From NCBI GenBank assembly GCA_037719575.1, contig JBBJMF010000004.1:132-64131 (forward strand): a stretch of DNA of 64,000 nt, read 5' to 3'. The notes under the pieces were generated by a model, which saw only the letters and a program-made list of their open reading frames with translations, had not been told where the DNA came from and made no database searches. The position numbers and the translations under genes were made by a program. Of this stretch, positions 1 to 64,000 are shown one piece after another (the stretch's first letter is position 1; every line of letters starts with the position of its first letter). Source of the stretch: Nocardioidaceae bacterium (GTDB lineage: Bacteria; Actinomycetota; Actinomycetes; Propionibacteriales; Nocardioidaceae).

Positions 1-1497
<1,497 letters not shown>

Positions 1498-1506
1498 GGG
1501 CTGACC

Positions 1507-2712
1507 GTGGCGACCACAGTCGACGAGCTCGACCGCCGGCTCGGCGGCCTGCGGGGCTCACGGGTCCTCGTCCGCGCCGACCTCAACGTGCCCCTCGACC
1601 ACGGCCGGATCACCGACGACGGCCGGATCCGCGCGAGCGTCCCGACCCTGGAGGACCTGCGGAGTCGCGGTGCCAGGGTCATCGTGATGGCCCACCTCGG
1701 ACGCCCGATGGGCGTGCCCGACCCGGAGCTCTCGCTCGCCCCGGTCGCGACCCGGCTCGCCGAGCTGCTCGGCGTGGCGGTTGAGCATGCGGAGGACACC
1801 GTGGGCGAGTCGGCTCGGGAGGCTGTCGGGGCGATGGCCGATGCCGACGTCGTCCTGCTGGAGAACGTCCGGTTCGACGCGGGGGAGACGAGCAAGGACG
1901 ACGACGTGCGCGGCGCGTTCGCCGACCAGCTCGCCGGCCTCGGTGACGCGTTCGTCAGCGACGGTTTCGGGGTCGTGCATCGCAAGCAGGCAAGCGTGTA
2001 CGACGTGGCGCAGCGCCTGCCACACGCCGCCGGGGGCCTGGTGCTCGAAGAGGTCGACGTGCTGCGACGACTCACCGACGACCCTGAGCGCCCTTATGTC
2101 GTGGTTCTCGGAGGATCCAAGGTCTCGGACAAGCTCGGCGTGATCGACAACCTGCTCGGCACCGCCGACAAGCTGGTGATCGGCGGCGGGATGGTCTTCA
2201 CGTTCTTGGCGGCCCAAGGTCATGAGGTGGGCAGGAGCCTGCTGGAGCGCGACCAGCTCGACACCGTCCGTGGCTACCTCGACAGGGCCGCGGAGTCCGG
2301 TGTCGAGATCGTGCTGCCGTCCGACGTGGTCGTGGCGTCCAAGGCCTCCGACACCGCGGCCCCCTCCGTCGTGCCCGTCGACGCCATCCCGCCCGACAAG
2401 CTCGGTCTCGACATCGGGCCGCAGAGTGCCGCCGAGTTCGCCCGGGCCTTGGACGGTGCCCGGACCGTCTTCTGGAACGGCCCGATGGGCGTGTTCGAGG
2501 TCGCCGCCTTCGCCGAGGGGACCCGGTCCCTCGCCGCGGCGCTGACCGTCGTGGACGGGCTGACGGTCGTCGGCGGCGGCGACTCAGCCGCGGCGGTCCG
2601 CGCGCTGGGGTTCCGCGACGACGAGTTCGGACATATCTCGACCGGTGGGGGAGCGAGCCTCGAGTATCTCGAGGGCCGCACCCTCCCCGGCCTCGACGTG
2701 CTGGAGGACTGA
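1507..2712 (+). CDS. pgk: Phosphoglycerate kinase
   Basis: '[12 protein letters not shown]', '[15 protein letters not shown]', '[13 protein letters not shown]' PGK motifs. Position is between gap and tpiA. Confidence 0.95.
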
Positions 2713-2715
2713 CCG

Positions 2716-3513
2716 ATGGCAACGCACGGGCGGCTCCCGCTGATGGCGGGCAACTGGAAGATGAACCTCAACCACCACGAGGCCGTCATGCTGGTGCAGA
2801 AGCTGGCCTGGACGCTCGCGGACAAGAAGTACGACCCGACCCGGAGCGAGGTCGCTGTGCTGGTCCCGTTCACGGACCTGCGCAGCGTCCAGACGCTCGT
2901 CGACGGCGACAAGCTACCGCTGCGCCACGGTGCCCAGGACCTCTCGGCGCATGATGGCGGTGCGTACACCGGTGAGATCAGCGCGGCGATGCTCGCCAAG
3001 CTGGGGTGCAGCTACGTGACGGTCGGCCATTCCGAGCGGCGCGAGCACCACAGGGAGGACGACGCTGTCGTCAACGAGAAGGCGCGCCGGGCGTTGGAAG
3101 CGGCGATCACCCCGATCGTGTGCGTGGGAGAGGGGCTCGACGTACGACGTGAGGGTCGCCAGGTCGACCACACCCTGACCCAGGTCGCCGGCTCGTTGGC
3201 CGGTCTCGACGCCGACCAGGTCGCCGGTCTGGTGATCGCCTACGAGCCGGTCTGGGCGATCGGTACCGGCGAGGTGGCGACACCCGACGACGCGCAGGAG
3301 GTCTGCGGCGCCATCCGCGCCCGGCTCGCGGACGAGCACGGGGACGATGTAGGAGCCGCCGTCCGGCTGCTCTACGGGGGGTCGGTCAAGGCGGCGAACG
3401 TCGCGGGGATCATGGCGCAGCCGGATGTGGACGGCTGCCTGGTCGGCGGGGCGAGCCTGCAGGCTGACGAGTTCGGCGGGATCTGCCGCTTCTACGACAT
3501 GCCGGTGCTGTGA
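2716..3513 (+). CDS. tpiA: Triosephosphate isomerase
   Basis: 'LMAGNWKMN', 'GHSERR', '[11 protein letters not shown]', 'LYGGSV' TIM motifs. Confidence 0.95.
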
Positions 3514-3571
3514 GACGGCCCGCGGCTGACCGTCTTCGCGGGACGGCGCGCAGCAGGTAGGCTCTGGCGTT

Positions 3572-3805
3572 GTGATCGTAGCCTTTGACATCCTGCTCGT
3601 CCTGAGCAGCGCCTTCCTGGTCCTGATGATCCTGCTGCACAAGGGGCGCGGCGGCGGGCTGTCGGACATGTTCGGTGGCGGCGTGTCCAGCGGCCTCGGT
3701 GGCTCGTCGGTGGCGGAGAAGAACCTGGACCGCATCACGGTCGGTGTCGCCGTCCTGTGGGCGGTCTGCATCATCGCCTTGGGTCTGCTGTTGAAGACCG
3801 GCTGA
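3572..3805 (+). CDS. secG: Preprotein translocase subunit SecG
   Basis: 77 aa with two hydrophobic helices flanking the Gly-rich loop 'HKGRGGGLSDMFGGG'. Conserved position after tpiA. TAGGCT (3556-3561) is a possible -10 just upstream of GTG 3572. Confidence 0.85.
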   Translation: MIVAFDILLVLSSAFLVLMILLHKGRGGGLSDMFGGGVSSGLGGSSVAEKNLDRITVGVAVLWAVCIIALGLLLKTG

Positions 3806-3879
3806 GCCGAGCCGCGCGCCGACGTACAATCCCTCAACCGGGCATCCAGATCGTGCTCGGCTCATCTCAAGGAGTCCTG

Positions 3880-4236
3880 GTGGCTGGTGGAAGCGCGATC
3901 CGCGGGAGCAGGGTGGGGGCCGGCCCGATGGGCGAGGCCGAACGGGGAGAGGCGGCCCCCCGTCAGCGGATCACCTACTTCTGCGCGCACGGTCACGAGA
4001 CCGCCCCGATGTTCGCCCTCGATGCACCGGTCCCCGAGAACTGGGACTGCCCGCGCTGCGGCCTCCCCGCCAACCGGGACAGCGACAACCCCCCGCCCCC
4101 GCCGAAGGCCGAGCCCTACAAGACCCACCTGGCTTACGTGAAGGAGCGGCGCTCCGACGCGGAGGCGCAGGAGATCCTCGACGAGGCCCTCCAGATGCTG
4201 AGAGCCAAGCGCAAGTCCGGCGAGATCATCTACTGA
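3880..4236 (+). CDS. rbpA: RNA polymerase-binding protein RbpA
   Basis: 'RGSRVGAGPMGEAERGE', 'ITYFCAHGHETAPMFALDAPVPENWDCPRCG' and the C-terminal 'KTHLAYVKERRSDAEAQEILDEAL' helix are typical of actinobacterial RbpA. GTG 3880 is preceded by AAGGAG (3869-3874). The ORF-track start at 3757 is an upstream extension. Confidence 0.85.
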   Translation: MAGGSAIRGSRVGAGPMGEAERGEAAPRQRITYFCAHGHETAPMFALDAPVPENWDCPRCGLPANRDSDNPPPPPKAEPYKTHLAYVKERRSDAEAQEILDEALQMLRAKRKSGEIIY

Positions 4237-4308
4237 CGCCAGCCCAGAGACCGGCTGGAGCTACTTGACCTCGCTCCACAGCAGCCTGACGGCGCCGATG
4301 GTGCTCTG

Positions 4309-4738
4309 ACCATCCGACCCTCGTGGCAGACGATCCGACCGTGGTGGTGGACGATCCGATCGTTGACGTCTGCGTGGTCGCGCAATTTTGGCGGTTGACG
4401 GCCACCTGGTTGCGTCGGATCATCACGAACCCGCCGGGAGGCTCGGTCGTTCCCGGCAAGCGTCGTGGGGCCTACCGAACTTGAGTCCTGGTGGTTCCGT
4501 GGCGCTGACGCCCACGTATCTCGATGGTGTCGGGTCGCTGGAACAACCCCAGTGGCTCAAGATCGGTGGAACCGCAAAGCGCCTTGACCGAGGTTGATGT
4601 CCAAAGGTTGCCCCAGCGACCCATACGTCGAGGACCGGCCGGCCGGGAGATCACCAGCGCAGCTCTAAACCGAGGTCCGCTATGAGGTCTCATTGTTGTC
4701 CACCAGGGTCGGACAGTGCGCCACGAGGGTCGGATGGT
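4309..4738. repeat. 430-bp non-coding element bounded by inverted repeats with 21-bp periodic TCCGACC sub-repeats (MITE-like or protein-binding array)
   Basis: ACCATCCGACCCTCGTGGC at 4309-4327 is the exact reverse complement of 4720-4738. The match continues imperfectly to about 4352 and about 4696. TCCGA(C/T)C cores lie at 4313, 4334 and 4355 (top strand) and 4734 and 4713 (bottom strand). Internal ORFs have poor third-position GC. Confidence 0.55.
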
Positions 4739-5515
4739 TTAGGGGGAGGAGATCCGGGCCAGGTCGGGAGGGAGCTGCGACGCGGCGGCCCGGTCCAGCT
4801 GCCAGAGGGTGGTCTGCATCCCCTTGGGCCCAGCCGCCGGGACCTGGACGACGCCCGCTCCGCTGAGGGCCAGGCGGACCGCTCGGGCCTTGTCCTCACC
4901 CGAGACCACGAACCAGACGTCGTGCGCGTGCTTGAGCGTCGGCATCGTCATCGTGAGCCGCACCGGTGGGGGTTTGGGCGACCCGCGTACGCCGACCACA
5001 GCGCGGTCGTCGTACAGGGCGGGTCGGCCCGGAAAGAGTGACGCCACGTGGCCGTCCGGGCCGACGCCGAGCATGAGCACGTCGAACGTCGGGGCACCTT
5101 CGTGGTCCCCAGGTCCGGTCGCCGCGGCCAGCTCGTCGGCGTACATCTCGGCGGCGAGGTCCGGGTCACCGTGGCTCTGTTCCGGGCTGGGCATCGGGTG
5201 CACGAGCGCCGGGGTGAGCGGCAGCGCGTCGAGCAGCGTGGCGCGGGCCTGGAGGTCGTTGCGGTCGGGGTCGTCCGCGGCGACGAAACGCTCGTCTCCC
5301 CACCACACCTCGACGGCCGCCCAGTCGACCGCGTCGCGCGCGGACGACCGTGCGACCGCGCGGTGGACCGCGTCGGCGATCGTCCCGCCGGTCAGCACGA
5401 GGCGGGCCGTCCGTCCGGATGCCTGCGCGTCGACGAGCCGGGTGAGGAGACGAGCCGACACGGCCTCGGCCAGCGCATCGGCGCCTTGGTGGACGGCGAC
5501 GGACGGTACGCTCAT
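4739..5515 (-). CDS. pgl: 6-phosphogluconolactonase
   Basis: 'RLVLTGGT', 'VEVWWGDERFV', 'FDVLMLGVGPDGHVASLFPG' DevB/Pgl motifs. ATG 5515 overlaps the opcA stop (ATGA). The upstream part of the 307-aa ORF is non-homologous. Confidence 0.9.
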   Translation of the reverse strand: MSVPSVAVHQGADALAEAVSARLLTRLVDAQASGRTARLVLTGGTIADAVHRAVARSSARDAVDWAAVEVWWGDERFVAADDPDRNDLQARATLLDALPLTPALVHPMPSPEQSHGDPDLAAEMYADELAAATGPGDHEGAPTFDVLMLGVGPDGHVASLFPGRPALYDDRAVVGVRGSPKPPPVRLTMTMPTLKHAHDVWFVVSGEDKARAVRLALSGAGVVQVPAAGPKGMQTTLWQLDRAAASQLPPDLARISSP

Positions 5516-6546
5516 CGGCTGCGCTTGCGTCCCTTCTCGGCCGGCACCTTGGTGGCCGGCGCCCTCTTCTTCTTCGCCGGTGTGCGCGTGCTCGTGGTCC
5601 GGCTCGCGGTCGCTATGCCCGACGCCGTCGCCTTCTTGGCACCCGCGTCGGCGAGCCGGCACATTCGCCGGACCGTCGACGCGTAGATGTCGTCGGGGTC
5701 CAGCCGGCGGAGCTCTTCCGCGAGCAGCTCGGCCGTGTCGCGGCGCTTCAGCGCCACCGGCCTGTTGGGTGCGTTCGGGATCGTGAACTCGGCGAGCAGC
5801 CCGTCAGGCCGGGAGATCTCGATCGGGCCTCCGCCGGTCTGCATCACGACCGAGGTGATGCCAGGTCCCTTGGACACCACCCGGGTCACCTCGACGTGCA
5901 GGCAGTCGGCCATCCAGGCCACGAGCAGGTCGGCGCTCGGGTTGACCCGCTCGGCCTCGACGATGCCGGCGGTGACCTTCGCCGGGTACTGGTCGAGTGC
6001 CGCGGCGAGCAGCGCCCGCCACGGGGTCAGCCTGGTCCACGACAGGTCGGTGTTGCCGTCGGAGTAGGCGCGAGCCTGGTTCAGGATCGCCTGCGTCTTC
6101 CCGCGCTCCGTGGCCGCCGCGTCGGTGATGCGCCGCTGAGCCAGCCGCCCGAGCGGGTCGGCGGCGGGGTCGCCCGGTGCCTTGCGTGGCCACCACACCA
6201 CCACGGGGGAGTCGGGAAGGAGAAGGGGGAGTACGACGCTCTCCGCGTGCCTGGTCAGCTCGCCGCTCATCCTCAGCAGCACGGACTCACCCGAACCGCC
6301 GATCATCAGCTCCGCGTCCAGGTTGGGCTTGCCGCGGCCCGAGCGTCGGATGATCCCGAGGATGCGGGCGGGGTGCTCGCGCGACACCGCCCGGGCAACC
6401 TTGAACGCGTCGTAGTGGTCGCCCTCGTCGGTCACCACGACGAACGTCAGGACCATGCCCATGGCGGGTGAGCCCGCCTTGCGTCGCTCGCCAAGCAGCG
6501 CGCCCGCGACCTCGCTGGCGTTCGTCGATGTCAGTTCGATGGACAT
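5512..6546 (-). CDS. opcA: Glucose-6-phosphate dehydrogenase assembly protein OpcA, with a basic C-terminal tail
   Basis: Position is between zwf and pgl. 'MVLTFVVVTDE', 'ARILGIIRR', 'PVVVWWP' are OpcA-like blocks. GAGGAGAGG RBS precedes ATG 6546. Confidence 0.85.
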   Translation of the reverse strand: MSIELTSTNASEVAGALLGERRKAGSPAMGMVLTFVVVTDEGDHYDAFKVARAVSREHPARILGIIRRSGRGKPNLDAELMIGGSGESVLLRMSGELTRHAESVVLPLLLPDSPVVVWWPRKAPGDPAADPLGRLAQRRITDAAATERGKTQAILNQARAYSDGNTDLSWTRLTPWRALLAAALDQYPAKVTAGIVEAERVNPSADLLVAWMADCLHVEVTRVVSKGPGITSVVMQTGGGPIEISRPDGLLAEFTIPNAPNRPVALKRRDTAELLAEELRRLDPDDIYASTVRRMCRLADAGAKKATASGIATASRTTSTRTPAKKKRAPATKVPAEKGRKRSR

Positions 6547-6556
6547 GGTCCTCTCC

Positions 6557-8095
6557 TCAGGGGCGACGCCAGGTGCGTCCGTCGCGCCTCAGCATCTCGA
6601 TAGCCGACTCGGGTCCCCACGTCCCCGACTCGTAGGTGTCCGGCTTCCCCTGCTCGGCCCAGTAGTCGATGATCGGGTCCAGCACGCGCCAGGACAGCTC
6701 GACCTCCTCGAGCTGCGGGAACAGCGGCGGGTCGCCGAGGAGCACGTCCAGGATCAGCCGCTCGTACGCCTCCGGGCTCGACTCGACGAAGGAACCGCCG
6801 TAGGCGAAGTCCATGTTGACGTCGCGGATCTCCATCGCCGTCCCGGGGACCTTGGCCCCGAACCTCATCGTGACGCCCTCGTCGGGCTGCACGCGGATCA
6901 CGACGGCGTTCTCGCCGAGCTCCTCCGTCGCTGTCTTGTCGAACGGCAGGTGCGGAGCTCGCTTGAACACCACGGCTACTTCGGTGACGCGTCGTCCGAG
7001 GCGCTTGCCGGTGCGTAGGTAGAACGGCACACCCGCCCACCGCCGGGTGTCGATCTCGAGCTTGATCGCGGCGAACGTCTCGGTGGCCGACGAGTTCGGG
7101 ATGTCGGACTCCTGGAGGTAGCCGCCGACCTTCACCCCACCGGCCCAGCCGGGGCCGTACTGCCCGCGCGACGTCGCGAGGTCGAGGCGGTGCGGGCGGC
7201 GTACGGAGCGCAGCACCTTCTGCTTCTCGATCCGTAGGCTGTGGGCGTCGAACGAGACCGGCTCCTCCATCGCCACCAGAGCCATCAGCTGCATGAGATG
7301 GTTCTGGATGACGTCACGCGCGGCGCCGATGCCGTCGTAGTAGCCGGCACGGGAGCCGATCCCGATGTCCTCCGCCATCGTGATCTGCACGTGGTCGACG
7401 TAGTTCGAGTTCCAGACCGGCTCGAAGAACTGGTTCGCGAAACGCAGCGCCAGCATGTTCTGCACGGTCTCCTTGCCGAGGTAGTGGTCGATCCGGAAGA
7501 CCGACTCGGCCGGGAAGACGCTGGCGATGACCTCGTTGAGCTCCATGGCGCTCGCGAGGTCGTGGCCGAACGGCTTCTCGACCACGAGCCGCCGCCAGGA
7601 GCCGAGGACGGGGTCCGCGAGGCCGTGCTTCTTGAGCTGTCCGATCACGTCGGGGAAGAACTTGGGCGGGATCGCCAGGTAGAAGGCGTGGTTGCCCGCC
7701 GTACCCCGCTCACGGTCCAGCTCCTCGGTGGTGTCGCGGAGCTGCTCGAACGCGATGTCGTCGGAGAAGTCGCCGGGCACGAAGCGAAAACCCTTCGAGA
7801 GCTGGTTCCACACCTCTTCGCGAAACGGCGTCCGGGCGTGGTCGCGTACCGAGTCGTGGACGATCTTCGCGAAGTCCTGGTTTGCCCACTCGCGCCGGGC
7901 GAACCCCACGAGGGCGAACCCCGGCGGCAGCAGGCCACGGTTGGCGAGGTCGTAGATCGCCGGCATGACCTTCTTGGTGGAGAGGTCGCCGGTGACCCCG
8001 AAGATCACCAGGCCGCACGGCCCCGCGATCCGCGGCAGCCGCCGGTCGTTCTCGTCGCGCAGCGGGTTGGTCGAGGCGTGGACCTGTTGCGTCAT
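6557..8095 (-). CDS. zwf: Glucose-6-phosphate dehydrogenase
   Basis: 'LVIFGVTGDLSTKKVMPAIY' dinucleotide-binding motif and 'RIDHYLGKE' active-site motif. ATG 8095 overlaps the pgi stop (ATGA). The 211 codons upstream in the ORF track run antisense-free but are R/G/P-rich junk. Confidence 0.95.
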   Translation of the reverse strand: MTQQVHASTNPLRDENDRRLPRIAGPCGLVIFGVTGDLSTKKVMPAIYDLANRGLLPPGFALVGFARREWANQDFAKIVHDSVRDHARTPFREEVWNQLSKGFRFVPGDFSDDIAFEQLRDTTEELDRERGTAGNHAFYLAIPPKFFPDVIGQLKKHGLADPVLGSWRRLVVEKPFGHDLASAMELNEVIASVFPAESVFRIDHYLGKETVQNMLALRFANQFFEPVWNSNYVDHVQITMAEDIGIGSRAGYYDGIGAARDVIQNHLMQLMALVAMEEPVSFDAHSLRIEKQKVLRSVRRPHRLDLATSRGQYGPGWAGGVKVGGYLQESDIPNSSATETFAAIKLEIDTRRWAGVPFYLRTGKRLGRRVTEVAVVFKRAPHLPFDKTATEELGENAVVIRVQPDEGVTMRFGAKVPGTAMEIRDVNMDFAYGGSFVESSPEAYERLILDVLLGDPPLFPQLEEVELSWRVLDPIIDYWAEQGKPDTYESGTWGPESAIEMLRRDGRTWRRP

Positions 8096-9693
8096 CGAAG
8101 CATGTCCATCAGGACCGGGACTCCCGCTGCCGGGTCGGTCAGATGCAAGCGGAGCACGGGCCGGCCGTGGTCGGCAAGCACGGCCGCGTCGCCGGCAGCC
8201 TGCGCGGCGATCAGCTCGCCGAACGTGAAGGGGCGGTCGGGAATCTCGACGTCCCGGGACTCGCTCGACGTGACCTGCAGGAACACGCCCTGCGCCGGAC
8301 CTCCCTTGTGGTACTGACCGGTCGAGTGCAGGAAGCGGGGTCCCCAGCCGAACGTCGTGGGCCTCCCGGTACGACGTGCCAGCGTCGCCCTGACGTCGTG
8401 CAGGGCCACGTCGCGCTGCGAGTCGAGGTAGGCCATGACCGCGAGGTAGCCGTCGTCCTCGAGCCGGGACAGCAGCGCCTCGACCGCCCCGGTGACCGAG
8501 ACGACGCCGTCCAGCAGCCCCGCAGAGCCGCGGGCCTCGATGCCGTTCTCTCGGATCTGGGCCGGCTCCACCTCGGGCTGCTTGTCCAGCAGGCCGCGCG
8601 CCGCCTGCTTCGCGCTCTCGACGTCGGGCTGGTCGAACGGGTTGATGCCGAGGAGCCGGCCGACGACCGCGGTGGCCGTCTCCCACACCAGCAGCTGCGC
8701 CCCGAGGGTCCCGGCCACCGTCACCCACGGCTCGCCGGTCTGCCTTTCGGTGCGCGGCCGGTCCGGCCGCGTGAGCCCGGCGACGACCACGTCGTCCGCC
8801 GGGAAACGGACCTCCGGCGCCGACTCGCCTTCCACCGCAACCGGCAGCACGCCCAAGCCCAGCTTGCCCGTCGACTCGGCGACCAGCTGCTCGGCCCAGT
8901 CGGCGAACCCACGGATGTCGGAGCCGAGGTCGGCGATCGCCGCCTTGTCCCGGCCGTCGTTGGCCGCGAGCGCCGCGGCCAGGACGAGAGCCGGGTTGTC
9001 GGGTGCGTCGGTACCAAGGTCAGCCATCACCGCCTCGGCCTCGTCGAGGAGGTCGGAGACGTCCACCCCGGCGATCCCGGTGGGCACCAGGCCGAACGCC
9101 GTCAGCGCGCTGTAGCGACCACCGACGTGCGGGTCGGCGAGGAACACCTTCCGGTAGCCCTCGTCCTTCGCCAGCCGCTCGAGGTCCGAACCCGGATCGG
9201 TGACGACGATGAGCCGGGAGGCGGCGTCGATCCCGGCGGCCTCGAACGCAGTGACGAACGCCCGGCGCTGGCTGTCGGTCTCCAGGGTGCCTCCCGACTT
9301 GCTGGACACCACGACGACCGTGCGGGACAGGTCGCCGCAGGTCGCCCGATGGACCACGCTGGGGTTGGTGGAGTCGAGGATCGTCAGCGGGATGTCGAAC
9401 GTGCGGGCGATGACCTCGGGCGCGAGCGACGAGCCACCCATCCCGCACAGGACCACCTGGTCGAGACCCTCGGCCCACAGGTCGGCACGCAACGCGTCGA
9501 TCTCGGCCAGCAGCGGGCGCGAGCCCGTCGGGAGTGAGACCCAGGAGAGCCGGACCGAGGCATCCTCCTCCGTGTCGGGCCCCCAGAGGGTGGCGTCCTG
9601 GCCGGCGATCCGGCTCGCTACCCGGTCGGAGACCAGCTGCGCGACGACGTCGTCGTACGACGCAGAGGTGCGAACGGTGAGCTCGACCTTCAT
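8092..9693 (-). CDS. pgi: Glucose-6-phosphate isomerase
   Basis: '[13 protein letters not shown]', 'GGRYSALT', 'NPFDQPDVE' PGI motifs. ATG 9693 overlaps the tal stop (ATGA). Confidence 0.9.
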
Positions 9694-10811
9694 GCGGGTG
9701 CTTTCTCCAGCTCCGCGCGGACCGTGTCGAGCAGCTCCTGCCACGACTTCTCGAACTTGTCGACGCCTTCGTCCTCGACCACCTGGACCACGTCGTCGTA
9801 CGAGATGCCGATCTTCTCGAGACGGTCGATAACTTGCTGGGCGTCGTCATAGTGCGTAGTCACCTGGTCGCCGGTGATCTCGGCGTGGTCGGCAGTGGCC
9901 TCGATCGTCGCCTCCGGCATGGTGTTGACGGTGTCCGGGGCGACCAGCTCCACGACGTACATGGTGTCGGGGAGGTCCGGGTCCTTGACCGAGGTTGACG
10001 CCCAGAGCGGTCGCTGCACATGGGCACCGGCGCTCTCCAGCGGTGACCATCGCTCGCTGGTGAAGGTCTCCTGGAACTCGCGGTAGGCGAGGCGCGCGTT
10101 GGCGACGGCGGCCTTGCTGCGCAGGGCCTTGGCCTCGTCGGCATGCTCGGAGTCGGCGAGGGCTTCGAGCCGCTTGTCGACCTCGGTGTCGATGCGGCTG
10201 ACGAAGAACGACGCGACCGAGCGGATCGACGAGAGGTCGACGCCCTTGGAGTGGGCCTGCTCGAGCCCGGCCAGGTAGGCGTCCATCACAGCGCGATAGC
10301 GGTCCAGGCTGAAGATCAGCGTGACGTTGACGCTGATGCCCTCGGAGGTGGCGGCGGTGATCGCGGCCAGCCCCTCCTGGGTGGCCGGAATCTTGATCAT
10401 GACGTTCGGCCGGTCGACGAGCCACCACAGTGCACGGGCCTCAGCGATCGTTGCCTCGGTCCCGTGCGCGAGCCGCGGGTCGACCTCGATGCTGATCCGG
10501 CCGTCCTGCCCATCGGTGCGGTCGTAGACGTCGCGCAGCACATCGCAGGCCCAGCGGACGTCGTACGTCGTGATGGCGCGCACGGCCTCCTCGAGGTCGA
10601 CGCCGCGGACGGCGAGGTCCTTGACCTGCTCGTTGTAGTCCTCAGCGGCCGAGACCGCCTTGGCGAAGATCGTCGGGTTGGACGTCACACCCACCACGTG
10701 GCGCTTCTCGACGAGCTCCGCGAGGTTGCCACTGGTGAGCCGCAGCCGGGAGATATCGTCGAGCCAGACGGACACTCCCTGGTCAGAGAGCTCTTGGAGC
10801 CGATCGGTCAT
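9690..10811 (-). CDS. tal: Transaldolase
   Basis: '[10 protein letters not shown]', 'GVTSNPTIF', 'VMIKIPAT' (Schiff-base Lys) motifs. Confidence 0.95.
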
Positions 10812-10868
10812 GGCTGGTCCTTTCCTTGGCAGAGCCAGGTTGTGCGGGGATAGTCAACGGCTGGTTGC

Positions 10869-12989
10869 TCAACCCTTGGCGTCGGCTGCCGCGATGCTGT
10901 CGATAGCAGCCTGGGTGACGACCTCTGCGGTCATCCCGAACTCCATGTAGAGGCGTTGGTAGTCCGCGGAGGCGCCGAAGTGGTCGATGGAGACGATGCG
11001 TCCGGCATCGCCGACGAGGTCGCGCCACCCCATCGCCACGCCGGCCTCGACTGAGACCCGCGCCTTGACGGTCGGTGGGATCACGATGTCGCGGTAGGTC
11101 CGGTCCTGCTCCTCGAACCACTCGCGGCACGGCATGGAGACCACGCGAGCCCGGATGTTCTTCGCGGCGAGCTGCTCACGCGCGGCGACGGCGATCTGCA
11201 CCTCCGAGCCGGTGCCGATGAGCACGACGTCCGGCGCGCCGCCGTCGACATCCAGCAGGACATAGGCGCCCCTGGACACGTTCGACGTGTCCGAGAAGCC
11301 GTCGGTGCCGCGGGGGAAGGTCGGCACGTTCTGCCGGCTGAGCGCGAGCCCGGCCGGACGGTCGGAGTGCTCGAGGATGGTGCGCCAGGCGGCGACGGTC
11401 TCGTTGGCGTCGGCTGGCCGGACCACGTCGAGGCCGGGGATCGCCCGCAGTGCCGCGAGCTGCTCGATGGGCTGATGGGTGGGGCCGTCCTCGCCGAGGC
11501 CGATGGAGTCGTGGGTCCAGACGTACGTGACCGGCAGCTTCATGAGCGCGGCGAGGCGTACGGCGGGGCGCATGTAGTCGGAGAAGATGAGGAACGTGCC
11601 GCCGTACGGCCGGGTGCCACCGTGCAGCGCGATGCCGTTGAGCAGCGAGCCCATGGCGTGCTCGCGGATGCCGAAGTGCAGGACGCGGCCGTACCAGTCG
11701 CCGCTGAACTCCTTGGTGGCGTGTTCGGGAGGGATGAAGCTCGGCTGGCCCTTGGGCGTCGTGTTGTTCGAGCCGGCCAGGTCGGCGGACCCGCCCCAGA
11801 GCTCCGGGAGAACCGGTGCGATCGCGGTCAGGACGTCGCCGGAGGCGGCCCGAGTGGCCACGCCCTTCTCGCTGGTCTCGAAGGTCGGCAGCGCGTCAGC
11901 CCAGCCGTCCGGCAGGGTGCGGGTGCGCATCCGGTCGTAGAGGGCCCTGCGGTCCCCGGCCTTCGCGTCCCAGGCCTCGAAGCGCTCCTGCCAGGCGGCC
12001 TGTTCCGCCTTTCCGCGCTCGATCGCCTCACGGGTATGAGCGATCACCTCGTCGCTGATATCGAAGGTCTGGTCCGGGTCGAAGCCGAGGATCTTCTTGG
12101 TGGCCGCGACCTCCTCGTCACCGAGCGCATTGCCGTGAGCCTTGAAGGTGTTCTGCAGGGTGGGTGCCGGCCAGCCGATGATGGTGCGCAGCTGGATGAA
12201 GCTCGGGCGCCTGGTCTCCGCCTTGGCCTTCCGGTAGGCGGCGTAGAGCGCCTGCACGTTCTCCTGGTAACCCTTGCCGTCGTTGGTCCAGTCGACAACC
12301 TGCACGTGCCAGCCGTAGGCCTGGTAGCGCTTGGCGACGTCCTCGTTGAACGCGATCGAGGTGTTGTCCTCGATCGAGATCTGGTTGTCGTCGTACAGCA
12401 GCGTCAGGTTGCCGAGCTGCTGGGTGCCGGCGATCGACGACGCCTCGGAGCTGATGCCCTCCTCCAGGTCGCCGTCGCTCGCGAAGACGAAGATGTCGTG
12501 GTCGAAGAGGCTCTCACCCGGCGCCGGTTCCGGGTCGAAGAGCCCACGCTCTCGCCGCGCCGCCATCGCCATCCCGACGGCGTTGCCCACGCCCTGGCCG
12601 AGCGGACCGGTCGTCGTCTCGACCCCGGCGGTGTGGCCGTGCTCGGGGTGACCCGGGGTCATGCTGCCCCACACCCGCAGGCCTTTGAGGTCGTCGAGCT
12701 CGAGGCCGTAACCCGCGTAGTAGAGCTGGATGTAGAGGGTGAGACTGGAGTGTCCGCAGGAGAGCACGAACCTGTCGCGTCCCGGCCAGTCGGGGTCGGC
12801 CGGGTTGTGCCGCATCACCTTCTGGAAGAGCAGGTACGCGGCGGGGGCCAGGCTCATGGCGGTGCCGGGGTGCCCGTTGCCGACCTTCTGCACGGCGTCC
12901 ATCGCGAGCACCCGGACGGTGTCGACGGCGCGGTCGTCGAGGTCGGACCAGTCGAGGCGCGCGGGGCGTGTGGTGGAGGCGCTTGTCAC
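10869..12989 (-). CDS. tkt: Transketolase
   Basis: '[10 protein letters not shown]', 'ASDGDLEEG', '[18 protein letters not shown]' TPP-enzyme motifs. The start is uncertain: GTG 12989 is preferred on homolog length, and the ORF-track start at 13052 is possible. Confidence 0.9.
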
Positions 12990-13217
12990 AGCGTCGGTCC
13001 TTCCTCGGCGTGCTGCACTTGGTTGGCGGTCTGCACTCGGAGAGCGGGCCACAGGTACCGGCGCCGCTCACGGCGAGCCTACTGCCACCGGCCTGTCGCA
13101 TCCCGGACGTGTGCCGCCCCACGACAGCGCACCGGGCCTGCCCGACTAGACTGCATGCGTTGGAAACGCCCGTGCGTCACCAGGTCTGCGCCCGGGCGAC
13201 GTTCACGTCAACTCGAG

Positions 13218-14210
13218 GTGTCTGTGACGGCTGTCGACCCGCAACCGCCTGTGCTGGCGCAGGCGTCATCGGTCCGGGCAGTGCCCGTCGTCGGGGTGGG
13301 CGCCAGTTCCGGCGACCGGCTGGGAGCCGGCACCGTGCTCGCGGCGTACGTCGCGCTCACGAAGCCGCGCATCGTCGAGCTGCTGCTGCTGACGACGGTG
13401 CCGGTGATGTTCCTCGCGCAGCGTGGCGTGCCCTCGCTGTGGCTGGTGGCGGCCACAGTCGTGGGCGGCACCCTCGCCGCCGGGAGTGCGAACACCCTCA
13501 ACTGTGTGCTGGACCGCGACATCGACGAGCAGATGCTGCGGACCCGCCGTCGGCCGCTCCCGCGGCACCAGGTGTCGACGCAGGCAGCGTCGGTCTTCGG
13601 TGTCGTCCTCGGCGTCGTGGCGACCCTCCTGCTCGGCTTCGCAGTCAACTGGCTGTCGGCCGGCCTGGCTCTCGCGGCGAACGTGTTCTACGTGGTCGGC
13701 TACACCTGGCTGCTCAAGCGACGTACGTCGCAGAACATCGTCTGGGGCGGGGCCGCCGGCTGCTTTCCCGCGCTGATCGGGTGGACCGCGGTCACGGGGT
13801 CACTCGCTTGGCCGCCCGTCGTCCTCTTCCTCGTCGTCTTCTTCTGGACGCCACCCCACTTCTGGTCGCTCGCGATCCGGTACCGCGACGACTATGCGGC
13901 CGCGGCGGTGCCGATGCTGCCGGTCGTGGCTCCCGTTACGGTCGTGGGTCGCCAGATCGTGGCCTACACCTGGCTGACCGTGGCGACCTCACTGGTGCTG
14001 TGGCCCGTGGCCGGGACGGGCTGGGTCTACCCGCTCGCTGCGGTGGTGCTGGGCTGCCTGCTGCTCGTTGAGGCGCACGCGCTCGCGGTCCGCGCGACGC
14101 GGACCGCGGACCCGGTGGCGCTGAAGGCGATGCGCCTCTTCCACTGGTCGAACGCCTACCTGGCCTTGCTCTTCCTCGCGGTCGCGCTCGACCCGCTGCT
14201 GACCCGCTGA
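13218..14210 (+). CDS. ctaB: Protoheme IX farnesyltransferase (heme O synthase)
   Basis: UbiA-type motif '[21 protein letters not shown]', multiple TM helices, '[12 protein letters not shown]'. Only the last third of the 947-aa ORF is real. Start is GTG 13218 or 13224. Confidence 0.9.
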
Positions 14211-14228
14211 CCCGGTGAGGTACCCGAA

Positions 14229-15077
14229 GTGACCACGTCATCACGTCTGCCGAGGCGCGCTTCGCTCGGCGCCGCCGTGCGCGTGATGGTCGTCGTCGGC
14301 CTGACCGCGACCGGCTGCGCGGGTGGCAGCTCCGACAACGAGTCGGCGCCCGGGACGCCCAGCGGCTCCCCGACCGGCACCACCGCGACCCGCACCACGG
14401 GGGTCCCGACCACCGACGCGCCGACCGACACCACACCCCCGCGGCCGGGCGCGCCGTGCCTCCAGCCGTCCGACCACGCGCGGCTCGTCAGGTTCGGTCC
14501 CCGGCAGGGACTCGGCGGGTACGCCGTGGGCACGGGGGCACGCTACGTCGTCCTCGCTCATCAGAGCGACGGAGACAGCTGCCAGATGCTGCCGCTCGCG
14601 CTCCGGCTGGCGGCGGCCGGCTACCACGCGTTCGCGTTCGACGGCGCCGGCGTGGAGTCGAGCACGGCGGTTGTTGGCGATGGGCGCCGGGTGGCTGACG
14701 ACGTGCTCTCGGCCGTGGCCTGGTGCCGGGCACGGGGGGCCGAGTCCGTCGCGCTCGTCGGTGCGTCGAAGGGCGGGTACGGCGTGCTGAGCGCCGCCCT
14801 GCTCGCGCGACGACCCGTCGACGCGGTCGTCAGCCTGTCGGCGCCGAGCGTCTGGGACGACCCCCAGGGCAAACCGCTCGACATCGCCGCGATGGCGAGC
14901 CCCACGCAGCTGTGGGCCTCCCGCTATGACACCACGTTCTTCGAGGCCGCCAAGGGCTTCGCCCGAGACGACCCGGCGGCGGAGCTGCATATCGCGCCCG
15001 GGATCGCGCACGGCGTGCAGCTCGTGTCCCCGGCTTTCGGCCGGATCAGAGGCTTCCTCGACGCGCACCTTCGATGA
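14229..15077 (+). CDS. Putative lipoprotein, alpha/beta-hydrolase fold
   Basis: Signal peptide ending in the lipobox-like 'LTATGC', a Pro/Thr-rich linker, then 'VALVGASKGGYG' nucleophile-elbow-like motif. Confidence 0.6.
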   Translation: MTTSSRLPRRASLGAAVRVMVVVGLTATGCAGGSSDNESAPGTPSGSPTGTTATRTTGVPTTDAPTDTTPPRPGAPCLQPSDHARLVRFGPRQGLGGYAVGTGARYVVLAHQSDGDSCQMLPLALRLAAAGYHAFAFDGAGVESSTAVVGDGRRVADDVLSAVAWCRARGAESVALVGASKGGYGVLSAALLARRPVDAVVSLSAPSVWDDPQGKPLDIAAMASPTQLWASRYDTTFFEAAKGFARDDPAAELHIAPGIAHGVQLVSPAFGRIRGFLDAHLR

Positions 15078-15807
15078 CGACCGTCGCGGCAACCTTGTCG
15101 TGCAGTGCCTGACGGCGCGGGTCCCGCAGCGGCCACAGGTAGTCGACAAGGCCGGCGAGGGACGCGAGGATCCCGATCACCGGGACCAGGCTGATGGCCG
15201 CGAGTCCGTAGATGAAACCCACCCGCCGGACGATCGTCGACCAGGCAAGCTGGCCGCTGCTGTCCCACGTCCGCACGCTGATGTCCAGGGCCCGCTTCCC
15301 CGGCGTAGCGCCGGAGCGGCGCAGGAAGAACGTCTCGTAGCAGAGCTCGACCGCGATGAACACGGCGATGAAGGACAGCCACCAGGTGACGAAGTCCTGC
15401 GGAGGGGAGAAGGCGCTGTTCGTCCCCCTGCTCATCTGGTCGGAGACGGCCTGGAAGGACCGGTACAGCAAGTAGCCGGTGAGCGGGAGGCTGGCCAGGA
15501 AGACGAGGATCGTGTCGAGCAGCCGGGCGGCGAACCGCTTGACCCACGTCGTGACCTGGGCGCCGTCAGACGTGACCAGCCGGCTGGCGGCGCTGCCCGG
15601 CGCCGGCTGCCCGGGCTGTGGAGTGGGTCGTCCGTAGTCCCAGGTCTGGTTGGCCGTTGGCGGCGCCCCGGGGTACTGCGCAGGCGCCTCGCTTGGGGGC
15701 GGCGGCTGCTGCCGGGGCGCGACATGCTCCGTCCAGGCCTCGCCGTCCCAGTAGCGGAGCCCGGAGGCGTCGCGGGGGTCGTCGTACCAGCCGGCGGTCG
15801 GTGCCAT
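15046..15807 (-). CDS. RDD-family membrane protein with N-terminal DUF2510-like motif
   Basis: 'GWYDDPRDASGLRYWDGEAWTEHV' followed by a Pro-rich linker and TM helices with 'FFLRRSGATPGKRALD' (RDD-like). ATG 15807. Confidence 0.7.
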   Translation of the reverse strand: MAPTAGWYDDPRDASGLRYWDGEAWTEHVAPRQQPPPPSEAPAQYPGAPPTANQTWDYGRPTPQPGQPAPGSAASRLVTSDGAQVTTWVKRFAARLLDTILVFLASLPLTGYLLYRSFQAVSDQMSRGTNSAFSPPQDFVTWWLSFIAVFIAVELCYETFFLRRSGATPGKRALDISVRTWDSSGQLAWSTIVRRVGFIYGLAAISLVPVIGILASLAGLVDYLWPLRDPRRQALHDKVAATVVIEGARRGSL

Positions 15808-15904
15808 TGCCCTAGCCTGCCACGACGCCGGTCCCCCGCATCCGTCCGCGGTCCTGCGGGTTGTTTGCGTGCGAGCGGCGCAGACGAATCGCGCTCCGGG
15901 GGGG

Positions 15905-16885
15905 TCAGGCGCGCTGGATGCCTCGGTCCCGGGTGCCGAGCCACAGCCAGGCACCGGCGGCAGTGACGAGCGCCGCTCCGAGCAGGTGTATCCCGACGAG
16001 GACGATCGGCAGGTCCGTGAGGTACTGGGTGAAGCCGACGACGCCCTGTGCGAGCTCCAGGCCCAGCAGCGTGCGGACGGCCCGCAGGGCGCGCTCGGGT
16101 GCCCCCGTGGCGCGCAGCGCCAGCCAGGTGCCGACGGTCAGGCCCACCAGCAGGAACACCAGGTCGGCGTGCAGCTGGCTGAGGGCGGCCGGGGCGAGCC
16201 CGTTCCGGGGGGCGTCGGGGCTGCCCGCGTGCGGGCCCGAGCCGGTGACGACGGTACCGACATACAGCACGAGCGCTGCCACCACGAGGAGGGCTCGGGT
16301 CAGCACCACGACCGGCCGAGGCACCGTGGGGTTGGCCGGGCGGTCCAGCTCGTCGACCCGTCGGAGCAGGACGACCGCGACCGCGATCATCGCCAGCGAG
16401 GAGAGCAGGTGGAAGGACACGACCCACGGGTTGAGGTCGGTGAGCACGGTGATACCCCCGACCACCGCTTGCGCTGGGATGCCGAGCAGCAGCCCGGTCG
16501 CCAGCAGCCGGATCGAGCGGCGAGCCGGGTGGAGACGCATGGCGGCCACCCACGTGACGACCGCGACGGCGGCGAGGACGAACGTGAGCATCCGGTTCCC
16601 GAACTCGATGAACCCGTTGACCCCGAGGGCGTCATGGACGACGAACGACTCCGAGGTGCAGCGCGGCCAGGTGGGGCAGCCGAGCCCCGACCCGGTCAGT
16701 CGTACCGCGCCGCCCGTGACGACCAGCACGATGTTGGCCACCAGGGAAGCCGCCGCCAGCCGTCGCATCGTGGTGCGTGTCGGCGCGGGGATACGCTTCC
16801 AGAGACCAGAGGGCGCCAGGCCCGGCTCGGGCGGCCGTTCGGGAGCGACCTCGCCGGCCACGCCCACGGGACCGGTCACTCCCAT
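15905..16885 (-). CDS. ctaA: Heme A synthase (COX15/CtaA)
   Basis: 'VTGGAVRLTGSGLGCPTWPRC' plus eight hydrophobic helices with conserved His. The start is uncertain: ATG 16885 overlaps the upstream stop, and ATG 16768 is the alternative. Confidence 0.85.
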   Translation of the reverse strand: MGVTGPVGVAGEVAPERPPEPGLAPSGLWKRIPAPTRTTMRRLAAASLVANIVLVVTGGAVRLTGSGLGCPTWPRCTSESFVVHDALGVNGFIEFGNRMLTFVLAAVAVVTWVAAMRLHPARRSIRLLATGLLLGIPAQAVVGGITVLTDLNPWVVSFHLLSSLAMIAVAVVLLRRVDELDRPANPTVPRPVVVLTRALLVVAALVLYVGTVVTGSGPHAGSPDAPRNGLAPAALSQLHADLVFLLVGLTVGTWLALRATGAPERALRAVRTLLGLELAQGVVGFTQYLTDLPIVLVGIHLLGAALVTAAGAWLWLGTRDRGIQRA

Positions 16886-17652
16886 CGGAACAGCCGAGCG
16901 GTGGCCGCCGCCGCGACGACCGCCCAGCCCGCCAGGACCGCGAGGTGCAGGGCCGAGACCCCGCTGCCACTCAGCGCCTCCCGCAGTCCCTCGGCCAGCG
17001 CGCCCGACGGGAGCAGCGTCACGACGTCGCGGACTCCGCTCGGGTACGACGACAGAGGGACCACGACCGCTCCCGCGACGAGCAGCAGGATGTAGACGAG
17101 GTTGGCGGCGGCCAACGTCGCCTCGGCCCTCAGCGTGCCGGCCATCAGTAGCGCCAGAGAGGCGAACGCAGCGGTGCCAACGAGGCCGAGGAGCACCGCC
17201 CAGGCCACCGCAACGGGTCCGGCGTGCGGGCGCCAGCCGAGTGCCAGTCCCACGCCGCTGATGACGACGACCTGCGCCACCTCGACGACGACGAGCGACC
17301 CGACCTTCCCGAGCAGCAGCCCGGATCGGGGCAGGGGAGAGGCCCCCAGGCGCTTGAGAACCCCATAGCGACGCTCGAAGCCGGTGGCGATCGCCAGCGA
17401 CGTGAACGCAGTCGACATGACGGCAAGCGCCAGCACTCCTGGGGTCAGCACGTCGATCCGGCGTCCCGCACCGAGGTCGACGACCCCGCCGGACTCCGCC
17501 CCCCCGACGAGGAGCAGCACCGGGATCACCAGCGCGAGCAGCACCTGCTCGCCGTTGCGAGCGAGCAGCCGCGTCTCCATCCGGGCGTGCGACCAGACCA
17601 TCGTCGCGAGTGGCGCCCGGCCCGGCGCGGGCGCGAAGGACAGGGCCGTCAT
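16876..17652 (-). CDS. ABC-2 type transporter permease
   Basis: Six hydrophobic helices. ATG 17652 overlaps the stop of the upstream ATPase gene (ATGA). Same arrangement as the ABC pair next to ctaA in mycobacteria. Confidence 0.8.
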   Translation of the reverse strand: MTALSFAPAPGRAPLATMVWSHARMETRLLARNGEQVLLALVIPVLLLVGGAESGGVVDLGAGRRIDVLTPGVLALAVMSTAFTSLAIATGFERRYGVLKRLGASPLPRSGLLLGKVGSLVVVEVAQVVVISGVGLALGWRPHAGPVAVAWAVLLGLVGTAAFASLALLMAGTLRAEATLAAANLVYILLLVAGAVVVPLSSYPSGVRDVVTLLPSGALAEGLREALSGSGVSALHLAVLAGWAVVAAAATARLFRWE

Positions 17653-18572
17653 GCCCGCAGCTCCCGCCCGGTGAGCTGCAGGAAGACGTCCTCGAGGGTG
17701 GCGCGACCAACCCGCAGGCCCTCCGGCATCATGCCCTGGGCAGCGCACCACGACGTCACTGCGGCCAGGAGGAGGGGGGACACCTCGCCGCTCACGGCGT
17801 AGCCGCCACCCGGCTGAGCCGTGACCGTGCTGCCCGCGGGAAGCGCGGCGGTCATGGCCGCGATGTCGAGACCGGTCGGTCCGCTGAAGCGGATCGACTC
17901 GGTCGACCGCCCGGCCGTCAGCTGGGCGGGGCTCCCGGACGCCAGCACCCGTCCCTGGTCGAGCACGTGCACCCGGGCTGCGAGACGCTCCGCCTCCTCG
18001 ATGTAGTGCGTCGTCAGCACCACCGTCACTCCTTCGCGGGCCAGCTCCTCCACCAGCTCCCACGTCGCGTGCCTGGCCTGCGGGTCGAGACCCGCGGTCG
18101 GCTCGTCGAGAAAGACGAGCTCCGGACGTCCCACCACGGCCATCGCGATCCCGAGCCGCTGCTGCTGGCCGCCGCTCAGTCGCCGGTACGGCGTCCGGCC
18201 GCACCCGCCGAGACCGAGCCGCTCGACGAGTGCATCGACCGGGAGCGGGTTGGTGTGGAGCGAGGCGACGTACCGGAGCATCTCGATCGCCCGGGCGGCC
18301 GACCAGGTCCCGCCCTGCTGCAACATGACGCCGACGCGAGGTGCCAGGGCATGGTGGTCACGTCGGGGGTCCAGGCCGAGCACGCGCACCCGTCCTGTCT
18401 GGGGGAACCGATAGCCCTCGCAGGTCTCGATCGTCGTGGTCTTCCCGGCGCCGTTCGGACCGAGAACGGCGGTCACCTCACCTGCGACCACGTCCAGGGA
18501 CAGCCCGTCGACGGCGGTCGTGGCGCCGTACCTCATCACGAGGTCGGTCACCTCCACCGCGAGGGTAGTCAC
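17649..18572 (-). CDS. ABC transporter ATP-binding protein
   Basis: Walker A 'GPNGAGKTT', signature 'LSGGQQQRL', Walker B 'LVFLDEPTAGLD'. GTG 18572 gives 'VTTLAVEVTDLVMRYG'. Confidence 0.9.
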   Translation of the reverse strand: MTTLAVEVTDLVMRYGATTAVDGLSLDVVAGEVTAVLGPNGAGKTTTIETCEGYRFPQTGRVRVLGLDPRRDHHALAPRVGVMLQQGGTWSAARAIEMLRYVASLHTNPLPVDALVERLGLGGCGRTPYRRLSGGQQQRLGIAMAVVGRPELVFLDEPTAGLDPQARHATWELVEELAREGVTVVLTTHYIEEAERLAARVHVLDQGRVLASGSPAQLTAGRSTESIRFSGPTGLDIAAMTAALPAGSTVTAQPGGGYAVSGEVSPLLLAAVTSWCAAQGMMPEGLRVGRATLEDVFLQLTGRELRA

Positions 18573-18640
18573 GCCTCGCAGTCTAAAGTTCGGGCGGCCG
18601 CCTTCCCGCACCGGCAGACCAGCTTGTCCCCGAGTGCCGA

Positions 18641-18672
18641 GGGTGCTTGCCTGGCCAGCAAGGCAGGCACCC
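18641..18672. promoter_or_regulatory. 32-bp near-perfect dyad in the divergent ABC / sufR intergenic region
   Basis: In GGGTGCTTGCCTGGCCAGCAAGGCAGGCACCC, 12 of the outer 13 positions pair (one T/G), around a central CTGGCCAG palindrome. Flanked by direct GTGCCG repeats. Confidence 0.3.
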
Positions 18673-18780
18673 CTTGTGCCGGGCGGATCTGGGTGGCCCA
18701 AGGGATGTCTGCGTGGTGAGCCAGCCAAACGCAGGCCGGCGGTTAGGCAAGCCTCATTTGAGAGGCTCGAGGAATTAGGA

Positions 18781-18796
18781 CACAATGGTGTTGTGA
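18781..18796. promoter_or_regulatory. SufR-box-like inverted repeat overlapping the sufR start codon
   Basis: CACAA-TGGTG-TTGTG is a perfect 5-N5-5 inverted repeat. It can also be read as ACAAT-N5-TGTGA, one mismatch from the ACACT-N5-TGTGA operator I recall for mycobacterial SufR. Confidence 0.35.
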
Positions 18797-19556
18797 AAAC
18801 CCAGGTAGGGGCCGTCCAGGTCAGGGGCGAGAGCGCGACGACCTACGGTGTCGTCGACGACTCACCCACGCGCGAGCGGGTCGCGGCCTCGATTCTGGAG
18901 AACGGACCCTCGACGGCAGCCGCCCTCGCCGAACGGCTGGCGCTGACGCCGGCTGCCGTTCGCCGCCACCTCGACCACCTGGTCGCGACGGGGGCCGTCG
19001 AGTCTCGGCAGCCCCGGGTCTCCGGAGTGCGCGGCCGCGGCCGGCCGGCCAAGGTCTTCGTGCTCACCGAGTCGGGGCGCGACACGTTCTACCAGGCCTA
19101 TGACGATCTCGCGCTCGGCGCCCTCCGCTTCCTCAGTGAGTCCGGCGGCCCGGCAGCCGTCGCCGACTTCGCCCGCCGCCGGACGGCCGGGCTCGAGGAG
19201 CGGTACCGCCCGGTCGTCGAGGCAGCCGAGCCGGGCGAGCGCGCCGCCGTTCTCGCCGACGCACTCACCCAGGAGGGGTACGCCGCCTCCGTGACGTCCA
19301 CGCCGCTCGGCGACCAGCTCTGCCAGCACCACTGCCCAGTTGCCCACGTGGCAGCCGAGTTCCCCCAGCTCTGCGAGGCCGAGACCGAGGTGTTCGCCCG
19401 GCTGCTCGGTCGGCACGTCCAGCGGCTCGCCACCATCGCCCACGGTGATGGCGTGTGTACGACGAACGTCCCCCACCAGGTCACTGCCTCGGCCCGCACC
19501 GCCGGTCGACGTACCCCAGAAACCCCAGCACCCGTTCCGATGGGAAGGATCCCTTC

Positions 19557-19560
<4 letters not shown>
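18793..19560 (+). CDS. sufR: Iron-sulfur cluster biosynthesis transcriptional regulator SufR (ArsR-type wHTH)
   Basis: wHTH '[34 protein letters not shown]' and C-terminal Cys ligands '[21 protein letters not shown]'. Stop overlaps the sufB ATG (ATGA). GTG 18793 is the only in-frame start near the homologous region. Confidence 0.8.
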
Positions 19561-20969
<1,409 letters not shown>

Positions 20970-20975
<6 letters not shown>

Positions 20976-20988
20976 TCGCAGATCATCC
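20970..20988 (+). other. Perfect 8-bp stem / 3-nt loop hairpin on the sufB stop codon
   Basis: GGATGATC-GCA-GATCATCC. The sufB TGA is at 20973-20975, inside the left arm. It opens an atypical 197-nt sufB-sufD spacer. Confidence 0.3.
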
Positions 20989-21172
20989 AACCGCGACGGC
21001 GCTGTGGTGACGAGGGGCTGCGCGGCGGCGGCCGGTCCGGGCAACCACCCTCGCTCGTCCCTCGCTCGGCGGCCAGGCCCATCCACGCCCGGCCGACTCG
21101 CCGCCGCTCCGCCCCTGCCTTCCAGGTGACGGTCGGACTTCCCCATCGATATCCAGACCAGAAAGTGATGGA

Positions 21173-22360
21173 TTGTTGAGTAGCGGTGCGGTACAGGAGG
21201 CGGTGGAGTCCGCCGGGTCGGTGGCGAGTCATCTGCATGCGGTGCCGTCGTACGACCTAGCCGACCATCCGATGCCCACGGGGCGCGAGGAGGTCTGGCG
21301 GTTCACGCCGCTGAAACGGCTCCGGGGACTGCTCGACGGTGACCCGTCGGACGCACGGCTGGGCTGGGCCGGCGACGTGCCTGCGGGGGTGGCCGTCAAG
21401 GAGATCTCCGGTGCGGAGGCGGCCGCGCTGGGCGTCCTGCCGCCCACCGACCGGCCGTCGGCACTCGCCGTCGTCAACTGTCCCGCGACCGTGCTCGTCG
21501 ACATCCCCGCGGGGCTCGAGCTCGACCAACCGCTTGTCGTCGCACTCACCGGCGAGTCCCCCGACGAGCTCGTGTGGGGCCATGTCGTCGTCCGGGTCGG
21601 CGCGAGCGCCAAGGCGACAGTCGTCTTCGAGCACACCGGGAGCGCCTGCTACGCCGCGTCGACATCGGTCGTGGTCGGCGACAACGCTCAGCTCGACCTG
21701 GTATGTGTCCAGCTCTGGAACCACGACGCCGTCCACCTCGGCCACGTCGGCCTCCGGGTGGGCCGCGACGCGCGCGTTCGCAGCTTCCAGGCCAGCCTCG
21801 GCGGCGACCTGGTCCGCATCACCGAGCACGTCGAGTACGCCGGGCCCGGAGGCGAGCTCGAGATGTTCGGGCTCTACTTCGTCGACGCCGGCCAGCACAT
21901 CGAGCACCGGCTGTTCGTCGACCACAACCAGCCACACACGAAGAGCAACGCGGTCTACAAGGGGGGGTTGCAGGGCAGGGGTGCGCACTCGGTATGGGTC
22001 GGCGACGTGCTGATCCGCAAGGTCGCCGAGGGGATCGAGACCTTCGAGACCAACCGCAACCTGGTCCTTACCGACGGGTGTCGGGCCGACTCCGTGCCCA
22101 ACCTGGAGATCGAGACGGGTGAGATCAAGGGCGCCGGCCATGCCTCCGCCACCGGGCGCTTCGACGACCAGCAGCTGTTCTACCTCCAGTCCCGGGGCAT
22201 CACCGAGGACGAGGCGCGCCGGCTCGTCGTGCACGGTTTCTTCGCCGACATCGTCAAGCGGATCGGCGTACCCGACGTCGAGCGCCGACTGATGGGCTCC
22301 CTCGAGCTCGAGCTCGCCCAGCACGTGGGGCTGGTCCGCTCCGCGGAGCCGGCGTCGTGA
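21173..22360 (+). CDS. sufD: Fe-S cluster assembly protein SufD
   Basis: 'REEVWRFTPLKRL' N-terminal block and C-terminal 'ASATGRFDDQQLFYLQSRGITEDEARRLVVHGF'. TTG 21173 is the first in-frame start. Confidence 0.9.
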   Translation: MLSSGAVQEAVESAGSVASHLHAVPSYDLADHPMPTGREEVWRFTPLKRLRGLLDGDPSDARLGWAGDVPAGVAVKEISGAEAAALGVLPPTDRPSALAVVNCPATVLVDIPAGLELDQPLVVALTGESPDELVWGHVVVRVGASAKATVVFEHTGSACYAASTSVVVGDNAQLDLVCVQLWNHDAVHLGHVGLRVGRDARVRSFQASLGGDLVRITEHVEYAGPGGELEMFGLYFVDAGQHIEHRLFVDHNQPHTKSNAVYKGGLQGRGAHSVWVGDVLIRKVAEGIETFETNRNLVLTDGCRADSVPNLEIETGEIKGAGHASATGRFDDQQLFYLQSRGITEDEARRLVVHGFFADIVKRIGVPDVERRLMGSLELELAQHVGLVRSAEPAS

Positions 22361-22713
22361 GCAGCTTCCAGCGGGCCTGCGCACTCGACGACATCGCGAT
22401 CGGCGCAGTGCTCGCCGTCGGCGTGGATGGTACCGACCTCGCTGTCGTGCGCACGCGTGACGAGGTCTTCGCCATCCACGACGAGTGCTCGCACGCGGCG
22501 ATCGCGCTCAGCGAGGGGGACGTCGACGCCGACGGCTGCGAGATCGAGTGCTGGCTGCACGGGTCGCGCTTCGACCTCCGGACCGGAAAGCCCACCGGGC
22601 TGCCGGCCACCGAGCCGGTGCCCGTCTATCCGTGTCGCGTCGACGCCGGCGACGTTCTCGTCGACGTCCACAACCCGCACCCCATCGACCAAGATCCGAT
22701 CGGAAAGAGCTGA
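22357..22713 (+). CDS. Rieske [2Fe-2S] ferredoxin-like protein embedded in the suf operon
   Basis: Rieske ligand boxes 'CSHAAIAL' (CxH) and 'CWLHGSRF' (CxxH). GTG overlaps the sufD stop (GTGA). Ends 1 nt before the sufC ATG. Confidence 0.85.
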   Translation: MSSFQRACALDDIAIGAVLAVGVDGTDLAVVRTRDEVFAIHDECSHAAIALSEGDVDADGCEIECWLHGSRFDLRTGKPTGLPATEPVPVYPCRVDAGDVLVDVHNPHPIDQDPIGKS

Positions 22714-22714
22714 C

Positions 22715-23479
22715 ATGGCCACGCTTGACATCACCAACCTGCACGTCGCCGTGACGACTGACGACGGCCAGAAGCCGATCCTGCGCGGCGTCGACCTCAC
22801 CGTCCGCTCCGGCGAGACCCACGCCATCATGGGCCCCAATGGGTCAGGCAAGTCGACGCTCGCCTACTCGATCGCCGGCCACCCCAAGTACACGGTGACG
22901 GCGGGCGAGGTCACCTTGGACGGGGTCGACGTGCTGTCCATGACCGTCGATGAGCGGGCTCGAGCCGGCCTCTTCCTCGCCATGCAGTACCCGGTCGAGG
23001 TCCCCGGCGTGTCGGTGTCCAACTTCCTCCGGACGGCGAAGACGGCGCTGGACGGCGAGGCTCCCAAGCTCCGCACCTGGGCAAAGGACGTCCAACAGGC
23101 CATGGACAAGGTGCAGATGGACCGCGACTTCGCCCAGCGCAACGTCAACGAGGGCTTCTCCGGCGGCGAGAAGAAGCGCCACGAGATCGTCCAGCTCGAG
23201 CTGCTCAACCCCGCCTTCGCGATCCTCGACGAGACCGACTCAGGTCTCGACATCGACGCGCTGAAGGTGGTGGCCGGAGGGGTCAACCGCTTCCGGGCAC
23301 AGCAGGACCGGGGCGTGCTGCTGATCACCCACTACACCCGCATCCTGCGCTACATCCAGCCCGACTTCGTGCACGTCTTCATCGGTGGCCGGATCGCCGA
23401 GCAGGGCGGTCCGGAGCTCGCCGACCGTCTCGAGGCCGAGGGCTACGACAAGTACGTCAAGACTGCCGTGCTCTCATGA
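22715..23479 (+). CDS. sufC: Fe-S cluster assembly ATPase SufC
   Basis: Walker A 'GPNGSGKST', 'FSGGEKKRHEI' signature, 'AILDETDSGLD' Walker B. Confidence 0.95.
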   Translation: MATLDITNLHVAVTTDDGQKPILRGVDLTVRSGETHAIMGPNGSGKSTLAYSIAGHPKYTVTAGEVTLDGVDVLSMTVDERARAGLFLAMQYPVEVPGVSVSNFLRTAKTALDGEAPKLRTWAKDVQQAMDKVQMDRDFAQRNVNEGFSGGEKKRHEIVQLELLNPAFAILDETDSGLDIDALKVVAGGVNRFRAQQDRGVLLITHYTRILRYIQPDFVHVFIGGRIAEQGGPELADRLEAEGYDKYVKTAVLS

Positions 23480-24756
23480 CACAGACAGACATCCTGCTGC
23501 CGGCGGTCGCCCGGTACGACGTCGACAAGGTCCGGGAGGCTTTCCCCATCCTCTCGCGCGTGCTCGCCGACGACCGGCGGCTCGTCTATCTCGACAGCGC
23601 GAACACGTCGCAGAAGCCGCACGCGGTCATCGACGCGATGAGCGACCACCTGTCCACGCACAACGCGAACGTGGCTCGGGCGGTCCACCAGCTCGGAGCG
23701 GAGTCGACGGCCGCCTACGAGGCGGCGCGCGACAAGGTCGCGGCCTTCATCAACGCGCCATCTCGGAGCGAGGTCGTCTTCACCAAGAACATCACCGAGG
23801 CACTCAACCTGCTGGCTCGGGTGCTCGGTGACACGGCGGGCCCGCTGCGGGTGGGGGAGGGCGACGAGGTCGTCATCACCCAGATGGAGCACCACTCCAA
23901 CATCGTGCCCTGGCAGCTGCTGCGTGATCGCACCGGTGCGCGGCTGCGGTGGTTCGGGCTCACCGACGAGGGCCGGCTCGACCTCTCGAACATCGACGAG
24001 CTGATCAACGAGCGGACCAAGGTCGTCTCGCTGGTCTGGGTCTCCAACATGCTCGGGTCGGTCAACCCGGTCGCCGACATCGTGCGACGCGCTCACGACG
24101 TGGGTGCTCTGGTGATCGTCGATGCCGCCCAGGCGGTGCCCCAGATGCCGGTCGACGTCGCCGCGCTCGGTGCCGACTTCGTGGCGTTCACCGGCCACAA
24201 GCTGGTGGGACCGACGGGCATCGGTGTGCTGTGGGGTCGCGCCGACGTGTTCGCCGACCTCCCTCCGTTCCTCGGCGGCGGCGAGATGATCGAGACCGTC
24301 ACGATGGAGCGGTCGACGTACGCCGGTCTGCCGCACCGCTTCGAGGCCGGCACGCCACCGATCGTCGAAGCGGTTGGGCTTGGCGCCGCCGTCGACTTCC
24401 TGTCGTCGCTCGGCATGGACGCGGTCGCGGCCCACGAGCAGGAGATCCTGGGCTACGCGCTGGCCCGCCTGGGCGACGTCACGGGGGTCAGGATCCTGGG
24501 CCCGGCCGAGCCCGTCGACCGTGGTGGAGCGGTCAGCTTCGAGCTGGCCGGGGTCCACCCCCACGACGTGAGCCAGCTGCTCGACTCGCTCGGAGTCGCC
24601 GTCCGCGCTGGCCACCACTGCGCACGCCCGGCGCACGCCAGGTTCGGCGTCCAGTCGTCGACGCGTGCCTCGTTCTACCTCTACACCACGACCGCCGAGG
24701 TCGACGCGCTCGTCGATGGCCTCGAGCAGACCAAGCGCTTCTTCAGAGTTGCCTGA
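23476..24756 (+). CDS. sufS: Cysteine desulfurase SufS (group II)
   Basis: PLP-Lys motif 'FTGHKLVGPTGIG' and catalytic-Cys loop 'RAGHHCARP'. ATG overlaps the sufC stop. Confidence 0.95.
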   Translation: MTQTDILLPAVARYDVDKVREAFPILSRVLADDRRLVYLDSANTSQKPHAVIDAMSDHLSTHNANVARAVHQLGAESTAAYEAARDKVAAFINAPSRSEVVFTKNITEALNLLARVLGDTAGPLRVGEGDEVVITQMEHHSNIVPWQLLRDRTGARLRWFGLTDEGRLDLSNIDELINERTKVVSLVWVSNMLGSVNPVADIVRRAHDVGALVIVDAAQAVPQMPVDVAALGADFVAFTGHKLVGPTGIGVLWGRADVFADLPPFLGGGEMIETVTMERSTYAGLPHRFEAGTPPIVEAVGLGAAVDFLSSLGMDAVAAHEQEILGYALARLGDVTGVRILGPAEPVDRGGAVSFELAGVHPHDVSQLLDSLGVAVRAGHHCARPAHARFGVQSSTRASFYLYTTTAEVDALVDGLEQTKRFFRVA

Positions 24757-24769
24757 CGATGGCTGTGAC

Positions 24770-25222
24770 ATGAACAACGACATGGAGTCGCTGTACCAGG
24801 AGATCATTCTCGACCACTACCGGGCACCTCGTCATGCCGGCTTGCGTGAGCCGTTCGACGTCGAGGTGCACCACGTCAACCCGACGTGCGGCGACGAGCT
24901 GACGCTTCGCGTGCGCTTGCATGGTCACCTAGTGGAGGACATCTCCTACGACGCCGAGGGCTGCTCGATCTCCCAGGCCTCGACGTCGGTCCTGACCGAC
25001 CTGCTGATCGGCAAGCCGGTCTCGGAGGGGATGGGCGTCCTCGACTCGTTCGTCGAGCTCATGCACGGGCAGGGCCGGGTGCAGCCCGACGAGGACATCC
25101 TGGAGGACGGCATCGCGTTCGCCGGGGTGGCGAGATTTCCTGCGCGCATCAAGTGTGCGCTGCTGGGGTGGATGGCATGGAAGGACGCGGCAGCGAACGC
25201 TGCCGCAGAAGCGGAGGCTTAG
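24770..25222 (+). CDS. sufU: SUF system NifU-family Fe-S scaffold / sulfurtransferase SufU
   Basis: 'LYQEIILDHYRAPRH', 'NPTCGDELTL', 'GCSISQAS', 'RIKCALL' SufU/IscU-like Cys ligand motifs. Confidence 0.9.
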   Translation: MNNDMESLYQEIILDHYRAPRHAGLREPFDVEVHHVNPTCGDELTLRVRLHGHLVEDISYDAEGCSISQASTSVLTDLLIGKPVSEGMGVLDSFVELMHGQGRVQPDEDILEDGIAFAGVARFPARIKCALLGWMAWKDAAANAAAEAEA

Positions 25223-25573
25223 ATGACGGACCACCTAGCGGCTGACCTGGCTGCGGCATCACCTTCGGTCTCGGCCGGTGACGTGCTCGAGGCACTCAAG
25301 GACGTCGTCGACCCGGAGCTCGGGATCAACGTCGTCGACCTCGGGCTCATCTACGACGTGTCCGTGGACGAGGCCACGACGGCGACGATCGACATGACGC
25401 TCACGTCGGCGGCCTGCCCGCTCACCGACGTCATCGAGGACCAGACCCGGCTGGCCCTCGAAGGGCTCGTCAACGACTTCCGCATCAACTGGGTGTGGAT
25501 GCCGCCGTGGGGCCCGGACAAGATCACCGACGACGGCCGGGAGATGCTGCGCGCCCTGGGCTTCAACGTCTGA
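25223..25573 (+). CDS. sufT: DUF59 (MIP18/SufT-like) Fe-S assembly factor
   Basis: 'DVVDPELGINVVDLGLIYD' and 'LTSAACPLTDVI' DUF59 motifs. Last gene of the suf operon. Confidence 0.85.
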   Translation: MTDHLAADLAAASPSVSAGDVLEALKDVVDPELGINVVDLGLIYDVSVDEATTATIDMTLTSAACPLTDVIEDQTRLALEGLVNDFRINWVWMPPWGPDKITDDGREMLRALGFNV

Positions 25574-25675
25574 CCCGACCGTCCCGCTGCACATCCTTCG
25601 GACCGGGGATCGTTGACGAGCAGAATTGCTGCATTCGAGTAGGCTGCGAGGAATCGTTTCTCGGGAGGCCGTTCC

Positions 25676-25942
25676 ATGCGCATCGAATCACGCATGTCCC
25701 GAAGCATGTCGCCACCATGGCGTGTCCATTCAACCTTGTCGGCAGTGGCCGACGTCCCCGTTGCGGCCGTGGCCGTCGCCCGCCGGCTCGCGGCAGTGTC
25801 CGCGCGGGCCGACGACGTGGTCGGGGTGGCCGACGAGATGTATGCCGCGATCCGACGCCATGGCTCGCGGCGAGGTGCCGCGCCTGAGACCGATGCGCTC
25901 GTTGACGAGCTGCTGCCCGGCTACCGCAAGTCCGCTGCCTGA
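25676..25942 (+). CDS. Hypothetical 88-aa protein upstream of acVLRF1
   Basis: ATG 25676 lies 7 nt after GGGAGG (25663-25668), with a TAGGCT -10-like box at 25640-25645. From 25745 on the codons are G-first/GC-third ('VADVPVAAVAVARRLAAVSARADDVVGVADEMYAAIRRHG'), whereas the alternative frame reads P/R/W/S-rich junk. No recognised family. Confidence 0.45.
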   Translation: MRIESRMSRSMSPPWRVHSTLSAVADVPVAAVAVARRLAAVSARADDVVGVADEMYAAIRRHGSRRGAAPETDALVDELLPGYRKSAA

Positions 25943-25973
25943 GCCGCCGCCCGGGCAGGGACGTCGCGTCCGG

Positions 25974-26582
25974 GTGCCGTTCGACCGGGTCCCCGGATGG
26001 GTCGAAAGGTACGACGCCGCCCACCCGGACACCAGGTGGGCCGTCGAGCCCGGCGCGGCACGCGGGGAGAGTGCCGACGGGACGCGCGTCATCATCGCCG
26101 TACCGTTCGAGCCGATGGCGGACGTCAGCCTCGACGGCCTGGCTGCCCATCTGCAGCTGCCGTGGCAGGTCGGGATCGTGCTGGTTCGCCGGGGCGGGTT
26201 CGCCGTGGCCCGCCTTGACGGGGCGACGGTCGACGCCTCCAAGATCGGCCGGCGGCACGTCCAGGGCAGGACCAAGGCCGGCGGCTGGTCCCAGCAGCGG
26301 TTCGCCAGGCGGCGCGACAACCAGGCTCGCGCGGCGTTCGATGCTGCCGCGGAGCATGTCCAGCGCCTGCTCCTCGGATCCGCCCGACCCCTGGCACTGC
26401 TGGCCACGGGGGGCGACCGGCGGGCGGTGGCGAGCGTGCTGGCCCATCCGGAGCTCGCCCGGCTCGCCGACGTCCCTCAGGTCTGGCTGGGCGGTCTGCC
26501 AGATGCCACCCGCGCTGTGCTGGACGCCGCCATCGACCAGGTCAGGTCCGTCGAGATCACGATCACCGACCCGACGGACTGA
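25974..26582 (+). CDS. acVLRF1-family (Vms1/ANKZF1-like release-factor fold) putative peptidyl-tRNA hydrolase
   Basis: Hallmark block 'HVQGRTKAGGWSQQRFARRRDNQARAAF' (Gln loop), N-terminal 'VPFDRVPGWVERY' and 'LATGGDRRAV'. GTG 25974 is preferred. ATG 25860 would overlap the better-coding 88-aa frame. Confidence 0.7.
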   Translation: MPFDRVPGWVERYDAAHPDTRWAVEPGAARGESADGTRVIIAVPFEPMADVSLDGLAAHLQLPWQVGIVLVRRGGFAVARLDGATVDASKIGRRHVQGRTKAGGWSQQRFARRRDNQARAAFDAAAEHVQRLLLGSARPLALLATGGDRRAVASVLAHPELARLADVPQVWLGGLPDATRAVLDAAIDQVRSVEITITDPTD

Positions 26583-26616
26583 CATTGCCCCTGCCGTCGG
26601 CGTGTGGTCCGGTGCC

Positions 26617-26672
26617 AAGCGGCAGTGATGACAGATGGAGTCGGGACGGTCTGCGCTGATCACTGCCCGCTT
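26617..26672. terminator. Long hairpin between convergent genes (candidate bidirectional terminator)
   Basis: AAGCGGCAGTGAT (26617-26629) pairs with ATCACTGCCCGCTT (26659-26672): 13 bp with one bulged C, 29-nt loop with an inner CAGA/TCTG stem. No U-tract. Confidence 0.35.
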
Positions 26673-26749
26673 GTGAACGCCACCCAGCTCAGACCGCACC
26701 CGTCACCGACCCAGGCGAAGACCGCACTCGCCACCAGGGGAGAGTCCGG

Positions 26750-27688
26750 TCAGAGGGCATCGGGGGCGAAGGTGTTGCACGAGGCGATCGTGCCTGAGCG
26801 GTAGCCGGTCGTGAACCACCGCACGCGCTCGGCTGCCGAGCCGTGCGTCCACTGCTCCTCGTTCACCTGCCCCTGGGTCTGCCGCTGGATCCGATCGTCG
26901 CCGACGGCCTGGGCCGCGTTGACCGCCTCCGCGATGTCGGCCTCGGTGATGCCGGAGATCAGGATCTGGCCGTTCTCATCCTTGACTGTCGACGCGGCGT
27001 GCACCCAGGCGCCGGCGAAGCAGTCGGCCTGGAGCTCGATCCGCACGGAGGCGCTGGTGGGGCCGGTGGCCGAGCTCTGGTTCTTCGCCAGCGTGCCGCG
27101 CAGGTCCTGCACGTGGTGGCCGTACTCGTGCGCGACGACGTAGGCCTCGGCGAGGTCGCCGCCGCTCGCACCGAGCTGGCCCTGCAGCATGTCGTGGAAG
27201 AACGTCGGGTCGAGGTAGACCTGCTTGTCGACGGGGCAGTAGAACGGTCCCTGGCCAGCCGTGGCCTGGCCGCATCCGCTCGGGGTCGACGAGGTGAACC
27301 AGACGATCTTCGCCGGCTCGTAAGGGACGTCCGCCTGTTCCGGAAGGGCCTGCGCCCAGAAGTCCTGGACCGACGTCACGTCGTACCCGATCCGGCACTC
27401 CAGGGTCGGCTCGCCCGTGCCGGTCGAGCACTGCGAGAGGTCCGTCGGTTGGGTTGCGTCGCCGTCGGACGACCCGCTGCCGGTCAGGCGCGGCACCACG
27501 AAGACGAGCAGAACGACCACCACCACCGCGACGAGCCCGATGCCGCCGCCGGCCCGGCTGCCCGGGAACATCGACCCGCCGCCCCGGGAGAGGCCCATCG
27601 GCATCCGGAAGCCGGAGCCACCCGACCGCTGGCCGCGCCGGTCGACGATCTGGCTGGTGTCGATCTTGGCCTTGCGGTTGAACTTCAT
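26750..27688 (-). CDS. YpfJ-like neutral zinc metallopeptidase (membrane-anchored)
   Basis: 'MKFNRKAKIDTSQIVDRRG', Gly-rich segment, TM helix, 'FYCPVDKQVYLD' and zinc motif 'VVAHEYGHHVQ'. ATG 27688 is preceded by GGAGGG. Confidence 0.85.
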   Translation of the reverse strand: MKFNRKAKIDTSQIVDRRGQRSGGSGFRMPMGLSRGGGSMFPGSRAGGGIGLVAVVVVVLLVFVVPRLTGSGSSDGDATQPTDLSQCSTGTGEPTLECRIGYDVTSVQDFWAQALPEQADVPYEPAKIVWFTSSTPSGCGQATAGQGPFYCPVDKQVYLDPTFFHDMLQGQLGASGGDLAEAYVVAHEYGHHVQDLRGTLAKNQSSATGPTSASVRIELQADCFAGAWVHAASTVKDENGQILISGITEADIAEAVNAAQAVGDDRIQRQTQGQVNEEQWTHGSAAERVRWFTTGYRSGTIASCNTFAPDAL

Positions 27689-27839
27689 CTCGATCCCTCC
27701 GCGGATCCACACCGCCGATATCGACGTGCCCGTCCGTCGAGCCCGCATGTAGCCTAGTCGGAGCCCGCCGACCCCGACGTCTGCCAGTACCGCCCGCCGC
27801 TGGGCGATCCATCGCCCCGGAAAGCACCGCTGACCTGTC

Positions 27840-29438
27840 ATGATCACCGCTCACCACCTGCAGATCCGGGTCGGGGCCCGAAGCCTCATCGAGGACGCCA
27901 GCTTCCGGATCGGGCCGGGCGACAAGGTTGGCCTGGTCGGGCGCAACGGTGCGGGCAAGACGACGATGACCCGCATCCTCGCCGGCGAGGGACAGCCGAC
28001 GGGCGGGTCGGTCACTCGCGTCGGCTCGGTGGGCTACCTCCCGCAGGACCCGCGAACGGGCGACCTCGAGGTGATGGCCCGTGACCGGATCCTCTCCGCC
28101 CGCGGGATCGACGACGTCGTACGACGGCTGCGGGCTGCCGAGCACCAGATGGGGAGCGACGACCCGTCCCTGCGGGACAAGGCGATGCGCCGCTACACGA
28201 CAGCCGACGCGGAGCTGCACTCGGCCGGCGGGTTCGCGGCCGAGGCGGAGGCGGCCCAGATCAGCGCCAGCCTGGGGCTGCCCAACAGGGTGCTGGCCCA
28301 GCCGCTGCGGACGCTGTCTGGCGGGCAGCGCCGACGCGTCGAGCTCGCGCGGATTCTGTTCTCGGGAGCCGAGACGCTGCTCCTCGACGAGCCGACCAAC
28401 CACCTCGATGCCGACTCGATCGGCTGGCTGCGCGGCTTCCTGAAGACCCGCCGCGGCGGCCTCGTGGTGATCAGCCACGACGCGGCGCTGCTCGGCGAGA
28501 CCGTCAACCGGGTGTTCCATCTCGACGCCAACCGGGCGGAGGTCGACGTCTACAACGTCGGGTGGTCGACGTACCTCGCCCAGCGGGAGACCGACGAGCG
28601 GCGGCGCAAGCGTGAGCGGGCCAACGCCGTGAAGTTGGCGAGCACGCTGTTCGCGCAGGCCGACAAGATGCGGGCGAAGGCGACCAAGGCGACCGCGGCG
28701 CAGAACATGGCGCGCCGTGCCGAGCGGCTGCTCGCGGGGCTGGAGGCGGAGCGCCGCCAGGACAAGGTGGCGCGGCTGGCGTTCCCCACGCCGGCGCCGT
28801 GCGGGAGAACGCCTCTGATGGCGCATGAGCTCTCGAAGTCGTTCGGGTCACTCGAGGTGTTCACGGACGTCGACCTCGCGGTCGACAAGGGCAGCCGGGT
28901 GGTGATCCTCGGCCTCAACGGCGCCGGGAAGACGACGCTGCTGCGCATCCTCGCCGGCCTGGACGCGCCCGACACCGGCCGCGTCGAGCCCGGTCACGGT
29001 CTCCGGCTGGGCTACTACGCGCAGGAGCACGAGAGTCTCGACCTGACGCGGACGGTGCTGGAGAACCTGCAGTCGTCGGCTCCGGACCTGACCGAGACCC
29101 AGGTGCGCAGCGTGCTCGGGTCCTTCCTGTTCTCGGGCGACGACGCGACCAAGCCCGCTCGCGTGCTGTCGGGTGGGGAGAAGACGAGGCTCGCGTTGGC
29201 GACCCTCGTGGTGTCCGCGGCGAACGTCCTGCTCCTCGACGAGCCGACGAACAACCTCGACCCGGCGAGCCGGCAGGAGGTGCTCGGCGCGATCCGCGGC
29301 TATGCGGGCGCGATCGTGCTCGTCACCCACGACGAGGGGGCCGTCCTGGCGCTGCAGCCCGACCGGGTGCTGATCCTGCCCGACGGCGTCGAGGACCTCT
29401 GGAACGAGGAGTACGTCGACCTGGTCGCGCTGGCCTGA
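27840..29438 (+). CDS. ABC-F family ATPase (two NBDs, no TMD; ribosome-associated class)
   Basis: Walker A 'GRNGAGKTT' and 'GLNGAGKTT', signatures 'LSGGQRRRVELA' and 'LSGGEKTRLALA', charged inter-domain linker 'RETDERRRKRERANAVKL'. Confidence 0.9.
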   Translation: MITAHHLQIRVGARSLIEDASFRIGPGDKVGLVGRNGAGKTTMTRILAGEGQPTGGSVTRVGSVGYLPQDPRTGDLEVMARDRILSARGIDDVVRRLRAAEHQMGSDDPSLRDKAMRRYTTADAELHSAGGFAAEAEAAQISASLGLPNRVLAQPLRTLSGGQRRRVELARILFSGAETLLLDEPTNHLDADSIGWLRGFLKTRRGGLVVISHDAALLGETVNRVFHLDANRAEVDVYNVGWSTYLAQRETDERRRKRERANAVKLASTLFAQADKMRAKATKATAAQNMARRAERLLAGLEAERRQDKVARLAFPTPAPCGRTPLMAHELSKSFGSLEVFTDVDLAVDKGSRVVILGLNGAGKTTLLRILAGLDAPDTGRVEPGHGLRLGYYAQEHESLDLTRTVLENLQSSAPDLTETQVRSVLGSFLFSGDDATKPARVLSGGEKTRLALATLVVSAANVLLLDEPTNNLDPASRQEVLGAIRGYAGAIVLVTHDEGAVLALQPDRVLILPDGVEDLWNEEYVDLVALA

Positions 29439-30170
29439 TCAGGCACTGAGCCGGCCGACCACGCTCTCCATGGCCGCCATGACGCACGCCTGGGACTCCG
29501 GCCCGTAGTCCATGGCGTCGAAGCCGTGCTGCCCGCGCGGCTGGTCGATGATCTCCAGGTCGAGCGCGGTGTCCCTCGCGGCGGCGACGAACCTCTCCAC
29601 GGCGGCCGCAGCGTCCTCGGCCTCGAGACCGACGCGGGTCAGCACGAACGGCAGCGGCTCCACCACCGATGAGACCGCCTGGACCGGCCGGAACCCCTCC
29701 GGCAGGTCGCGGCCCGGACGCGAGTCGAGGATCGGGTAGGTCGCTGCCAGCACGCGGAGCCACGGCGGAGGGCCGGCGAGGAGAGGCGCCAGCAGTGGCC
29801 CACCCCCGGAGAAGGCCCACACGGCGACCCGGTCGGCGTCCACCCGGTCGTCAGTCCGTGCCGTCTCGGCGGCGTCCAGGACGTCGCTGTAGGCCACGCC
29901 CCACGTGTCGACGTCGTGCAGCCGGTGGTCGACCGTGAGCCCGACGACCCCGTTCGCGGCGGCGAGAGCGCCGTACCCGCGGTAGACCGGCCAGTCGCGT
30001 GGGCTTGCCGGCAGGTCTTCCGGGATCGGCCCCCCGTGCACGAAGACGACGAGCGGTCTCGGCTCGCCCGCCTCGGGGTCGAACAGGTCCGAGCGGCCGT
30101 GGCGCTCACGTGGGACGGCAGGTGTCGCGAGGACGAACTCTGCTGTCCACGGAGGTCTCTCGTCGGCCAT
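29439..30170 (-). CDS. Alpha/beta hydrolase (esterase/dienelactone-hydrolase-like)
   Basis: 'LVVFVHGGP' oxyanion-type block and 'VAVWAFSGGG' nucleophile elbow. Confidence 0.65.
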   Translation of the reverse strand: MADERPPWTAEFVLATPAVPRERHGRSDLFDPEAGEPRPLVVFVHGGPIPEDLPASPRDWPVYRGYGALAAANGVVGLTVDHRLHDVDTWGVAYSDVLDAAETARTDDRVDADRVAVWAFSGGGPLLAPLLAGPPPWLRVLAATYPILDSRPGRDLPEGFRPVQAVSSVVEPLPFVLTRVGLEAEDAAAAVERFVAAARDTALDLEIIDQPRGQHGFDAMDYGPESQACVMAAMESVVGRLSA

Positions 30171-30209
30171 GGGCCGACCGTAGCCGCGTGGTCCGCTGGC
30201 GTCACCTGG

Positions 30210-31001
30210 TTATGGATCGTGCTGACCGAAGGCGGCCGCCAGGGCTCGGATGCGCTTGACCTGCGCGGCACGCTCGGCGGCCAGCTGGTCGCCGTACCCG
30301 CGGCTCGTCGCCGTCTGCAGCAGCGCCTTGGTCGCAGTGACCGCGTCGGCCGGTGCCGCGACGATCGCCGCGACCAGGTCGGCGACGGTGCTGTCGAGAT
30401 CTCGACGCGGTACGACGATCGTGGCCAGCCCGAGGTCTCGTGCCTCGGCCGCCTCGACCCAGCGACCGGTGACGCAGATCTCGAGGGCGCGGGCATACCC
30501 GACCTGGTCGACGAGGGGTTGGGTGCCTCCCAGATCGGGGACCAGACCCAAGGTCGTCTCACGCATGCACAGCCGGGCGTCGTCGGTGAGCACGCGCAGG
30601 TCGCAGGCCAGCGCGAGCTGGAAGCCCGCCCCGACCGCGTGCCCCTGGACCGCGGCGACCGAGAGCAGCGGGGGGCGCCCCCACCAGGAGAAGGCCTGCT
30701 GGAACGAGGCGATGGTCTCGTCGAGCTCGAGGTCCGTGAGCCTGGCCAGGCGGGCGAAGGACATCTCCGAGGTGTTGTCCGGGTCGAACATCGCGAGGTC
30801 GAGACCGGCGCTGAAGGACTCGCCCTCGCCACGGACGACCGCGACCCGCACCCCCGTCGGAAGCTCGGCGCCGATCTCGGCGATGGCGGCCCACATCCTC
30901 GGCGTCTGGGCGTTGCGAACCTCCGGGCGGCAGAGCGTGATGGTGGCAACCGGGCCGGCGACCTCGAGCCTGACACCCAGCTCCGGATGGCCCTGCGACA
31001 T
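30210..31001 (-). CDS. Enoyl-CoA hydratase/isomerase family protein
   Basis: Crotonase fold blocks 'TLCRPEVRNAQT', 'VVRGEGESFSAGLDL', 'AAVQGHAVGAGFQLALACD'. Confidence 0.85.
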   Translation of the reverse strand: MSQGHPELGVRLEVAGPVATITLCRPEVRNAQTPRMWAAIAEIGAELPTGVRVAVVRGEGESFSAGLDLAMFDPDNTSEMSFARLARLTDLELDETIASFQQAFSWWGRPPLLSVAAVQGHAVGAGFQLALACDLRVLTDDARLCMRETTLGLVPDLGGTQPLVDQVGYARALEICVTGRWVEAAEARDLGLATIVVPRRDLDSTVADLVAAIVAAPADAVTATKALLQTATSRGYGDQLAAERAAQVKRIRALAAAFGQHDP

Positions 31002-31066
31002 GCGGCGAGCCTAGTCAGCCTCGAGCGCGGGGTGGGGGTTGGTCCTTGGCGGTAGCGTCGTCAGCG

Positions 31067-32974
31067 ATGAGCAGCCCGCACTCGCCGTACCGGATCATGC
31101 ACTCCTACTCGCGCGGAGACCCACTCGCCGGACGGCAGGGACTCGCGGCGGGCACCTTCCGACGGGTCATCGGCTTCGCGCGGCCGCATCGGCGGGCGCT
31201 CGGCTGGTTCCTCGTGCTCGTCGTGCTCGACGCGCTCCTCGTCGTCGCCACCCCCCTGCTGTTCCGCGAGATCATCGACCAGGGGGTGGTCAAGGGGGAT
31301 GGTCGGCTGGTCACGATCCTGGCGCTCGTCATCGCCGCAGTCGCGTTCGGCGAGGCAGCCCTTTCGCTGGCGCAGCGGTGGTACTCCACCCGGATCGGCG
31401 AGGGGCTGATCTACGACCTGCGGACGACGGTGTTCAGCCACGTGCAGCGGATGCCGCTCGCCTTCTTCTCCCGGACGCACACCGGAGCACTGGTGTCGCG
31501 GCTCAACAGCGACGTCATCGGCGCCCAGAGCGCCTTCACCTCGACGCTGTCGAACGTGGTCAGCAACGTGATCAGCCTGCTGCTCGTCGGAGCGACGATG
31601 CTCTACCTGTCGTGGCAGATCACCCTGCTGGCGTTGGTGATCCTGCCGGTCTTCATCTTCCCAGCCAAATGGGCTGGCCGCCGGCTGTCGGGTCTCACCC
31701 GAGAGCAGATGCAGACCAACGCGACGATGGCCTCGATGGCCACCGAGCGCTTCCAGGTCGGAGGCGCGCTGCTCGTCACCCTCTTCGGGCGTCGACACGA
31801 GGAGGACGCCGAGTACGCCCAACGCTCGGCCAAGGTCCGTGACCTCGGCGTCGAGATTGCGATGACCGGCCGGATCTTCTTCAGCGCGCTCACGCTGGTG
31901 GCCTCGCTGGCCACGGCCGTGGTCTACGGCGTCGGTGGCCACCTGGTCCTGGACGGCTCGCTCTCGGTGGGGACGCTGCTGGCCCTGGCCGCCTTGATGG
32001 GGAGGCTTTACGGTCCCCTGACGTCCCTGTCCAACGTGCGGGTTGATGTCATGACCGCGCTGGTGTCCTTCGAGCGGGTCTTCGAGGTGCTCGACCTGGT
32101 GCCGATGATCACCGAGAAACCGGACGCGGTCGACGTGACCGGGCACCCGCCGCGCATCGAGTTCGACGACGTGCGCTTCCGCTATCCGACGGCGGATGAG
32201 GTGTCGCTGGCCAGCCTCGAGGCGCTGATGGCGAACGACACGGCGCCCAGCCAGGAGGTCATCCACGGCGTGAGTCTCACCGTCGAGCCCGGACAGCTCG
32301 TCGCCCTGGTGGGACCGTCCGGCGCCGGGAAGACCACGCTCACGCATCTGGTGGCGCGGCTCTACGACGTGACCACCGGCGCCGTCAGGGTCGGCGGGGT
32401 AGACGTCCGCGACGCCACCCTCGACTCGCTGCACGCGATGGTGGGCTACGTGACGCAGGACGCACACATGTTCCACGACACGATCCGCGCCAACCTGCTC
32501 TACGCGCGCCCCGAGTCCACCGACGACGACCTGGCGTCGGTGCTGAAGGCCGCGCAGATCTGGAGCCTGGTCGACGCGCTCCCGGACCGTCTCGACACGG
32601 TCGTCGGCGAGCGGGGCTACCGGCTGAGCGGCGGCGAGCGCCAGCGGCTAGCCATCGCCCGGCTGCTGCTGAAGGCGCCGAAAGTCATCGTGCTCGACGA
32701 GGCGACCGCCCACCTCGACAGCGAGTCCGAGGCTGCGGTGCAGCGCGCCCTGGACACGGCGCTGTCAGGTCGTACGTCGCTGGTGATCGCCCACCGGCTC
32801 TCGACGGTCCGGGGCGCCGACCTGATCCTGGTCGTGGACGACGGCCGCGTCGTCGAGCGTGGAACCCACCCGGAGCTGCTGGCCCGTGGCGGCCTGTACG
32901 CCGACCTCTACCGCACCCAGTTCGCTGACGCCGACGCGGCAAGATCCGACATTCAGGTGGCTCCAGCCACCTGA
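31067..32974 (+). CDS. ABC exporter, fused permease/ATPase (type I, MsbA-like)
   Basis: Six N-terminal TM helices, Walker A 'GPSGAGKTT', 'LSGGERQRLAIARLL', 'VIVLDEATAHLD'. ATG 31067 (TTG 31046 possible). Confidence 0.9.
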   Translation: MSSPHSPYRIMHSYSRGDPLAGRQGLAAGTFRRVIGFARPHRRALGWFLVLVVLDALLVVATPLLFREIIDQGVVKGDGRLVTILALVIAAVAFGEAALSLAQRWYSTRIGEGLIYDLRTTVFSHVQRMPLAFFSRTHTGALVSRLNSDVIGAQSAFTSTLSNVVSNVISLLLVGATMLYLSWQITLLALVILPVFIFPAKWAGRRLSGLTREQMQTNATMASMATERFQVGGALLVTLFGRRHEEDAEYAQRSAKVRDLGVEIAMTGRIFFSALTLVASLATAVVYGVGGHLVLDGSLSVGTLLALAALMGRLYGPLTSLSNVRVDVMTALVSFERVFEVLDLVPMITEKPDAVDVTGHPPRIEFDDVRFRYPTADEVSLASLEALMANDTAPSQEVIHGVSLTVEPGQLVALVGPSGAGKTTLTHLVARLYDVTTGAVRVGGVDVRDATLDSLHAMVGYVTQDAHMFHDTIRANLLYARPESTDDDLASVLKAAQIWSLVDALPDRLDTVVGERGYRLSGGERQRLAIARLLLKAPKVIVLDEATAHLDSESEAAVQRALDTALSGRTSLVIAHRLSTVRGADLILVVDDGRVVERGTHPELLARGGLYADLYRTQFADADAARSDIQVAPAT

Positions 32975-33001
32975 ATGTCTGGCCTTGGCGATACTTGAGG
33001 G

Positions 33002-33760
33002 ATGGATCTTGGGTTGCGGGACCGGGTGTTCGTCGTCACCGGCGCGAGCCGGGGGCTGGGGCGGGCGACGGCCACCCTCCTCGTCGCCGAAGGTGCCCGG
33101 GTCGTCGTCTCCAGCCGGTCGCGGGATCACCTCGACCCGGTCGTGGACGCGCTCGGCCGGGACAACGCGACACCCGTGGTGGCCGACAACGCGGACCCCG
33201 ACACGCCCCGGGCGGTCGTCGCAGCGGCGTTCGAGCGGTTCGGGCGCCTCGACGGCGCGCTGATCAGCGTCGGCGGGCCGCCGGCAGGGCCGATCGCGGA
33301 GAAGACCCCGGGGGAGTGGCGGGAGTACGTCGACAGCATCTTCCTCGGCGGTCTGAGGCTGACGATCACAGTGGCGAAGAGCCTGCAAGCCGGCGGCTCG
33401 ATCGCGCTCGTCCTCTCCACCTCGGTCAAGCAGCCGATCGCCAACCTGGGCATGTCGAACGCGCTCCGCCCCGGCCTGGCGATGGCGGCCAAGACCCTGG
33501 CCGACGAGCTCGGACCCCGCGGCATCCGGATAAACGGCCTGCTGCCAGGTCGCGTCGAGACCGAGCGGGTGCAGGAGCTGGACGCGGCGAGCGACGACCC
33601 GCGCGAGACCCGCAGACGACACCTGCAGACGATCCCGCTTCGCCGCTACGGCCGGCCGGAGGAGTTCGCCGCCATGGCCGCCTTCCTGCTGTCACCGGCG
33701 GCGGCGTACATCACCGGTGCGATGGTGCCGGTCGACGGCGGGATCAGTCGGGGCTTGTGA
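33002..33760 (+). CDS. SDR-family oxidoreductase
   Basis: 'VTGASRGLG' cofactor motif, 'NGLLPG', 'ITGAMVPVDGG' SDR C-terminus. Confidence 0.85.
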   Translation: MDLGLRDRVFVVTGASRGLGRATATLLVAEGARVVVSSRSRDHLDPVVDALGRDNATPVVADNADPDTPRAVVAAAFERFGRLDGALISVGGPPAGPIAEKTPGEWREYVDSIFLGGLRLTITVAKSLQAGGSIALVLSTSVKQPIANLGMSNALRPGLAMAAKTLADELGPRGIRINGLLPGRVETERVQELDAASDDPRETRRRHLQTIPLRRYGRPEEFAAMAAFLLSPAAAYITGAMVPVDGGISRGL

Positions 33761-34568
33761 CCATGGGTTTCCCCTCGCCGGCGTCGACAGGCTGCCGCGG
33801 CACTCGCCCGGACGACCCGCGCCGCCCTCCGGGCCGGCCCGTCACTTGCTCCCGGTACTCGGCCCAGGCGAAGTAGCACCAGAAGCCGAAGAAGAGCAGC
33901 GCGAAGAACAACCATTGGAAGCCGTAGAAGAAGCTTGGGCCACCACCGAGGTCGGGCTCGCCGGCCTTCGTCGGGGCATGAGGCGAGGCTGGGCTCTCGG
34001 TTGTGAGCTCCAGGAACCCGTCGTACAACGGATAGGGCAGGATCGCCTCGATCGCCTCGGCCGAGACGGCCCGTACCGACCCCTGCGACGGGGTCACCTG
34101 GCTGGAGCTGCCGTCCGAACCGACGCGGACCCGGCCGGTCAGGGTGACGCGGCCGGCGGCAGGAGGAGGGAGGTCCTGGACGAGGTTGCCGTTGGCGGGA
34201 CTCGGCACCCAGCCGCGGTCGACGAGGACCGCCGGACCGGCGTCGGTGACGAACGGAGTGACGACGTCGACGCCGGGCGCGCCGTTCCTGGTGCGGTAGA
34301 GGACGGCGATCTGGTGGTCCGCGTCGTAGTGTCCCGTCGCAGTCACCCGCTGCCACTGCACGTCGGACGAGGGCTCACCGGACGTGGAGAGCAGGCGCTG
34401 GAGCGGCGCGGGCGCGGCGGCGAGGTTGGCACGGATCAGCGCGTTGGAGTCCTTGCGCTCCTGGTAGCGGTGGAACTGCCACTCGCTCAGCCGCACACAC
34501 GTGAAGCCGAGCACGAGGACGACCACGAGCAGGCCGATCCACCGGGGCGTGAGGAGAAAACGCAACAC
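33744..34568 (-). CDS. SURF1-family cytochrome oxidase biogenesis protein
   Basis: N-terminal TM 'RWIGLLVVVLVLGFTCVRLSEWQFHRY', 'VLVDRGWVP', C-terminal TM 'GFQWLFFALLFF'. GTG 34568. Confidence 0.8.
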   Translation of the reverse strand: MLRFLLTPRWIGLLVVVLVLGFTCVRLSEWQFHRYQERKDSNALIRANLAAAPAPLQRLLSTSGEPSSDVQWQRVTATGHYDADHQIAVLYRTRNGAPGVDVVTPFVTDAGPAVLVDRGWVPSPANGNLVQDLPPPAAGRVTLTGRVRVGSDGSSSQVTPSQGSVRAVSAEAIEAILPYPLYDGFLELTTESPASPHAPTKAGEPDLGGGPSFFYGFQWLFFALLFFGFWCYFAWAEYREQVTGRPGGRRGSSGRVPRQPVDAGEGKPMVTSPD

Positions 34569-34637
34569 AGCATCTCGAGGTTAGCCCGCGGCCGGGACCT
34601 GTCCGAGGTCGGGGCGCGGACGACGTAGGGTGGACCG

Positions 34638-35651
34638 GTGAGCGAACCAACCAGGTCTCGGGTGCCGCTGCTCGACCAGTACGGTCGGGTCGCGTCGGAC
34701 CTGCGGGTCTCGCTGACCGACCGCTGCAACCTCCGCTGCTCGTACTGCATGCCCGCGGAAGGGCTCGACTGGCTCCCGCGCGACGACATCCTGTCCGACG
34801 ACGAGGTGGTGCGCCTCATCGAGATCGCCGTCACCCGGCTGGGGGTCGACGAGGTCCGGTTCACCGGCGGCGAGCCGTTGATCCGGCCAGGCTTCGTGGA
34901 CATCGTGGCGCGTACGGCGAAGCTGAGCCCTCGGCCGCTGATGGCCGTGACCACCAACGGACTCGGCCTCGAGCGCACGGCAGCGGCGCTCGCGGTGGCA
35001 GGTCTCGACCGGGTCAACGTCAGCCTCGACACCGTGCGACCCGACACGTTCGCCACCGTCACCCGGCGCAACCGGCTCGACGACGTGATCGCCGGGTTGG
35101 CCGCCGCCTCGAGCGCCGGCCTCACTCCGGTAAAGGTCAACGCCGTCCTGCTCCGGGGCCACAACGACGACCAGGCTGCGGAGCTGTTGCGCTGGTGCAT
35201 CCAGCGGGGCTACGAGCTCCGCTTCATCGAGCAGATGCCGCTCGACGCGCAGCATGGCTGGAGCCGCGAGGCGATGGTGACCGCCGCCGAGACCCAGCAG
35301 TCGCTGGAGAGCGAGTTCGTGCTGACACCCGACACCCGCCATCGCGGCAGCGCACCCGCGGAGCTGTTCCTCGTCGACGGTGGTCCGGCGACGGTCGGAA
35401 TCATCGCGTCGGTGACCCGGCCGTTCTGCGGCGACTGTGACCGGGTGCGACTGACCGCCGACGGCCAGGTGGTCAACTGCCTGTTCGCCCGCGAGGAGTC
35501 CGATCTCCGCCTGGCCCTGCGATCGGGCGCCTCGGACGACGAGATCGCCGAGCGCTGGCGAGCCGCGATGTGGACGAAACGCCCAGGCCATGGGATCGAC
35601 GACGAGTCGTTCCTGCAGCCGGCTCGCCCGATGAGCGCGATCGGCGGCTAG
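34638..35651 (+). CDS. moaA: GTP 3',8-cyclase MoaA (radical SAM)
   Basis: 'RVSLTDRCNLRCSYCMP' radical-SAM cluster motif, 'VRFTGGEPL', C-terminal cluster 'FCGDCDRVRLTADG'. Confidence 0.95.
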   Translation: MSEPTRSRVPLLDQYGRVASDLRVSLTDRCNLRCSYCMPAEGLDWLPRDDILSDDEVVRLIEIAVTRLGVDEVRFTGGEPLIRPGFVDIVARTAKLSPRPLMAVTTNGLGLERTAAALAVAGLDRVNVSLDTVRPDTFATVTRRNRLDDVIAGLAAASSAGLTPVKVNAVLLRGHNDDQAAELLRWCIQRGYELRFIEQMPLDAQHGWSREAMVTAAETQQSLESEFVLTPDTRHRGSAPAELFLVDGGPATVGIIASVTRPFCGDCDRVRLTADGQVVNCLFAREESDLRLALRSGASDDEIAERWRAAMWTKRPGHGIDDESFLQPARPMSAIGG

Positions 35652-35884
35652 CCGGACGGTGCGTCCCGCTCAGCAGGGGCTTCGTCGGCCGGCAGCGGCT
35701 CGACCTCACGCAGGAACCCCCGGGCGCCGAGGAATGCGCCGAGGCTCTCGCGGTGCTCGCCACACGCGAGCCAGGTCTTTCGCCGTTCGGGCCGGTGGAT
35801 CTTCGGGTTGTTCCAGCGAAGCCCGAACTCGGCGCGGTTGGTGCAGCCCCTGGCGGAGCAGCCAAGCGGCTCGCTCGCGTCCAC
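35648..35884 (-). CDS. Small conserved actinobacterial protein with CxxxxC...CxxH pattern
   Basis: 'CSARGCTNRAEFGLRWNNPKIHRPERRKTWLACGEHRESLGAFLGARGFLREV'. GTG 35884 is preceded by GGAGG. Lies downstream of the DUF3099 gene. Confidence 0.6.
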   Translation of the reverse strand: MDASEPLGCSARGCTNRAEFGLRWNNPKIHRPERRKTWLACGEHRESLGAFLGARGFLREVEPLPADEAPAERDAPSG

Positions 35885-35901
35885 CAGACCTCCGTCGCGG
35901 G

Positions 35902-36222
35902 TCAGGAGGGGACGTCGTGGATGGTGTCCGACGACGTCGGCGCCGCTGACAGCTGCGGCACCCCCTGGTCCTCGAAGCGTGCCGGGCCGGCCGCCTGCCG
36001 GCCGTCGGCGGCGTTCGCGATGACGACCGCGAAGTAGGGCAGGAAGAACGCACCCCCCACCATTACCCAGCGCAGCGGCCCGCTCAGGACCACGGCGAGC
36101 ACAAAGCACAGGGTGCGGATCCCCATCGAGAAGAGGTACCACGTCTGGCGGCGGCGAATGTCGTCGCTGCGGCTCGACCGGGCCGACGTGATGCTCACGG
36201 GATCTTCGTGCTGCTGGCTCAT
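35902..36222 (-). CDS. DUF3099 membrane protein
   Basis: 'RRRQTWYLFSMGIRTLCFVLAVVL' and 'VGGAFFLPYFAVVIANA' two-helix core. ATG 36222 is preceded by GGAGGGGAGAGG. Confidence 0.75.
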   Translation of the reverse strand: MSQQHEDPVSITSARSSRSDDIRRRQTWYLFSMGIRTLCFVLAVVLSGPLRWVMVGGAFFLPYFAVVIANAADGRQAAGPARFEDQGVPQLSAAPTSSDTIHDVPS

Positions 36223-36343
36223 TGTCGTCCTCTCCCCTCCACCGTACGCCGACCTCGGCGCGCATAGTCGGTGAGCCTGCGGTTTCGCCGGCTGGAGGGA
36301 GCCGGTAGCGTCAAGCGCCTCATCACGCACGGGAGGAGGGCCA

Positions 36344-37048
36344 GTGGGCAGGTCCGTGTTGGTCACCGGTGGCAACCGCGGGATCGGCCGGGTGATCGCG
36401 CAGGCGTTCGCTGACGTGGGTGACCAGGTGGCCGTGACCTACCGGTCCGGAGAGCCGCCGGAAGGCTTCCTGGGCGTGCGCTGCGACGTCACGGACACCA
36501 CAGCGGTGGACGAGGCCTTCGCCACGATCGAGGAGGAGCACGGGCCGGTCGAGGTGCTCGTTGCCAACGCCGGCATTACCCGGGACGGTCTCCTGCTGCG
36601 GATGTCCGACGACGACTGGCAGGCGGTGCTCGAGACCAACCTCACCGGCTCGTTCCGGGTGGCCAAGCGGGCGGCCAAGGGGATGCTCCGCCTTCGCCGC
36701 GGGCGCATCGTGCTGGTGTCGTCGGTCGTGGGCCTGTTGGGATCGGCCGGGCAGGTGAACTACGCCGCGAGCAAGTCCGGCCTGGTCGGGATGGCCAGGT
36801 CGATGGCCCGCGAGCTCGGCAGCCGCTCGATCACCACGAACGTGGTGGCTCCGGGCTTGGTGGAGACGGACATGACGTCGGAGCTTCCCGAGGCGAGGAA
36901 GGCCGAGTACCTGAAGGCGATCCCGCTCGGACGCTACGCCACGAGCCAGGAGGTCGCCGCTGCCGTTCGATGGTTGGCCTCGGACGAGGCCGGCTACATC
37001 ACCGGCGCCGTGATCCCCGTCGACGGTGGCCTGGGCATGGGTCACTGA
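36344..37048 (+). CDS. fabG: 3-oxoacyl-ACP reductase (FabG1/MabA-like)
   Basis: 'VLVTGGNRGIG', 'NAGIT', 'YAASKSGLVGMARSMARE' (YxxxK), 'ITGAVIPVDGGLGMGH'. Precedes inhA as in mycobacteria. Confidence 0.9.
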   Translation: MGRSVLVTGGNRGIGRVIAQAFADVGDQVAVTYRSGEPPEGFLGVRCDVTDTTAVDEAFATIEEEHGPVEVLVANAGITRDGLLLRMSDDDWQAVLETNLTGSFRVAKRAAKGMLRLRRGRIVLVSSVVGLLGSAGQVNYAASKSGLVGMARSMARELGSRSITTNVVAPGLVETDMTSELPEARKAEYLKAIPLGRYATSQEVAAAVRWLASDEAGYITGAVIPVDGGLGMGH

Positions 37049-37111
37049 GCACCACTCGACGACGATCCGATACCGCACCACACCAGAGTGCCGAGCAAAG
37101 GACAGCAAACG

Positions 37112-37882
37112 ATGGGCATCCTCGAAGGCAAGAACATCCTGGTGGCAGGAGTCACGATCGACACCTCGATCGGCTTCGCCACGGCTAAGGTCGCCCAGGA
37201 GCAGGGGGCCACCGTCCTGATCTCCAACTTCGGCAGGGCCCTGTCGATCACCCGCCGCATCGCGAAGCGGCTCCCCGTCGAACCGCCGGTGCTCGAGCTC
37301 GACGTGACCGACGACGAGCACCTGGCGGGGCTCGCCGACCAGGTGCGCGAGCACGTCGACCACCTCGACGGCGTCGTCCACGCGATCGCCTACGGAAACC
37401 CTCAGACGATCCTGGGCGGCAAGTTCCTCGAGGGGCCGTGGCCGGACGTGGGTCAGGCGGTGCACGTGTCGGCGTACTCGCTGCAGGCGCTTGCGGTCGC
37501 CTGCCTGCCCCTGATGGGCAACGGAGGAAGCGTCGTCGGCATGACGTTCGACGCCTCAGTCGCCTGGCCCGGCTACGACTGGATGGGGTTCGCCAAGGGG
37601 GCCCTCGAGTCCTGCAACCGCTACCTCGCACGTGACCTGGGAGCCCACGACATCCGATGCAATCTGGTCAGCGCCGGGCCCCTCAAGACTCTTGCAGCCA
37701 AGGCGATACCCGGTTTCGAGCGCTTCGAGGACGAGTGGGCCAAGCGGGCGCCGATCGGCTGGGACCTGCAAGACCTGGAGCCGACGGCCCGCGGGGCGGT
37801 GGCGCTGCTCAGCGACTTCTTCCCGAAGACGACGGGGGAGATCGTCCACGTGGACGGCGGCTACCACGCGATGGGTGCCTGA
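37112..37882 (+). CDS. inhA: NADH-dependent enoyl-ACP reductase (InhA/FabI)
   Basis: 'GKNILVAGVTIDTSIGFA', 'VHAIAYG', 'GFAKGALESCNRYLARDLG', 'IRCNLVSAGPLKTLA'. ATG 37112. Confidence 0.9.
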   Translation: MGILEGKNILVAGVTIDTSIGFATAKVAQEQGATVLISNFGRALSITRRIAKRLPVEPPVLELDVTDDEHLAGLADQVREHVDHLDGVVHAIAYGNPQTILGGKFLEGPWPDVGQAVHVSAYSLQALAVACLPLMGNGGSVVGMTFDASVAWPGYDWMGFAKGALESCNRYLARDLGAHDIRCNLVSAGPLKTLAAKAIPGFERFEDEWAKRAPIGWDLQDLEPTARGAVALLSDFFPKTTGEIVHVDGGYHAMGA

Positions 37883-37888
37883 GCCGCG

Positions 37889-38866
37889 ATGGCGCGAATC
37901 GAGACCGAGCTGACGCGGCGTTTCGACCTGCACATCCCGGTGGTCGCGGCGTCCATGGCCGGGGTGTCCGACGGCGCGTTCGCTGCGGCGGCCAGCCGGG
38001 CCGGCATCCTCGGCACGATTGGCGTCGGCGGTACGGCGTCCGGAGACTTCGTCCGGACGGAGATGCAGGTGGCGGCCGCCGGGGGTCTGCCCTTCGGCGT
38101 CGGCCTGATGGCCTGGGCGTTGCCGACCCGGCCCGAACAGCTCGACGCCGTGCTGGCCGCTCCGCCGGCACTGGTCTCCGTCAGCTTCGGGGACTATCCG
38201 CCGTACCTCGAGCGGCTGCGGGCCGCGGGATGCGCGCTGGTGACCCAGGTCGGATCGCTGGAGCAGGCTCTGCAGGCGCAGGACGCGGGCGTCGACTTCA
38301 TCGTGAGCCGCGGGTCGGAGGGCGGCGGCCACGGCTACCCGCAGGTCTCCACCCTTCCCTTGTTGCAGGCGGTGCTGGAGCGGGTCAGCGTCCCGGTACT
38401 GGCGGCCGGAGGAATCGGCACGGCCCGCGGGCTGGCCGCCGTCCTGGCTGCTGGAGCCGCCGGCGCCTGGGTGGGATCCGCCTTCGTCAGCTGCCGGGAG
38501 TCGGCCTGGCCGGACGACCAGGTCGCCCAGCTGGCCAGGGCGGACGAGCGCTCGACGGCGTACGGGCATGTCTTCGACGTCGCGTCGGCTGTCGGATGGC
38601 CGGAGGACATCGGCGGCCGCACCTTGCGCAACGACTTCTTCGACCGCTGGAACGGCCACGAGACCGAGCTGCGCAGCGACCCCGAGGCGCTGACAGCGTT
38701 TCGCTCGGCACCCGACAGCCGCGACTTCTCCACAATGCCCGTCTACATCGGGCAGGGCGTCGGGCTCCTCGACGGAACCCGTCCTCGGGTGGCGGACGTC
38801 GTCGCCGAGCTTGCCGGCGCGGCCGGCCTGCTTCGCGCCGGCACGGACCTCGTCACGGGCGGATAG
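37889..38866 (+). CDS. Nitronate monooxygenase family flavoprotein (NMO/FabK-like)
   Basis: 'PVVAASMAGVS', 'GSEGGGHG', 'VLAAGGIGTARG' NMO (PF03060-type) blocks. Starts 6 nt after inhA. Confidence 0.8.
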   Translation: MARIETELTRRFDLHIPVVAASMAGVSDGAFAAAASRAGILGTIGVGGTASGDFVRTEMQVAAAGGLPFGVGLMAWALPTRPEQLDAVLAAPPALVSVSFGDYPPYLERLRAAGCALVTQVGSLEQALQAQDAGVDFIVSRGSEGGGHGYPQVSTLPLLQAVLERVSVPVLAAGGIGTARGLAAVLAAGAAGAWVGSAFVSCRESAWPDDQVAQLARADERSTAYGHVFDVASAVGWPEDIGGRTLRNDFFDRWNGHETELRSDPEALTAFRSAPDSRDFSTMPVYIGQGVGLLDGTRPRVADVVAELAGAAGLLRAGTDLVTGG

Positions 38867-38875
38867 CGTGTCGCG

Positions 38876-40573
38876 GTGACATCATCGCTGCTCGAGCTGC
38901 GCGTGCTCGAGGGTCCGAACCTGTACTTCTCCAAGGCAGCCGTCAAGATCACGCTCGACGTGACTGCGCTCACCGAGGTGAGCCTCGACGTGGCGACCCG
39001 GTTGGCCAAGAGAATCGGGCTGTCGAACATCAGGCCGGGGGAGGCGGGCAGCGGCTTCCGGCAGCGGTTCGCCGCCAGGGCGCTCGCCCGGCTCGTCCGC
39101 CAGGTGGCCGCGGAGGCGGGCACCCACCGGCTCGCGGTGCGGGTCCGGCCCACGAGCGACCCGGACCGGCTGGTCGTCGCGTTCCCGTGGCGGCACCGTA
39201 CTCGCGCCGAAGCCCTCGGCCACGCCGTGGGCGACGTGCTCGACGGTCTGGCCGGCTCGGACATCGACGAAGTGGTCGGCGCCGCGGCGCGGACGGTACG
39301 CAACGCCGACCCGGGGCCTCGCCCACCCACCATCAAGCCACGCGTCCCGGTGGTCTCGGTGACGGGCACCAACGGCAAGACGACGACCTCGCGGATGATC
39401 GGGCACATCGCCCGGGCTGCCGGCCGGCACGTCGCTTGGTCGTCGACGGATGGAATCTATGCCGACGGGGTGCTGGTGGAGAGTGGGGACTACTCCGGGC
39501 CGAGCGGGGCCGGACGGGTGCTCGCGCAGCCGGGCGTGGAGCTGGTGGTGACCGAGACCGCCCGGGGCGGCATCCTGCTCCGGGGCATCGGGCTGACGCA
39601 CAACGACGTCTCCGTGGTGACGAACGTGAGCGCCGACCATCTCGGTCTGCAGGGCATCGACACCGTCGACCAGCTCGCCGAGGTGAAGGCCGTGGTCCCG
39701 CGGATGACGCGCACAGGTGGGTGGGCCGTGCTCAACGGTGACGACCCACGAGTCATCGCGATGCGGTCGGTGATCACCGCCAAGCCGTGGGTCTTCTCCC
39801 GGGACCCGGACTCGCCGTCGATCCGCGAGGTGCTCGGCGTCGGTGGCCGCGCCACCACGGTTGTCGACGGCTGGATCTGCGTCGTCGCTGCCGGTGCCGA
39901 CTTCGACCCGCTCGTGCGTCTTGTCGACGTACCGATGACCCTGTCGGGACTGAGCCACTTCAACGTCGAGAACGCCCTGGCCGCCACCAGCGCCGCGCTG
40001 GGGGTAGGGCTTCCCCGCGAGGCCGTTGTCGAGGGCCTGACCTCGTTCGCGCCGGGGCCGGAGCACAACCCCGGCCGGATGAACATCTACTCGCTGGGCG
40101 ACGTCACCGTCGTGGTCGATCTCGCGCACAACGAGTCCGGACTGGACGCGTTGCTGGAGATCATGCACGGTCTGCGCACGCCCGGCGCGCGGGCGCTGCT
40201 CGCCGTGGGCACCGCAGGTGACCGAAGCGACGGGCTGATTCGCAACCTCGGGGCCATCGGTGCTCGTGGCAGTGACGTGATGGTGATCGTGCACAAGCTG
40301 AAGTATCTGCGCGGACGGCACCAGAACGATCTCGCCGAGCTCTACCGTTCCGGCGCAGCGGAGGTAGGGGTCGACGAGGTGCCGGCCTACGAGACCGAGC
40401 TTGCCGGGCTGGTGGCCCTCCTCGGACGGGCCGGGCCACGCGACGTGGTCGGCCTCATGTGCCACCAGGACCGGACCGAGATCGACCGGTGGCTTCGCGA
40501 GCAGGGCGGCACGGTCGACTCCCCCGAGGTGCTGCGAGACAAGGTGCTCCTCGCCCGCAGCGAGGTCGGCTGA
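38876..40573 (+). CDS. Cyanophycin-synthetase-like protein: N domain fused directly to Mur-ligase (M) domain, ATP-grasp domain absent
   Basis: N-terminal 'LELRVLEGPNLYFSKAAVKITLDV' parallels the CphA1 N domain. From 'VSVTGTNGKTTTSRMI' onward it is colinear with the CphA1 M domain ('TETARGGILLRG', 'NVSADHLGLQGIDTVDQLAEVKA', 'LNGDDP', 'VDLAHNESG', 'GTAGDRSD'). GTG 38876 lies 9 nt after the NMO stop. Confidence 0.8.
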   Translation: MTSSLLELRVLEGPNLYFSKAAVKITLDVTALTEVSLDVATRLAKRIGLSNIRPGEAGSGFRQRFAARALARLVRQVAAEAGTHRLAVRVRPTSDPDRLVVAFPWRHRTRAEALGHAVGDVLDGLAGSDIDEVVGAAARTVRNADPGPRPPTIKPRVPVVSVTGTNGKTTTSRMIGHIARAAGRHVAWSSTDGIYADGVLVESGDYSGPSGAGRVLAQPGVELVVTETARGGILLRGIGLTHNDVSVVTNVSADHLGLQGIDTVDQLAEVKAVVPRMTRTGGWAVLNGDDPRVIAMRSVITAKPWVFSRDPDSPSIREVLGVGGRATTVVDGWICVVAAGADFDPLVRLVDVPMTLSGLSHFNVENALAATSAALGVGLPREAVVEGLTSFAPGPEHNPGRMNIYSLGDVTVVVDLAHNESGLDALLEIMHGLRTPGARALLAVGTAGDRSDGLIRNLGAIGARGSDVMVIVHKLKYLRGRHQNDLAELYRSGAAEVGVDEVPAYETELAGLVALLGRAGPRDVVGLMCHQDRTEIDRWLREQGGTVDSPEVLRDKVLLARSEVG

Positions 40574-40578
40574 GCGCC

Positions 40579-41457
40579 GTGGACCTCGACGCGGTTGCCG
40601 ACGAGCTCTACGCACTGCCTCCTGAGCAGTTCACGACGGCACGGACTTCGCGCGAGAAGGAGGCCAAGGCTGCCGGCGACAAGGACCTCGCCGCGCAGAT
40701 CCATGCGCTGGTCAAGCCGAACCAGGTGGCGTGGCTCGCGAACCAGCTGGCCCGGCAGCACGGCGACGAGGTCGGGCCGCTGCTGGACCTCGGTGCCGGG
40801 CTGCGGGACGCCGCCGGCTCACTCACGGGCGACCAGCTGCGCGACTTCACCAAGCAGAAGCGGCTGCTCGTCTCGGCCCTTGTCGGCCAGGGTCGCCGGC
40901 TGGCTGCCGCTCACGGCCGCAAGGTCAGCGACCTCACCATGCGCGGGCTCGAGGACACCCTCAACGCCGGACTCGCGGACCCGGCCGCCGCAGCTCTGCT
41001 CGTCGCCGGCCGGCTGACCACTGGTCTGCAGTACTCCGGGTTCGGCCCTGCTACCGGTGATGGGGGACCCAACCTGGCGAGCGTGCAGACCACCGACCAG
41101 CCCGCGGGGCGATACACCAGGTCCGGCTCGAAGGAGCAGCGGCTCGCGGAGCGAGTGGCATCCGCCGACCGCGACGTGGAGCAGGCCATGGCGGCGGTGG
41201 CCGAGGCCGGCGCGGCCAGGGCGGATGCGGAGGCCGCAGCGGAGCGCGCGGCCGGCACGTCTCAGGAGATCGAGGGCGAGGTGACTCGGCTACGCGAGGC
41301 GTTGGAGCGGGCAACGACCGCGCAGGCGGAGGCGGACTGGGAACGTCGTCGTACCCGCAAGGAGCTGGAGTCGGCCGAACGAGCGGTGACGCAGGCCGAG
41401 CGGCGGATCGGCGAGGCCAAGGAGCGACGTGCCGCGCTCACGCCGGGGGAGGACTGA
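40579..41457 (+). CDS. Hypothetical protein: helical N-terminal domain plus Ala/Glu/Arg-rich coiled-coil tail
   Basis: 'DLDAVADELYALPPEQFTTAR' is an N-terminus seen in conserved actinobacterial hypotheticals. C-terminal 'EAAAERAAGTSQEIEGEVTRLREALERATTAQAEADWERRRTRKELESAERAV'. GTG 40579 lies 5 nt after the upstream stop. Confidence 0.6.
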   Translation: MDLDAVADELYALPPEQFTTARTSREKEAKAAGDKDLAAQIHALVKPNQVAWLANQLARQHGDEVGPLLDLGAGLRDAAGSLTGDQLRDFTKQKRLLVSALVGQGRRLAAAHGRKVSDLTMRGLEDTLNAGLADPAAAALLVAGRLTTGLQYSGFGPATGDGGPNLASVQTTDQPAGRYTRSGSKEQRLAERVASADRDVEQAMAAVAEAGAARADAEAAAERAAGTSQEIEGEVTRLREALERATTAQAEADWERRRTRKELESAERAVTQAERRIGEAKERRAALTPGED

Positions 41458-41510
41458 CGTCTGGCGGCTCGTTCAGCGCTCGTGCCACGCAAACGCGCGC
41501 GTGGATGTCC

Positions 41511-44342
41511 TCAGAACAGCACGGGCACCTGTGGGTGCGCCGACCCCGCGAGGTCGGGATCGCCCACCAGGGCGTCGTCGGCAGCGCTGGAGGCGCCGGC
41601 CTGCGCGTGGTTGGACCAGGACTCCAGCTCGGCCATCACCGGCGCGTGCTTGTCGACGCACATGATCACCAGGTCGCCCTTGTTGGCGCGGGTCATCGCG
41701 TGCCGCACGGCGTCGATCTCGTCGAGCACGATCTCCACCTGCTTGCACCTCGCACCGTCGGCCATCCTGTCCCGAACCCCGTCGGCCACCAGCCCGGCGG
41801 TCTCGCCGGTCTTGCGCCCACGCAGGGCGGCGTCCTCCCGCACCACGATGACGTCGAAGTGTTCGGCGGCGACCGAGCCGAGCTCTGTCATGTCCTCGTC
41901 ACGGCGGTCCCCCGCAGTGGAGATGACACCGATCCGGGACGGCTTGCCGAGGTCGCTGGTGGCAAGCATGCTGTCGCCCAGCCGGTCGACGAAGTCACCG
42001 AGCATCCGCATCCCGGGAGCGTTGTGGCAGTAGTCGATGACCACGTTGACGCCTTCGACCTCGATCTCGTTGAGCCGGCCGGGGGAGAGGTAGTAGTTCG
42101 TGGAGAACGTCCGCAGGCCCTGCCGGATGTCGTGCAGCGGCGCTCCCGCGGCGAACGCAGCGGCGGCCGCGGCCAGCGAGTTCTGCACGTTCATCAGGGC
42201 CCGGCCGCTGAAGGTGGCGGGGAGCAGATGGGTCCAGGCGAGCTGCATCTGCCGGTTGCCGTGACGTACGACGATCATGTCGCCCATGTCGCTCGTCTCG
42301 AGGACGACCGCCTTGCCCCCTCGACGGCAGTGGATGTCGATGAAGTCGCGCACTTCCGACCCGGCAGGAAGCATGCTGAACCAGACGACCTGACCCGAGC
42401 AGCGCCGCCGCATGGCGCGCACCAGCGGGTCGTCGGCGTTGAGCACCGCGTGGCCGTCGCGCGGGACCGCCTCGACTGGCACCGCCTTGACGTCGGCGAG
42501 CTGCTCGACCGTGTCGACGCCTCGCAGGCCGAGGTGGTCCGGCTGCACGTTGAGCACGACGGCGACGTCGTTGCGCTCATAGCCGAGTCCCTCACGCAGG
42601 ATGCCGCCGCGGGCCACCTCGAAGACCGCAAAGTCCACGCGGGGGTTCTGCAGCACCATCCGGGCGGACTTGGGCCCCGACGCGTCGGCCCGGATCACCA
42701 GCCGTTCGTCGATCACGACGCCGTCGGTCGACGTCATGCCGACCTTGCGACCCATGCCCTTGAAGATGTGGGCGATCATCCGCGACGTCGTGGTCTTGCC
42801 GTTCGTGCCGCTGACGGCGACGATCGGGATCCGGCTGGCAGCCCCCGGGGGGAACATCATGTCGACGACGGCCTTGGAGATGAACTGCGGGTCCCCGATG
42901 GTCGGGTGCGTGTGCATCCGAAAGCCCGGCGCCGCGTTCACCTCGCAGATCGCGCCGCCGGTCTCGCGCACGGGCTCGGTGATGTCGGGGCAGATGAAGT
43001 CGATGCCCGCGATGTCGAGCCCCACGACGCGGGCGGCCTCCTCGGCGATCTCGACGTTCTCCGGGTGGGCCTCGAACGTGCGGTCGATCGAGATGCCGCC
43101 GGTCGACATGTTCCCGGTCAGCGTCAGCTTCACGATCGTCTGGTCGGAGGGTACGTCGGACAGCTCGAAGCCCTGCTCGCGGACCAGCTCGACCGCAGCC
43201 TCGTCGACCTTGATGCGGGTCAGCACCTTCTCGTGGCCGACACCCCGGCGAGGGTCGGCGTTCGTTGCCTCGATCAGCTCCTGGACCGTGTGGGTAGCGT
43301 CCCCGATCACGTGTGCCGGCACCCGCTCGGCGATCGCGGCGATCCGGCCGTCGATGACCAGACAGCGGTAGTCCTTGCCGGTGACGAACGTCTCGACGAT
43401 CACCCAGCCGCGCCGGGACTGCTCCTCCGCGACGGGGAAGGCTGCCCGCACCTCGGCCTCGTCCTGGAGGTCGAGGCACACCCCGCGCCCGTGGTTGCCG
43501 TCGAGCGGCTTGCACACGACGGGAAAGCCGATCCGCCGGGCCACGGCGACGGCCTGGTCGGCCGTCCGCACGGACTCGGCGCGCGGCACCGGCAGTCCGG
43601 CGGCGCCGAGCAGCCGCCCGGTCAGGTCCTTGTCGCTCGCCACGTCGACAGCGATCGACGACGTGCTCGACGTCATCGTGGCGCGGATCCGGCGTTGGTG
43701 GACGCCCTGCCCGAGCTGCACGAGCGAGTGCTGGTTGAGCCGGATCCAGGGGATGTCGCGGGAGACGGCCTCGTCGATGATCGCCTGGGTGGACGGTCCG
43801 AACGCCGTCCGCTCCGCACCGACGATGAACGACTCCAGCTCCTGCTCGAAGTCGAAGTCGGGCTCGGCCTCCACTAGGTGGTTGATGAGGCGGATCGCCA
43901 GCCGCCCGGCCTCGATGCCGACATTCTCGTCGACGTACCCGTAGATGACGTTGTAGCGGCCGTGCTCCCCGGGCACCTGGCGGGTCTTGCCGCGTCGAAG
44001 GTCGTGGCCGACCTCCTGCTGGAACTGCAGCGCGACGTGCTCGCTGACGTGGCCGAGCCAGGTGCCCTCGACGAGCCGCTCGACGAAACCGCCCTTGCGG
44101 CCGCGTGAGCACGAATGGTTGCGCAGCCCCGGGAGCAGGTCGAGCAGCCGCTCGGTGAAGGTCGGCAGCCGGTCCGTCGGCCACTCCTCGAGGCAGCCGA
44201 GGTCGACGACGAGATGCACCGCCTTCTCGTAGGACCAGATGTTGGCGCCGCGGTAGAGCCTGGTCTCGATGATGGCGAGCTCCGGACGGGGTCCGTCGGG
44301 GCTGTGGACGGTACCGGAGGACTTCGCGCCGGTCTCGATCAT
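41511..44342 (-). CDS. cphA: Cyanophycin synthetase CphA1 (N + ATP-grasp + Mur-ligase domains)
   Basis: N domain 'IETRLYRGANIWSYEKAVHLVVDLG'. ATP-grasp 'FPVVCKPLDGNHGRGV', 'YRCLVIDG', 'ICEVNAAPGF'. M domain 'VSGTNGKTTTSRMI', 'NVQPDHLG', 'DYCHNAPG'. ATG 44342 overlaps the cphB stop. Confidence 0.9.
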   Translation of the reverse strand: MIETGAKSSGTVHSPDGPRPELAIIETRLYRGANIWSYEKAVHLVVDLGCLEEWPTDRLPTFTERLLDLLPGLRNHSCSRGRKGGFVERLVEGTWLGHVSEHVALQFQQEVGHDLRRGKTRQVPGEHGRYNVIYGYVDENVGIEAGRLAIRLINHLVEAEPDFDFEQELESFIVGAERTAFGPSTQAIIDEAVSRDIPWIRLNQHSLVQLGQGVHQRRIRATMTSSTSSIAVDVASDKDLTGRLLGAAGLPVPRAESVRTADQAVAVARRIGFPVVCKPLDGNHGRGVCLDLQDEAEVRAAFPVAEEQSRRGWVIVETFVTGKDYRCLVIDGRIAAIAERVPAHVIGDATHTVQELIEATNADPRRGVGHEKVLTRIKVDEAAVELVREQGFELSDVPSDQTIVKLTLTGNMSTGGISIDRTFEAHPENVEIAEEAARVVGLDIAGIDFICPDITEPVRETGGAICEVNAAPGFRMHTHPTIGDPQFISKAVVDMMFPPGAASRIPIVAVSGTNGKTTTSRMIAHIFKGMGRKVGMTSTDGVVIDERLVIRADASGPKSARMVLQNPRVDFAVFEVARGGILREGLGYERNDVAVVLNVQPDHLGLRGVDTVEQLADVKAVPVEAVPRDGHAVLNADDPLVRAMRRRCSGQVVWFSMLPAGSEVRDFIDIHCRRGGKAVVLETSDMGDMIVVRHGNRQMQLAWTHLLPATFSGRALMNVQNSLAAAAAAFAAGAPLHDIRQGLRTFSTNYYLSPGRLNEIEVEGVNVVIDYCHNAPGMRMLGDFVDRLGDSMLATSDLGKPSRIGVISTAGDRRDEDMTELGSVAAEHFDVIVVREDAALRGRKTGETAGLVADGVRDRMADGARCKQVEIVLDEIDAVRHAMTRANKGDLVIMCVDKHAPVMAELESWSNHAQAGASSAADDALVGDPDLAGSAHPQVPVLF

Positions 44343-45346
44343 GCTGTGCCGTCCTCTCGGTCTGGCTCGTCGGTCCCCGAGCCGGCCACGCTCGCCTCCC
44401 AGCCCTGCCGGCTGCGTGCTCGTCGTCTGCGCAGATAGGTCGGGGAGACACCCTCGGCGGCGATGTCGCTCGCCATCCGACGCAGATCCTCCTGCGCCTC
44501 ACGCATCTCCTCGGCGGCATCCGGGTCGAGGTCGGCGGGCATCCGCACCAGGTCCCGGAGCTCAAGGTCGAACCTCGACCCGTCCGGAAGCACGTGCAGC
44601 CGCGCGCCGGAGATCATCAGCGGCCGGGTACGCGTCGCCTGGTGGGCGTTGGACGTCACGTGGGTCCCGTCGATGATCGTCACCGCGCCGCGACCGACGA
44701 CCTCCAAGAACCTGCCCCGCGTGATGACGGCTGCCGTGTCTTCGTCGATGCCGATGCCGAGCAGGTTGGGCGACTGCGCCACGCACATCAGTAGGCGTCC
44801 GTAACGGTTCCGCTGCGTGAAGTGCTGGTCTATCACGCAGCCCTGGACGAGGCCGAGTCCCGCGGCCAGCTGGGTCATTCGCTGCTTGGGCGTCGTGCCC
44901 CCGCTTCCGAAAGCCACCATGTGCGAGGACTGGAAGCTCGCGCCAGCGGACGTGCCGCCGACGGTGATGCCGCGCTCGTGCGCCTGCTTGATCGCCTCGC
45001 CGAACGGGGTGCCGTTGATGATCGCCGAGAGCTTGAGCTGGTTGCCACCCGTCATGAAGATCCCGGTGGCCTCGCCGAGCCGGTCGACGTACGACGGGTC
45101 CGCGGCCTCCTCGCGGCTCTCCGGCCGCACGCCCAGGACCTCCGCCGCGCCCAACCGGGTGAAGAGCGCGACGTACACGTCGATGATCTCCGGGCCGAGG
45201 CTCGACGCGGTCGGGACAACCGCGATGCGCGCCGACGCGCCGCCGCACGCCGCGACGAACCTCGTGAGCACGGTGCGCCTCTGCAGCTTGTCCTCGGCGC
45301 CCCCGATGACATAGAGGGCGCCAACGCCGCCCGCCGAGTCAAGCAT
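44339..45346 (-). CDS. cphB: Cyanophycinase (peptidase S51) with about 65-aa charged C-terminal extension
   Basis: 'LYVIGGAEDK', 'IFMTGGNQLKL', nucleophile motif 'VGGTSAGAS', 'GCVIDQHFTQRNRYGRL'. Confidence 0.9.
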   Translation of the reverse strand: MLDSAGGVGALYVIGGAEDKLQRRTVLTRFVAACGGASARIAVVPTASSLGPEIIDVYVALFTRLGAAEVLGVRPESREEAADPSYVDRLGEATGIFMTGGNQLKLSAIINGTPFGEAIKQAHERGITVGGTSAGASFQSSHMVAFGSGGTTPKQRMTQLAAGLGLVQGCVIDQHFTQRNRYGRLLMCVAQSPNLLGIGIDEDTAAVITRGRFLEVVGRGAVTIIDGTHVTSNAHQATRTRPLMISGARLHVLPDGSRFDLELRDLVRMPADLDPDAAEEMREAQEDLRRMASDIAAEGVSPTYLRRRRARSRQGWEASVAGSGTDEPDREDGTA

Positions 45347-45414
45347 GCCCGAACCCTACGGGCCAGCGCCCGGTGTCGAGTGCCCGGCTCGCTGCGGATG
45401 GGCAAGACTGGGGC

Positions 45415-45918
45415 ATGGTCGAAACAGGCTACCTACAGTTGATCGTGATGCGCCACGCGAAGACCGAGCAGTCCGCGAGCAGCGACCGGGCCCGCCGGCT
45501 GACGTCCAGAGGTCGCCGCGACGCCCGGTCCGCGGGCAGCTGGCTGCGCGACAGCTCGCTCCTCCCCGGCCTCGTGCTGGTGTCACCGGCTGCGCGGGCC
45601 GAGGCCACCGCGGACCTGGTGTGTGCAGCACTGGAGGCAGCGCCGGACGTGCGTGTCGAGGAAGGCCTCTACGGCGCCTCTCCCGCCGATGCCCTCGAAA
45701 CGGTCCGGGCCGAAGGCGGTGCGGCCGCGGTGGTGCTCATCGTCGGCCACAACCCGACGATGGGCGAGCTTGCCCACGCACTCCAGGAAGACCATGCAGA
45801 TCCCCGGGCCCCGCACCTGCCGACCGCCGGTTTGGCGGTGCTCAAGGTGGAAGGCGAGTGGGCGGACCTCTCGATGGGTTCGGCGGAGCTCACCCACTGG
45901 CAGGTCCCCCGCGGCTGA
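45415..45918 (+). CDS. Histidine phosphatase family protein (SixA-like)
   Basis: 'LIVMRHAKTE' RHG-type catalytic motif, 'LTSRGRRDA', 'IVGHNPTMGELA'. ATG 45415. Confidence 0.8.
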   Translation: MVETGYLQLIVMRHAKTEQSASSDRARRLTSRGRRDARSAGSWLRDSSLLPGLVLVSPAARAEATADLVCAALEAAPDVRVEEGLYGASPADALETVRAEGGAAAVVLIVGHNPTMGELAHALQEDHADPRAPHLPTAGLAVLKVEGEWADLSMGSAELTHWQVPRG

Positions 45919-45927
45919 CGGGGCTCC

Positions 45928-47133
45928 TCAGAGCGCGGGGCGCGGTGTCTCGATCCCGTCCAGCCGGTCCTCGGCCTCGATGTCTTCTCGGCTGATGCCG
46001 AGCAGGTACATGATCGTGTCCAGGTAGGGAACGCTGACCGCGGCGTGGGCCCGCTGGCGCACGGTGGGCTTGGCGTTGAAGGCGATCCCGAGTCCAGCGG
46101 CGGCAAGCATCTCGAGGTCGTTGGCACCGTCTCCGATGGCCACCGTCCGCTCGGTGCCGAGGCCCTGGGCGGCCGCGAACCGGCGAAGCGCGTCCGCCTT
46201 GCCGTGGGCGTCGACCACGGGGCCGAGCAGGCGGCCGGTCAACCGTTCATCGACGATCTCGAGCTCGTTGCTCGCCGTGTCGACGATCCCGAGCTCGGTG
46301 GCGATCCGGTCGGTGATCGCGCCGAACCCGCCGCTCACCAAGGCGATGCGGTAGCCGAGTCGGTGGAGGGTGCGCACCAGGGTGCGCGCACCTGGCGCGA
46401 GCGGCAGCGCGTCGTACACGCGAGTGAGCGCGCTCTCGTGCAGACCGGCGAGCAGGGCGACCCGCTGACGCAGGGCGTCGGCGAAGTCCAACGTGCCGCG
46501 CATGGCCCGCTCGGTGAGGGCCGACACCTCCGGGGCGACCCCGGCCTCCGCTGCGAGGAGGTCGATGGCCTCGCCCTGGACGAGCGTCGAGTCGACGTCG
46601 AGCACCAGCAGCCGGCGCCCGTGTCGCAGCAGACCGACAGCCTGGACGGCGACATCGACCCTCTGCCGGGCAGCTTCGAGGGCGAGCATCTCGCGAAGCC
46701 GCATGACATCGGCCCCGGAGACGTGCATCTCGATCGCGGTCACGGGGTAGCGCGCCATCCGTACGATGCGGTCGATGTTGGCGCCGGTGTCGGCGATGCG
46801 ACCCGAGACGGCCGAGACCGCCCGCGCCGACAGCGGTTGCCCGAGGACCGTGACGTGCACCCGGCCACGGCGCCGATGCTCGTTGTCGCCGGTGCCGCGC
46901 TGGACCTCCAGGTCCATCCCCAGGGCGTCGGCACTCGCCGTGACGGCTGCCGTCAGCGCCCGGTGGTTCGTCGGCGCCGTGACGAGGATGCTGAGCACGA
47001 GCCGTCGCCTGAGCACGCTCTGCTCGATGTCGAGCACCTCGACGGCGAAGCTGGCCAGCGCCTCGAAGAGCGCGGCGGTGACCCCTGGGCGGTCGGGTCC
47101 GGTGGCGAGCAGGAGCAGGGTCGGTGTCGTCAT
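45928..47133 (-). CDS. serB: Phosphoserine phosphatase SerB (ACT domains + HAD)
   Basis: N-terminal ACT-like repeats ('GPDRPGVTAALFEAL'), HAD motifs 'LLVLDVDSTLV', 'ALVSGGF', 'AIGDGANDLEML'. Confidence 0.9.
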   Translation of the reverse strand: MTTPTLLLLATGPDRPGVTAALFEALASFAVEVLDIEQSVLRRRLVLSILVTAPTNHRALTAAVTASADALGMDLEVQRGTGDNEHRRRGRVHVTVLGQPLSARAVSAVSGRIADTGANIDRIVRMARYPVTAIEMHVSGADVMRLREMLALEAARQRVDVAVQAVGLLRHGRRLLVLDVDSTLVQGEAIDLLAAEAGVAPEVSALTERAMRGTLDFADALRQRVALLAGLHESALTRVYDALPLAPGARTLVRTLHRLGYRIALVSGGFGAITDRIATELGIVDTASNELEIVDERLTGRLLGPVVDAHGKADALRRFAAAQGLGTERTVAIGDGANDLEMLAAAGLGIAFNAKPTVRQRAHAAVSVPYLDTIMYLLGISREDIEAEDRLDGIETPRPAL

Positions 47134-47145
47134 GGCCCGGACAGG

Positions 47146-47874
47146 CTATCTGCCATCGAGCGATGAGGTCGCCGCGACCACGGCGGCCCGCGCCGCCCGG
47201 TCCAGCGGCTGCAAGGCGGCGGCTCGCTGGGCCGCCTGCGACGCCGAGACCGAGCCCCCGTCGTCGGTCCTGGCCAGTGAGACGATCGAGACCGCGCGGA
47301 TCGCGTCATCCGCGAGCTGGGCCGCCCGCGGCGACGCGAACGGTGCCGGCTCGTCGTGTGTCACGGGCCGGCGGAGGTTGAGCAGGGCATCGGCCACGTC
47401 CGGCTGCCACGAGGCGACGTCGAGTGACGCCAGGGCGTCGGCGGTCTCGGTCATCGCGGCGCGCAGGGCTCGGTCGGCCTCGGCGACCGCCGGCAGGTAC
47501 GTCGGTTCGTCGGCGGCCGAGAGGTGCCAGGTGGTCGCCCCGCCGGCGCGGACGGGCACCATCCCAAGACGGCTCCCGTGCAGCACGACGCCCCCGCCCG
47601 CCTCGAGCGCGTCGGCGTTGAATGCGGCCGGTCCGGCGAGACCGAGCGGGTCGCCCGGCACCGGGAGGGCGCTGCTGGCCCGTCGTACCCCCCGACGCCG
47701 AAGCTCACCGAGGAACAGCGCGGGAGCCTGCCAGCTGCCCGCCTCGGGGCCGGCGAACTCCGCAAGCCGGCCCCGCCCGTTCAGCCCGGTGATGACCGCG
47801 TCCGCGCTCTCGCGGCCCGTGAGCCACGCGTTGAGCCAGCACGCGACCCGGGCCGAGTCAGGTAGCGACTGCAT
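47146..47874 (-). CDS. Hypothetical protein (conserved-looking, no recognised domain)
   Basis: Good coding composition, starts 'MQSLPDSARVACWLNAWLTGRES'. Lies 12 nt upstream of serB on the same strand. Confidence 0.6.
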   Translation of the reverse strand: MQSLPDSARVACWLNAWLTGRESADAVITGLNGRGRLAEFAGPEAGSWQAPALFLGELRRRGVRRASSALPVPGDPLGLAGPAAFNADALEAGGGVVLHGSRLGMVPVRAGGATTWHLSAADEPTYLPAVAEADRALRAAMTETADALASLDVASWQPDVADALLNLRRPVTHDEPAPFASPRAAQLADDAIRAVSIVSLARTDDGGSVSASQAAQRAAALQPLDRAARAAVVAATSSLDGR

Positions 47875-47953
47875 TCCCCGAGCCTAGAAGACCAGGAGGG
47901 GGTGGTGGATGGCCTAGGTTGGGAGTCCAGCGAACGGGTGGCGAAGGAGTCGG

Positions 47954-48754
47954 ATGAGCACGGTCATCGAGCTCGCCGGAGTCTCGGTCGTGCGCGCCGG
48001 GAACCGCCTGTTGAGCGACGTCAGCTGGCAGGTGGAGCACGACGAGCGCTGGGTGGTGCTCGGTCCGAACGGCGCCGGCAAGACGACCCTGCTCCAGGTC
48101 GTGAGCACCCACCTGCACCCGACCGAGGGCGTGGCCGGCGTGCTGGGCGAGGTCATCGGCACCGTGGACGTGTTCGACCTCCGGCCGCGCATCGGCCTGG
48201 CGAGTGTGGCGCTCGGCGACCGGGTACCACACGACGAGCTGGTGAGTGACGTGGTGATGTCCGCGTCGTACGCCGTCCTCGGCCGCTGGAAGGAGCAGTA
48301 CGACGAGCTCGACCATGCCCGGGCAGCGGACCTGCTGCGGGAGGTAGGGGTCAAACACCTGGCGGACCGGCGGTTCGGCACCCTCAGCGAGGGAGAGCGC
48401 AAGCGGGTCCAGATCGCTCGGGCGCTGATGACGGACCCCGAGCTCCTGCTCCTGGACGAGCCCGCGGCCGGCCTGGACCTCGGGGGGCGTGAGGATCTGG
48501 TCAGCACGCTGTCCGTGCTGGCGCTCGACGAGGGTTCGCCGGCGACCGTGCTCGTCAGCCACCACGTGGAGGAGATCCCGCCCGGGTTCACGCATGCGTT
48601 GCTGTTGCGCGGCGGGGTTGTCATGGCGTCCGGACCGCTCGAGACAACCCTCAACGAGGCCGCCCTGTCCCGGACGTTCGGGCAGTCACTCCAGCTGACG
48701 CACGCGGACGGACGGTACGCCGCCCGGCGCCGCTCGAGCACTCACCGACGCTGA
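47954..48754 (+). CDS. ABC transporter ATP-binding protein (stand-alone NBD)
   Basis: Walker A 'GPNGAGKTT', 'LSEGERKRVQIARAL', 'LLLLDEPAAGLD'. Same neighbourhood as the ATPase next to serB2 in mycobacteria. Confidence 0.85.
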   Translation: MSTVIELAGVSVVRAGNRLLSDVSWQVEHDERWVVLGPNGAGKTTLLQVVSTHLHPTEGVAGVLGEVIGTVDVFDLRPRIGLASVALGDRVPHDELVSDVVMSASYAVLGRWKEQYDELDHARAADLLREVGVKHLADRRFGTLSEGERKRVQIARALMTDPELLLLDEPAAGLDLGGREDLVSTLSVLALDEGSPATVLVSHHVEEIPPGFTHALLLRGGVVMASGPLETTLNEAALSRTFGQSLQLTHADGRYAARRRSSTHRR

Positions 48755-48777
48755 GACCGATGGGATAATCTCGGCAC

Positions 48778-49221
48778 ATGGACTGGTTGCGCGACCACGA
48801 CTGGGAGACCTGGCTCATCGTCGCGCTCGTCCTGGCCGCCACGGAGCTGGCGACCCTCGACTTCACCCTCTTGATGATGGCTGCGGGAGCCGGCGCGGGC
48901 TGCCTGATGGCCGCCCTGGGCTTCAACGTGTGGGTGCAGGTGCTGGTTGCCGCTGTGGTCGCCGTCGCGATGCTCGCCATCGTCCGGCCCAGCATCGTCC
49001 GCCGAGTCCACGCGGGTCCGACGGTGCAGAACGGTCCGCAGGCCCTGATCGGCCAGTCCGGCCTGGTGCTCGAGCAGGTGACGGCCCTGAACGGCCGGGT
49101 ACGCCTGCGCGGCGAGGTGTGGTCGGCCCGCGCCGTCGACGACGGTGTCACGATCGACCCCGGGGCCAAGGTCGGCGTCGCCGAGATCGACGGGGCGACC
49201 GCCGTTGTCTATCCGCTGTAG
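48778..49221 (+). CDS. NfeD-family membrane protein
   Basis: Hydrophobic N-terminal half plus C-terminal OB-like 'GRVRLRGEVWSARA...GAKVGVAEIDGATAVV'. Precedes an SPFH gene. Confidence 0.85.
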   Translation: MDWLRDHDWETWLIVALVLAATELATLDFTLLMMAAGAGAGCLMAALGFNVWVQVLVAAVVAVAMLAIVRPSIVRRVHAGPTVQNGPQALIGQSGLVLEQVTALNGRVRLRGEVWSARAVDDGVTIDPGAKVGVAEIDGATAVVYPL

Positions 49222-49302
49222 CGGCCACCGGGACTCCCCGATGGGCCGTATGGACGCGACTCGGACGAGCTCCGGGTCGTCTCATGTGAGAGGGGACCAC
49301 CC

Positions 49303-50496
49303 ATGGTGGTGCTGATCATCCTCGGCGTGGTGGTGCTGCTCGCCATCATCGTCCTGGTCCGCTCTGTCCGGATCGTGCCCCAGGCACGAGCCGGCATCGT
49401 GGAGCGTTTCGGCAAGTACCGTACGACGCTGCCGGCCGGACTGAACATCGTGACGCCGTTCGTCGACCGGGTCCGCTACCAGATCGACCTGCGCGAACAG
49501 GTTGTCTCCTTCCCTCCACAGCCGGTGATCACCGAGGACAACCTCGTGGTGTCGATCGACACCGTCATCTACTTCCAGGTCACCAACCCGGTCGCCGCGA
49601 CGTACGAGATCGCCAACTACATCCAGGCGATCGAGCAGCTCACGATGACGACCCTGCGAAACATCATCGGCGGCATGGACCTCGAGCAGGCCCTGACGAG
49701 CCGCGACGACATCAACCAGTCGCTGCGCGGCGTGCTCGACGAGGCGACCGGACGATGGGGCATCCGAGTGAACCGGGTGGAGCTCAAGGGCATCGACCCA
49801 CCTCCGTCCATCAAGGACGCCATGGAGAAGCAGATGCGGGCCGACCGGGACAAGCGCGCGGCGATCCTGACCGCCGAGGGCATGCGGCAGTCGCAGATCC
49901 TGACCGCCGAGGGCCAGAAGCAGTCCGCGATCCTCACCGCAGAAGGCGATCGGGAGGCCTTGATCTTGCGGGCCCAGGGTGACCGTCAGTCCCGCATCCT
50001 GCGGGCGCAGGGTGAAGGACAGGCCATCCTCACCGTGTTCCAGTCGATCCACGACGGGTCGCCCGACCAGGCGCTGCTCGCCTACCAGTACCTGCAGATG
50101 CTGCCGAAGATCGCGGAAGGCGACGCCAACAAGGTCTGGATCGTGCCGAGCGAGATCGGGCGCGCGCTGGAGGGTCTCGGCAGCACGATCGGCTCCATTC
50201 AAGGCATCCCGCCCCAGACGACGCCGAAGCGCCGCGTCGACTACGGCGCCGACGAGACGGTGGACCCCACCGTCGAGATCGACTCGTCGCTCTCGACGAC
50301 CCACGACGAGGTGGCCGAGGCGATCGCGGAGGCTGCGGAGGCGGCCCGTCCGGCTCGTCGTACCGATCTCCAGAAGGCCGCTGGCTCCATCGGCGGGCCC
50401 GAACCCGCAAGCGCCGGAGGTGGTGAGGTGTCGTCCGACGCACCCGTCGCGCCGACTCCGCCAGCCCAACCACCTCAGGGCCCGCCGGGGCAGTGA
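49303..50496 (+). CDS. SPFH/band-7 (stomatin-like) protein with Pro/Ala-rich tail
   Basis: N-terminal TM, 'VPQARAGIVERFGKY', 'ITEDNLVVSIDTVIYFQV', 'AEGQKQSAILTAEGDREA' SPFH blocks. Confidence 0.9.
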   Translation: MVVLIILGVVVLLAIIVLVRSVRIVPQARAGIVERFGKYRTTLPAGLNIVTPFVDRVRYQIDLREQVVSFPPQPVITEDNLVVSIDTVIYFQVTNPVAATYEIANYIQAIEQLTMTTLRNIIGGMDLEQALTSRDDINQSLRGVLDEATGRWGIRVNRVELKGIDPPPSIKDAMEKQMRADRDKRAAILTAEGMRQSQILTAEGQKQSAILTAEGDREALILRAQGDRQSRILRAQGEGQAILTVFQSIHDGSPDQALLAYQYLQMLPKIAEGDANKVWIVPSEIGRALEGLGSTIGSIQGIPPQTTPKRRVDYGADETVDPTVEIDSSLSTTHDEVAEAIAEAAEAARPARRTDLQKAAGSIGGPEPASAGGGEVSSDAPVAPTPPAQPPQGPPGQ

Positions 50497-51239
50497 CGCT
50501 GCTCGAGGCGCTTGCGCTCTTCGCGGCGGGCCTCGCGGCTGGCACGATCAACACGATCGTCGGGTCGGGGACGTTGGTGACGTTCCCCACCCTGCTGGCG
50601 ATCGGCTACCCCCCCGTGCTCGCCAACGTGTCCAACACGGTCGGACTCGTGCCCGGCTCGGTGTCCGGCGTCCTCGGCTACCGCCGCGAGCTGCACGGCC
50701 AGGGCCCGCGTCTGCTCCGCCTCGGCCCTTGCTCAGCTCTAGGGGGAGCTGCCGGCGCTCTGCTGCTGCTGTGGCTTCCTGGGGCTGCGTTCCGGACGGT
50801 GGTCCCGGTGCTCATCGGGCTCGGCTGCATCCTCGTGCTCGCGCAGCCGTGGATCTCCCGGCACGTGCACCCGCCGAAGACCGCGCCGCCGCACGGGTCG
50901 CTGCTCGTGACCGTTCTCGTCTTTGCTGCCGGCGTGTACGGCGGCTACTTCGGCGCCGCCCAGGGGGTGCTGCTCATCGGGATCCTCGGGCTCGGCCTCA
51001 CCGAGCCGTTGCAACGGGTCAATGCCCTGAAGAACGCGTTGGCTCTTCTCGTGAACGCGGTCGCGGGGGTGGTCTTCATCATCGTCAGCCAGGTGGCGTG
51101 GGGAGCGGCGGGAGTCATCGCCGCCGGATCGATCATCGGTGGCCAGCTCGGGGCTCGCGTTGGCCGCAGGCTACCGGCACCTCTGTTCCGGGCGGTAGTG
51201 GCCGTCGTCGGGGTCGTGGCGATCGTGAAGCTGGTATGA
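50493..51239 (+). CDS. TauE/SafE family sulfite-exporter-like membrane protein
   Basis: Repeated 'GxxxGxxGxGGG'-type helices ('GLAAGTINTIVGSGTLVTFP', 'AGVYGGYFGAAQGVLLIG'). GTG overlaps the SPFH stop (GTGA). Confidence 0.8.
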   Translation: MTLLEALALFAAGLAAGTINTIVGSGTLVTFPTLLAIGYPPVLANVSNTVGLVPGSVSGVLGYRRELHGQGPRLLRLGPCSALGGAAGALLLLWLPGAAFRTVVPVLIGLGCILVLAQPWISRHVHPPKTAPPHGSLLVTVLVFAAGVYGGYFGAAQGVLLIGILGLGLTEPLQRVNALKNALALLVNAVAGVVFIIVSQVAWGAAGVIAAGSIIGGQLGARVGRRLPAPLFRAVVAVVGVVAIVKLV

Positions 51240-51254
51240 CGAAAGTCGCCGTGG

Positions 51255-51755
51255 CTACTCCCGCGTCGAGGCGCCTTCGGCTGCACCGGAGTCGTCGACC
51301 TCCCCACCTCCGTCGTTCTGCACCTCGAAGAAGGAGATCTTGCCGTCGGTCTCTAACACGGCCACGTCGACATCAGTGAGGCGGCGGATGCCCTGCTCGC
51401 GCGCCGCGGCCATCAGGTCGTCCGTCGCCAAACGCTGACTCCGCATCACGTCGGTCAGCAAGGCTCCGGACCGCATCACCATGACCGGCGTGCCCCTGAT
51501 GAGCGGCCGCAGCCTGGGCCAGCGCCAGGAGGAGTACGACAAGCCGATGGTGAGCAGCGCGAACATGCCGACCGCAAGAAACGCCGACGTCAGGGAGTAG
51601 TCCTGCTGGGTGACGGACTGCTGGACCAGGTCGCCCATCGTCACATAGATCAGCAGCTCGAACGTCGTCACCTCGGACAGGCTGGCCCGGCCAACGACCC
51701 GGGTGACGACCCACAGGAAGAAGAAGACGACGAGCGCACGGACGATGATCTCCAT
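51255..51755 (-). CDS. DUF421 (YetF-like) membrane protein
   Basis: 'VRALVVFFFLWVVTRVVGRASLSEVTTFELLIYVTMGD' and C-terminal 'VAVLETDGKISFF'. Confidence 0.75.
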   Translation of the reverse strand: MEIIVRALVVFFFLWVVTRVVGRASLSEVTTFELLIYVTMGDLVQQSVTQQDYSLTSAFLAVGMFALLTIGLSYSSWRWPRLRPLIRGTPVMVMRSGALLTDVMRSQRLATDDLMAAAREQGIRRLTDVDVAVLETDGKISFFEVQNDGGGEVDDSGAAEGASTRE

Positions 51756-51784
51756 CAGCTGACCTGCCCCTCACTGCTCGCCAT

Positions 51785-52318
51785 CTAGGGAAACATCCAG
51801 GTCGCGAAGTCCACAGTCACGACACGCTTATCGTGGTTCACGAGCGCCACCGTCGCGTCTTGCGCCAAGAGGTTCGTTGGTGCCACGTAGGGCTGGATGT
51901 AGGCGTCGTACATCATCGTGAAGGTATCGCCGTGTGGCGGCGGCGTGAACTCCATGTAGACGTACGTGTCGTCTCGGGTCGAGTCCGAGGGCGTCGGGTA
52001 GAAGCCCTGAGTCTCGAAGAGGTCGAAATAGGTGCCGGTCACCGCGATCGTGATCGGACCATTGAACCCGCCGGGATGCTCTACCGTTAGCTCCCAGAAC
52101 GTGTCGAGTCCGGGGCGGGCAGTTCCGGGGTAGGACAGCGTGAGCCGGTAGCCGTCCCGTGTCTCGGCCGCGGTGGAGGTGTGCCCGCCGAGCAGCCCGG
52201 TCGCGCCCCCGATGCAGGTGAGCAGGACGAGTACGACGAACGTCCGGCTGGCGAGTCGCGAGAGGAATCCGCCGCGGCGAGCCGTGATCCCCTCGAGCGT
52301 GGAGTCGGGGTTGGGCAC
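51785..52318 (-). CDS. Hypothetical membrane-anchored protein, aromatic/Thr-rich beta-type ectodomain
   Basis: One TM helix ('TFVVLVLLTCIGGATGLLGG') followed by 'YRLTLSYPGTARPGLDTFWELTVEHPGG...'. Third-position GC stays high, supporting coding. Confidence 0.6.
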   Translation of the reverse strand: MPNPDSTLEGITARRGGFLSRLASRTFVVLVLLTCIGGATGLLGGHTSTAAETRDGYRLTLSYPGTARPGLDTFWELTVEHPGGFNGPITIAVTGTYFDLFETQGFYPTPSDSTRDDTYVYMEFTPPPHGDTFTMMYDAYIQPYVAPTNLLAQDATVALVNHDKRVVTVDFATWMFP

Positions 52319-52354
52319 AGGCTCAGCCTCTCACGGGGCATCTGGTGATCGAGG

Positions 52355-53317
52355 CTAGTCGGCCTCGAGCGCGTAGGTGAGCCATCGCGCCGTCCGGTCG
52401 AAGGCATCCTCCCGGACCTCCTTGCGCGACAGGAAGACGTCGTGCACCGCGCCCGGAACTCGAACGAGCGTGACGTTGTCGCCGAGCTGGTGCGACCACC
52501 TCGCGATCTGGCGCACGTCGAGGACCGTGTCGACGCCCTGGGCCTCCTCCGTGTAGGTCTCGGGCACCAGGCTCCCGCGTGAGCACAGCACCAGGACGGG
52601 CGCCGGCACGGCAACCCCCTTGTGCACCGAGCGGTGCCCAGCTCGGATGGCACGCAGCCAGCCCGCCTTGACCGGCAGGCTCAGCAGGGGCTTCCACGCG
52701 ACGTCGAAGTCCCACTCTCCATGGTGGTCGCGGTGCAGCGACTCGCCGTAGACACCTGAGAGCGTGCGGGGGACGGTGGCATAGGGCCGTCGCAGCCCCA
52801 GCCGGTTGATCGCCTCGGTGCCCGCCGTCCGGACGAAGAACGACCCCTGCAGGTCGAGCCAGGGGCTGTTGAGCACGAGTGCGTCCGCGACCAGGTCTCC
52901 CGTCGAGGCGCGCTCGGCCGTCCATAGCGGCGTCACCAGACCGCCCGTCGAGTGGGCGCTGATGACCACCCGCTGATGACTGGTCCGCTCCCGGATCGTC
53001 GACAGCGCCGCATCAAGATCTTCGTGGTACTCAGCCAGGTCGAGGCAGAAGTTCGGCGTCTGGTGGGGGAGCAGGGAGCGGCCGTGCTTGCGCAGGTCGA
53101 GCGCGAAGAAGTCGTAGCCGAGCGCGGTGAAGAACTCGGCTGTCGCGGTCTGGAAGAAGTAGTCGCAGAACCCGTGCACGTGCAGGACCGCACCGCGGCT
53201 CGGGCTCCGGTCGGCGGCGCGCTGCACCAAGGTGCACACCACCGCGCCCTCGTAGTCGTCGGCAAGTGACAGGGTCTCCCGCGTGTAGGGGGAGCCGAGG
53301 ACGTCCGTTTCTGTCAC
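52355..53317 (-). CDS. Alpha/beta hydrolase (lysophospholipase/monoglyceride-lipase-like)
   Basis: 'VLHVHGFCDYF' and nucleophile elbow 'ISAHSTGG'; 'PGAVHDVF' catalytic His region. Confidence 0.8.
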   Translation of the reverse strand: MTETDVLGSPYTRETLSLADDYEGAVVCTLVQRAADRSPSRGAVLHVHGFCDYFFQTATAEFFTALGYDFFALDLRKHGRSLLPHQTPNFCLDLAEYHEDLDAALSTIRERTSHQRVVISAHSTGGLVTPLWTAERASTGDLVADALVLNSPWLDLQGSFFVRTAGTEAINRLGLRRPYATVPRTLSGVYGESLHRDHHGEWDFDVAWKPLLSLPVKAGWLRAIRAGHRSVHKGVAVPAPVLVLCSRGSLVPETYTEEAQGVDTVLDVRQIARWSHQLGDNVTLVRVPGAVHDVFLSRKEVREDAFDRTARWLTYALEAD

Positions 53318-53326
53318 GTGGGTGCC

Positions 53327-53854
53327 TCAGGCCTGGTGGGTGCCGACGAGGATCGCCCGGCCCAGCGTCTTGAACGCCAGGTTGAAGGACGCGACCGCGG
53401 GGGTCGCCTCGGCGTCGACTCCCAACGTCTCCTCGCCCACGGCATGGACCACGAAGTAGTAGCGGTGCGCCTCGTCACCTTCCGGGGGGTCGGCACCGTC
53501 GTACGACGCGTGCCCTGGGTCGTTGCGCAGGTGGAATGCGCCGCCGGGCAACGTGTCGTCGGACTCCCCGGCCCCTGCAGTCAGCGACGTGGCGTCACCG
53601 GGGACGTCGACCGCCACCCAATGCCAGAAGCCGCTCGGGGTCGGCGCGTCGGGGTCGAAACAAGTGACCACGAAGCTCTTCGTACCCTCGGGTGCGCCTG
53701 CCCAGGCGAGCGCGGGGGAGGTGTTGCCATCAGACCCTGTCACCCGGCTCGGGAGCGGCTGGCCGTCGGTGACGTCCGGGCTGGTCAGGGAGAACGCCGC
53801 AACCTCGGGCAGCTTCTCGTAGGGGTCTTCGGCACGCGGCCGCTCGAGTGTCAT
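53327..53854 (-). CDS. YbhB/YbcL-family PEBP (Raf-kinase-inhibitor-like) protein
   Basis: 'FDPDAPTPSGFWHWV' and 'HRYYFVVHA' PEBP motifs. ATG 53854. Confidence 0.85.
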   Translation of the reverse strand: MTLERPRAEDPYEKLPEVAAFSLTSPDVTDGQPLPSRVTGSDGNTSPALAWAGAPEGTKSFVVTCFDPDAPTPSGFWHWVAVDVPGDATSLTAGAGESDDTLPGGAFHLRNDPGHASYDGADPPEGDEAHRYYFVVHAVGEETLGVDAEATPAVASFNLAFKTLGRAILVGTHQA

Positions 53855-53944
53855 GCCCCCATCCTCGCCGATTCTCGCCGCTGGACAACCGGTGGCCACG
53901 CCGTCCCGTGCGGCGGGTCATCGCCCGCCGCGGATAATCGGCGG

Positions 53945-54823
53945 ATGGCTGTCCTGATCCGCGTCGAGTCTGCCGACGACCCGAGACTCGGCGACTATCT
54001 GCGGCTCCGCGACGTCCAGCTGCGCCGGCACCTCGAGGCGGAGCGCGGACTCTTCATCGCCGAGGGGGAGAAGGTGGTCCGCCGGGCCGTCGAGGCGGCC
54101 TGCCGCCCTCGGTCGTTCCTGATGAGCGAGCGCTGGCTCTCGGGGCTGTCCGACGTCCTCGAGTCGGCCCCCAGCGCACCCTGCTACGTGGTGAGCGCGG
54201 ACCTCGCCGAGCAGGTCACCGGCTTCCATGTGCACCGAGGAGCACTCGCCTCCCTCCACCGGCCGTCGCAACCGAGCGTCGAGCAGGTCGTTGCGGCGGC
54301 CCGTCGCATCATCGTCCTCGAGGACGTCGTCGACCACACCAATGTGGGCGCGATCCTCAGATCGGCGGCCGCGCTCGGTGTCGAGGGGGCGCTGCTGTCA
54401 CCTCGATGCGCCGACCCCCTGTACCGCCGCTCGGTAAAGGTGGCCATGGGCGCGGTGTTCTCGCTTCCGTGGACCCGGATCCCTGACTGGTATGACGCGC
54501 TGCCGCACCTGGCGGCGGCCGGCTTTACGACGCTCGCCCTCACGCCGGACGCGGACGCCCTCGACCTGGCGAGTGCGGTTCGACGGCATTGGGGCGACCG
54601 GCTCGCCTTGGTGGTCGGATCCGAGGGGTCGGGACTCTCGAGGCGGTGGCTGGCCGCCGCCGACGTCAGGGTCCGGATCCCGATGGCTGACGGCATCGAC
54701 TCGCTCAACGTGGCGGCCGCGACAGCGGTGGCCTGTTACGCAATGTCGGGCGGCGCGTCGGCTGCCGCGTCAATGTCGGCGGCCACGCGCGACTCGGGGG
54801 AGGCGGGCCAGTCCGGGGCGTAG
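53945..54823 (+). CDS. TrmH/SpoU-family RNA 2'-O-methyltransferase
   Basis: 'DHTNVGAILRSAAALG', 'LVVGSEGSGLS', 'IPMADGIDSLNVAAATAVACY' SpoU motifs 1-3. ATG 53945 lies 10 nt after a GATAAT box. Confidence 0.85.
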   Translation: MAVLIRVESADDPRLGDYLRLRDVQLRRHLEAERGLFIAEGEKVVRRAVEAACRPRSFLMSERWLSGLSDVLESAPSAPCYVVSADLAEQVTGFHVHRGALASLHRPSQPSVEQVVAAARRIIVLEDVVDHTNVGAILRSAAALGVEGALLSPRCADPLYRRSVKVAMGAVFSLPWTRIPDWYDALPHLAAAGFTTLALTPDADALDLASAVRRHWGDRLALVVGSEGSGLSRRWLAAADVRVRIPMADGIDSLNVAAATAVACYAMSGGASAAASMSAATRDSGEAGQSGA

Positions 54824-55356
54824 TGCTCTGCGTGCCGCTCGGCTTCCTTGAACAGCTTCCGCCGGGCCCGGTTCGGCAGCCGGTCACCGAACACCACGCC
54901 CTCGAGGTGGTCGTACTCGTGCTGGAGGCAGCGGGCGAGGAAACCGCTGCCGGAGATCGCCACGGGCTCGCAGTGCTGGTCCACGCCGACGATGGAGGCG
55001 AAGTCCGCTCTGGCCAACGGCGCAAACGCGCCGGGTAGCGACAGGCAGCCCTCGTCGGACTCGTCGAGGACCCGGTCTCGCCCTTCGGGGACCGTCAGCA
55101 CGGGGTTGCAGACGACGCCGCGATGCCGCCCGTCATCCTCGTCGTGGCAGTCGAACACGAACACCCGCAGGTCGACCCCGACCTGGTTGGCGGCCAGGCC
55201 GACGCCGTCTGCGGCGTACATGGTCGCCACCATGTCCGCGACCAGCGTCGCGAGCTCGTCGTCGAAGGTGTCCACGGGGCGGCACCGCGCGTGCATGACG
55301 GGCGCGCTCCAGCGCGTCATCGGGCGCGGTCTGCCCCCTGCGGGGAGGTCGGTCAC
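54736..55356 (-). CDS. def: Peptide deformylase
   Basis: Motifs 'GVGLAANQVG', 'EGCLSLPG', 'QHEYDHLEG'. GTG 55356 is chosen so that 'RPMTRWSAPVMH' is included. Confidence 0.9.
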   Translation of the reverse strand: MTDLPAGGRPRPMTRWSAPVMHARCRPVDTFDDELATLVADMVATMYAADGVGLAANQVGVDLRVFVFDCHDEDDGRHRGVVCNPVLTVPEGRDRVLDESDEGCLSLPGAFAPLARADFASIVGVDQHCEPVAISGSGFLARCLQHEYDHLEGVVFGDRLPNRARRKLFKEAERHAEHYAPDWPASPESRVAADIDAAADAPPDIA

Positions 55357-55379
55357 GGAGGGACCGTATCCCACGCCCG

Positions 55380-56201
55380 TCAGGCGAACTCCCAGGACCG
55401 CTTGGACAGCCCGTACCAGAACCCCTCGACCGTCGACGTCGGCGCCGGACCCGTTGCCGCCTCGGCCCCGACGGCGGCCCCCAGGGTCACGAAGAGCGGC
55501 GCGAAGTGCTCGGTGCGGGGGTGGGCGACGTCGGCCGCCGGTCCCTTGTGCTCGAAGTCCAGCACGGCATCGACGTCCCAGGAGACGAGGGCGCCGTCGA
55601 CCCATGCGTCGAACTCGCGTGACCAGGACGGCGCGGGTGCGTCGCTGGCGCCGCCCAGGTCGATGAGTCGCAGGTTGTGCGTGGTGAACCCGCTGCCGAT
55701 GATCAGCACGCCCTCGTCTCGCAGCGGAGCGAGCCGCTGCCCGACCTCGAACAACCGACGTGGGTCGAGGGTCGGCATCGAGATCTGCAGCGTCGGGATG
55801 TCGGCGTCCGGGTACATCTCCACGAGGGGGACGTAGGCGCCGTGGTCCAGCCCGCGCTGCGGTGCCTCATGGGTCCTGATCCCAGGCACCGCGAGCCGGC
55901 CGCGTACCCGTTCCGCCAGCTCGGGCGCCCCCGGCGCGTCGTACGTCACCTGGTAGTAGCGCTCGGGAAACCCCCAGAAGTCGTAGACCAGGGGCACGGT
56001 CGTCGTCGCGCCGACCGTCAGCGGCGTCTCCTCCCAGTGCGCCGAGATGACCAGGATGGCGCGCGGGCGCGGCAGCGACGCCGACCAGCTCGCGAGCTCA
56101 CGCTTCCAGAGCTCGTCGTCGGCGAGGGGTGGTGCTCCGTGGCTGAGGTAGACAGCGGGCATCGCGGCGACGGGGTGCGGGATAGCCGGGGGCGACGTCA
56201 T
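55380..56201 (-). CDS. Class III extradiol dioxygenase (4,5-DOPA dioxygenase/YgiD, LigB family)
   Basis: 'VYLSHGAPP', 'ILVISAHWE', 'LDHGAYVPL', 'LIIGSGFTTHN' LigB-family blocks. ATG 56201. Confidence 0.8.
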   Translation of the reverse strand: MTSPPAIPHPVAAMPAVYLSHGAPPLADDELWKRELASWSASLPRPRAILVISAHWEETPLTVGATTTVPLVYDFWGFPERYYQVTYDAPGAPELAERVRGRLAVPGIRTHEAPQRGLDHGAYVPLVEMYPDADIPTLQISMPTLDPRRLFEVGQRLAPLRDEGVLIIGSGFTTHNLRLIDLGGASDAPAPSWSREFDAWVDGALVSWDVDAVLDFEHKGPAADVAHPRTEHFAPLFVTLGAAVGAEAATGPAPTSTVEGFWYGLSKRSWEFA

Positions 56202-56288
56202 CGCGACTCCTGTGGTAGTTGATGCCTCAAGTATATCGTCTCTTGCGCGGCCTCCGGCGCGCCGAGGAGCCGCTGCTAGTTTGGTGGC

Positions 56289-57122
56289 ATGCTTCCGATT
56301 CCCCGTGTCAGCCTGCGCGATGGACGAGAGATCCCCCAGGTCGGGTTCGGGGTCTTCCTCGTCCCCGAGGACGAGACCGAGGCCGCGGTCTCGGCTGCCC
56401 TCGAGGTCGGCTACCGCCATGTCGACACGGCTGCTGTGTACGAGAACGAGCGCGGGGTCGGCCGGGCGGTCGCCGGCTCGGGTCTTGAGCGCGGTGACAT
56501 CTTCGTCACGTCGAAGTGCTGGAACTCCGACCAGGGGTACGACGAGGCGCTGGCCGCGTGCGAGACGAGCCTCGAGAAGCTGCGGCTCGACTACCTCGAC
56601 CTCTACCTGGTGCACTGGCCAACACCCAAGCGGGAAAGGTACGTCGACACCTGGCGCGCCCTCGAGAAGCTCCAGGCGGACGGACTGGTCCGGTCGATCG
56701 GCGTGTCGAACTTCCAGGCGCCTCACCTTCGTCGGCTGATGGCCGAGACCGAGACCGTCCCCGCCGTGAACCAGATCGAGATGCACCCGTGGCTGCAGCA
56801 GCGGGAGCTGCGCGCCTTCCATGCGGAGCACGGGATCGTCAGCGAAGCCTGGAGTCCGCTTGCCCAGGGCGGTGACAACCTGGCCGACCCGGTGATCGGT
56901 TCGATCGCCGAGAAGCACAACGTCTCGCCCGCCCAGATCATCCTTCGGTGGCACCTCGACATCGGCAACGTCGTCATCCCCAAGTCGGTCCAGCCGAAGC
57001 GGATGGCGAGCAACATCGATCTCTTCGCCATCCGCCTGGACGAGGGCGACCTCGACAAGATCGCGGGCCTCGACAGTGGTACACGCGTCGGGCCCAACCC
57101 CGACGAGTTCAACCAGGCCTGA
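56289..57122 (+). CDS. Aldo/keto reductase (2,5-diketo-D-gluconate reductase-like)
   Basis: 'GYRHVDTAAVYENE', 'LDYLDLYLVHWP', 'IGVSNF', 'VIPKSVQPKRMASN' AKR motifs. Confidence 0.9.
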   Translation: MLPIPRVSLRDGREIPQVGFGVFLVPEDETEAAVSAALEVGYRHVDTAAVYENERGVGRAVAGSGLERGDIFVTSKCWNSDQGYDEALAACETSLEKLRLDYLDLYLVHWPTPKRERYVDTWRALEKLQADGLVRSIGVSNFQAPHLRRLMAETETVPAVNQIEMHPWLQQRELRAFHAEHGIVSEAWSPLAQGGDNLADPVIGSIAEKHNVSPAQIILRWHLDIGNVVIPKSVQPKRMASNIDLFAIRLDEGDLDKIAGLDSGTRVGPNPDEFNQA

Positions 57123-57145
57123 GCCCCGCCCGGCCCCCTGGTGGC

Positions 57146-58300
57146 TCACAGGAGGGAGCGATAGAGGGCGACAGTCTGCTCGGCGATCGCGGGCCAGGCG
57201 AACGACTCGACCGCGCGGGCCCGACCAGAGACGCCCATGTCAAAGGCTCGGCCAGGGTCGTCGGCGAGCGTGTTGACCGCTTCGGCGAAGCGGGTCTCGA
57301 AGCCCGCGGGGTCGTCCGGCGTGTAGGTGACGAGCAGGCCCGTCGTACCGTCGACGACGACCTCCGGGATGCCACCGACGGCACTGGCGACCACCGCGGT
57401 GCCGCAGGCCATCGCCTCGAGGTTGACGATGCCCAGCGGCTCGTATACCGACGGGCACAGGAAGGCCAACGAGTGCGAGAGGACCTGGCGGACAGCCCCC
57501 CGCGCAAGCATCTCGCTGACCAGGACCACGCCGTCCCGCGACTTGCGGAGCACCGCGATCGCCGCGTCGGTCTCGGCCTTCAGGTCCGCCGTGTCAGCGG
57601 CGCCGGCGAGCAGCACGACCTGCAACGAGGGGTCGAACGCGAGTGCTGCGCGCAGCAGGTGCGGCACCCCCTTCTGTCTGGTGATCCGTCCGACGAACGT
57701 GACGTAGGGCCGGGACGGGTCGATCCCGAGACCTTCGATGACGTCGACGGCGTCGTCAGGCCGATAGAAGTCGGCGTCGATACCGTTGTAGACAACGGAG
57801 ATCCGGTCGGGATCGAGGTCGGGATAGGCGCCACGTACGTCGTTCGCCATGCCCTGGCTAACCGCGATGACGGCATCGGCGCCGAGGTAGGCCGTGCGCT
57901 CGACCCACGACGAGACGCGGTAGCCGCCGCCTAGCTGCTCGGCCTTCCATGGTCGCAACGGCTCGAGCGAGTGGGCCGTGACGACATGAGGCACGTCGTA
58001 CAGCAGCTTTGCAAGGTGACCCGCGAGGTTCGCGTACCAGGTATGGGAGTGCACCAGGTCGACTCCCTGGCAGGCCGCCACCATGGCGAGGTCGGTGGAC
58101 ATCGTCTGGAGCGCGGGGTTGGCGTCGGGGAACCGCCGGTCGGACTCGGCGAACGCACGGGCGTCGGGCCGCTCGTCGCCCATGCACAGCACACAAAGGT
58201 GCACGAGGTCGCGCAGCTCGCGTGAGAGGTAGTCCACGTGGACGCCGGCGCCACCGTAGATCGCCGGCGGGTACTCACGGGTGAGCAGGCCGACGCGCAT
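57146..58300 (-). CDS. glgA: GT4 glycogen synthase homolog (actinobacterial GlgA, GlgM-type alpha-maltose-1-phosphate synthase)
   Basis: 'MRVGLLTREYPPAIYGGAGVHV', 'FVGRITRQKG', 'PSVYEPLGIVNLEAMACG'. Divergent from glgC as in mycobacteria (Rv1212c/Rv1213). Confidence 0.85.
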   Translation of the reverse strand: MRVGLLTREYPPAIYGGAGVHVDYLSRELRDLVHLCVLCMGDERPDARAFAESDRRFPDANPALQTMSTDLAMVAACQGVDLVHSHTWYANLAGHLAKLLYDVPHVVTAHSLEPLRPWKAEQLGGGYRVSSWVERTAYLGADAVIAVSQGMANDVRGAYPDLDPDRISVVYNGIDADFYRPDDAVDVIEGLGIDPSRPYVTFVGRITRQKGVPHLLRAALAFDPSLQVVLLAGAADTADLKAETDAAIAVLRKSRDGVVLVSEMLARGAVRQVLSHSLAFLCPSVYEPLGIVNLEAMACGTAVVASAVGGIPEVVVDGTTGLLVTYTPDDPAGFETRFAEAVNTLADDPGRAFDMGVSGRARAVESFAWPAIAEQTVALYRSLL

Positions 58301-58378
58301 CCTGGAACCCTAGTTGCCGTCGGCCGCTCGACCATCGGGGCTGATGCCCCCTTGAGGGCTTGGCAGTAGCGTGAGGCC

Positions 58379-59620
58379 ATGGCCAAGCCCAAGGTGCTCG
58401 GGATCGTGTTGGCGGGCGGCGAGGGCAAGCGCCTGATGCCGCTCACCCTCGACAGGGCAAAGCCTGCCGTGCCCTTCGGTGGCACCTACCGGCTCATCGA
58501 CTTCGCCCTCTCGAACCTCGTCAACGCCGGCTATCTCCGGATCTGCGTGCTGACGCAGTACAAGTCGCACTCACTCGACCGCCACATCTCTGTGACCTGG
58601 CGGATGTCCACGATGCTCGGCAACTACGTGACCCCGGTGCCCGCCCAGCAGCGACTCGGCAAGCAGTGGTTCCTGGGCAGCGCGGACGCGATCTTCCAGT
58701 CGATGAACCTGATCATCGACGAGCAACCCGACATCATCGTGGTGTTCGGGGCGGATCACGTCTACCGGATGGACGCGGCGCAGATGGTCGCCGCCCACCT
58801 CCAGTCGGGTGCGGGCGTCACCGTCGCCGGGATCAGGGTGCCGCGCACTGAGGCGTCGGCTTTCGGGGTCATCGGGACGGACGAGGACGGTATGACGATC
58901 CGGGAGTTCCTCGAGAAGCCCGACGACCCCCCTGGCCTCGTGGACAGCCCTGCGGAGTCGTTCGCGTCGATGGGGAACTACGTCTTCACGGCCGACGTCC
59001 TGGTCGAGGCACTGGCCAAGGATGCGGATAACCCCGAGTCCCGCCACGACATGGGCGGCGACATCATCCCGATGCTCGTGGACGGCGGAGACGCAGGCGT
59101 CTACGACTTCCGGCGCAACGACGTGCCGGGATCGACTCCGAAGGACCGCGACTACTGGCGTGACGTGGGGACGCTGTCGTCGTACCATGAAGCGCACCTC
59201 GACCTGGTCTCCGTCGAGCCGATCTTCAACCTGTACAACTCGGAGTGGCCGATCTTCACCCATCACATGCAGCAGCCCGGCGCCAAGTTCGTCGAGAACG
59301 CGTCGGCCGAGGACGCGATCGTGTGTGCCGGCTCGATCGTGTCCGGCGCGGCGATCCGGTCGTCGGTCCTCGGCAACAACGTCTACGTCTCGACGGGTGC
59401 CGAGGTCGAGCGCAGCGTCGTGATGGACAATGTCAAGATCGGCCCAGGAGCCCTTGTCCGCAACGCGATCCTCGACAAGTTCGTCGTGGTGTCAGACGGG
59501 GCGCGCATCGGCTTCGACGCCGAGGTCGACCGGGCGGCGGGGTACACCGTGACCGACGAGGGCATCACCGTGCTCGGTAAGGGCCAACCCGTCGAGGGCA
59601 CCTACTCGGGCGCTCGCTGA
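58379..59620 (+). CDS. glgC: Glucose-1-phosphate adenylyltransferase
   Basis: '[16 protein letters not shown]', '[17 protein letters not shown]', '[10 protein letters not shown]', 'YWRDVGT' motifs. Confidence 0.95.
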
Positions 59621-59628
59621 GGGCCGGC

Positions 59629-61029
59629 GTGACGAGGAACCGGCGGCTGCCGGTTTCGGTGGCCGCCGGGAGCGCCGCGTCCGCCGAGGTGGGGGTTGAG
59701 ATCTTGCGGCGTGGCGGCAGTGCTGCCGACGCCGCAGTGGCGATGGTGCTCGCCGCCTGCGCCGCCGAGACCGTCTTCACCGGCCTCGGCGGGGGTGGCT
59801 TCGCGACGCACTATGAGGCGGCGACGGGACGAACCCGGTGTCTGGACTTCTTCGTGGCGGTGCCGGGCCTCGACGGCCGGGTAGCCGGCCGGCCCGAGGA
59901 GGTGCTGATCGACTTCGGCGGGCAGGTGGTGCCTTACGCGGTGGGTCCCGGCACGGTCGCCGTGCCCGGCGTGCCGGCCGGCGCGGCCGGGATGCATGAA
60001 CGGTGGGGCAAGCTGGACTGGGCGGACCTGGTGCAACCGGCCATGACCCTGGCGAGTGCCGGCGTGCCCTGCGGGGTCCAGCAGGCCAAGGTGCTCACGA
60101 CGGTCGCCGACGCCATGCTGGTCGGAGACGGTACGGCGGCCTACGCGCCGGGCGGGGTGCTGCTGAACGGCGAGTCGACGCTTTTCCACCCCGGACTCGC
60201 CCACGCGTTCGAGGTGCTTCGCGACGAGGGAGCAGCCGCCTTCTACACCGGGCGGGTCGCCGACGCCATGCTGTCGGCACTCGGCGACCACGGCGGGGTC
60301 AGCGACGTCGACCTCGTCGCCTACGAGCCGATCGAGAGCTCACCACAAGAGGCGGTGCTCGGCGGCTGTCTCGTCCAGGCCCGGGGTGACGACCTCGACG
60401 ACCTGCTCGGCGTCCTGACGGGGCTGGACCTGACTGGTGACGACGCCGACACAGCCCGCCGCCTGGTGCAGCGGCTGCGCGCCAGACCCCGGCGCGGCGA
60501 CACCACCAGCGCCGCGGCGGCCGACTCCGACGGCAACGCATGCGCGGTCACCACGAGCCTCGGCCTGTCATCGGGCGTCTGGTTGAGCGGCTACGGCATC
60601 CACCTGAACTCGATGATGGGGGAGGGTGAGCTGTTGCGGGGCGAGCTGACGGCGGGGGAGCGGATGTGCTCGATGATGACGCCTCTCGTGATGCACGACG
60701 ACGACGGAGTCTGCCTGGTGGCTGGTGCGGCTGGCGGTAGCCGGATCCGCTCGGCGCTTGCGCAGGTGCTCACTCGCGTCGTACGAAGCTCCATGCCGGT
60801 CGCGGAGGCGATCGCCGCGCCGCGCCTCAACCCGGTGCCCGGCAAGGTCCATCTCGAGCCCGGCTTCCCCGAGACGGTCGTGGAGGCGTTGGCCGTCGAT
60901 GACGCGGTCGTCAGGTGGCCGGACATCGACTCGTACTTCGGCGGGGTGGCCGCCATCGACCGCCACGGTCCGGGGGCCGACCCTCGACGAGGCGGGGACG
61001 TTCGCCGGGTCGAGAGCCGTGTCTCCTAG
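59629..61029 (+). CDS. Gamma-glutamyltransferase-family Ntn hydrolase
   Basis: 'GGSAADAAVA', 'GLGGGGF', autoprocessing/nucleophile region 'RRGDTTSAAAADSDGNACAVTTSL', 'MMGEG'. Confidence 0.8.
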   Translation: MTRNRRLPVSVAAGSAASAEVGVEILRRGGSAADAAVAMVLAACAAETVFTGLGGGGFATHYEAATGRTRCLDFFVAVPGLDGRVAGRPEEVLIDFGGQVVPYAVGPGTVAVPGVPAGAAGMHERWGKLDWADLVQPAMTLASAGVPCGVQQAKVLTTVADAMLVGDGTAAYAPGGVLLNGESTLFHPGLAHAFEVLRDEGAAAFYTGRVADAMLSALGDHGGVSDVDLVAYEPIESSPQEAVLGGCLVQARGDDLDDLLGVLTGLDLTGDDADTARRLVQRLRARPRRGDTTSAAAADSDGNACAVTTSLGLSSGVWLSGYGIHLNSMMGEGELLRGELTAGERMCSMMTPLVMHDDDGVCLVAGAAGGSRIRSALAQVLTRVVRSSMPVAEAIAAPRLNPVPGKVHLEPGFPETVVEALAVDDAVVRWPDIDSYFGGVAAIDRHGPGADPRRGGDVRRVESRVS

Positions 61030-61038
61030 GCTGTCACC

Positions 61039-61863
61039 ATGTCGACCCTGTCTCCGCCTCCGTCGCCAGAGCCCTCCAAGACATCCCGGGCCAGCAGCGC
61101 CACGGTGCTCGTCGTCGCGGCGGTCGTGGTAGCGGTCATCGCGGGTTTCGTCGCGATCGGGGTCCTTGTCGGCGACGGGTCCAGTACGGCGACCCCCGCC
61201 CAGAGCCCCCCGTCGACGCCGCCGACGCCGACGCAGAGCGGTCCCACGGCGAGCCCGACCAGCTCCGCCCCCCCGTCGAACCTGCCGCCGCTTGACTGCT
61301 CGGAGCCACCGGCCCTGCCAGCCAACCCTCAGCAGTTCGACAAGGCACCCCCGGCGTCGCTCTCGCAGCGCGCCACCTGGCGGGCGACCCTCCAGACCAA
61401 CTGCGGCCGGATCGTCATGGAGCTCGACGGGAGAGTGGCCCCCCAGACGGTCGCCTCGTTCGTCTTCCTGTCGCAGGCGGGCTACTACGACGACAGCCCG
61501 TGCCACCGTCTCACCACGCCTGAGCAGGGCCTGTTGGTCCTCCAGTGCGGCGACCCGACCGGCACCGGCTCGGGCGGACCGGGCTACGGCTACGGCATCG
61601 AGAACGCTCCGGCGAGCGGGTCGTACCCCGCCGGGACCGTGGCGATGGCGCGAGCCAGCGACCCGAACAGCAACGGCAGCCAGTTCTTCATCGTCTACGG
61701 CGACACCACGTTGCCGACGACAGGTGGCGGCTACTCGATCTTCGGCACGGTCGTCGAGGGACTGTCGATCGTGCAGGCCGTAGCCGCGCGGGGTTTGGCG
61801 AGCGACCAGGTCGCCCCGGCGCAGCCGGTCAGCCTGCTGAGCGTCTCGGTCGAGAAGCTCTGA
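61039..61863 (+). CDS. Cyclophilin-type peptidyl-prolyl isomerase with N-terminal TM and Pro/Ser-rich linker
   Basis: 'FVFLSQAGYYDD', 'LQCGDPTGTGSGGPGY', 'GTVAMARASDPNSNGSQFFI' cyclophilin motifs. Confidence 0.9.
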   Translation: MSTLSPPPSPEPSKTSRASSATVLVVAAVVVAVIAGFVAIGVLVGDGSSTATPAQSPPSTPPTPTQSGPTASPTSSAPPSNLPPLDCSEPPALPANPQQFDKAPPASLSQRATWRATLQTNCGRIVMELDGRVAPQTVASFVFLSQAGYYDDSPCHRLTTPEQGLLVLQCGDPTGTGSGGPGYGYGIENAPASGSYPAGTVAMARASDPNSNGSQFFIVYGDTTLPTTGGGYSIFGTVVEGLSIVQAVAARGLASDQVAPAQPVSLLSVSVEKL

Positions 61864-61866
61864 CGG

Positions 61867-62602
61867 ATGGCCCTCGCCGACCTGGTGTTCGCCGGCGGCT
61901 CGGTCTACACCTCGCTGACCGAGCCGGCGCCTGGTCCCACTCATGTCGCGGTCCTCGACGGCAGAGTGGCAGCGGTGGGCGGGGCCGATGTGGGCGAGCT
62001 CATCGGTCCGCACACCCGGCTGGTCGACCTCGCCGGCGGCCTGCTCGTCCCCGGCTTCCAGGACGCTCACGTCCATCCGGTGCAGGGTGGCCTCGAGCGC
62101 CTCGGTTGCGACCTCAGTGGGCTCCGCTCGGAGCCCGACTACGTCGCTGCGGTCGCTGAGTACGCGGGTCGGCGCCCGGACCTGGACTGGGTCACCCGTG
62201 CTGCCGCTCCTGGACCCCGAACGCGTGAGCCGGCAGTACCCTTTCGGCTCGCTGGAGCGCAGCGGCGCGACGCTCGTCGCGGGCAGCGACTGGCCGGTGA
62301 GCAGTCCCAGCCCCCTGTGGGGCATCCACGCCGCGGTGAACCGCCAGCTGCCACCGGCCGCCGGGGAGGTGCGCGAGCCCTTCCTGGCGGCGGAGGCGCT
62401 GGATGTCGAGACCGCTCTCCGCGCCTACACGGCGTGGTCGGCGTACGTGAACCATCTCGACGAGACCGGGACCATCCGAGTGGGCGCGCTCGCGGACCTC
62501 GCCGTGCTCGACACGGACATCGTCAGCTGCCCGCCGTCCGAGATCGGCCAGGCGAGCGTTGTCTCGACGTACGTCGAGGGTGTCGAGGTCTTCGCGAGCT
62601 AG
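61867..62602 (+). pseudogene. Amidohydrolase (YtcJ-like, amidohydrolase_3) remnant: internal deletion plus frameshift
   Basis: Frame 1 encodes about 110 N-terminal aa, including the metal motif 'GFQDAHVHP', up to 'RRPDLDWVT'. At about 62191-62197 homology jumps to frame 2 and continues with the C-terminal about 135 aa ('YPFGSLERSGATLVAGSDWPV', 'GTIRVGALADLAVLD'). About 300 aa of barrel are missing. Confidence 0.75.
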
Positions 62603-62664
62603 TGATCGCGGTCGACCGTGCGACCGTACTCCTCACATGGACTGACCCGGGCTAGCCTCGGGAC

Positions 62665-63078
62665 ATGATCTTGTCGGGCGGAGTGTCGCCACGCGGAATG
62701 TGGGCGCTCGTCGCGTTGTTCACGGTCAGCGGCGCCCTGCACATCGTGCGACCCCACCCCTTCGAGGCGATCGTGCCTCGAAGACTGCCGTACAAGCGCC
62801 ACCTGGTCTACGGGAGTGGAGCGCTCGAGCTGGTGTGCGCGGCCGGCCTCGCCGTGCCCCGAACCAGGCGGCCGGCAGGTCTGGCCAGTGCGTGCCTGCT
62901 GGTCGCCGTGTTCCCCGCGAACCTGCGGATGACGGCGGACATCATCGGCCGCCGATCGCCGGCCGTGCAGGTGTTCGCCATTGTCCGGCTGCCCCTGCAG
63001 CTCCCGATGATCCGCACCGCTTGGCGGGCCTGGCGCTCTCGACCGGATCGAAATGGCCTCTCAACCGGATCGGAGTGA
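62665..63078 (+). CDS. DoxX-like small membrane protein
   Basis: Four hydrophobic segments, 'GALHIVRPHPFEAIVP', 'YGSGALELVCAAGL', 'LLVAVFPANLRM' typical of the DoxX-like family. Confidence 0.6.
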   Translation: MILSGGVSPRGMWALVALFTVSGALHIVRPHPFEAIVPRRLPYKRHLVYGSGALELVCAAGLAVPRTRRPAGLASACLLVAVFPANLRMTADIIGRRSPAVQVFAIVRLPLQLPMIRTAWRAWRSRPDRNGLSTGSE

Positions 63079-63110
63079 CCCCTCAGCCGGACCGAAATGG
63101 CCTCTCACCC
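63041..63110. repeat. Direct repeat (22/26 identical, 44-bp period) duplicating the 3' end of the DoxX-like gene
   Basis: GACCGGATCGAAATGGCCTCTCAACC (63041-63066) versus AGCCGGACCGAAATGGCCTCTCACCC (63085-63110), with a perfect core CGAAATGGCCTCTCA. Both copies encode 'PDRNGLS' in their respective frames. Confidence 0.6.
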
Positions 63111-63719
63111 TGGGGGGCCGCGGCGGGCGCGGACGACGGTGTCGAGGGCGACGCCTTCGGGGGTCGGGCGCTCCACCGTCCGCGCGACCTCGACCGTGAG
63201 CCCGGCCGACGCCGACAGCAGGGTCCGCATCCGGTGCGGGCTGTACAGCAGGTCGAGGTCCTGTGGCCCGGAGACTCCCTCGGCCAGGTTGCGCTCGTCG
63301 TGGCCGACGATCACCAGGTGGCCTGCGGGTCGCAGGGCCGCCGCCGCTCGGAGCAGCATCTCGTCCCGCTCACGAGGCGGAAGGTGGACATAGCTCGCCA
63401 GCGCCAGGTCGATACTGCCTGCGCGGAGCGCCAGCGCGCTCACGTCCTGGACCTTCCACGTGAGTCGTAGGGCAGGCATCGGTGGTTGCTGAGAGGTCAT
63501 CCGGCACGCCCGCTCGATGGCGACGGAGGAGAAGTCGACGCCGGTCACGCGCCAGCCGAGCGTCGCCAGCCAGACGGCGTTGCGGCCCTCGCCGCAGGCC
63601 AGGTCGAGTGCGTCACCGATGGGGAGCCGCTCGCACTGCTGGCGAACGAAGCGGTTGGGCTCCCGCCCCCACTTCAGCTCGTGGGCCTGGTACTGCTGGT
63701 CCCAGGCCGCGGCATCCAT
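63105..63719 (-). CDS. Class I SAM-dependent methyltransferase
   Basis: SAM-binding motif I 'ALDLACGEGRNAVWLA', 'VTGVDFS', motif post-I/II 'IDLALASYVHL'. Confidence 0.85.
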   Translation of the reverse strand: MDAAAWDQQYQAHELKWGREPNRFVRQQCERLPIGDALDLACGEGRNAVWLATLGWRVTGVDFSSVAIERACRMTSQQPPMPALRLTWKVQDVSALALRAGSIDLALASYVHLPPRERDEMLLRAAAALRPAGHLVIVGHDERNLAEGVSGPQDLDLLYSPHRMRTLLSASAGLTVEVARTVERPTPEGVALDTVVRARRGPPG

Positions 63720-63784
63720 GGGCCGAGGCTACTCGCGGCTCCCGATCCGGCGGCGGACGGCGGAGCGCGGAGTAATCTGGAGAC

Positions 63785-64000
63785 ATGCAGCCCACCATTC
63801 CCAGCCCGGGGCTCGACCTCGAGTATCCGCGGTCTCTCGGTGTCTACGACCGCTACGAGCAGGCCCAGCAGGTTGTCGACTATCTGTCGGACAACGAGTT
63901 CGCCGTCCAGAACCTCGCGATCGTGGGGACCGAGCTGCGCACGGTCGAGCGCATCGCCGGCCGGCTCACCCGCGGCAAGGTGGCTGCCGCCAGCGCCGCG
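63785..64000 (+). CDS. General-stress-protein-17M/YflT-like domain protein, N-terminal part (3' end outside the window)
   Basis: ATG 63785 opens a frame that stays open to the window end: 'MQPTIPSPGLDLEYPRSLGVYDRYEQAQQVVDYLSDNEFAVQNLAIVGTELRTVERIAGRL'. High third-position GC. Not in the ORF track because no stop is reached. Confidence 0.55.
   Translation, partial: MQPTIPSPGLDLEYPRSLGVYDRYEQAQQVVDYLSDNEFAVQNLAIVGTELRTVERIAGRLTRGKVAAASAA

Follow-up and report, generated by a model that had tools for sequence, protein, structure and literature searches.

In the current scheme of cyanophycin synthesis, CphA1, with its N, G and M domains, does everything, and CphA2, with an active G domain and a dead M domain, re-polymerises dipeptides. 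CphA2 (PDB 7TA5, 8FXH/8FXI), described as a specialised cyanobacterial enzyme, is a reduced CphA1 derivative with a non-catalytic N domain; its G domain is active and polymerises beta-Asp-Arg dipeptides, but its M domain is truncated and inactive (PMC10273328). In CphA1 (TIGR02068; PDB 7LG5, 7LGQ, 7WAE, 7LGN), the N domain is the polymer-tethering module and carries a metallopeptidase motif, Cx19HxxEH, that generates primers (PMC9262961). At the M site of CphA1, a bound cyanophycin analogue is flanked by the N domain on one side and the M core on the other (PMC9427784). PDB 7LGQ is SuCphA1 with (beta-Asp-Arg)8-Asn and ATP.

We analysed a 64,000-nucleotide stretch of DNA from a Nocardioidaceae bacterium (hereafter, the window), in which a gene encoding only the N and M parts of such an enzyme lies next to cphA1. 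We refer to it as the N-M gene. A preliminary description of the window knew of no characterised enzyme of this kind, and our searches agree: those of Pfam, NCBIfam and the PDB retrieved no characterised family or solved structure with N-M-only architecture, and literature searches on N-M-only enzymes, on 'cyanophycin synthetase-like' proteins and on cyanophycin in Nocardioides or Actinobacteria returned nothing relevant. 'CphA3' was considered as an existing name for this type, but the literature matches are Aeromonas beta-lactamases.

N and M domains without an ATP-grasp domain

The N-M gene, its parts and the neighbouring cphA1 are as follows.

38876-40573, forward strand: N-M gene, CphA N domain and Mur-ligase-type M domain without G (open reading frame, domains, structure models, dN/dS)
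38876-39310, forward strand: N domain, amino acids 1-145, CphA-type N fold (hhalign, PDB fold matches)
39311-39346, forward strand: short Pro-rich linker, amino acids 146-157, where CphA1 has an ATP-grasp G domain of about 325 amino acids (DSSP of the model, BLAST alignment)
39347-40060, forward strand: M core, amino acids 158-395 (Pfam Mur_ligase_M at 162-373, alignment to SuCphA1 7lg5)
40061-40573, forward strand: M lid (Mur_ligase_C, about amino acids 396-545), then C-terminal tail and stop codon (Pfam Mur_ligase_C at 400-527)
41511-44342, reverse strand: full-length CphA1, 943 amino acids, N-G-M (TIGR02068 at 1155 bits, cut-off 850; Pfam Cyanophycin_syn, ATP-grasp and Mur_ligase_M/C)

The 565-amino acid product begins with a GTG codon, a start that is backed by the N-termini of its orthologs (MTSSL[LV]ELRV). 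The preliminary description had presented it as N and M domains without ATP-grasp, and had proposed mapping the domains by profile HMMs and structure; this mapping upholds the total absence of G. Pfam returns no ATP-grasp match anywhere in the protein, and in the DSSP assignment of the model only 12-15 residues separate the last helix of the N domain (130-143) from the first strand of the M domain (159-163). The BLAST alignment restarts at amino acid 150, opposite amino acid 498 of CphA1. With TIGR02068, the HMM of full-length CphA1, the protein scores 363 bits, where the cut-off is 850, and only model positions 475-847 are covered. When the model of the complete protein (pLDDT 89.7) is aligned with entire CphA1 chains, G is skipped and the query-normalised TM-scores are 0.76-0.80, versus 0.54 for matches to M only. 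The peptide strings quoted in that description are all present in the translations of the two proteins. The protein is thus confirmed as a CphA-type N domain joined to a complete M domain, with no room for, or trace of, G. Extension of the Asp backbone is therefore not expected of it.

CphA1, encoded next door, is the best match in both sequence and structure, with the N fold, the docking of N on M, the M core and lid, and the ATP, Mg and catalytic residues in common; it differs by its G domain and by Cx19HxxEH, both missing from the N-M protein. CphA2 was expected to be the opposite truncation, and the published work cited above bears this out: CphA2 keeps G, whereas the N-M protein keeps a complete M domain with its lid and has no G. 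The N-M family is found in Actinomycetes, unlike the cyanobacterial CphA2.

A diverged N domain

Is the N-terminal block really a CphA N domain? The parallel drawn in the preliminary description finds no support in pairwise sequence comparison, since BLASTP of this block against the neighbouring CphA1 is not significant (E 0.57), but it holds at the level of profiles and folds. Pfam PF18921, run on 11 members of the N-M family with E-values up to 10, gave no match. Sequence-only domain mapping fails here because both BLAST and PF18921 miss the domain, and profiles and structure are needed. By hhalign, the N profile of the family matches the N profile of actinobacterial CphA1 with 75% probability and an E-value of 2.5e-5 (amino acids 4-117 versus 23-148). 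An AF2 model of the N domain alone (pLDDT 93.8) retrieved CphA1 or CphA2 N domains as its best 15 matches in a fold search of the PDB (TM 0.52-0.62, those to CphA2 being 0.52-0.61), the next fold being at 0.33. In this search, the fold is otherwise confined to cyanophycin synthetases. Run with the N domain on 1.84 billion representatives, phmmer gave 210 matches, all in the N-M family, and never reached proteins of CphA1 length; the complete proteins among these matches have 519-585 amino acids, plus one of 745 with a TPR extension.

Two features of this domain deserve mention. The loop L-x-GPNLYF, invariant in the family, is the counterpart of a hydrophobic N-domain loop of SuCphA1 that packs on the M domain (PMC9262961). 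The parallel with CphA1 breaks down at the metallopeptidase site: Cx19HxxEH is absent from amino acids 1-145, where the equivalent helix in the hhalign alignment reads LARLVRQVAAE, though the neighbouring CphA1 keeps the motif (HSC...GHVSEH in its translation).

Distribution and selection

The N-M family occurs in Actinomycetes only, where species-representative genomes contain at least 597 matching stretches, and some members carry a C-terminal TPR extension. Against the closest orthologs, dN/dS is about 0.11-0.16 in both domains. These low ratios and the hundreds of orthologs argue that the gene is real and under purifying selection, and rule out a degraded pseudogene. Recent origin by deletion from the adjacent cphA1 is likewise ruled out, the M domain being 38% identical to that of this neighbour versus 41% to a cyanobacterial CphA1.

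An intact Mur-ligase-type active site

The M domain is readily recognised. BLASTP aligns amino acids 150-529 with 498-895 of the neighbouring CphA1 (39% identity, E 2e-62), and Pfam places Mur_ligase_M at 162-373 (64.8 bits) and Mur_ligase_C at 400-527 (36.4 bits), both exceeding their cut-offs. The model also matches the folds of MurE and MurD with a probability of 1.0. With MurE, MurD, MurC, MurF, MurT, CapB/PgsB and FolC, the protein has in common a central ATPase and C-terminal domain, a P-loop and a Mg-binding Glu, together with a D-H pair, a conserved Lys and, by analogy, a presumed acyl-phosphate mechanism. MurC to MurF differ in having an N-terminal domain that binds a UDP-sugar (UDP-MurNAc), where the N-M protein has the CphA N fold, and Mur ligases lie in a dcw cluster context, whereas the N-M gene lies among cyanophycin genes. 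MurE gives the best score among Mur equivalogs, 96 bits, which does not reach its cut-off of 373.

We mapped functional residues through an alignment to SuCphA1 7lg5. The P-loop GTNGKT lies at amino acids 164-169 (nucleotides 39365-39382); the core further holds the Mg ligands T191 and E227, the pair D254-H255, K271 and the adenine-stacking F362, and the lid holds R401, D415, H418, N419 and a GDR[S/T]D motif. N166, K168, T169, T191, E227, F362, R401 and H418 correspond to N497, K499, T500, T522, E558, F692, R731 and H748 of TeCphA1, which contact ATP or Mg (PMC9427784). D254-H255 corresponds to D585-H586 of SuCphA1, mutation of which kills the M domain (PMC9262961). GTNGKT, E227, D254-H255 and K271 are invariant across the N-M family, and the catalytic, ATP and Mg residues as a whole are invariant or at least 90% conserved. 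Across 75 N-M and 68 CphA1 M domains, 108 columns are identically conserved. The Mur-ligase landmarks noted earlier are therefore kept, with the ATP, Mg and catalytic residues intact on alignment.

A putative side-chain ligase acting in trans

We consider it most likely, with somewhat more than even confidence, that the N-M protein works in trans as an ATP-dependent ligase, joining an amino acid to the Asp side chains of cyanophycin or poly-Asp. It would be a catalytically competent, stand-alone module, descended from a cyanophycin synthetase through loss of the ATP-grasp G domain. It would have retained exactly the pair of domains that flanks the polymer in CphA1, predicted to be docked as they are there. 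Being unable to extend the backbone, such a ligase would have to rely on CphA1 for the chains on which it acts. What follows on its acceptor, on the amino acid that it adds and on its physiological role is inferred. The protein would bind an Asp-containing polymer or oligomer from the neighbouring CphA1, be it poly-Asp or cyanophycin that is nascent, under-arginylated or partly degraded, phosphorylate an Asp beta-carboxylate with ATP, and join an amino acid through an isopeptide bond. This amino acid may be arginine or possibly another residue, given the family-specific changes, which may lie in the pocket.

Is a second arginine ligase needed at all? There is no obvious necessity for one, since the M domain of the partner CphA1 is itself intact. 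That the N-M protein makes up for a defective partner was ruled out, as the partners exceed the TIGR02068 cut-off and keep the catalytic residues of their M domains. Supply of primers is a less likely role, because the partner CphA1 carries the primer-generating Cx19HxxEH site.

In another reading, which we hold to be rather unlikely, the ligase has altered specificity and contributes to a chemically distinct polymer of Actinomycetes. It might add Lys, Orn, Glu or some further residue in place of Arg, act on internal instead of C-terminal Asp residues, or use another carboxylate, such as the free alpha-carboxylate of a side-chain Arg. Conserved differences between the two families lend it some weight. 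The N-M and CphA1 M domains are conserved differently at 43 positions, with charge-changing switches at sites conserved in cyanobacterial CphA1 (Su R566 to L, E529 to G, E800 to K and L623 to R). The Arg at Su R566, present in all the CphA1s examined, is lost in the N-M family (L235), Su E800 has become K474 in the lid, and GDRRD of CphA1 has become GDR[S/T]D. The M domain also falls outside the CphA1 clade, at 34-41% identity to any CphA1, versus 48-52% between actinobacterial and cyanobacterial CphA1. Net charges show the reverse of the pattern in the partner CphA1, the Arg-rich N domain being at +7 versus -4 and the M domain at -17 versus -2, but these are averages over whole domains. An M20 glutamate-carboxypeptidase-like gene adjoins the N-M gene in some loci (see below), an association confined to three of them. 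The substitutions and charges thus hint at a changed specificity, and the switches at residues conserved in CphA1 imply that the acceptor or the amino acid may differ from those of the CphA1 reaction.

The N-M protein might also be non-catalytic: a regulatory partner, scaffold, granule-associated factor or hetero-oligomer subunit that binds CphA1 or the polymer. CphA2 offers a precedent, with its M domain kept as an inactive structural element (PMC10273328); the N domain tethers polymer in CphA1 (PMC9262961), and TPR, found at the C-terminus of some family members, is a protein-interaction module. However, the ATP, Mg and catalytic residues are near-invariant in a family in which identity between N domains falls to about 30%, which is not the pattern expected of a pseudoenzyme, and no part of the M domain is missing, its lid included, in contrast to the truncated M domain of CphA2. 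We regard this reading as quite improbable.

Linkage to cyanophycin genes

The remaining genes around the N-M gene are listed below.

36344-37048, forward strand: fabG1-like 3-oxoacyl-ACP reductase (NCBIfam)
37088-37882, forward strand: enoyl-ACP reductase, FabI/InhA-like (NCBIfam)
37889-38866, forward strand: NMO-family gene, ending 9 nucleotides before the N-M start (Pfam NMO)
40579-41457, forward strand: hypothetical Ala/Glu-rich protein of 292 amino acids, between the N-M gene and cphA1 (gene call; no family match)
44339-45346, reverse strand: cyanophycinase CphB, 335 amino acids (TIGR02069 at 258 bits, cut-off 127)

Transcription of the N-M gene and of cphA1 is convergent, and the stop codon of cphB and the start of cphA1 overlap by 4 nucleotides. 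The fabG1-like, FabI/InhA-like and NMO genes are possibly co-transcribed with the N-M gene; a promoter and terminator scan of positions 36000-46000 was not informative. The 292-amino acid protein is probably outside the system, because its homologs are confined to the closest relatives (loci L001, L002 and L005).

A CphA1 G domain lies within about 10 kb of the N-M gene in 65 of the 69 evaluable species-representative loci, with one more at a locus edge, although these data come mostly from one family, in which shared ancestry could account for part of the conservation of gene order. Full-length cphA1 is usually accompanied by cphB. Eight divergent loci extend the comparison: seven are metagenomic or from MAGs (L085/86, L088, L089, L091-L093), with N domains 30-50% identical to that of the window, and one is from the genome of the isolate Nostocoides sp. 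HKS02 (L094). All eight have cphA1 within 3 kb in surroundings that otherwise vary. In two of them (L085, L086) cphB, cphA1 and the N-M gene follow one another on the same strand with gaps of 4-25 nucleotides. Possible co-transcription with cyanophycin genes is limited to some such lineages, since in Nocardioidaceae the N-M gene is convergent with cphA1 and downstream of fabG-fabI. Conversely, the N-M gene was found in 37 of 37 metagenomic cphA1 loci of this clade with enough downstream sequence. The linkage is thus tight and reciprocal across Actinomycetes; the co-occurrence survey proposed earlier finds nearly all N-M homologs beside cphA1/cphB, even divergent ones whose surroundings are rearranged.

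In three loci from outside the Nocardioidaceae, the N-M gene has an M20 glutamate-carboxypeptidase-like gene as a neighbour. The latter is absent from the window and the other loci, and was rejected as a general partner.

The least probable reading, which we think very unlikely, is that the N-M gene has nothing to do with cyanophycin and belongs with fabG-fabI in fatty-acid or cell-envelope metabolism, its closeness to cphA1 being inherited gene order: in Nocardioidaceae and Intrasporangiaceae it starts at a median of 45 nucleotides past fabI on the same strand (within 150 nucleotides in 58 of 78 loci), it is convergent rather than co-directional with cphA1 in these fabI-linked loci, and Mur ligases are classically cell-wall enzymes, but divergent members drop fabI (L085, L086, L089, L092, L093) and keep cphA1, even tightened to a co-directional arrangement, CphA1 M domains are the nearest match by a wide margin (E 3e-72 versus 4e-15 for MurE), and the N fold points to cyanophycin synthetases.

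Implications for cyanophycin synthesis in Actinomycetes

In the N-M protein, nature provides an isolated M-domain module that could help to dissect the arginylation reaction. It could also serve to engineer derivatives of cyanophycin or poly-Asp whose side chains are defined, which is a stated aim of applied cyanophycin work. The protein is worth biochemical follow-up.

As no enzyme of this architecture has been characterised, the protein may mark a new step in the synthesis or modification of a nitrogen-storage polymer. The presence of such a widespread, conserved enzyme next to cphA1 suggests an unrecognised step in soil Actinomycetes, be it polymer repair, completion or alternative decoration. 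More tentatively, and only as a possibility, the N-M protein may found a third class of cyanophycin enzyme, a dedicated trans-acting side-chain ligase that mirrors CphA2. If so, the cyanophycin-like polymer of Actinomycetes would differ in composition or completeness, for example by a second side-chain amino acid, or by the filling of internal unmodified Asp residues beyond the reach of CphA1, and this large group of soil bacteria would make cyanophycin in a two-enzyme process.

Domain architecture and gene context

The 565-residue protein considered here combines the N (polymer-binding) and M (Mur-ligase-type, side-chain-ligating) domains of cyanophycin synthetase without the G (ATP-grasp, Asp backbone-extending) domain; we call it the N-M protein. 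Its gene lies in the window, which has a G+C content of about 70% and, judged by its closest relatives, derives from a member of the Nocardioidaceae/Propionibacteriales. The features of this region are:

within 36344-38866, + strand: FabG1-like and FabI/InhA-like genes (NCBIfam), upstream of an NMO-family gene (Pfam, + strand) that ends 9 nt before the N-M start
38876-40573, + strand: N-M gene, an ORF with a GTG start, 565 aa
40579-41457, + strand: Ala/Glu/Arg-rich protein of 292 aa, between the N-M gene and cphA1
41511-44342, - strand, convergent with the N-M gene: cphA1, 943 aa, TIGR02068 1155 bits (cut-off 850)
44339-45346, - strand, directly upstream of cphA1: cphB, cyanophycinase, TIGR02069 258 bits (cut-off 127)

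The GTG start is correct, since orthologs open with the identical peptide MTSSL[LV]ELRV. The cphB stop codon overlaps the cphA1 start. In the window and related loci, the N-M gene shares its strand with the fabG1-like and fabI/InhA-like genes and lies directly 3' of them (median gap 45 nt in related loci), as hemZ does in the mabA-inhA operon of M. tuberculosis; the window and a few close relatives (L002, L005, L006, L031, L053) have the NMO-family gene as an insertion between fabI and N-M. The 292-aa protein, probably a coiled-coil, matches no family and has homologs only in the closest relatives (L001, L002, L005); elsewhere variable inserts of 0 to 7 kb separate N-M from cphA1.

The preliminary description found no counterpart of the G domain, and this absence is complete: no Pfam ATP-grasp profile matches the N-M protein, and in the full-length model the last N helix (130-143) leads through a Pro-rich linker into the first M strand (159-163), a geometry that leaves no room for even a degenerate G domain.

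The M domain

The M domain is complete and colinear with that of CphA1, as first described. Residues 150-529 are 39% identical to residues 498-895 of the partner CphA1 (BLASTP, E 2e-62), the only Pfam domains are Mur_ligase_M (162-373) and Mur_ligase_C (400-527), and TIGR02068 aligns only over its M part (model positions 475-847, 363 bits, cut-off 850). The closest solved structures are CphA1 M domains (7LG5, E 3e-72), MurE being far weaker (4e-15).

The catalytic residues, too, survive careful alignment. A gap-free alignment with SuCphA1 let us transfer the residues described for the characterised enzymes TeCphA1 and SuCphA1. The ATP and Mg contacts of TeCphA1 (PMC9427784) correspond to N166, K168 and T169 in the P-loop (Te N497, K499, T500), the Mg ligands T191 and E227 (Te T522, E558), the adenine-stacking F362 (Te F692), and, in the lid, the ATP-contacting R401 and H418 (Te R731, H748). 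D254-H255 corresponds to SuCphA1 D585-H586, whose mutation inactivates the M domain (PMC9262961). All mapped ATP, Mg and catalytic residues are invariant or at least 90% conserved across the family, and dN/dS against the closest orthologs is 0.11-0.16 for the N and M domains.

When 75 M domains of N-M proteins are aligned with 68 of CphA1, 108 columns have the same conserved residue in both groups, and 43 are at least 90% conserved within each group but differ between them. Several of the latter change charge where cyanobacterial SuCphA1 and actinobacterial CphA1 agree; switches from SuCphA1 to the N-M protein include R566 to L235, E529 to G198, L623 to R292, E800 to K474 and Y746 to L416, and the CphA1 motif GDRRD becomes GDR[S/T]D in the family. 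Net charges also diverge within the same genomes: the N domain is basic (median +7, versus -4 in the partner CphA1) and the M domain strongly acidic (-17 versus -2).

M domains of N-M proteins are 34-38% identical to those of their own partner CphA1 and 36-41% to SuCphA1, whereas actinobacterial and cyanobacterial CphA1s share 48-52%; the family therefore lies outside the CphA1 clade, as a lineage that is old or evolves fast, and is no recent deletion derivative of the neighbouring CphA1.

The N domain

The parallel drawn earlier between the N region and the CphA1 N domain fails in pairwise BLAST against the neighbouring CphA1 (E 0.57) and holds by profile-profile and fold comparison. Pfam PF18921 is missed in 11 of 11 family members tested, even with E up to 10 allowed, and phmmer with residues 1-155 against 1.84 billion representatives gave 210 matches, from the N-M family alone; the complete proteins among them span 519-585 aa, apart from a TPR-tailed one of 745 aa, and none is as long as a CphA1. 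However, hhalign aligned the family N profile (aa 4-117) with the actinobacterial CphA1 N profile (23-148) at 75% probability and E 2.5e-5, and the 15 best PDB matches of an AF2 model of residues 1-155 (pLDDT 93.8) are all CphA1 or CphA2 N domains (TM 0.52-0.62, then 0.33). By these comparisons the homology is real despite the failure of BLAST and Pfam.

The full-length model (pLDDT 89.7, pTM 0.86) superposes on entire CphA1 chains over about 885 columns, skipping G, with a query-normalised TM of 0.76-0.80, against 0.54 for matches covering M only; N thus docks on M as in CphA1. L-x-GPNLYF, the most strongly conserved motif in the family's N domains, is the counterpart of the hydrophobic loop by which the SuCphA1 N domain touches M (PMC9262961).

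Most CphA1s generate their primers with a Cx19HxxEH metallopeptidase motif (PMC9262961); in the alignment with the CphA1 N profile, the N domain of the N-M protein lacks it. The motif is complete in the partner CphA1 (HSC-x19-HVSEH, aa about 79-105), which is predicted to be primer-independent by the criteria of that study.

Linkage to cphA1 and cphB

The co-occurrence with cphA1/cphB that the first description proposed to score is borne out. The 80 best genome loci show the order fabG - fabI -> N-M ... <- cphA1 <- cphB ... serB; a CphA1 G domain occurs in the flank of 65 of the 69 evaluable loci, always convergent, with 3' ends a median of 781 nt apart, and cphA1 stands at the locus edge in one further locus. 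Three Nocardioidaceae loci (L015, L035, L057) carry the N-M gene but lack cphA1 over about 8.8 kb of downstream and 10 kb of upstream sequence.

Since these 80 loci all represent one family, we examined divergent members, with N domains 30-50% identical to that of the window. Full-length cphA1 lies within 3 kb in 8 of 8 such loci, in differing surroundings. L085 and L086 have cphB ... cphA1 -> N-M on one strand with gaps of 4-25 nt, followed in L086 by an M20 peptidase; in L089 the N-M and cphA1 3' ends abut, with no cphB nearby; in L092 three genes intervene; in L088, L091, L093 and L094 (Nostocoides, Micrococcales) the two genes are convergent. Conversely, among 80 metagenomic cphA1 loci (G domain 77-87% identical to that of the window), 37 have an N-M gene downstream; the remaining 43 do not extend far enough to tell, and every locus with 9 kb or more of downstream sequence has the gene.

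Three non-Nocardioidaceae loci have an orthologous M20 'glutamate carboxypeptidase-like' hydrolase beside the N-M gene (L086 11661-12863, immediately downstream on the same strand; L085 13098-14264; L092 2188-3381), 51-53% identical between loci; neither the window nor any Nocardioidaceae locus has this gene. The hydrolase might cleave the bond formed by the putative N-M ligase.

In L094, from the isolate Nostocoides sp. HKS02, gene calling splits cphA1 into two overlapping ORFs, 10001-10705 for the N domain (234 aa) and 10653-13004 for G-M (783 aa), beside an intact N-M-TPR gene, which could reflect a frameshift, a pseudogene or a sequencing error. In L002 (13241-19758, a long MAG contig), cphA1, cphB and serB are fragmented, for instance into a 299-aa Mur_ligase_C piece, and the N-M gene is intact; assembly frameshifts are likely, real decay of the cphA1 cluster less so.

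Family distribution

The family comprises thousands of 90%-identity clusters, labelled only 'Mur ligase family protein' or (JGI) 'cyanophycin synthetase', and its N-domain motif is matched, with tblastn confirmation, by at least 597 stretches of species-representative genomes. Named sources are all Actinomycetes: Nocardioides, Marmoricola-like Nocardioidaceae, Microlunatus, Antricoccus, a Mycobacteriales MAG and Nostocoides. Two members occur in Proteobacteria-labelled MAGs, L020 (Sphingomonas paucimobilis) and P0462 (Glaciecola sp.); because L020 has the typical Nocardioidaceae order fabI, N-M, cphA1, cphB, mis-binning is more likely there than horizontal transfer.

Some members (728-745 aa) carry a C-terminal TPR_5 extension of the N-M core, in the same fabG-fabI / cphA1-cphB setting (L091 6727-8964; L094 13034-15220, CP046121.1). 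The tail suggests protein-protein contacts, possibly with CphA1 or granule proteins.

Proposed function

The cyanophycin analogue that is to be arginylated lies, in CphA1, between the N domain and M core (PMC9427784). The N-M protein keeps this two-domain substrate site and all of the catalytic machinery, its gene is strictly partnered with cphA1/cphB, and the evidence best supports a trans-acting, ATP-dependent isopeptide ligase. Unable to build a backbone, the enzyme would add an amino acid to Asp beta-carboxylates of chains made by CphA1, either Arg (completion or repair) or another (decoration); the switched residues and reversed charges make us lean towards a changed acceptor or amino acid. 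An inert scaffold is less well supported: the residue conservation and dN/dS bear the signature of an active ligase, not of a pseudoenzyme. Also less well supported is a function with the upstream fabG-fabI genes in fatty-acid or cell-envelope metabolism; the adjacency to fabI is gone in several divergent loci while that to cphA1 is kept.

This putative ligase differs from known systems. CphA1 is N-G-M; the N-M protein, lacking G and falling below the TIGR02068 cut-off, is therefore not a CphA1. CphA2, described earlier as the opposite truncation, does have an active G, and its M is truncated and inactive (PMC10273328). With peptidoglycan Mur ligases, the N-M protein has only the superfamily core in common. 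The preliminary description knew of no characterised N-M-only enzyme, and we found none in Pfam, NCBIfam, the PDB or the open-access and bioRxiv literature. The architecture is confirmed, and its interpretation is supported as far as computation goes, for a family that is widespread, conserved and directly testable.
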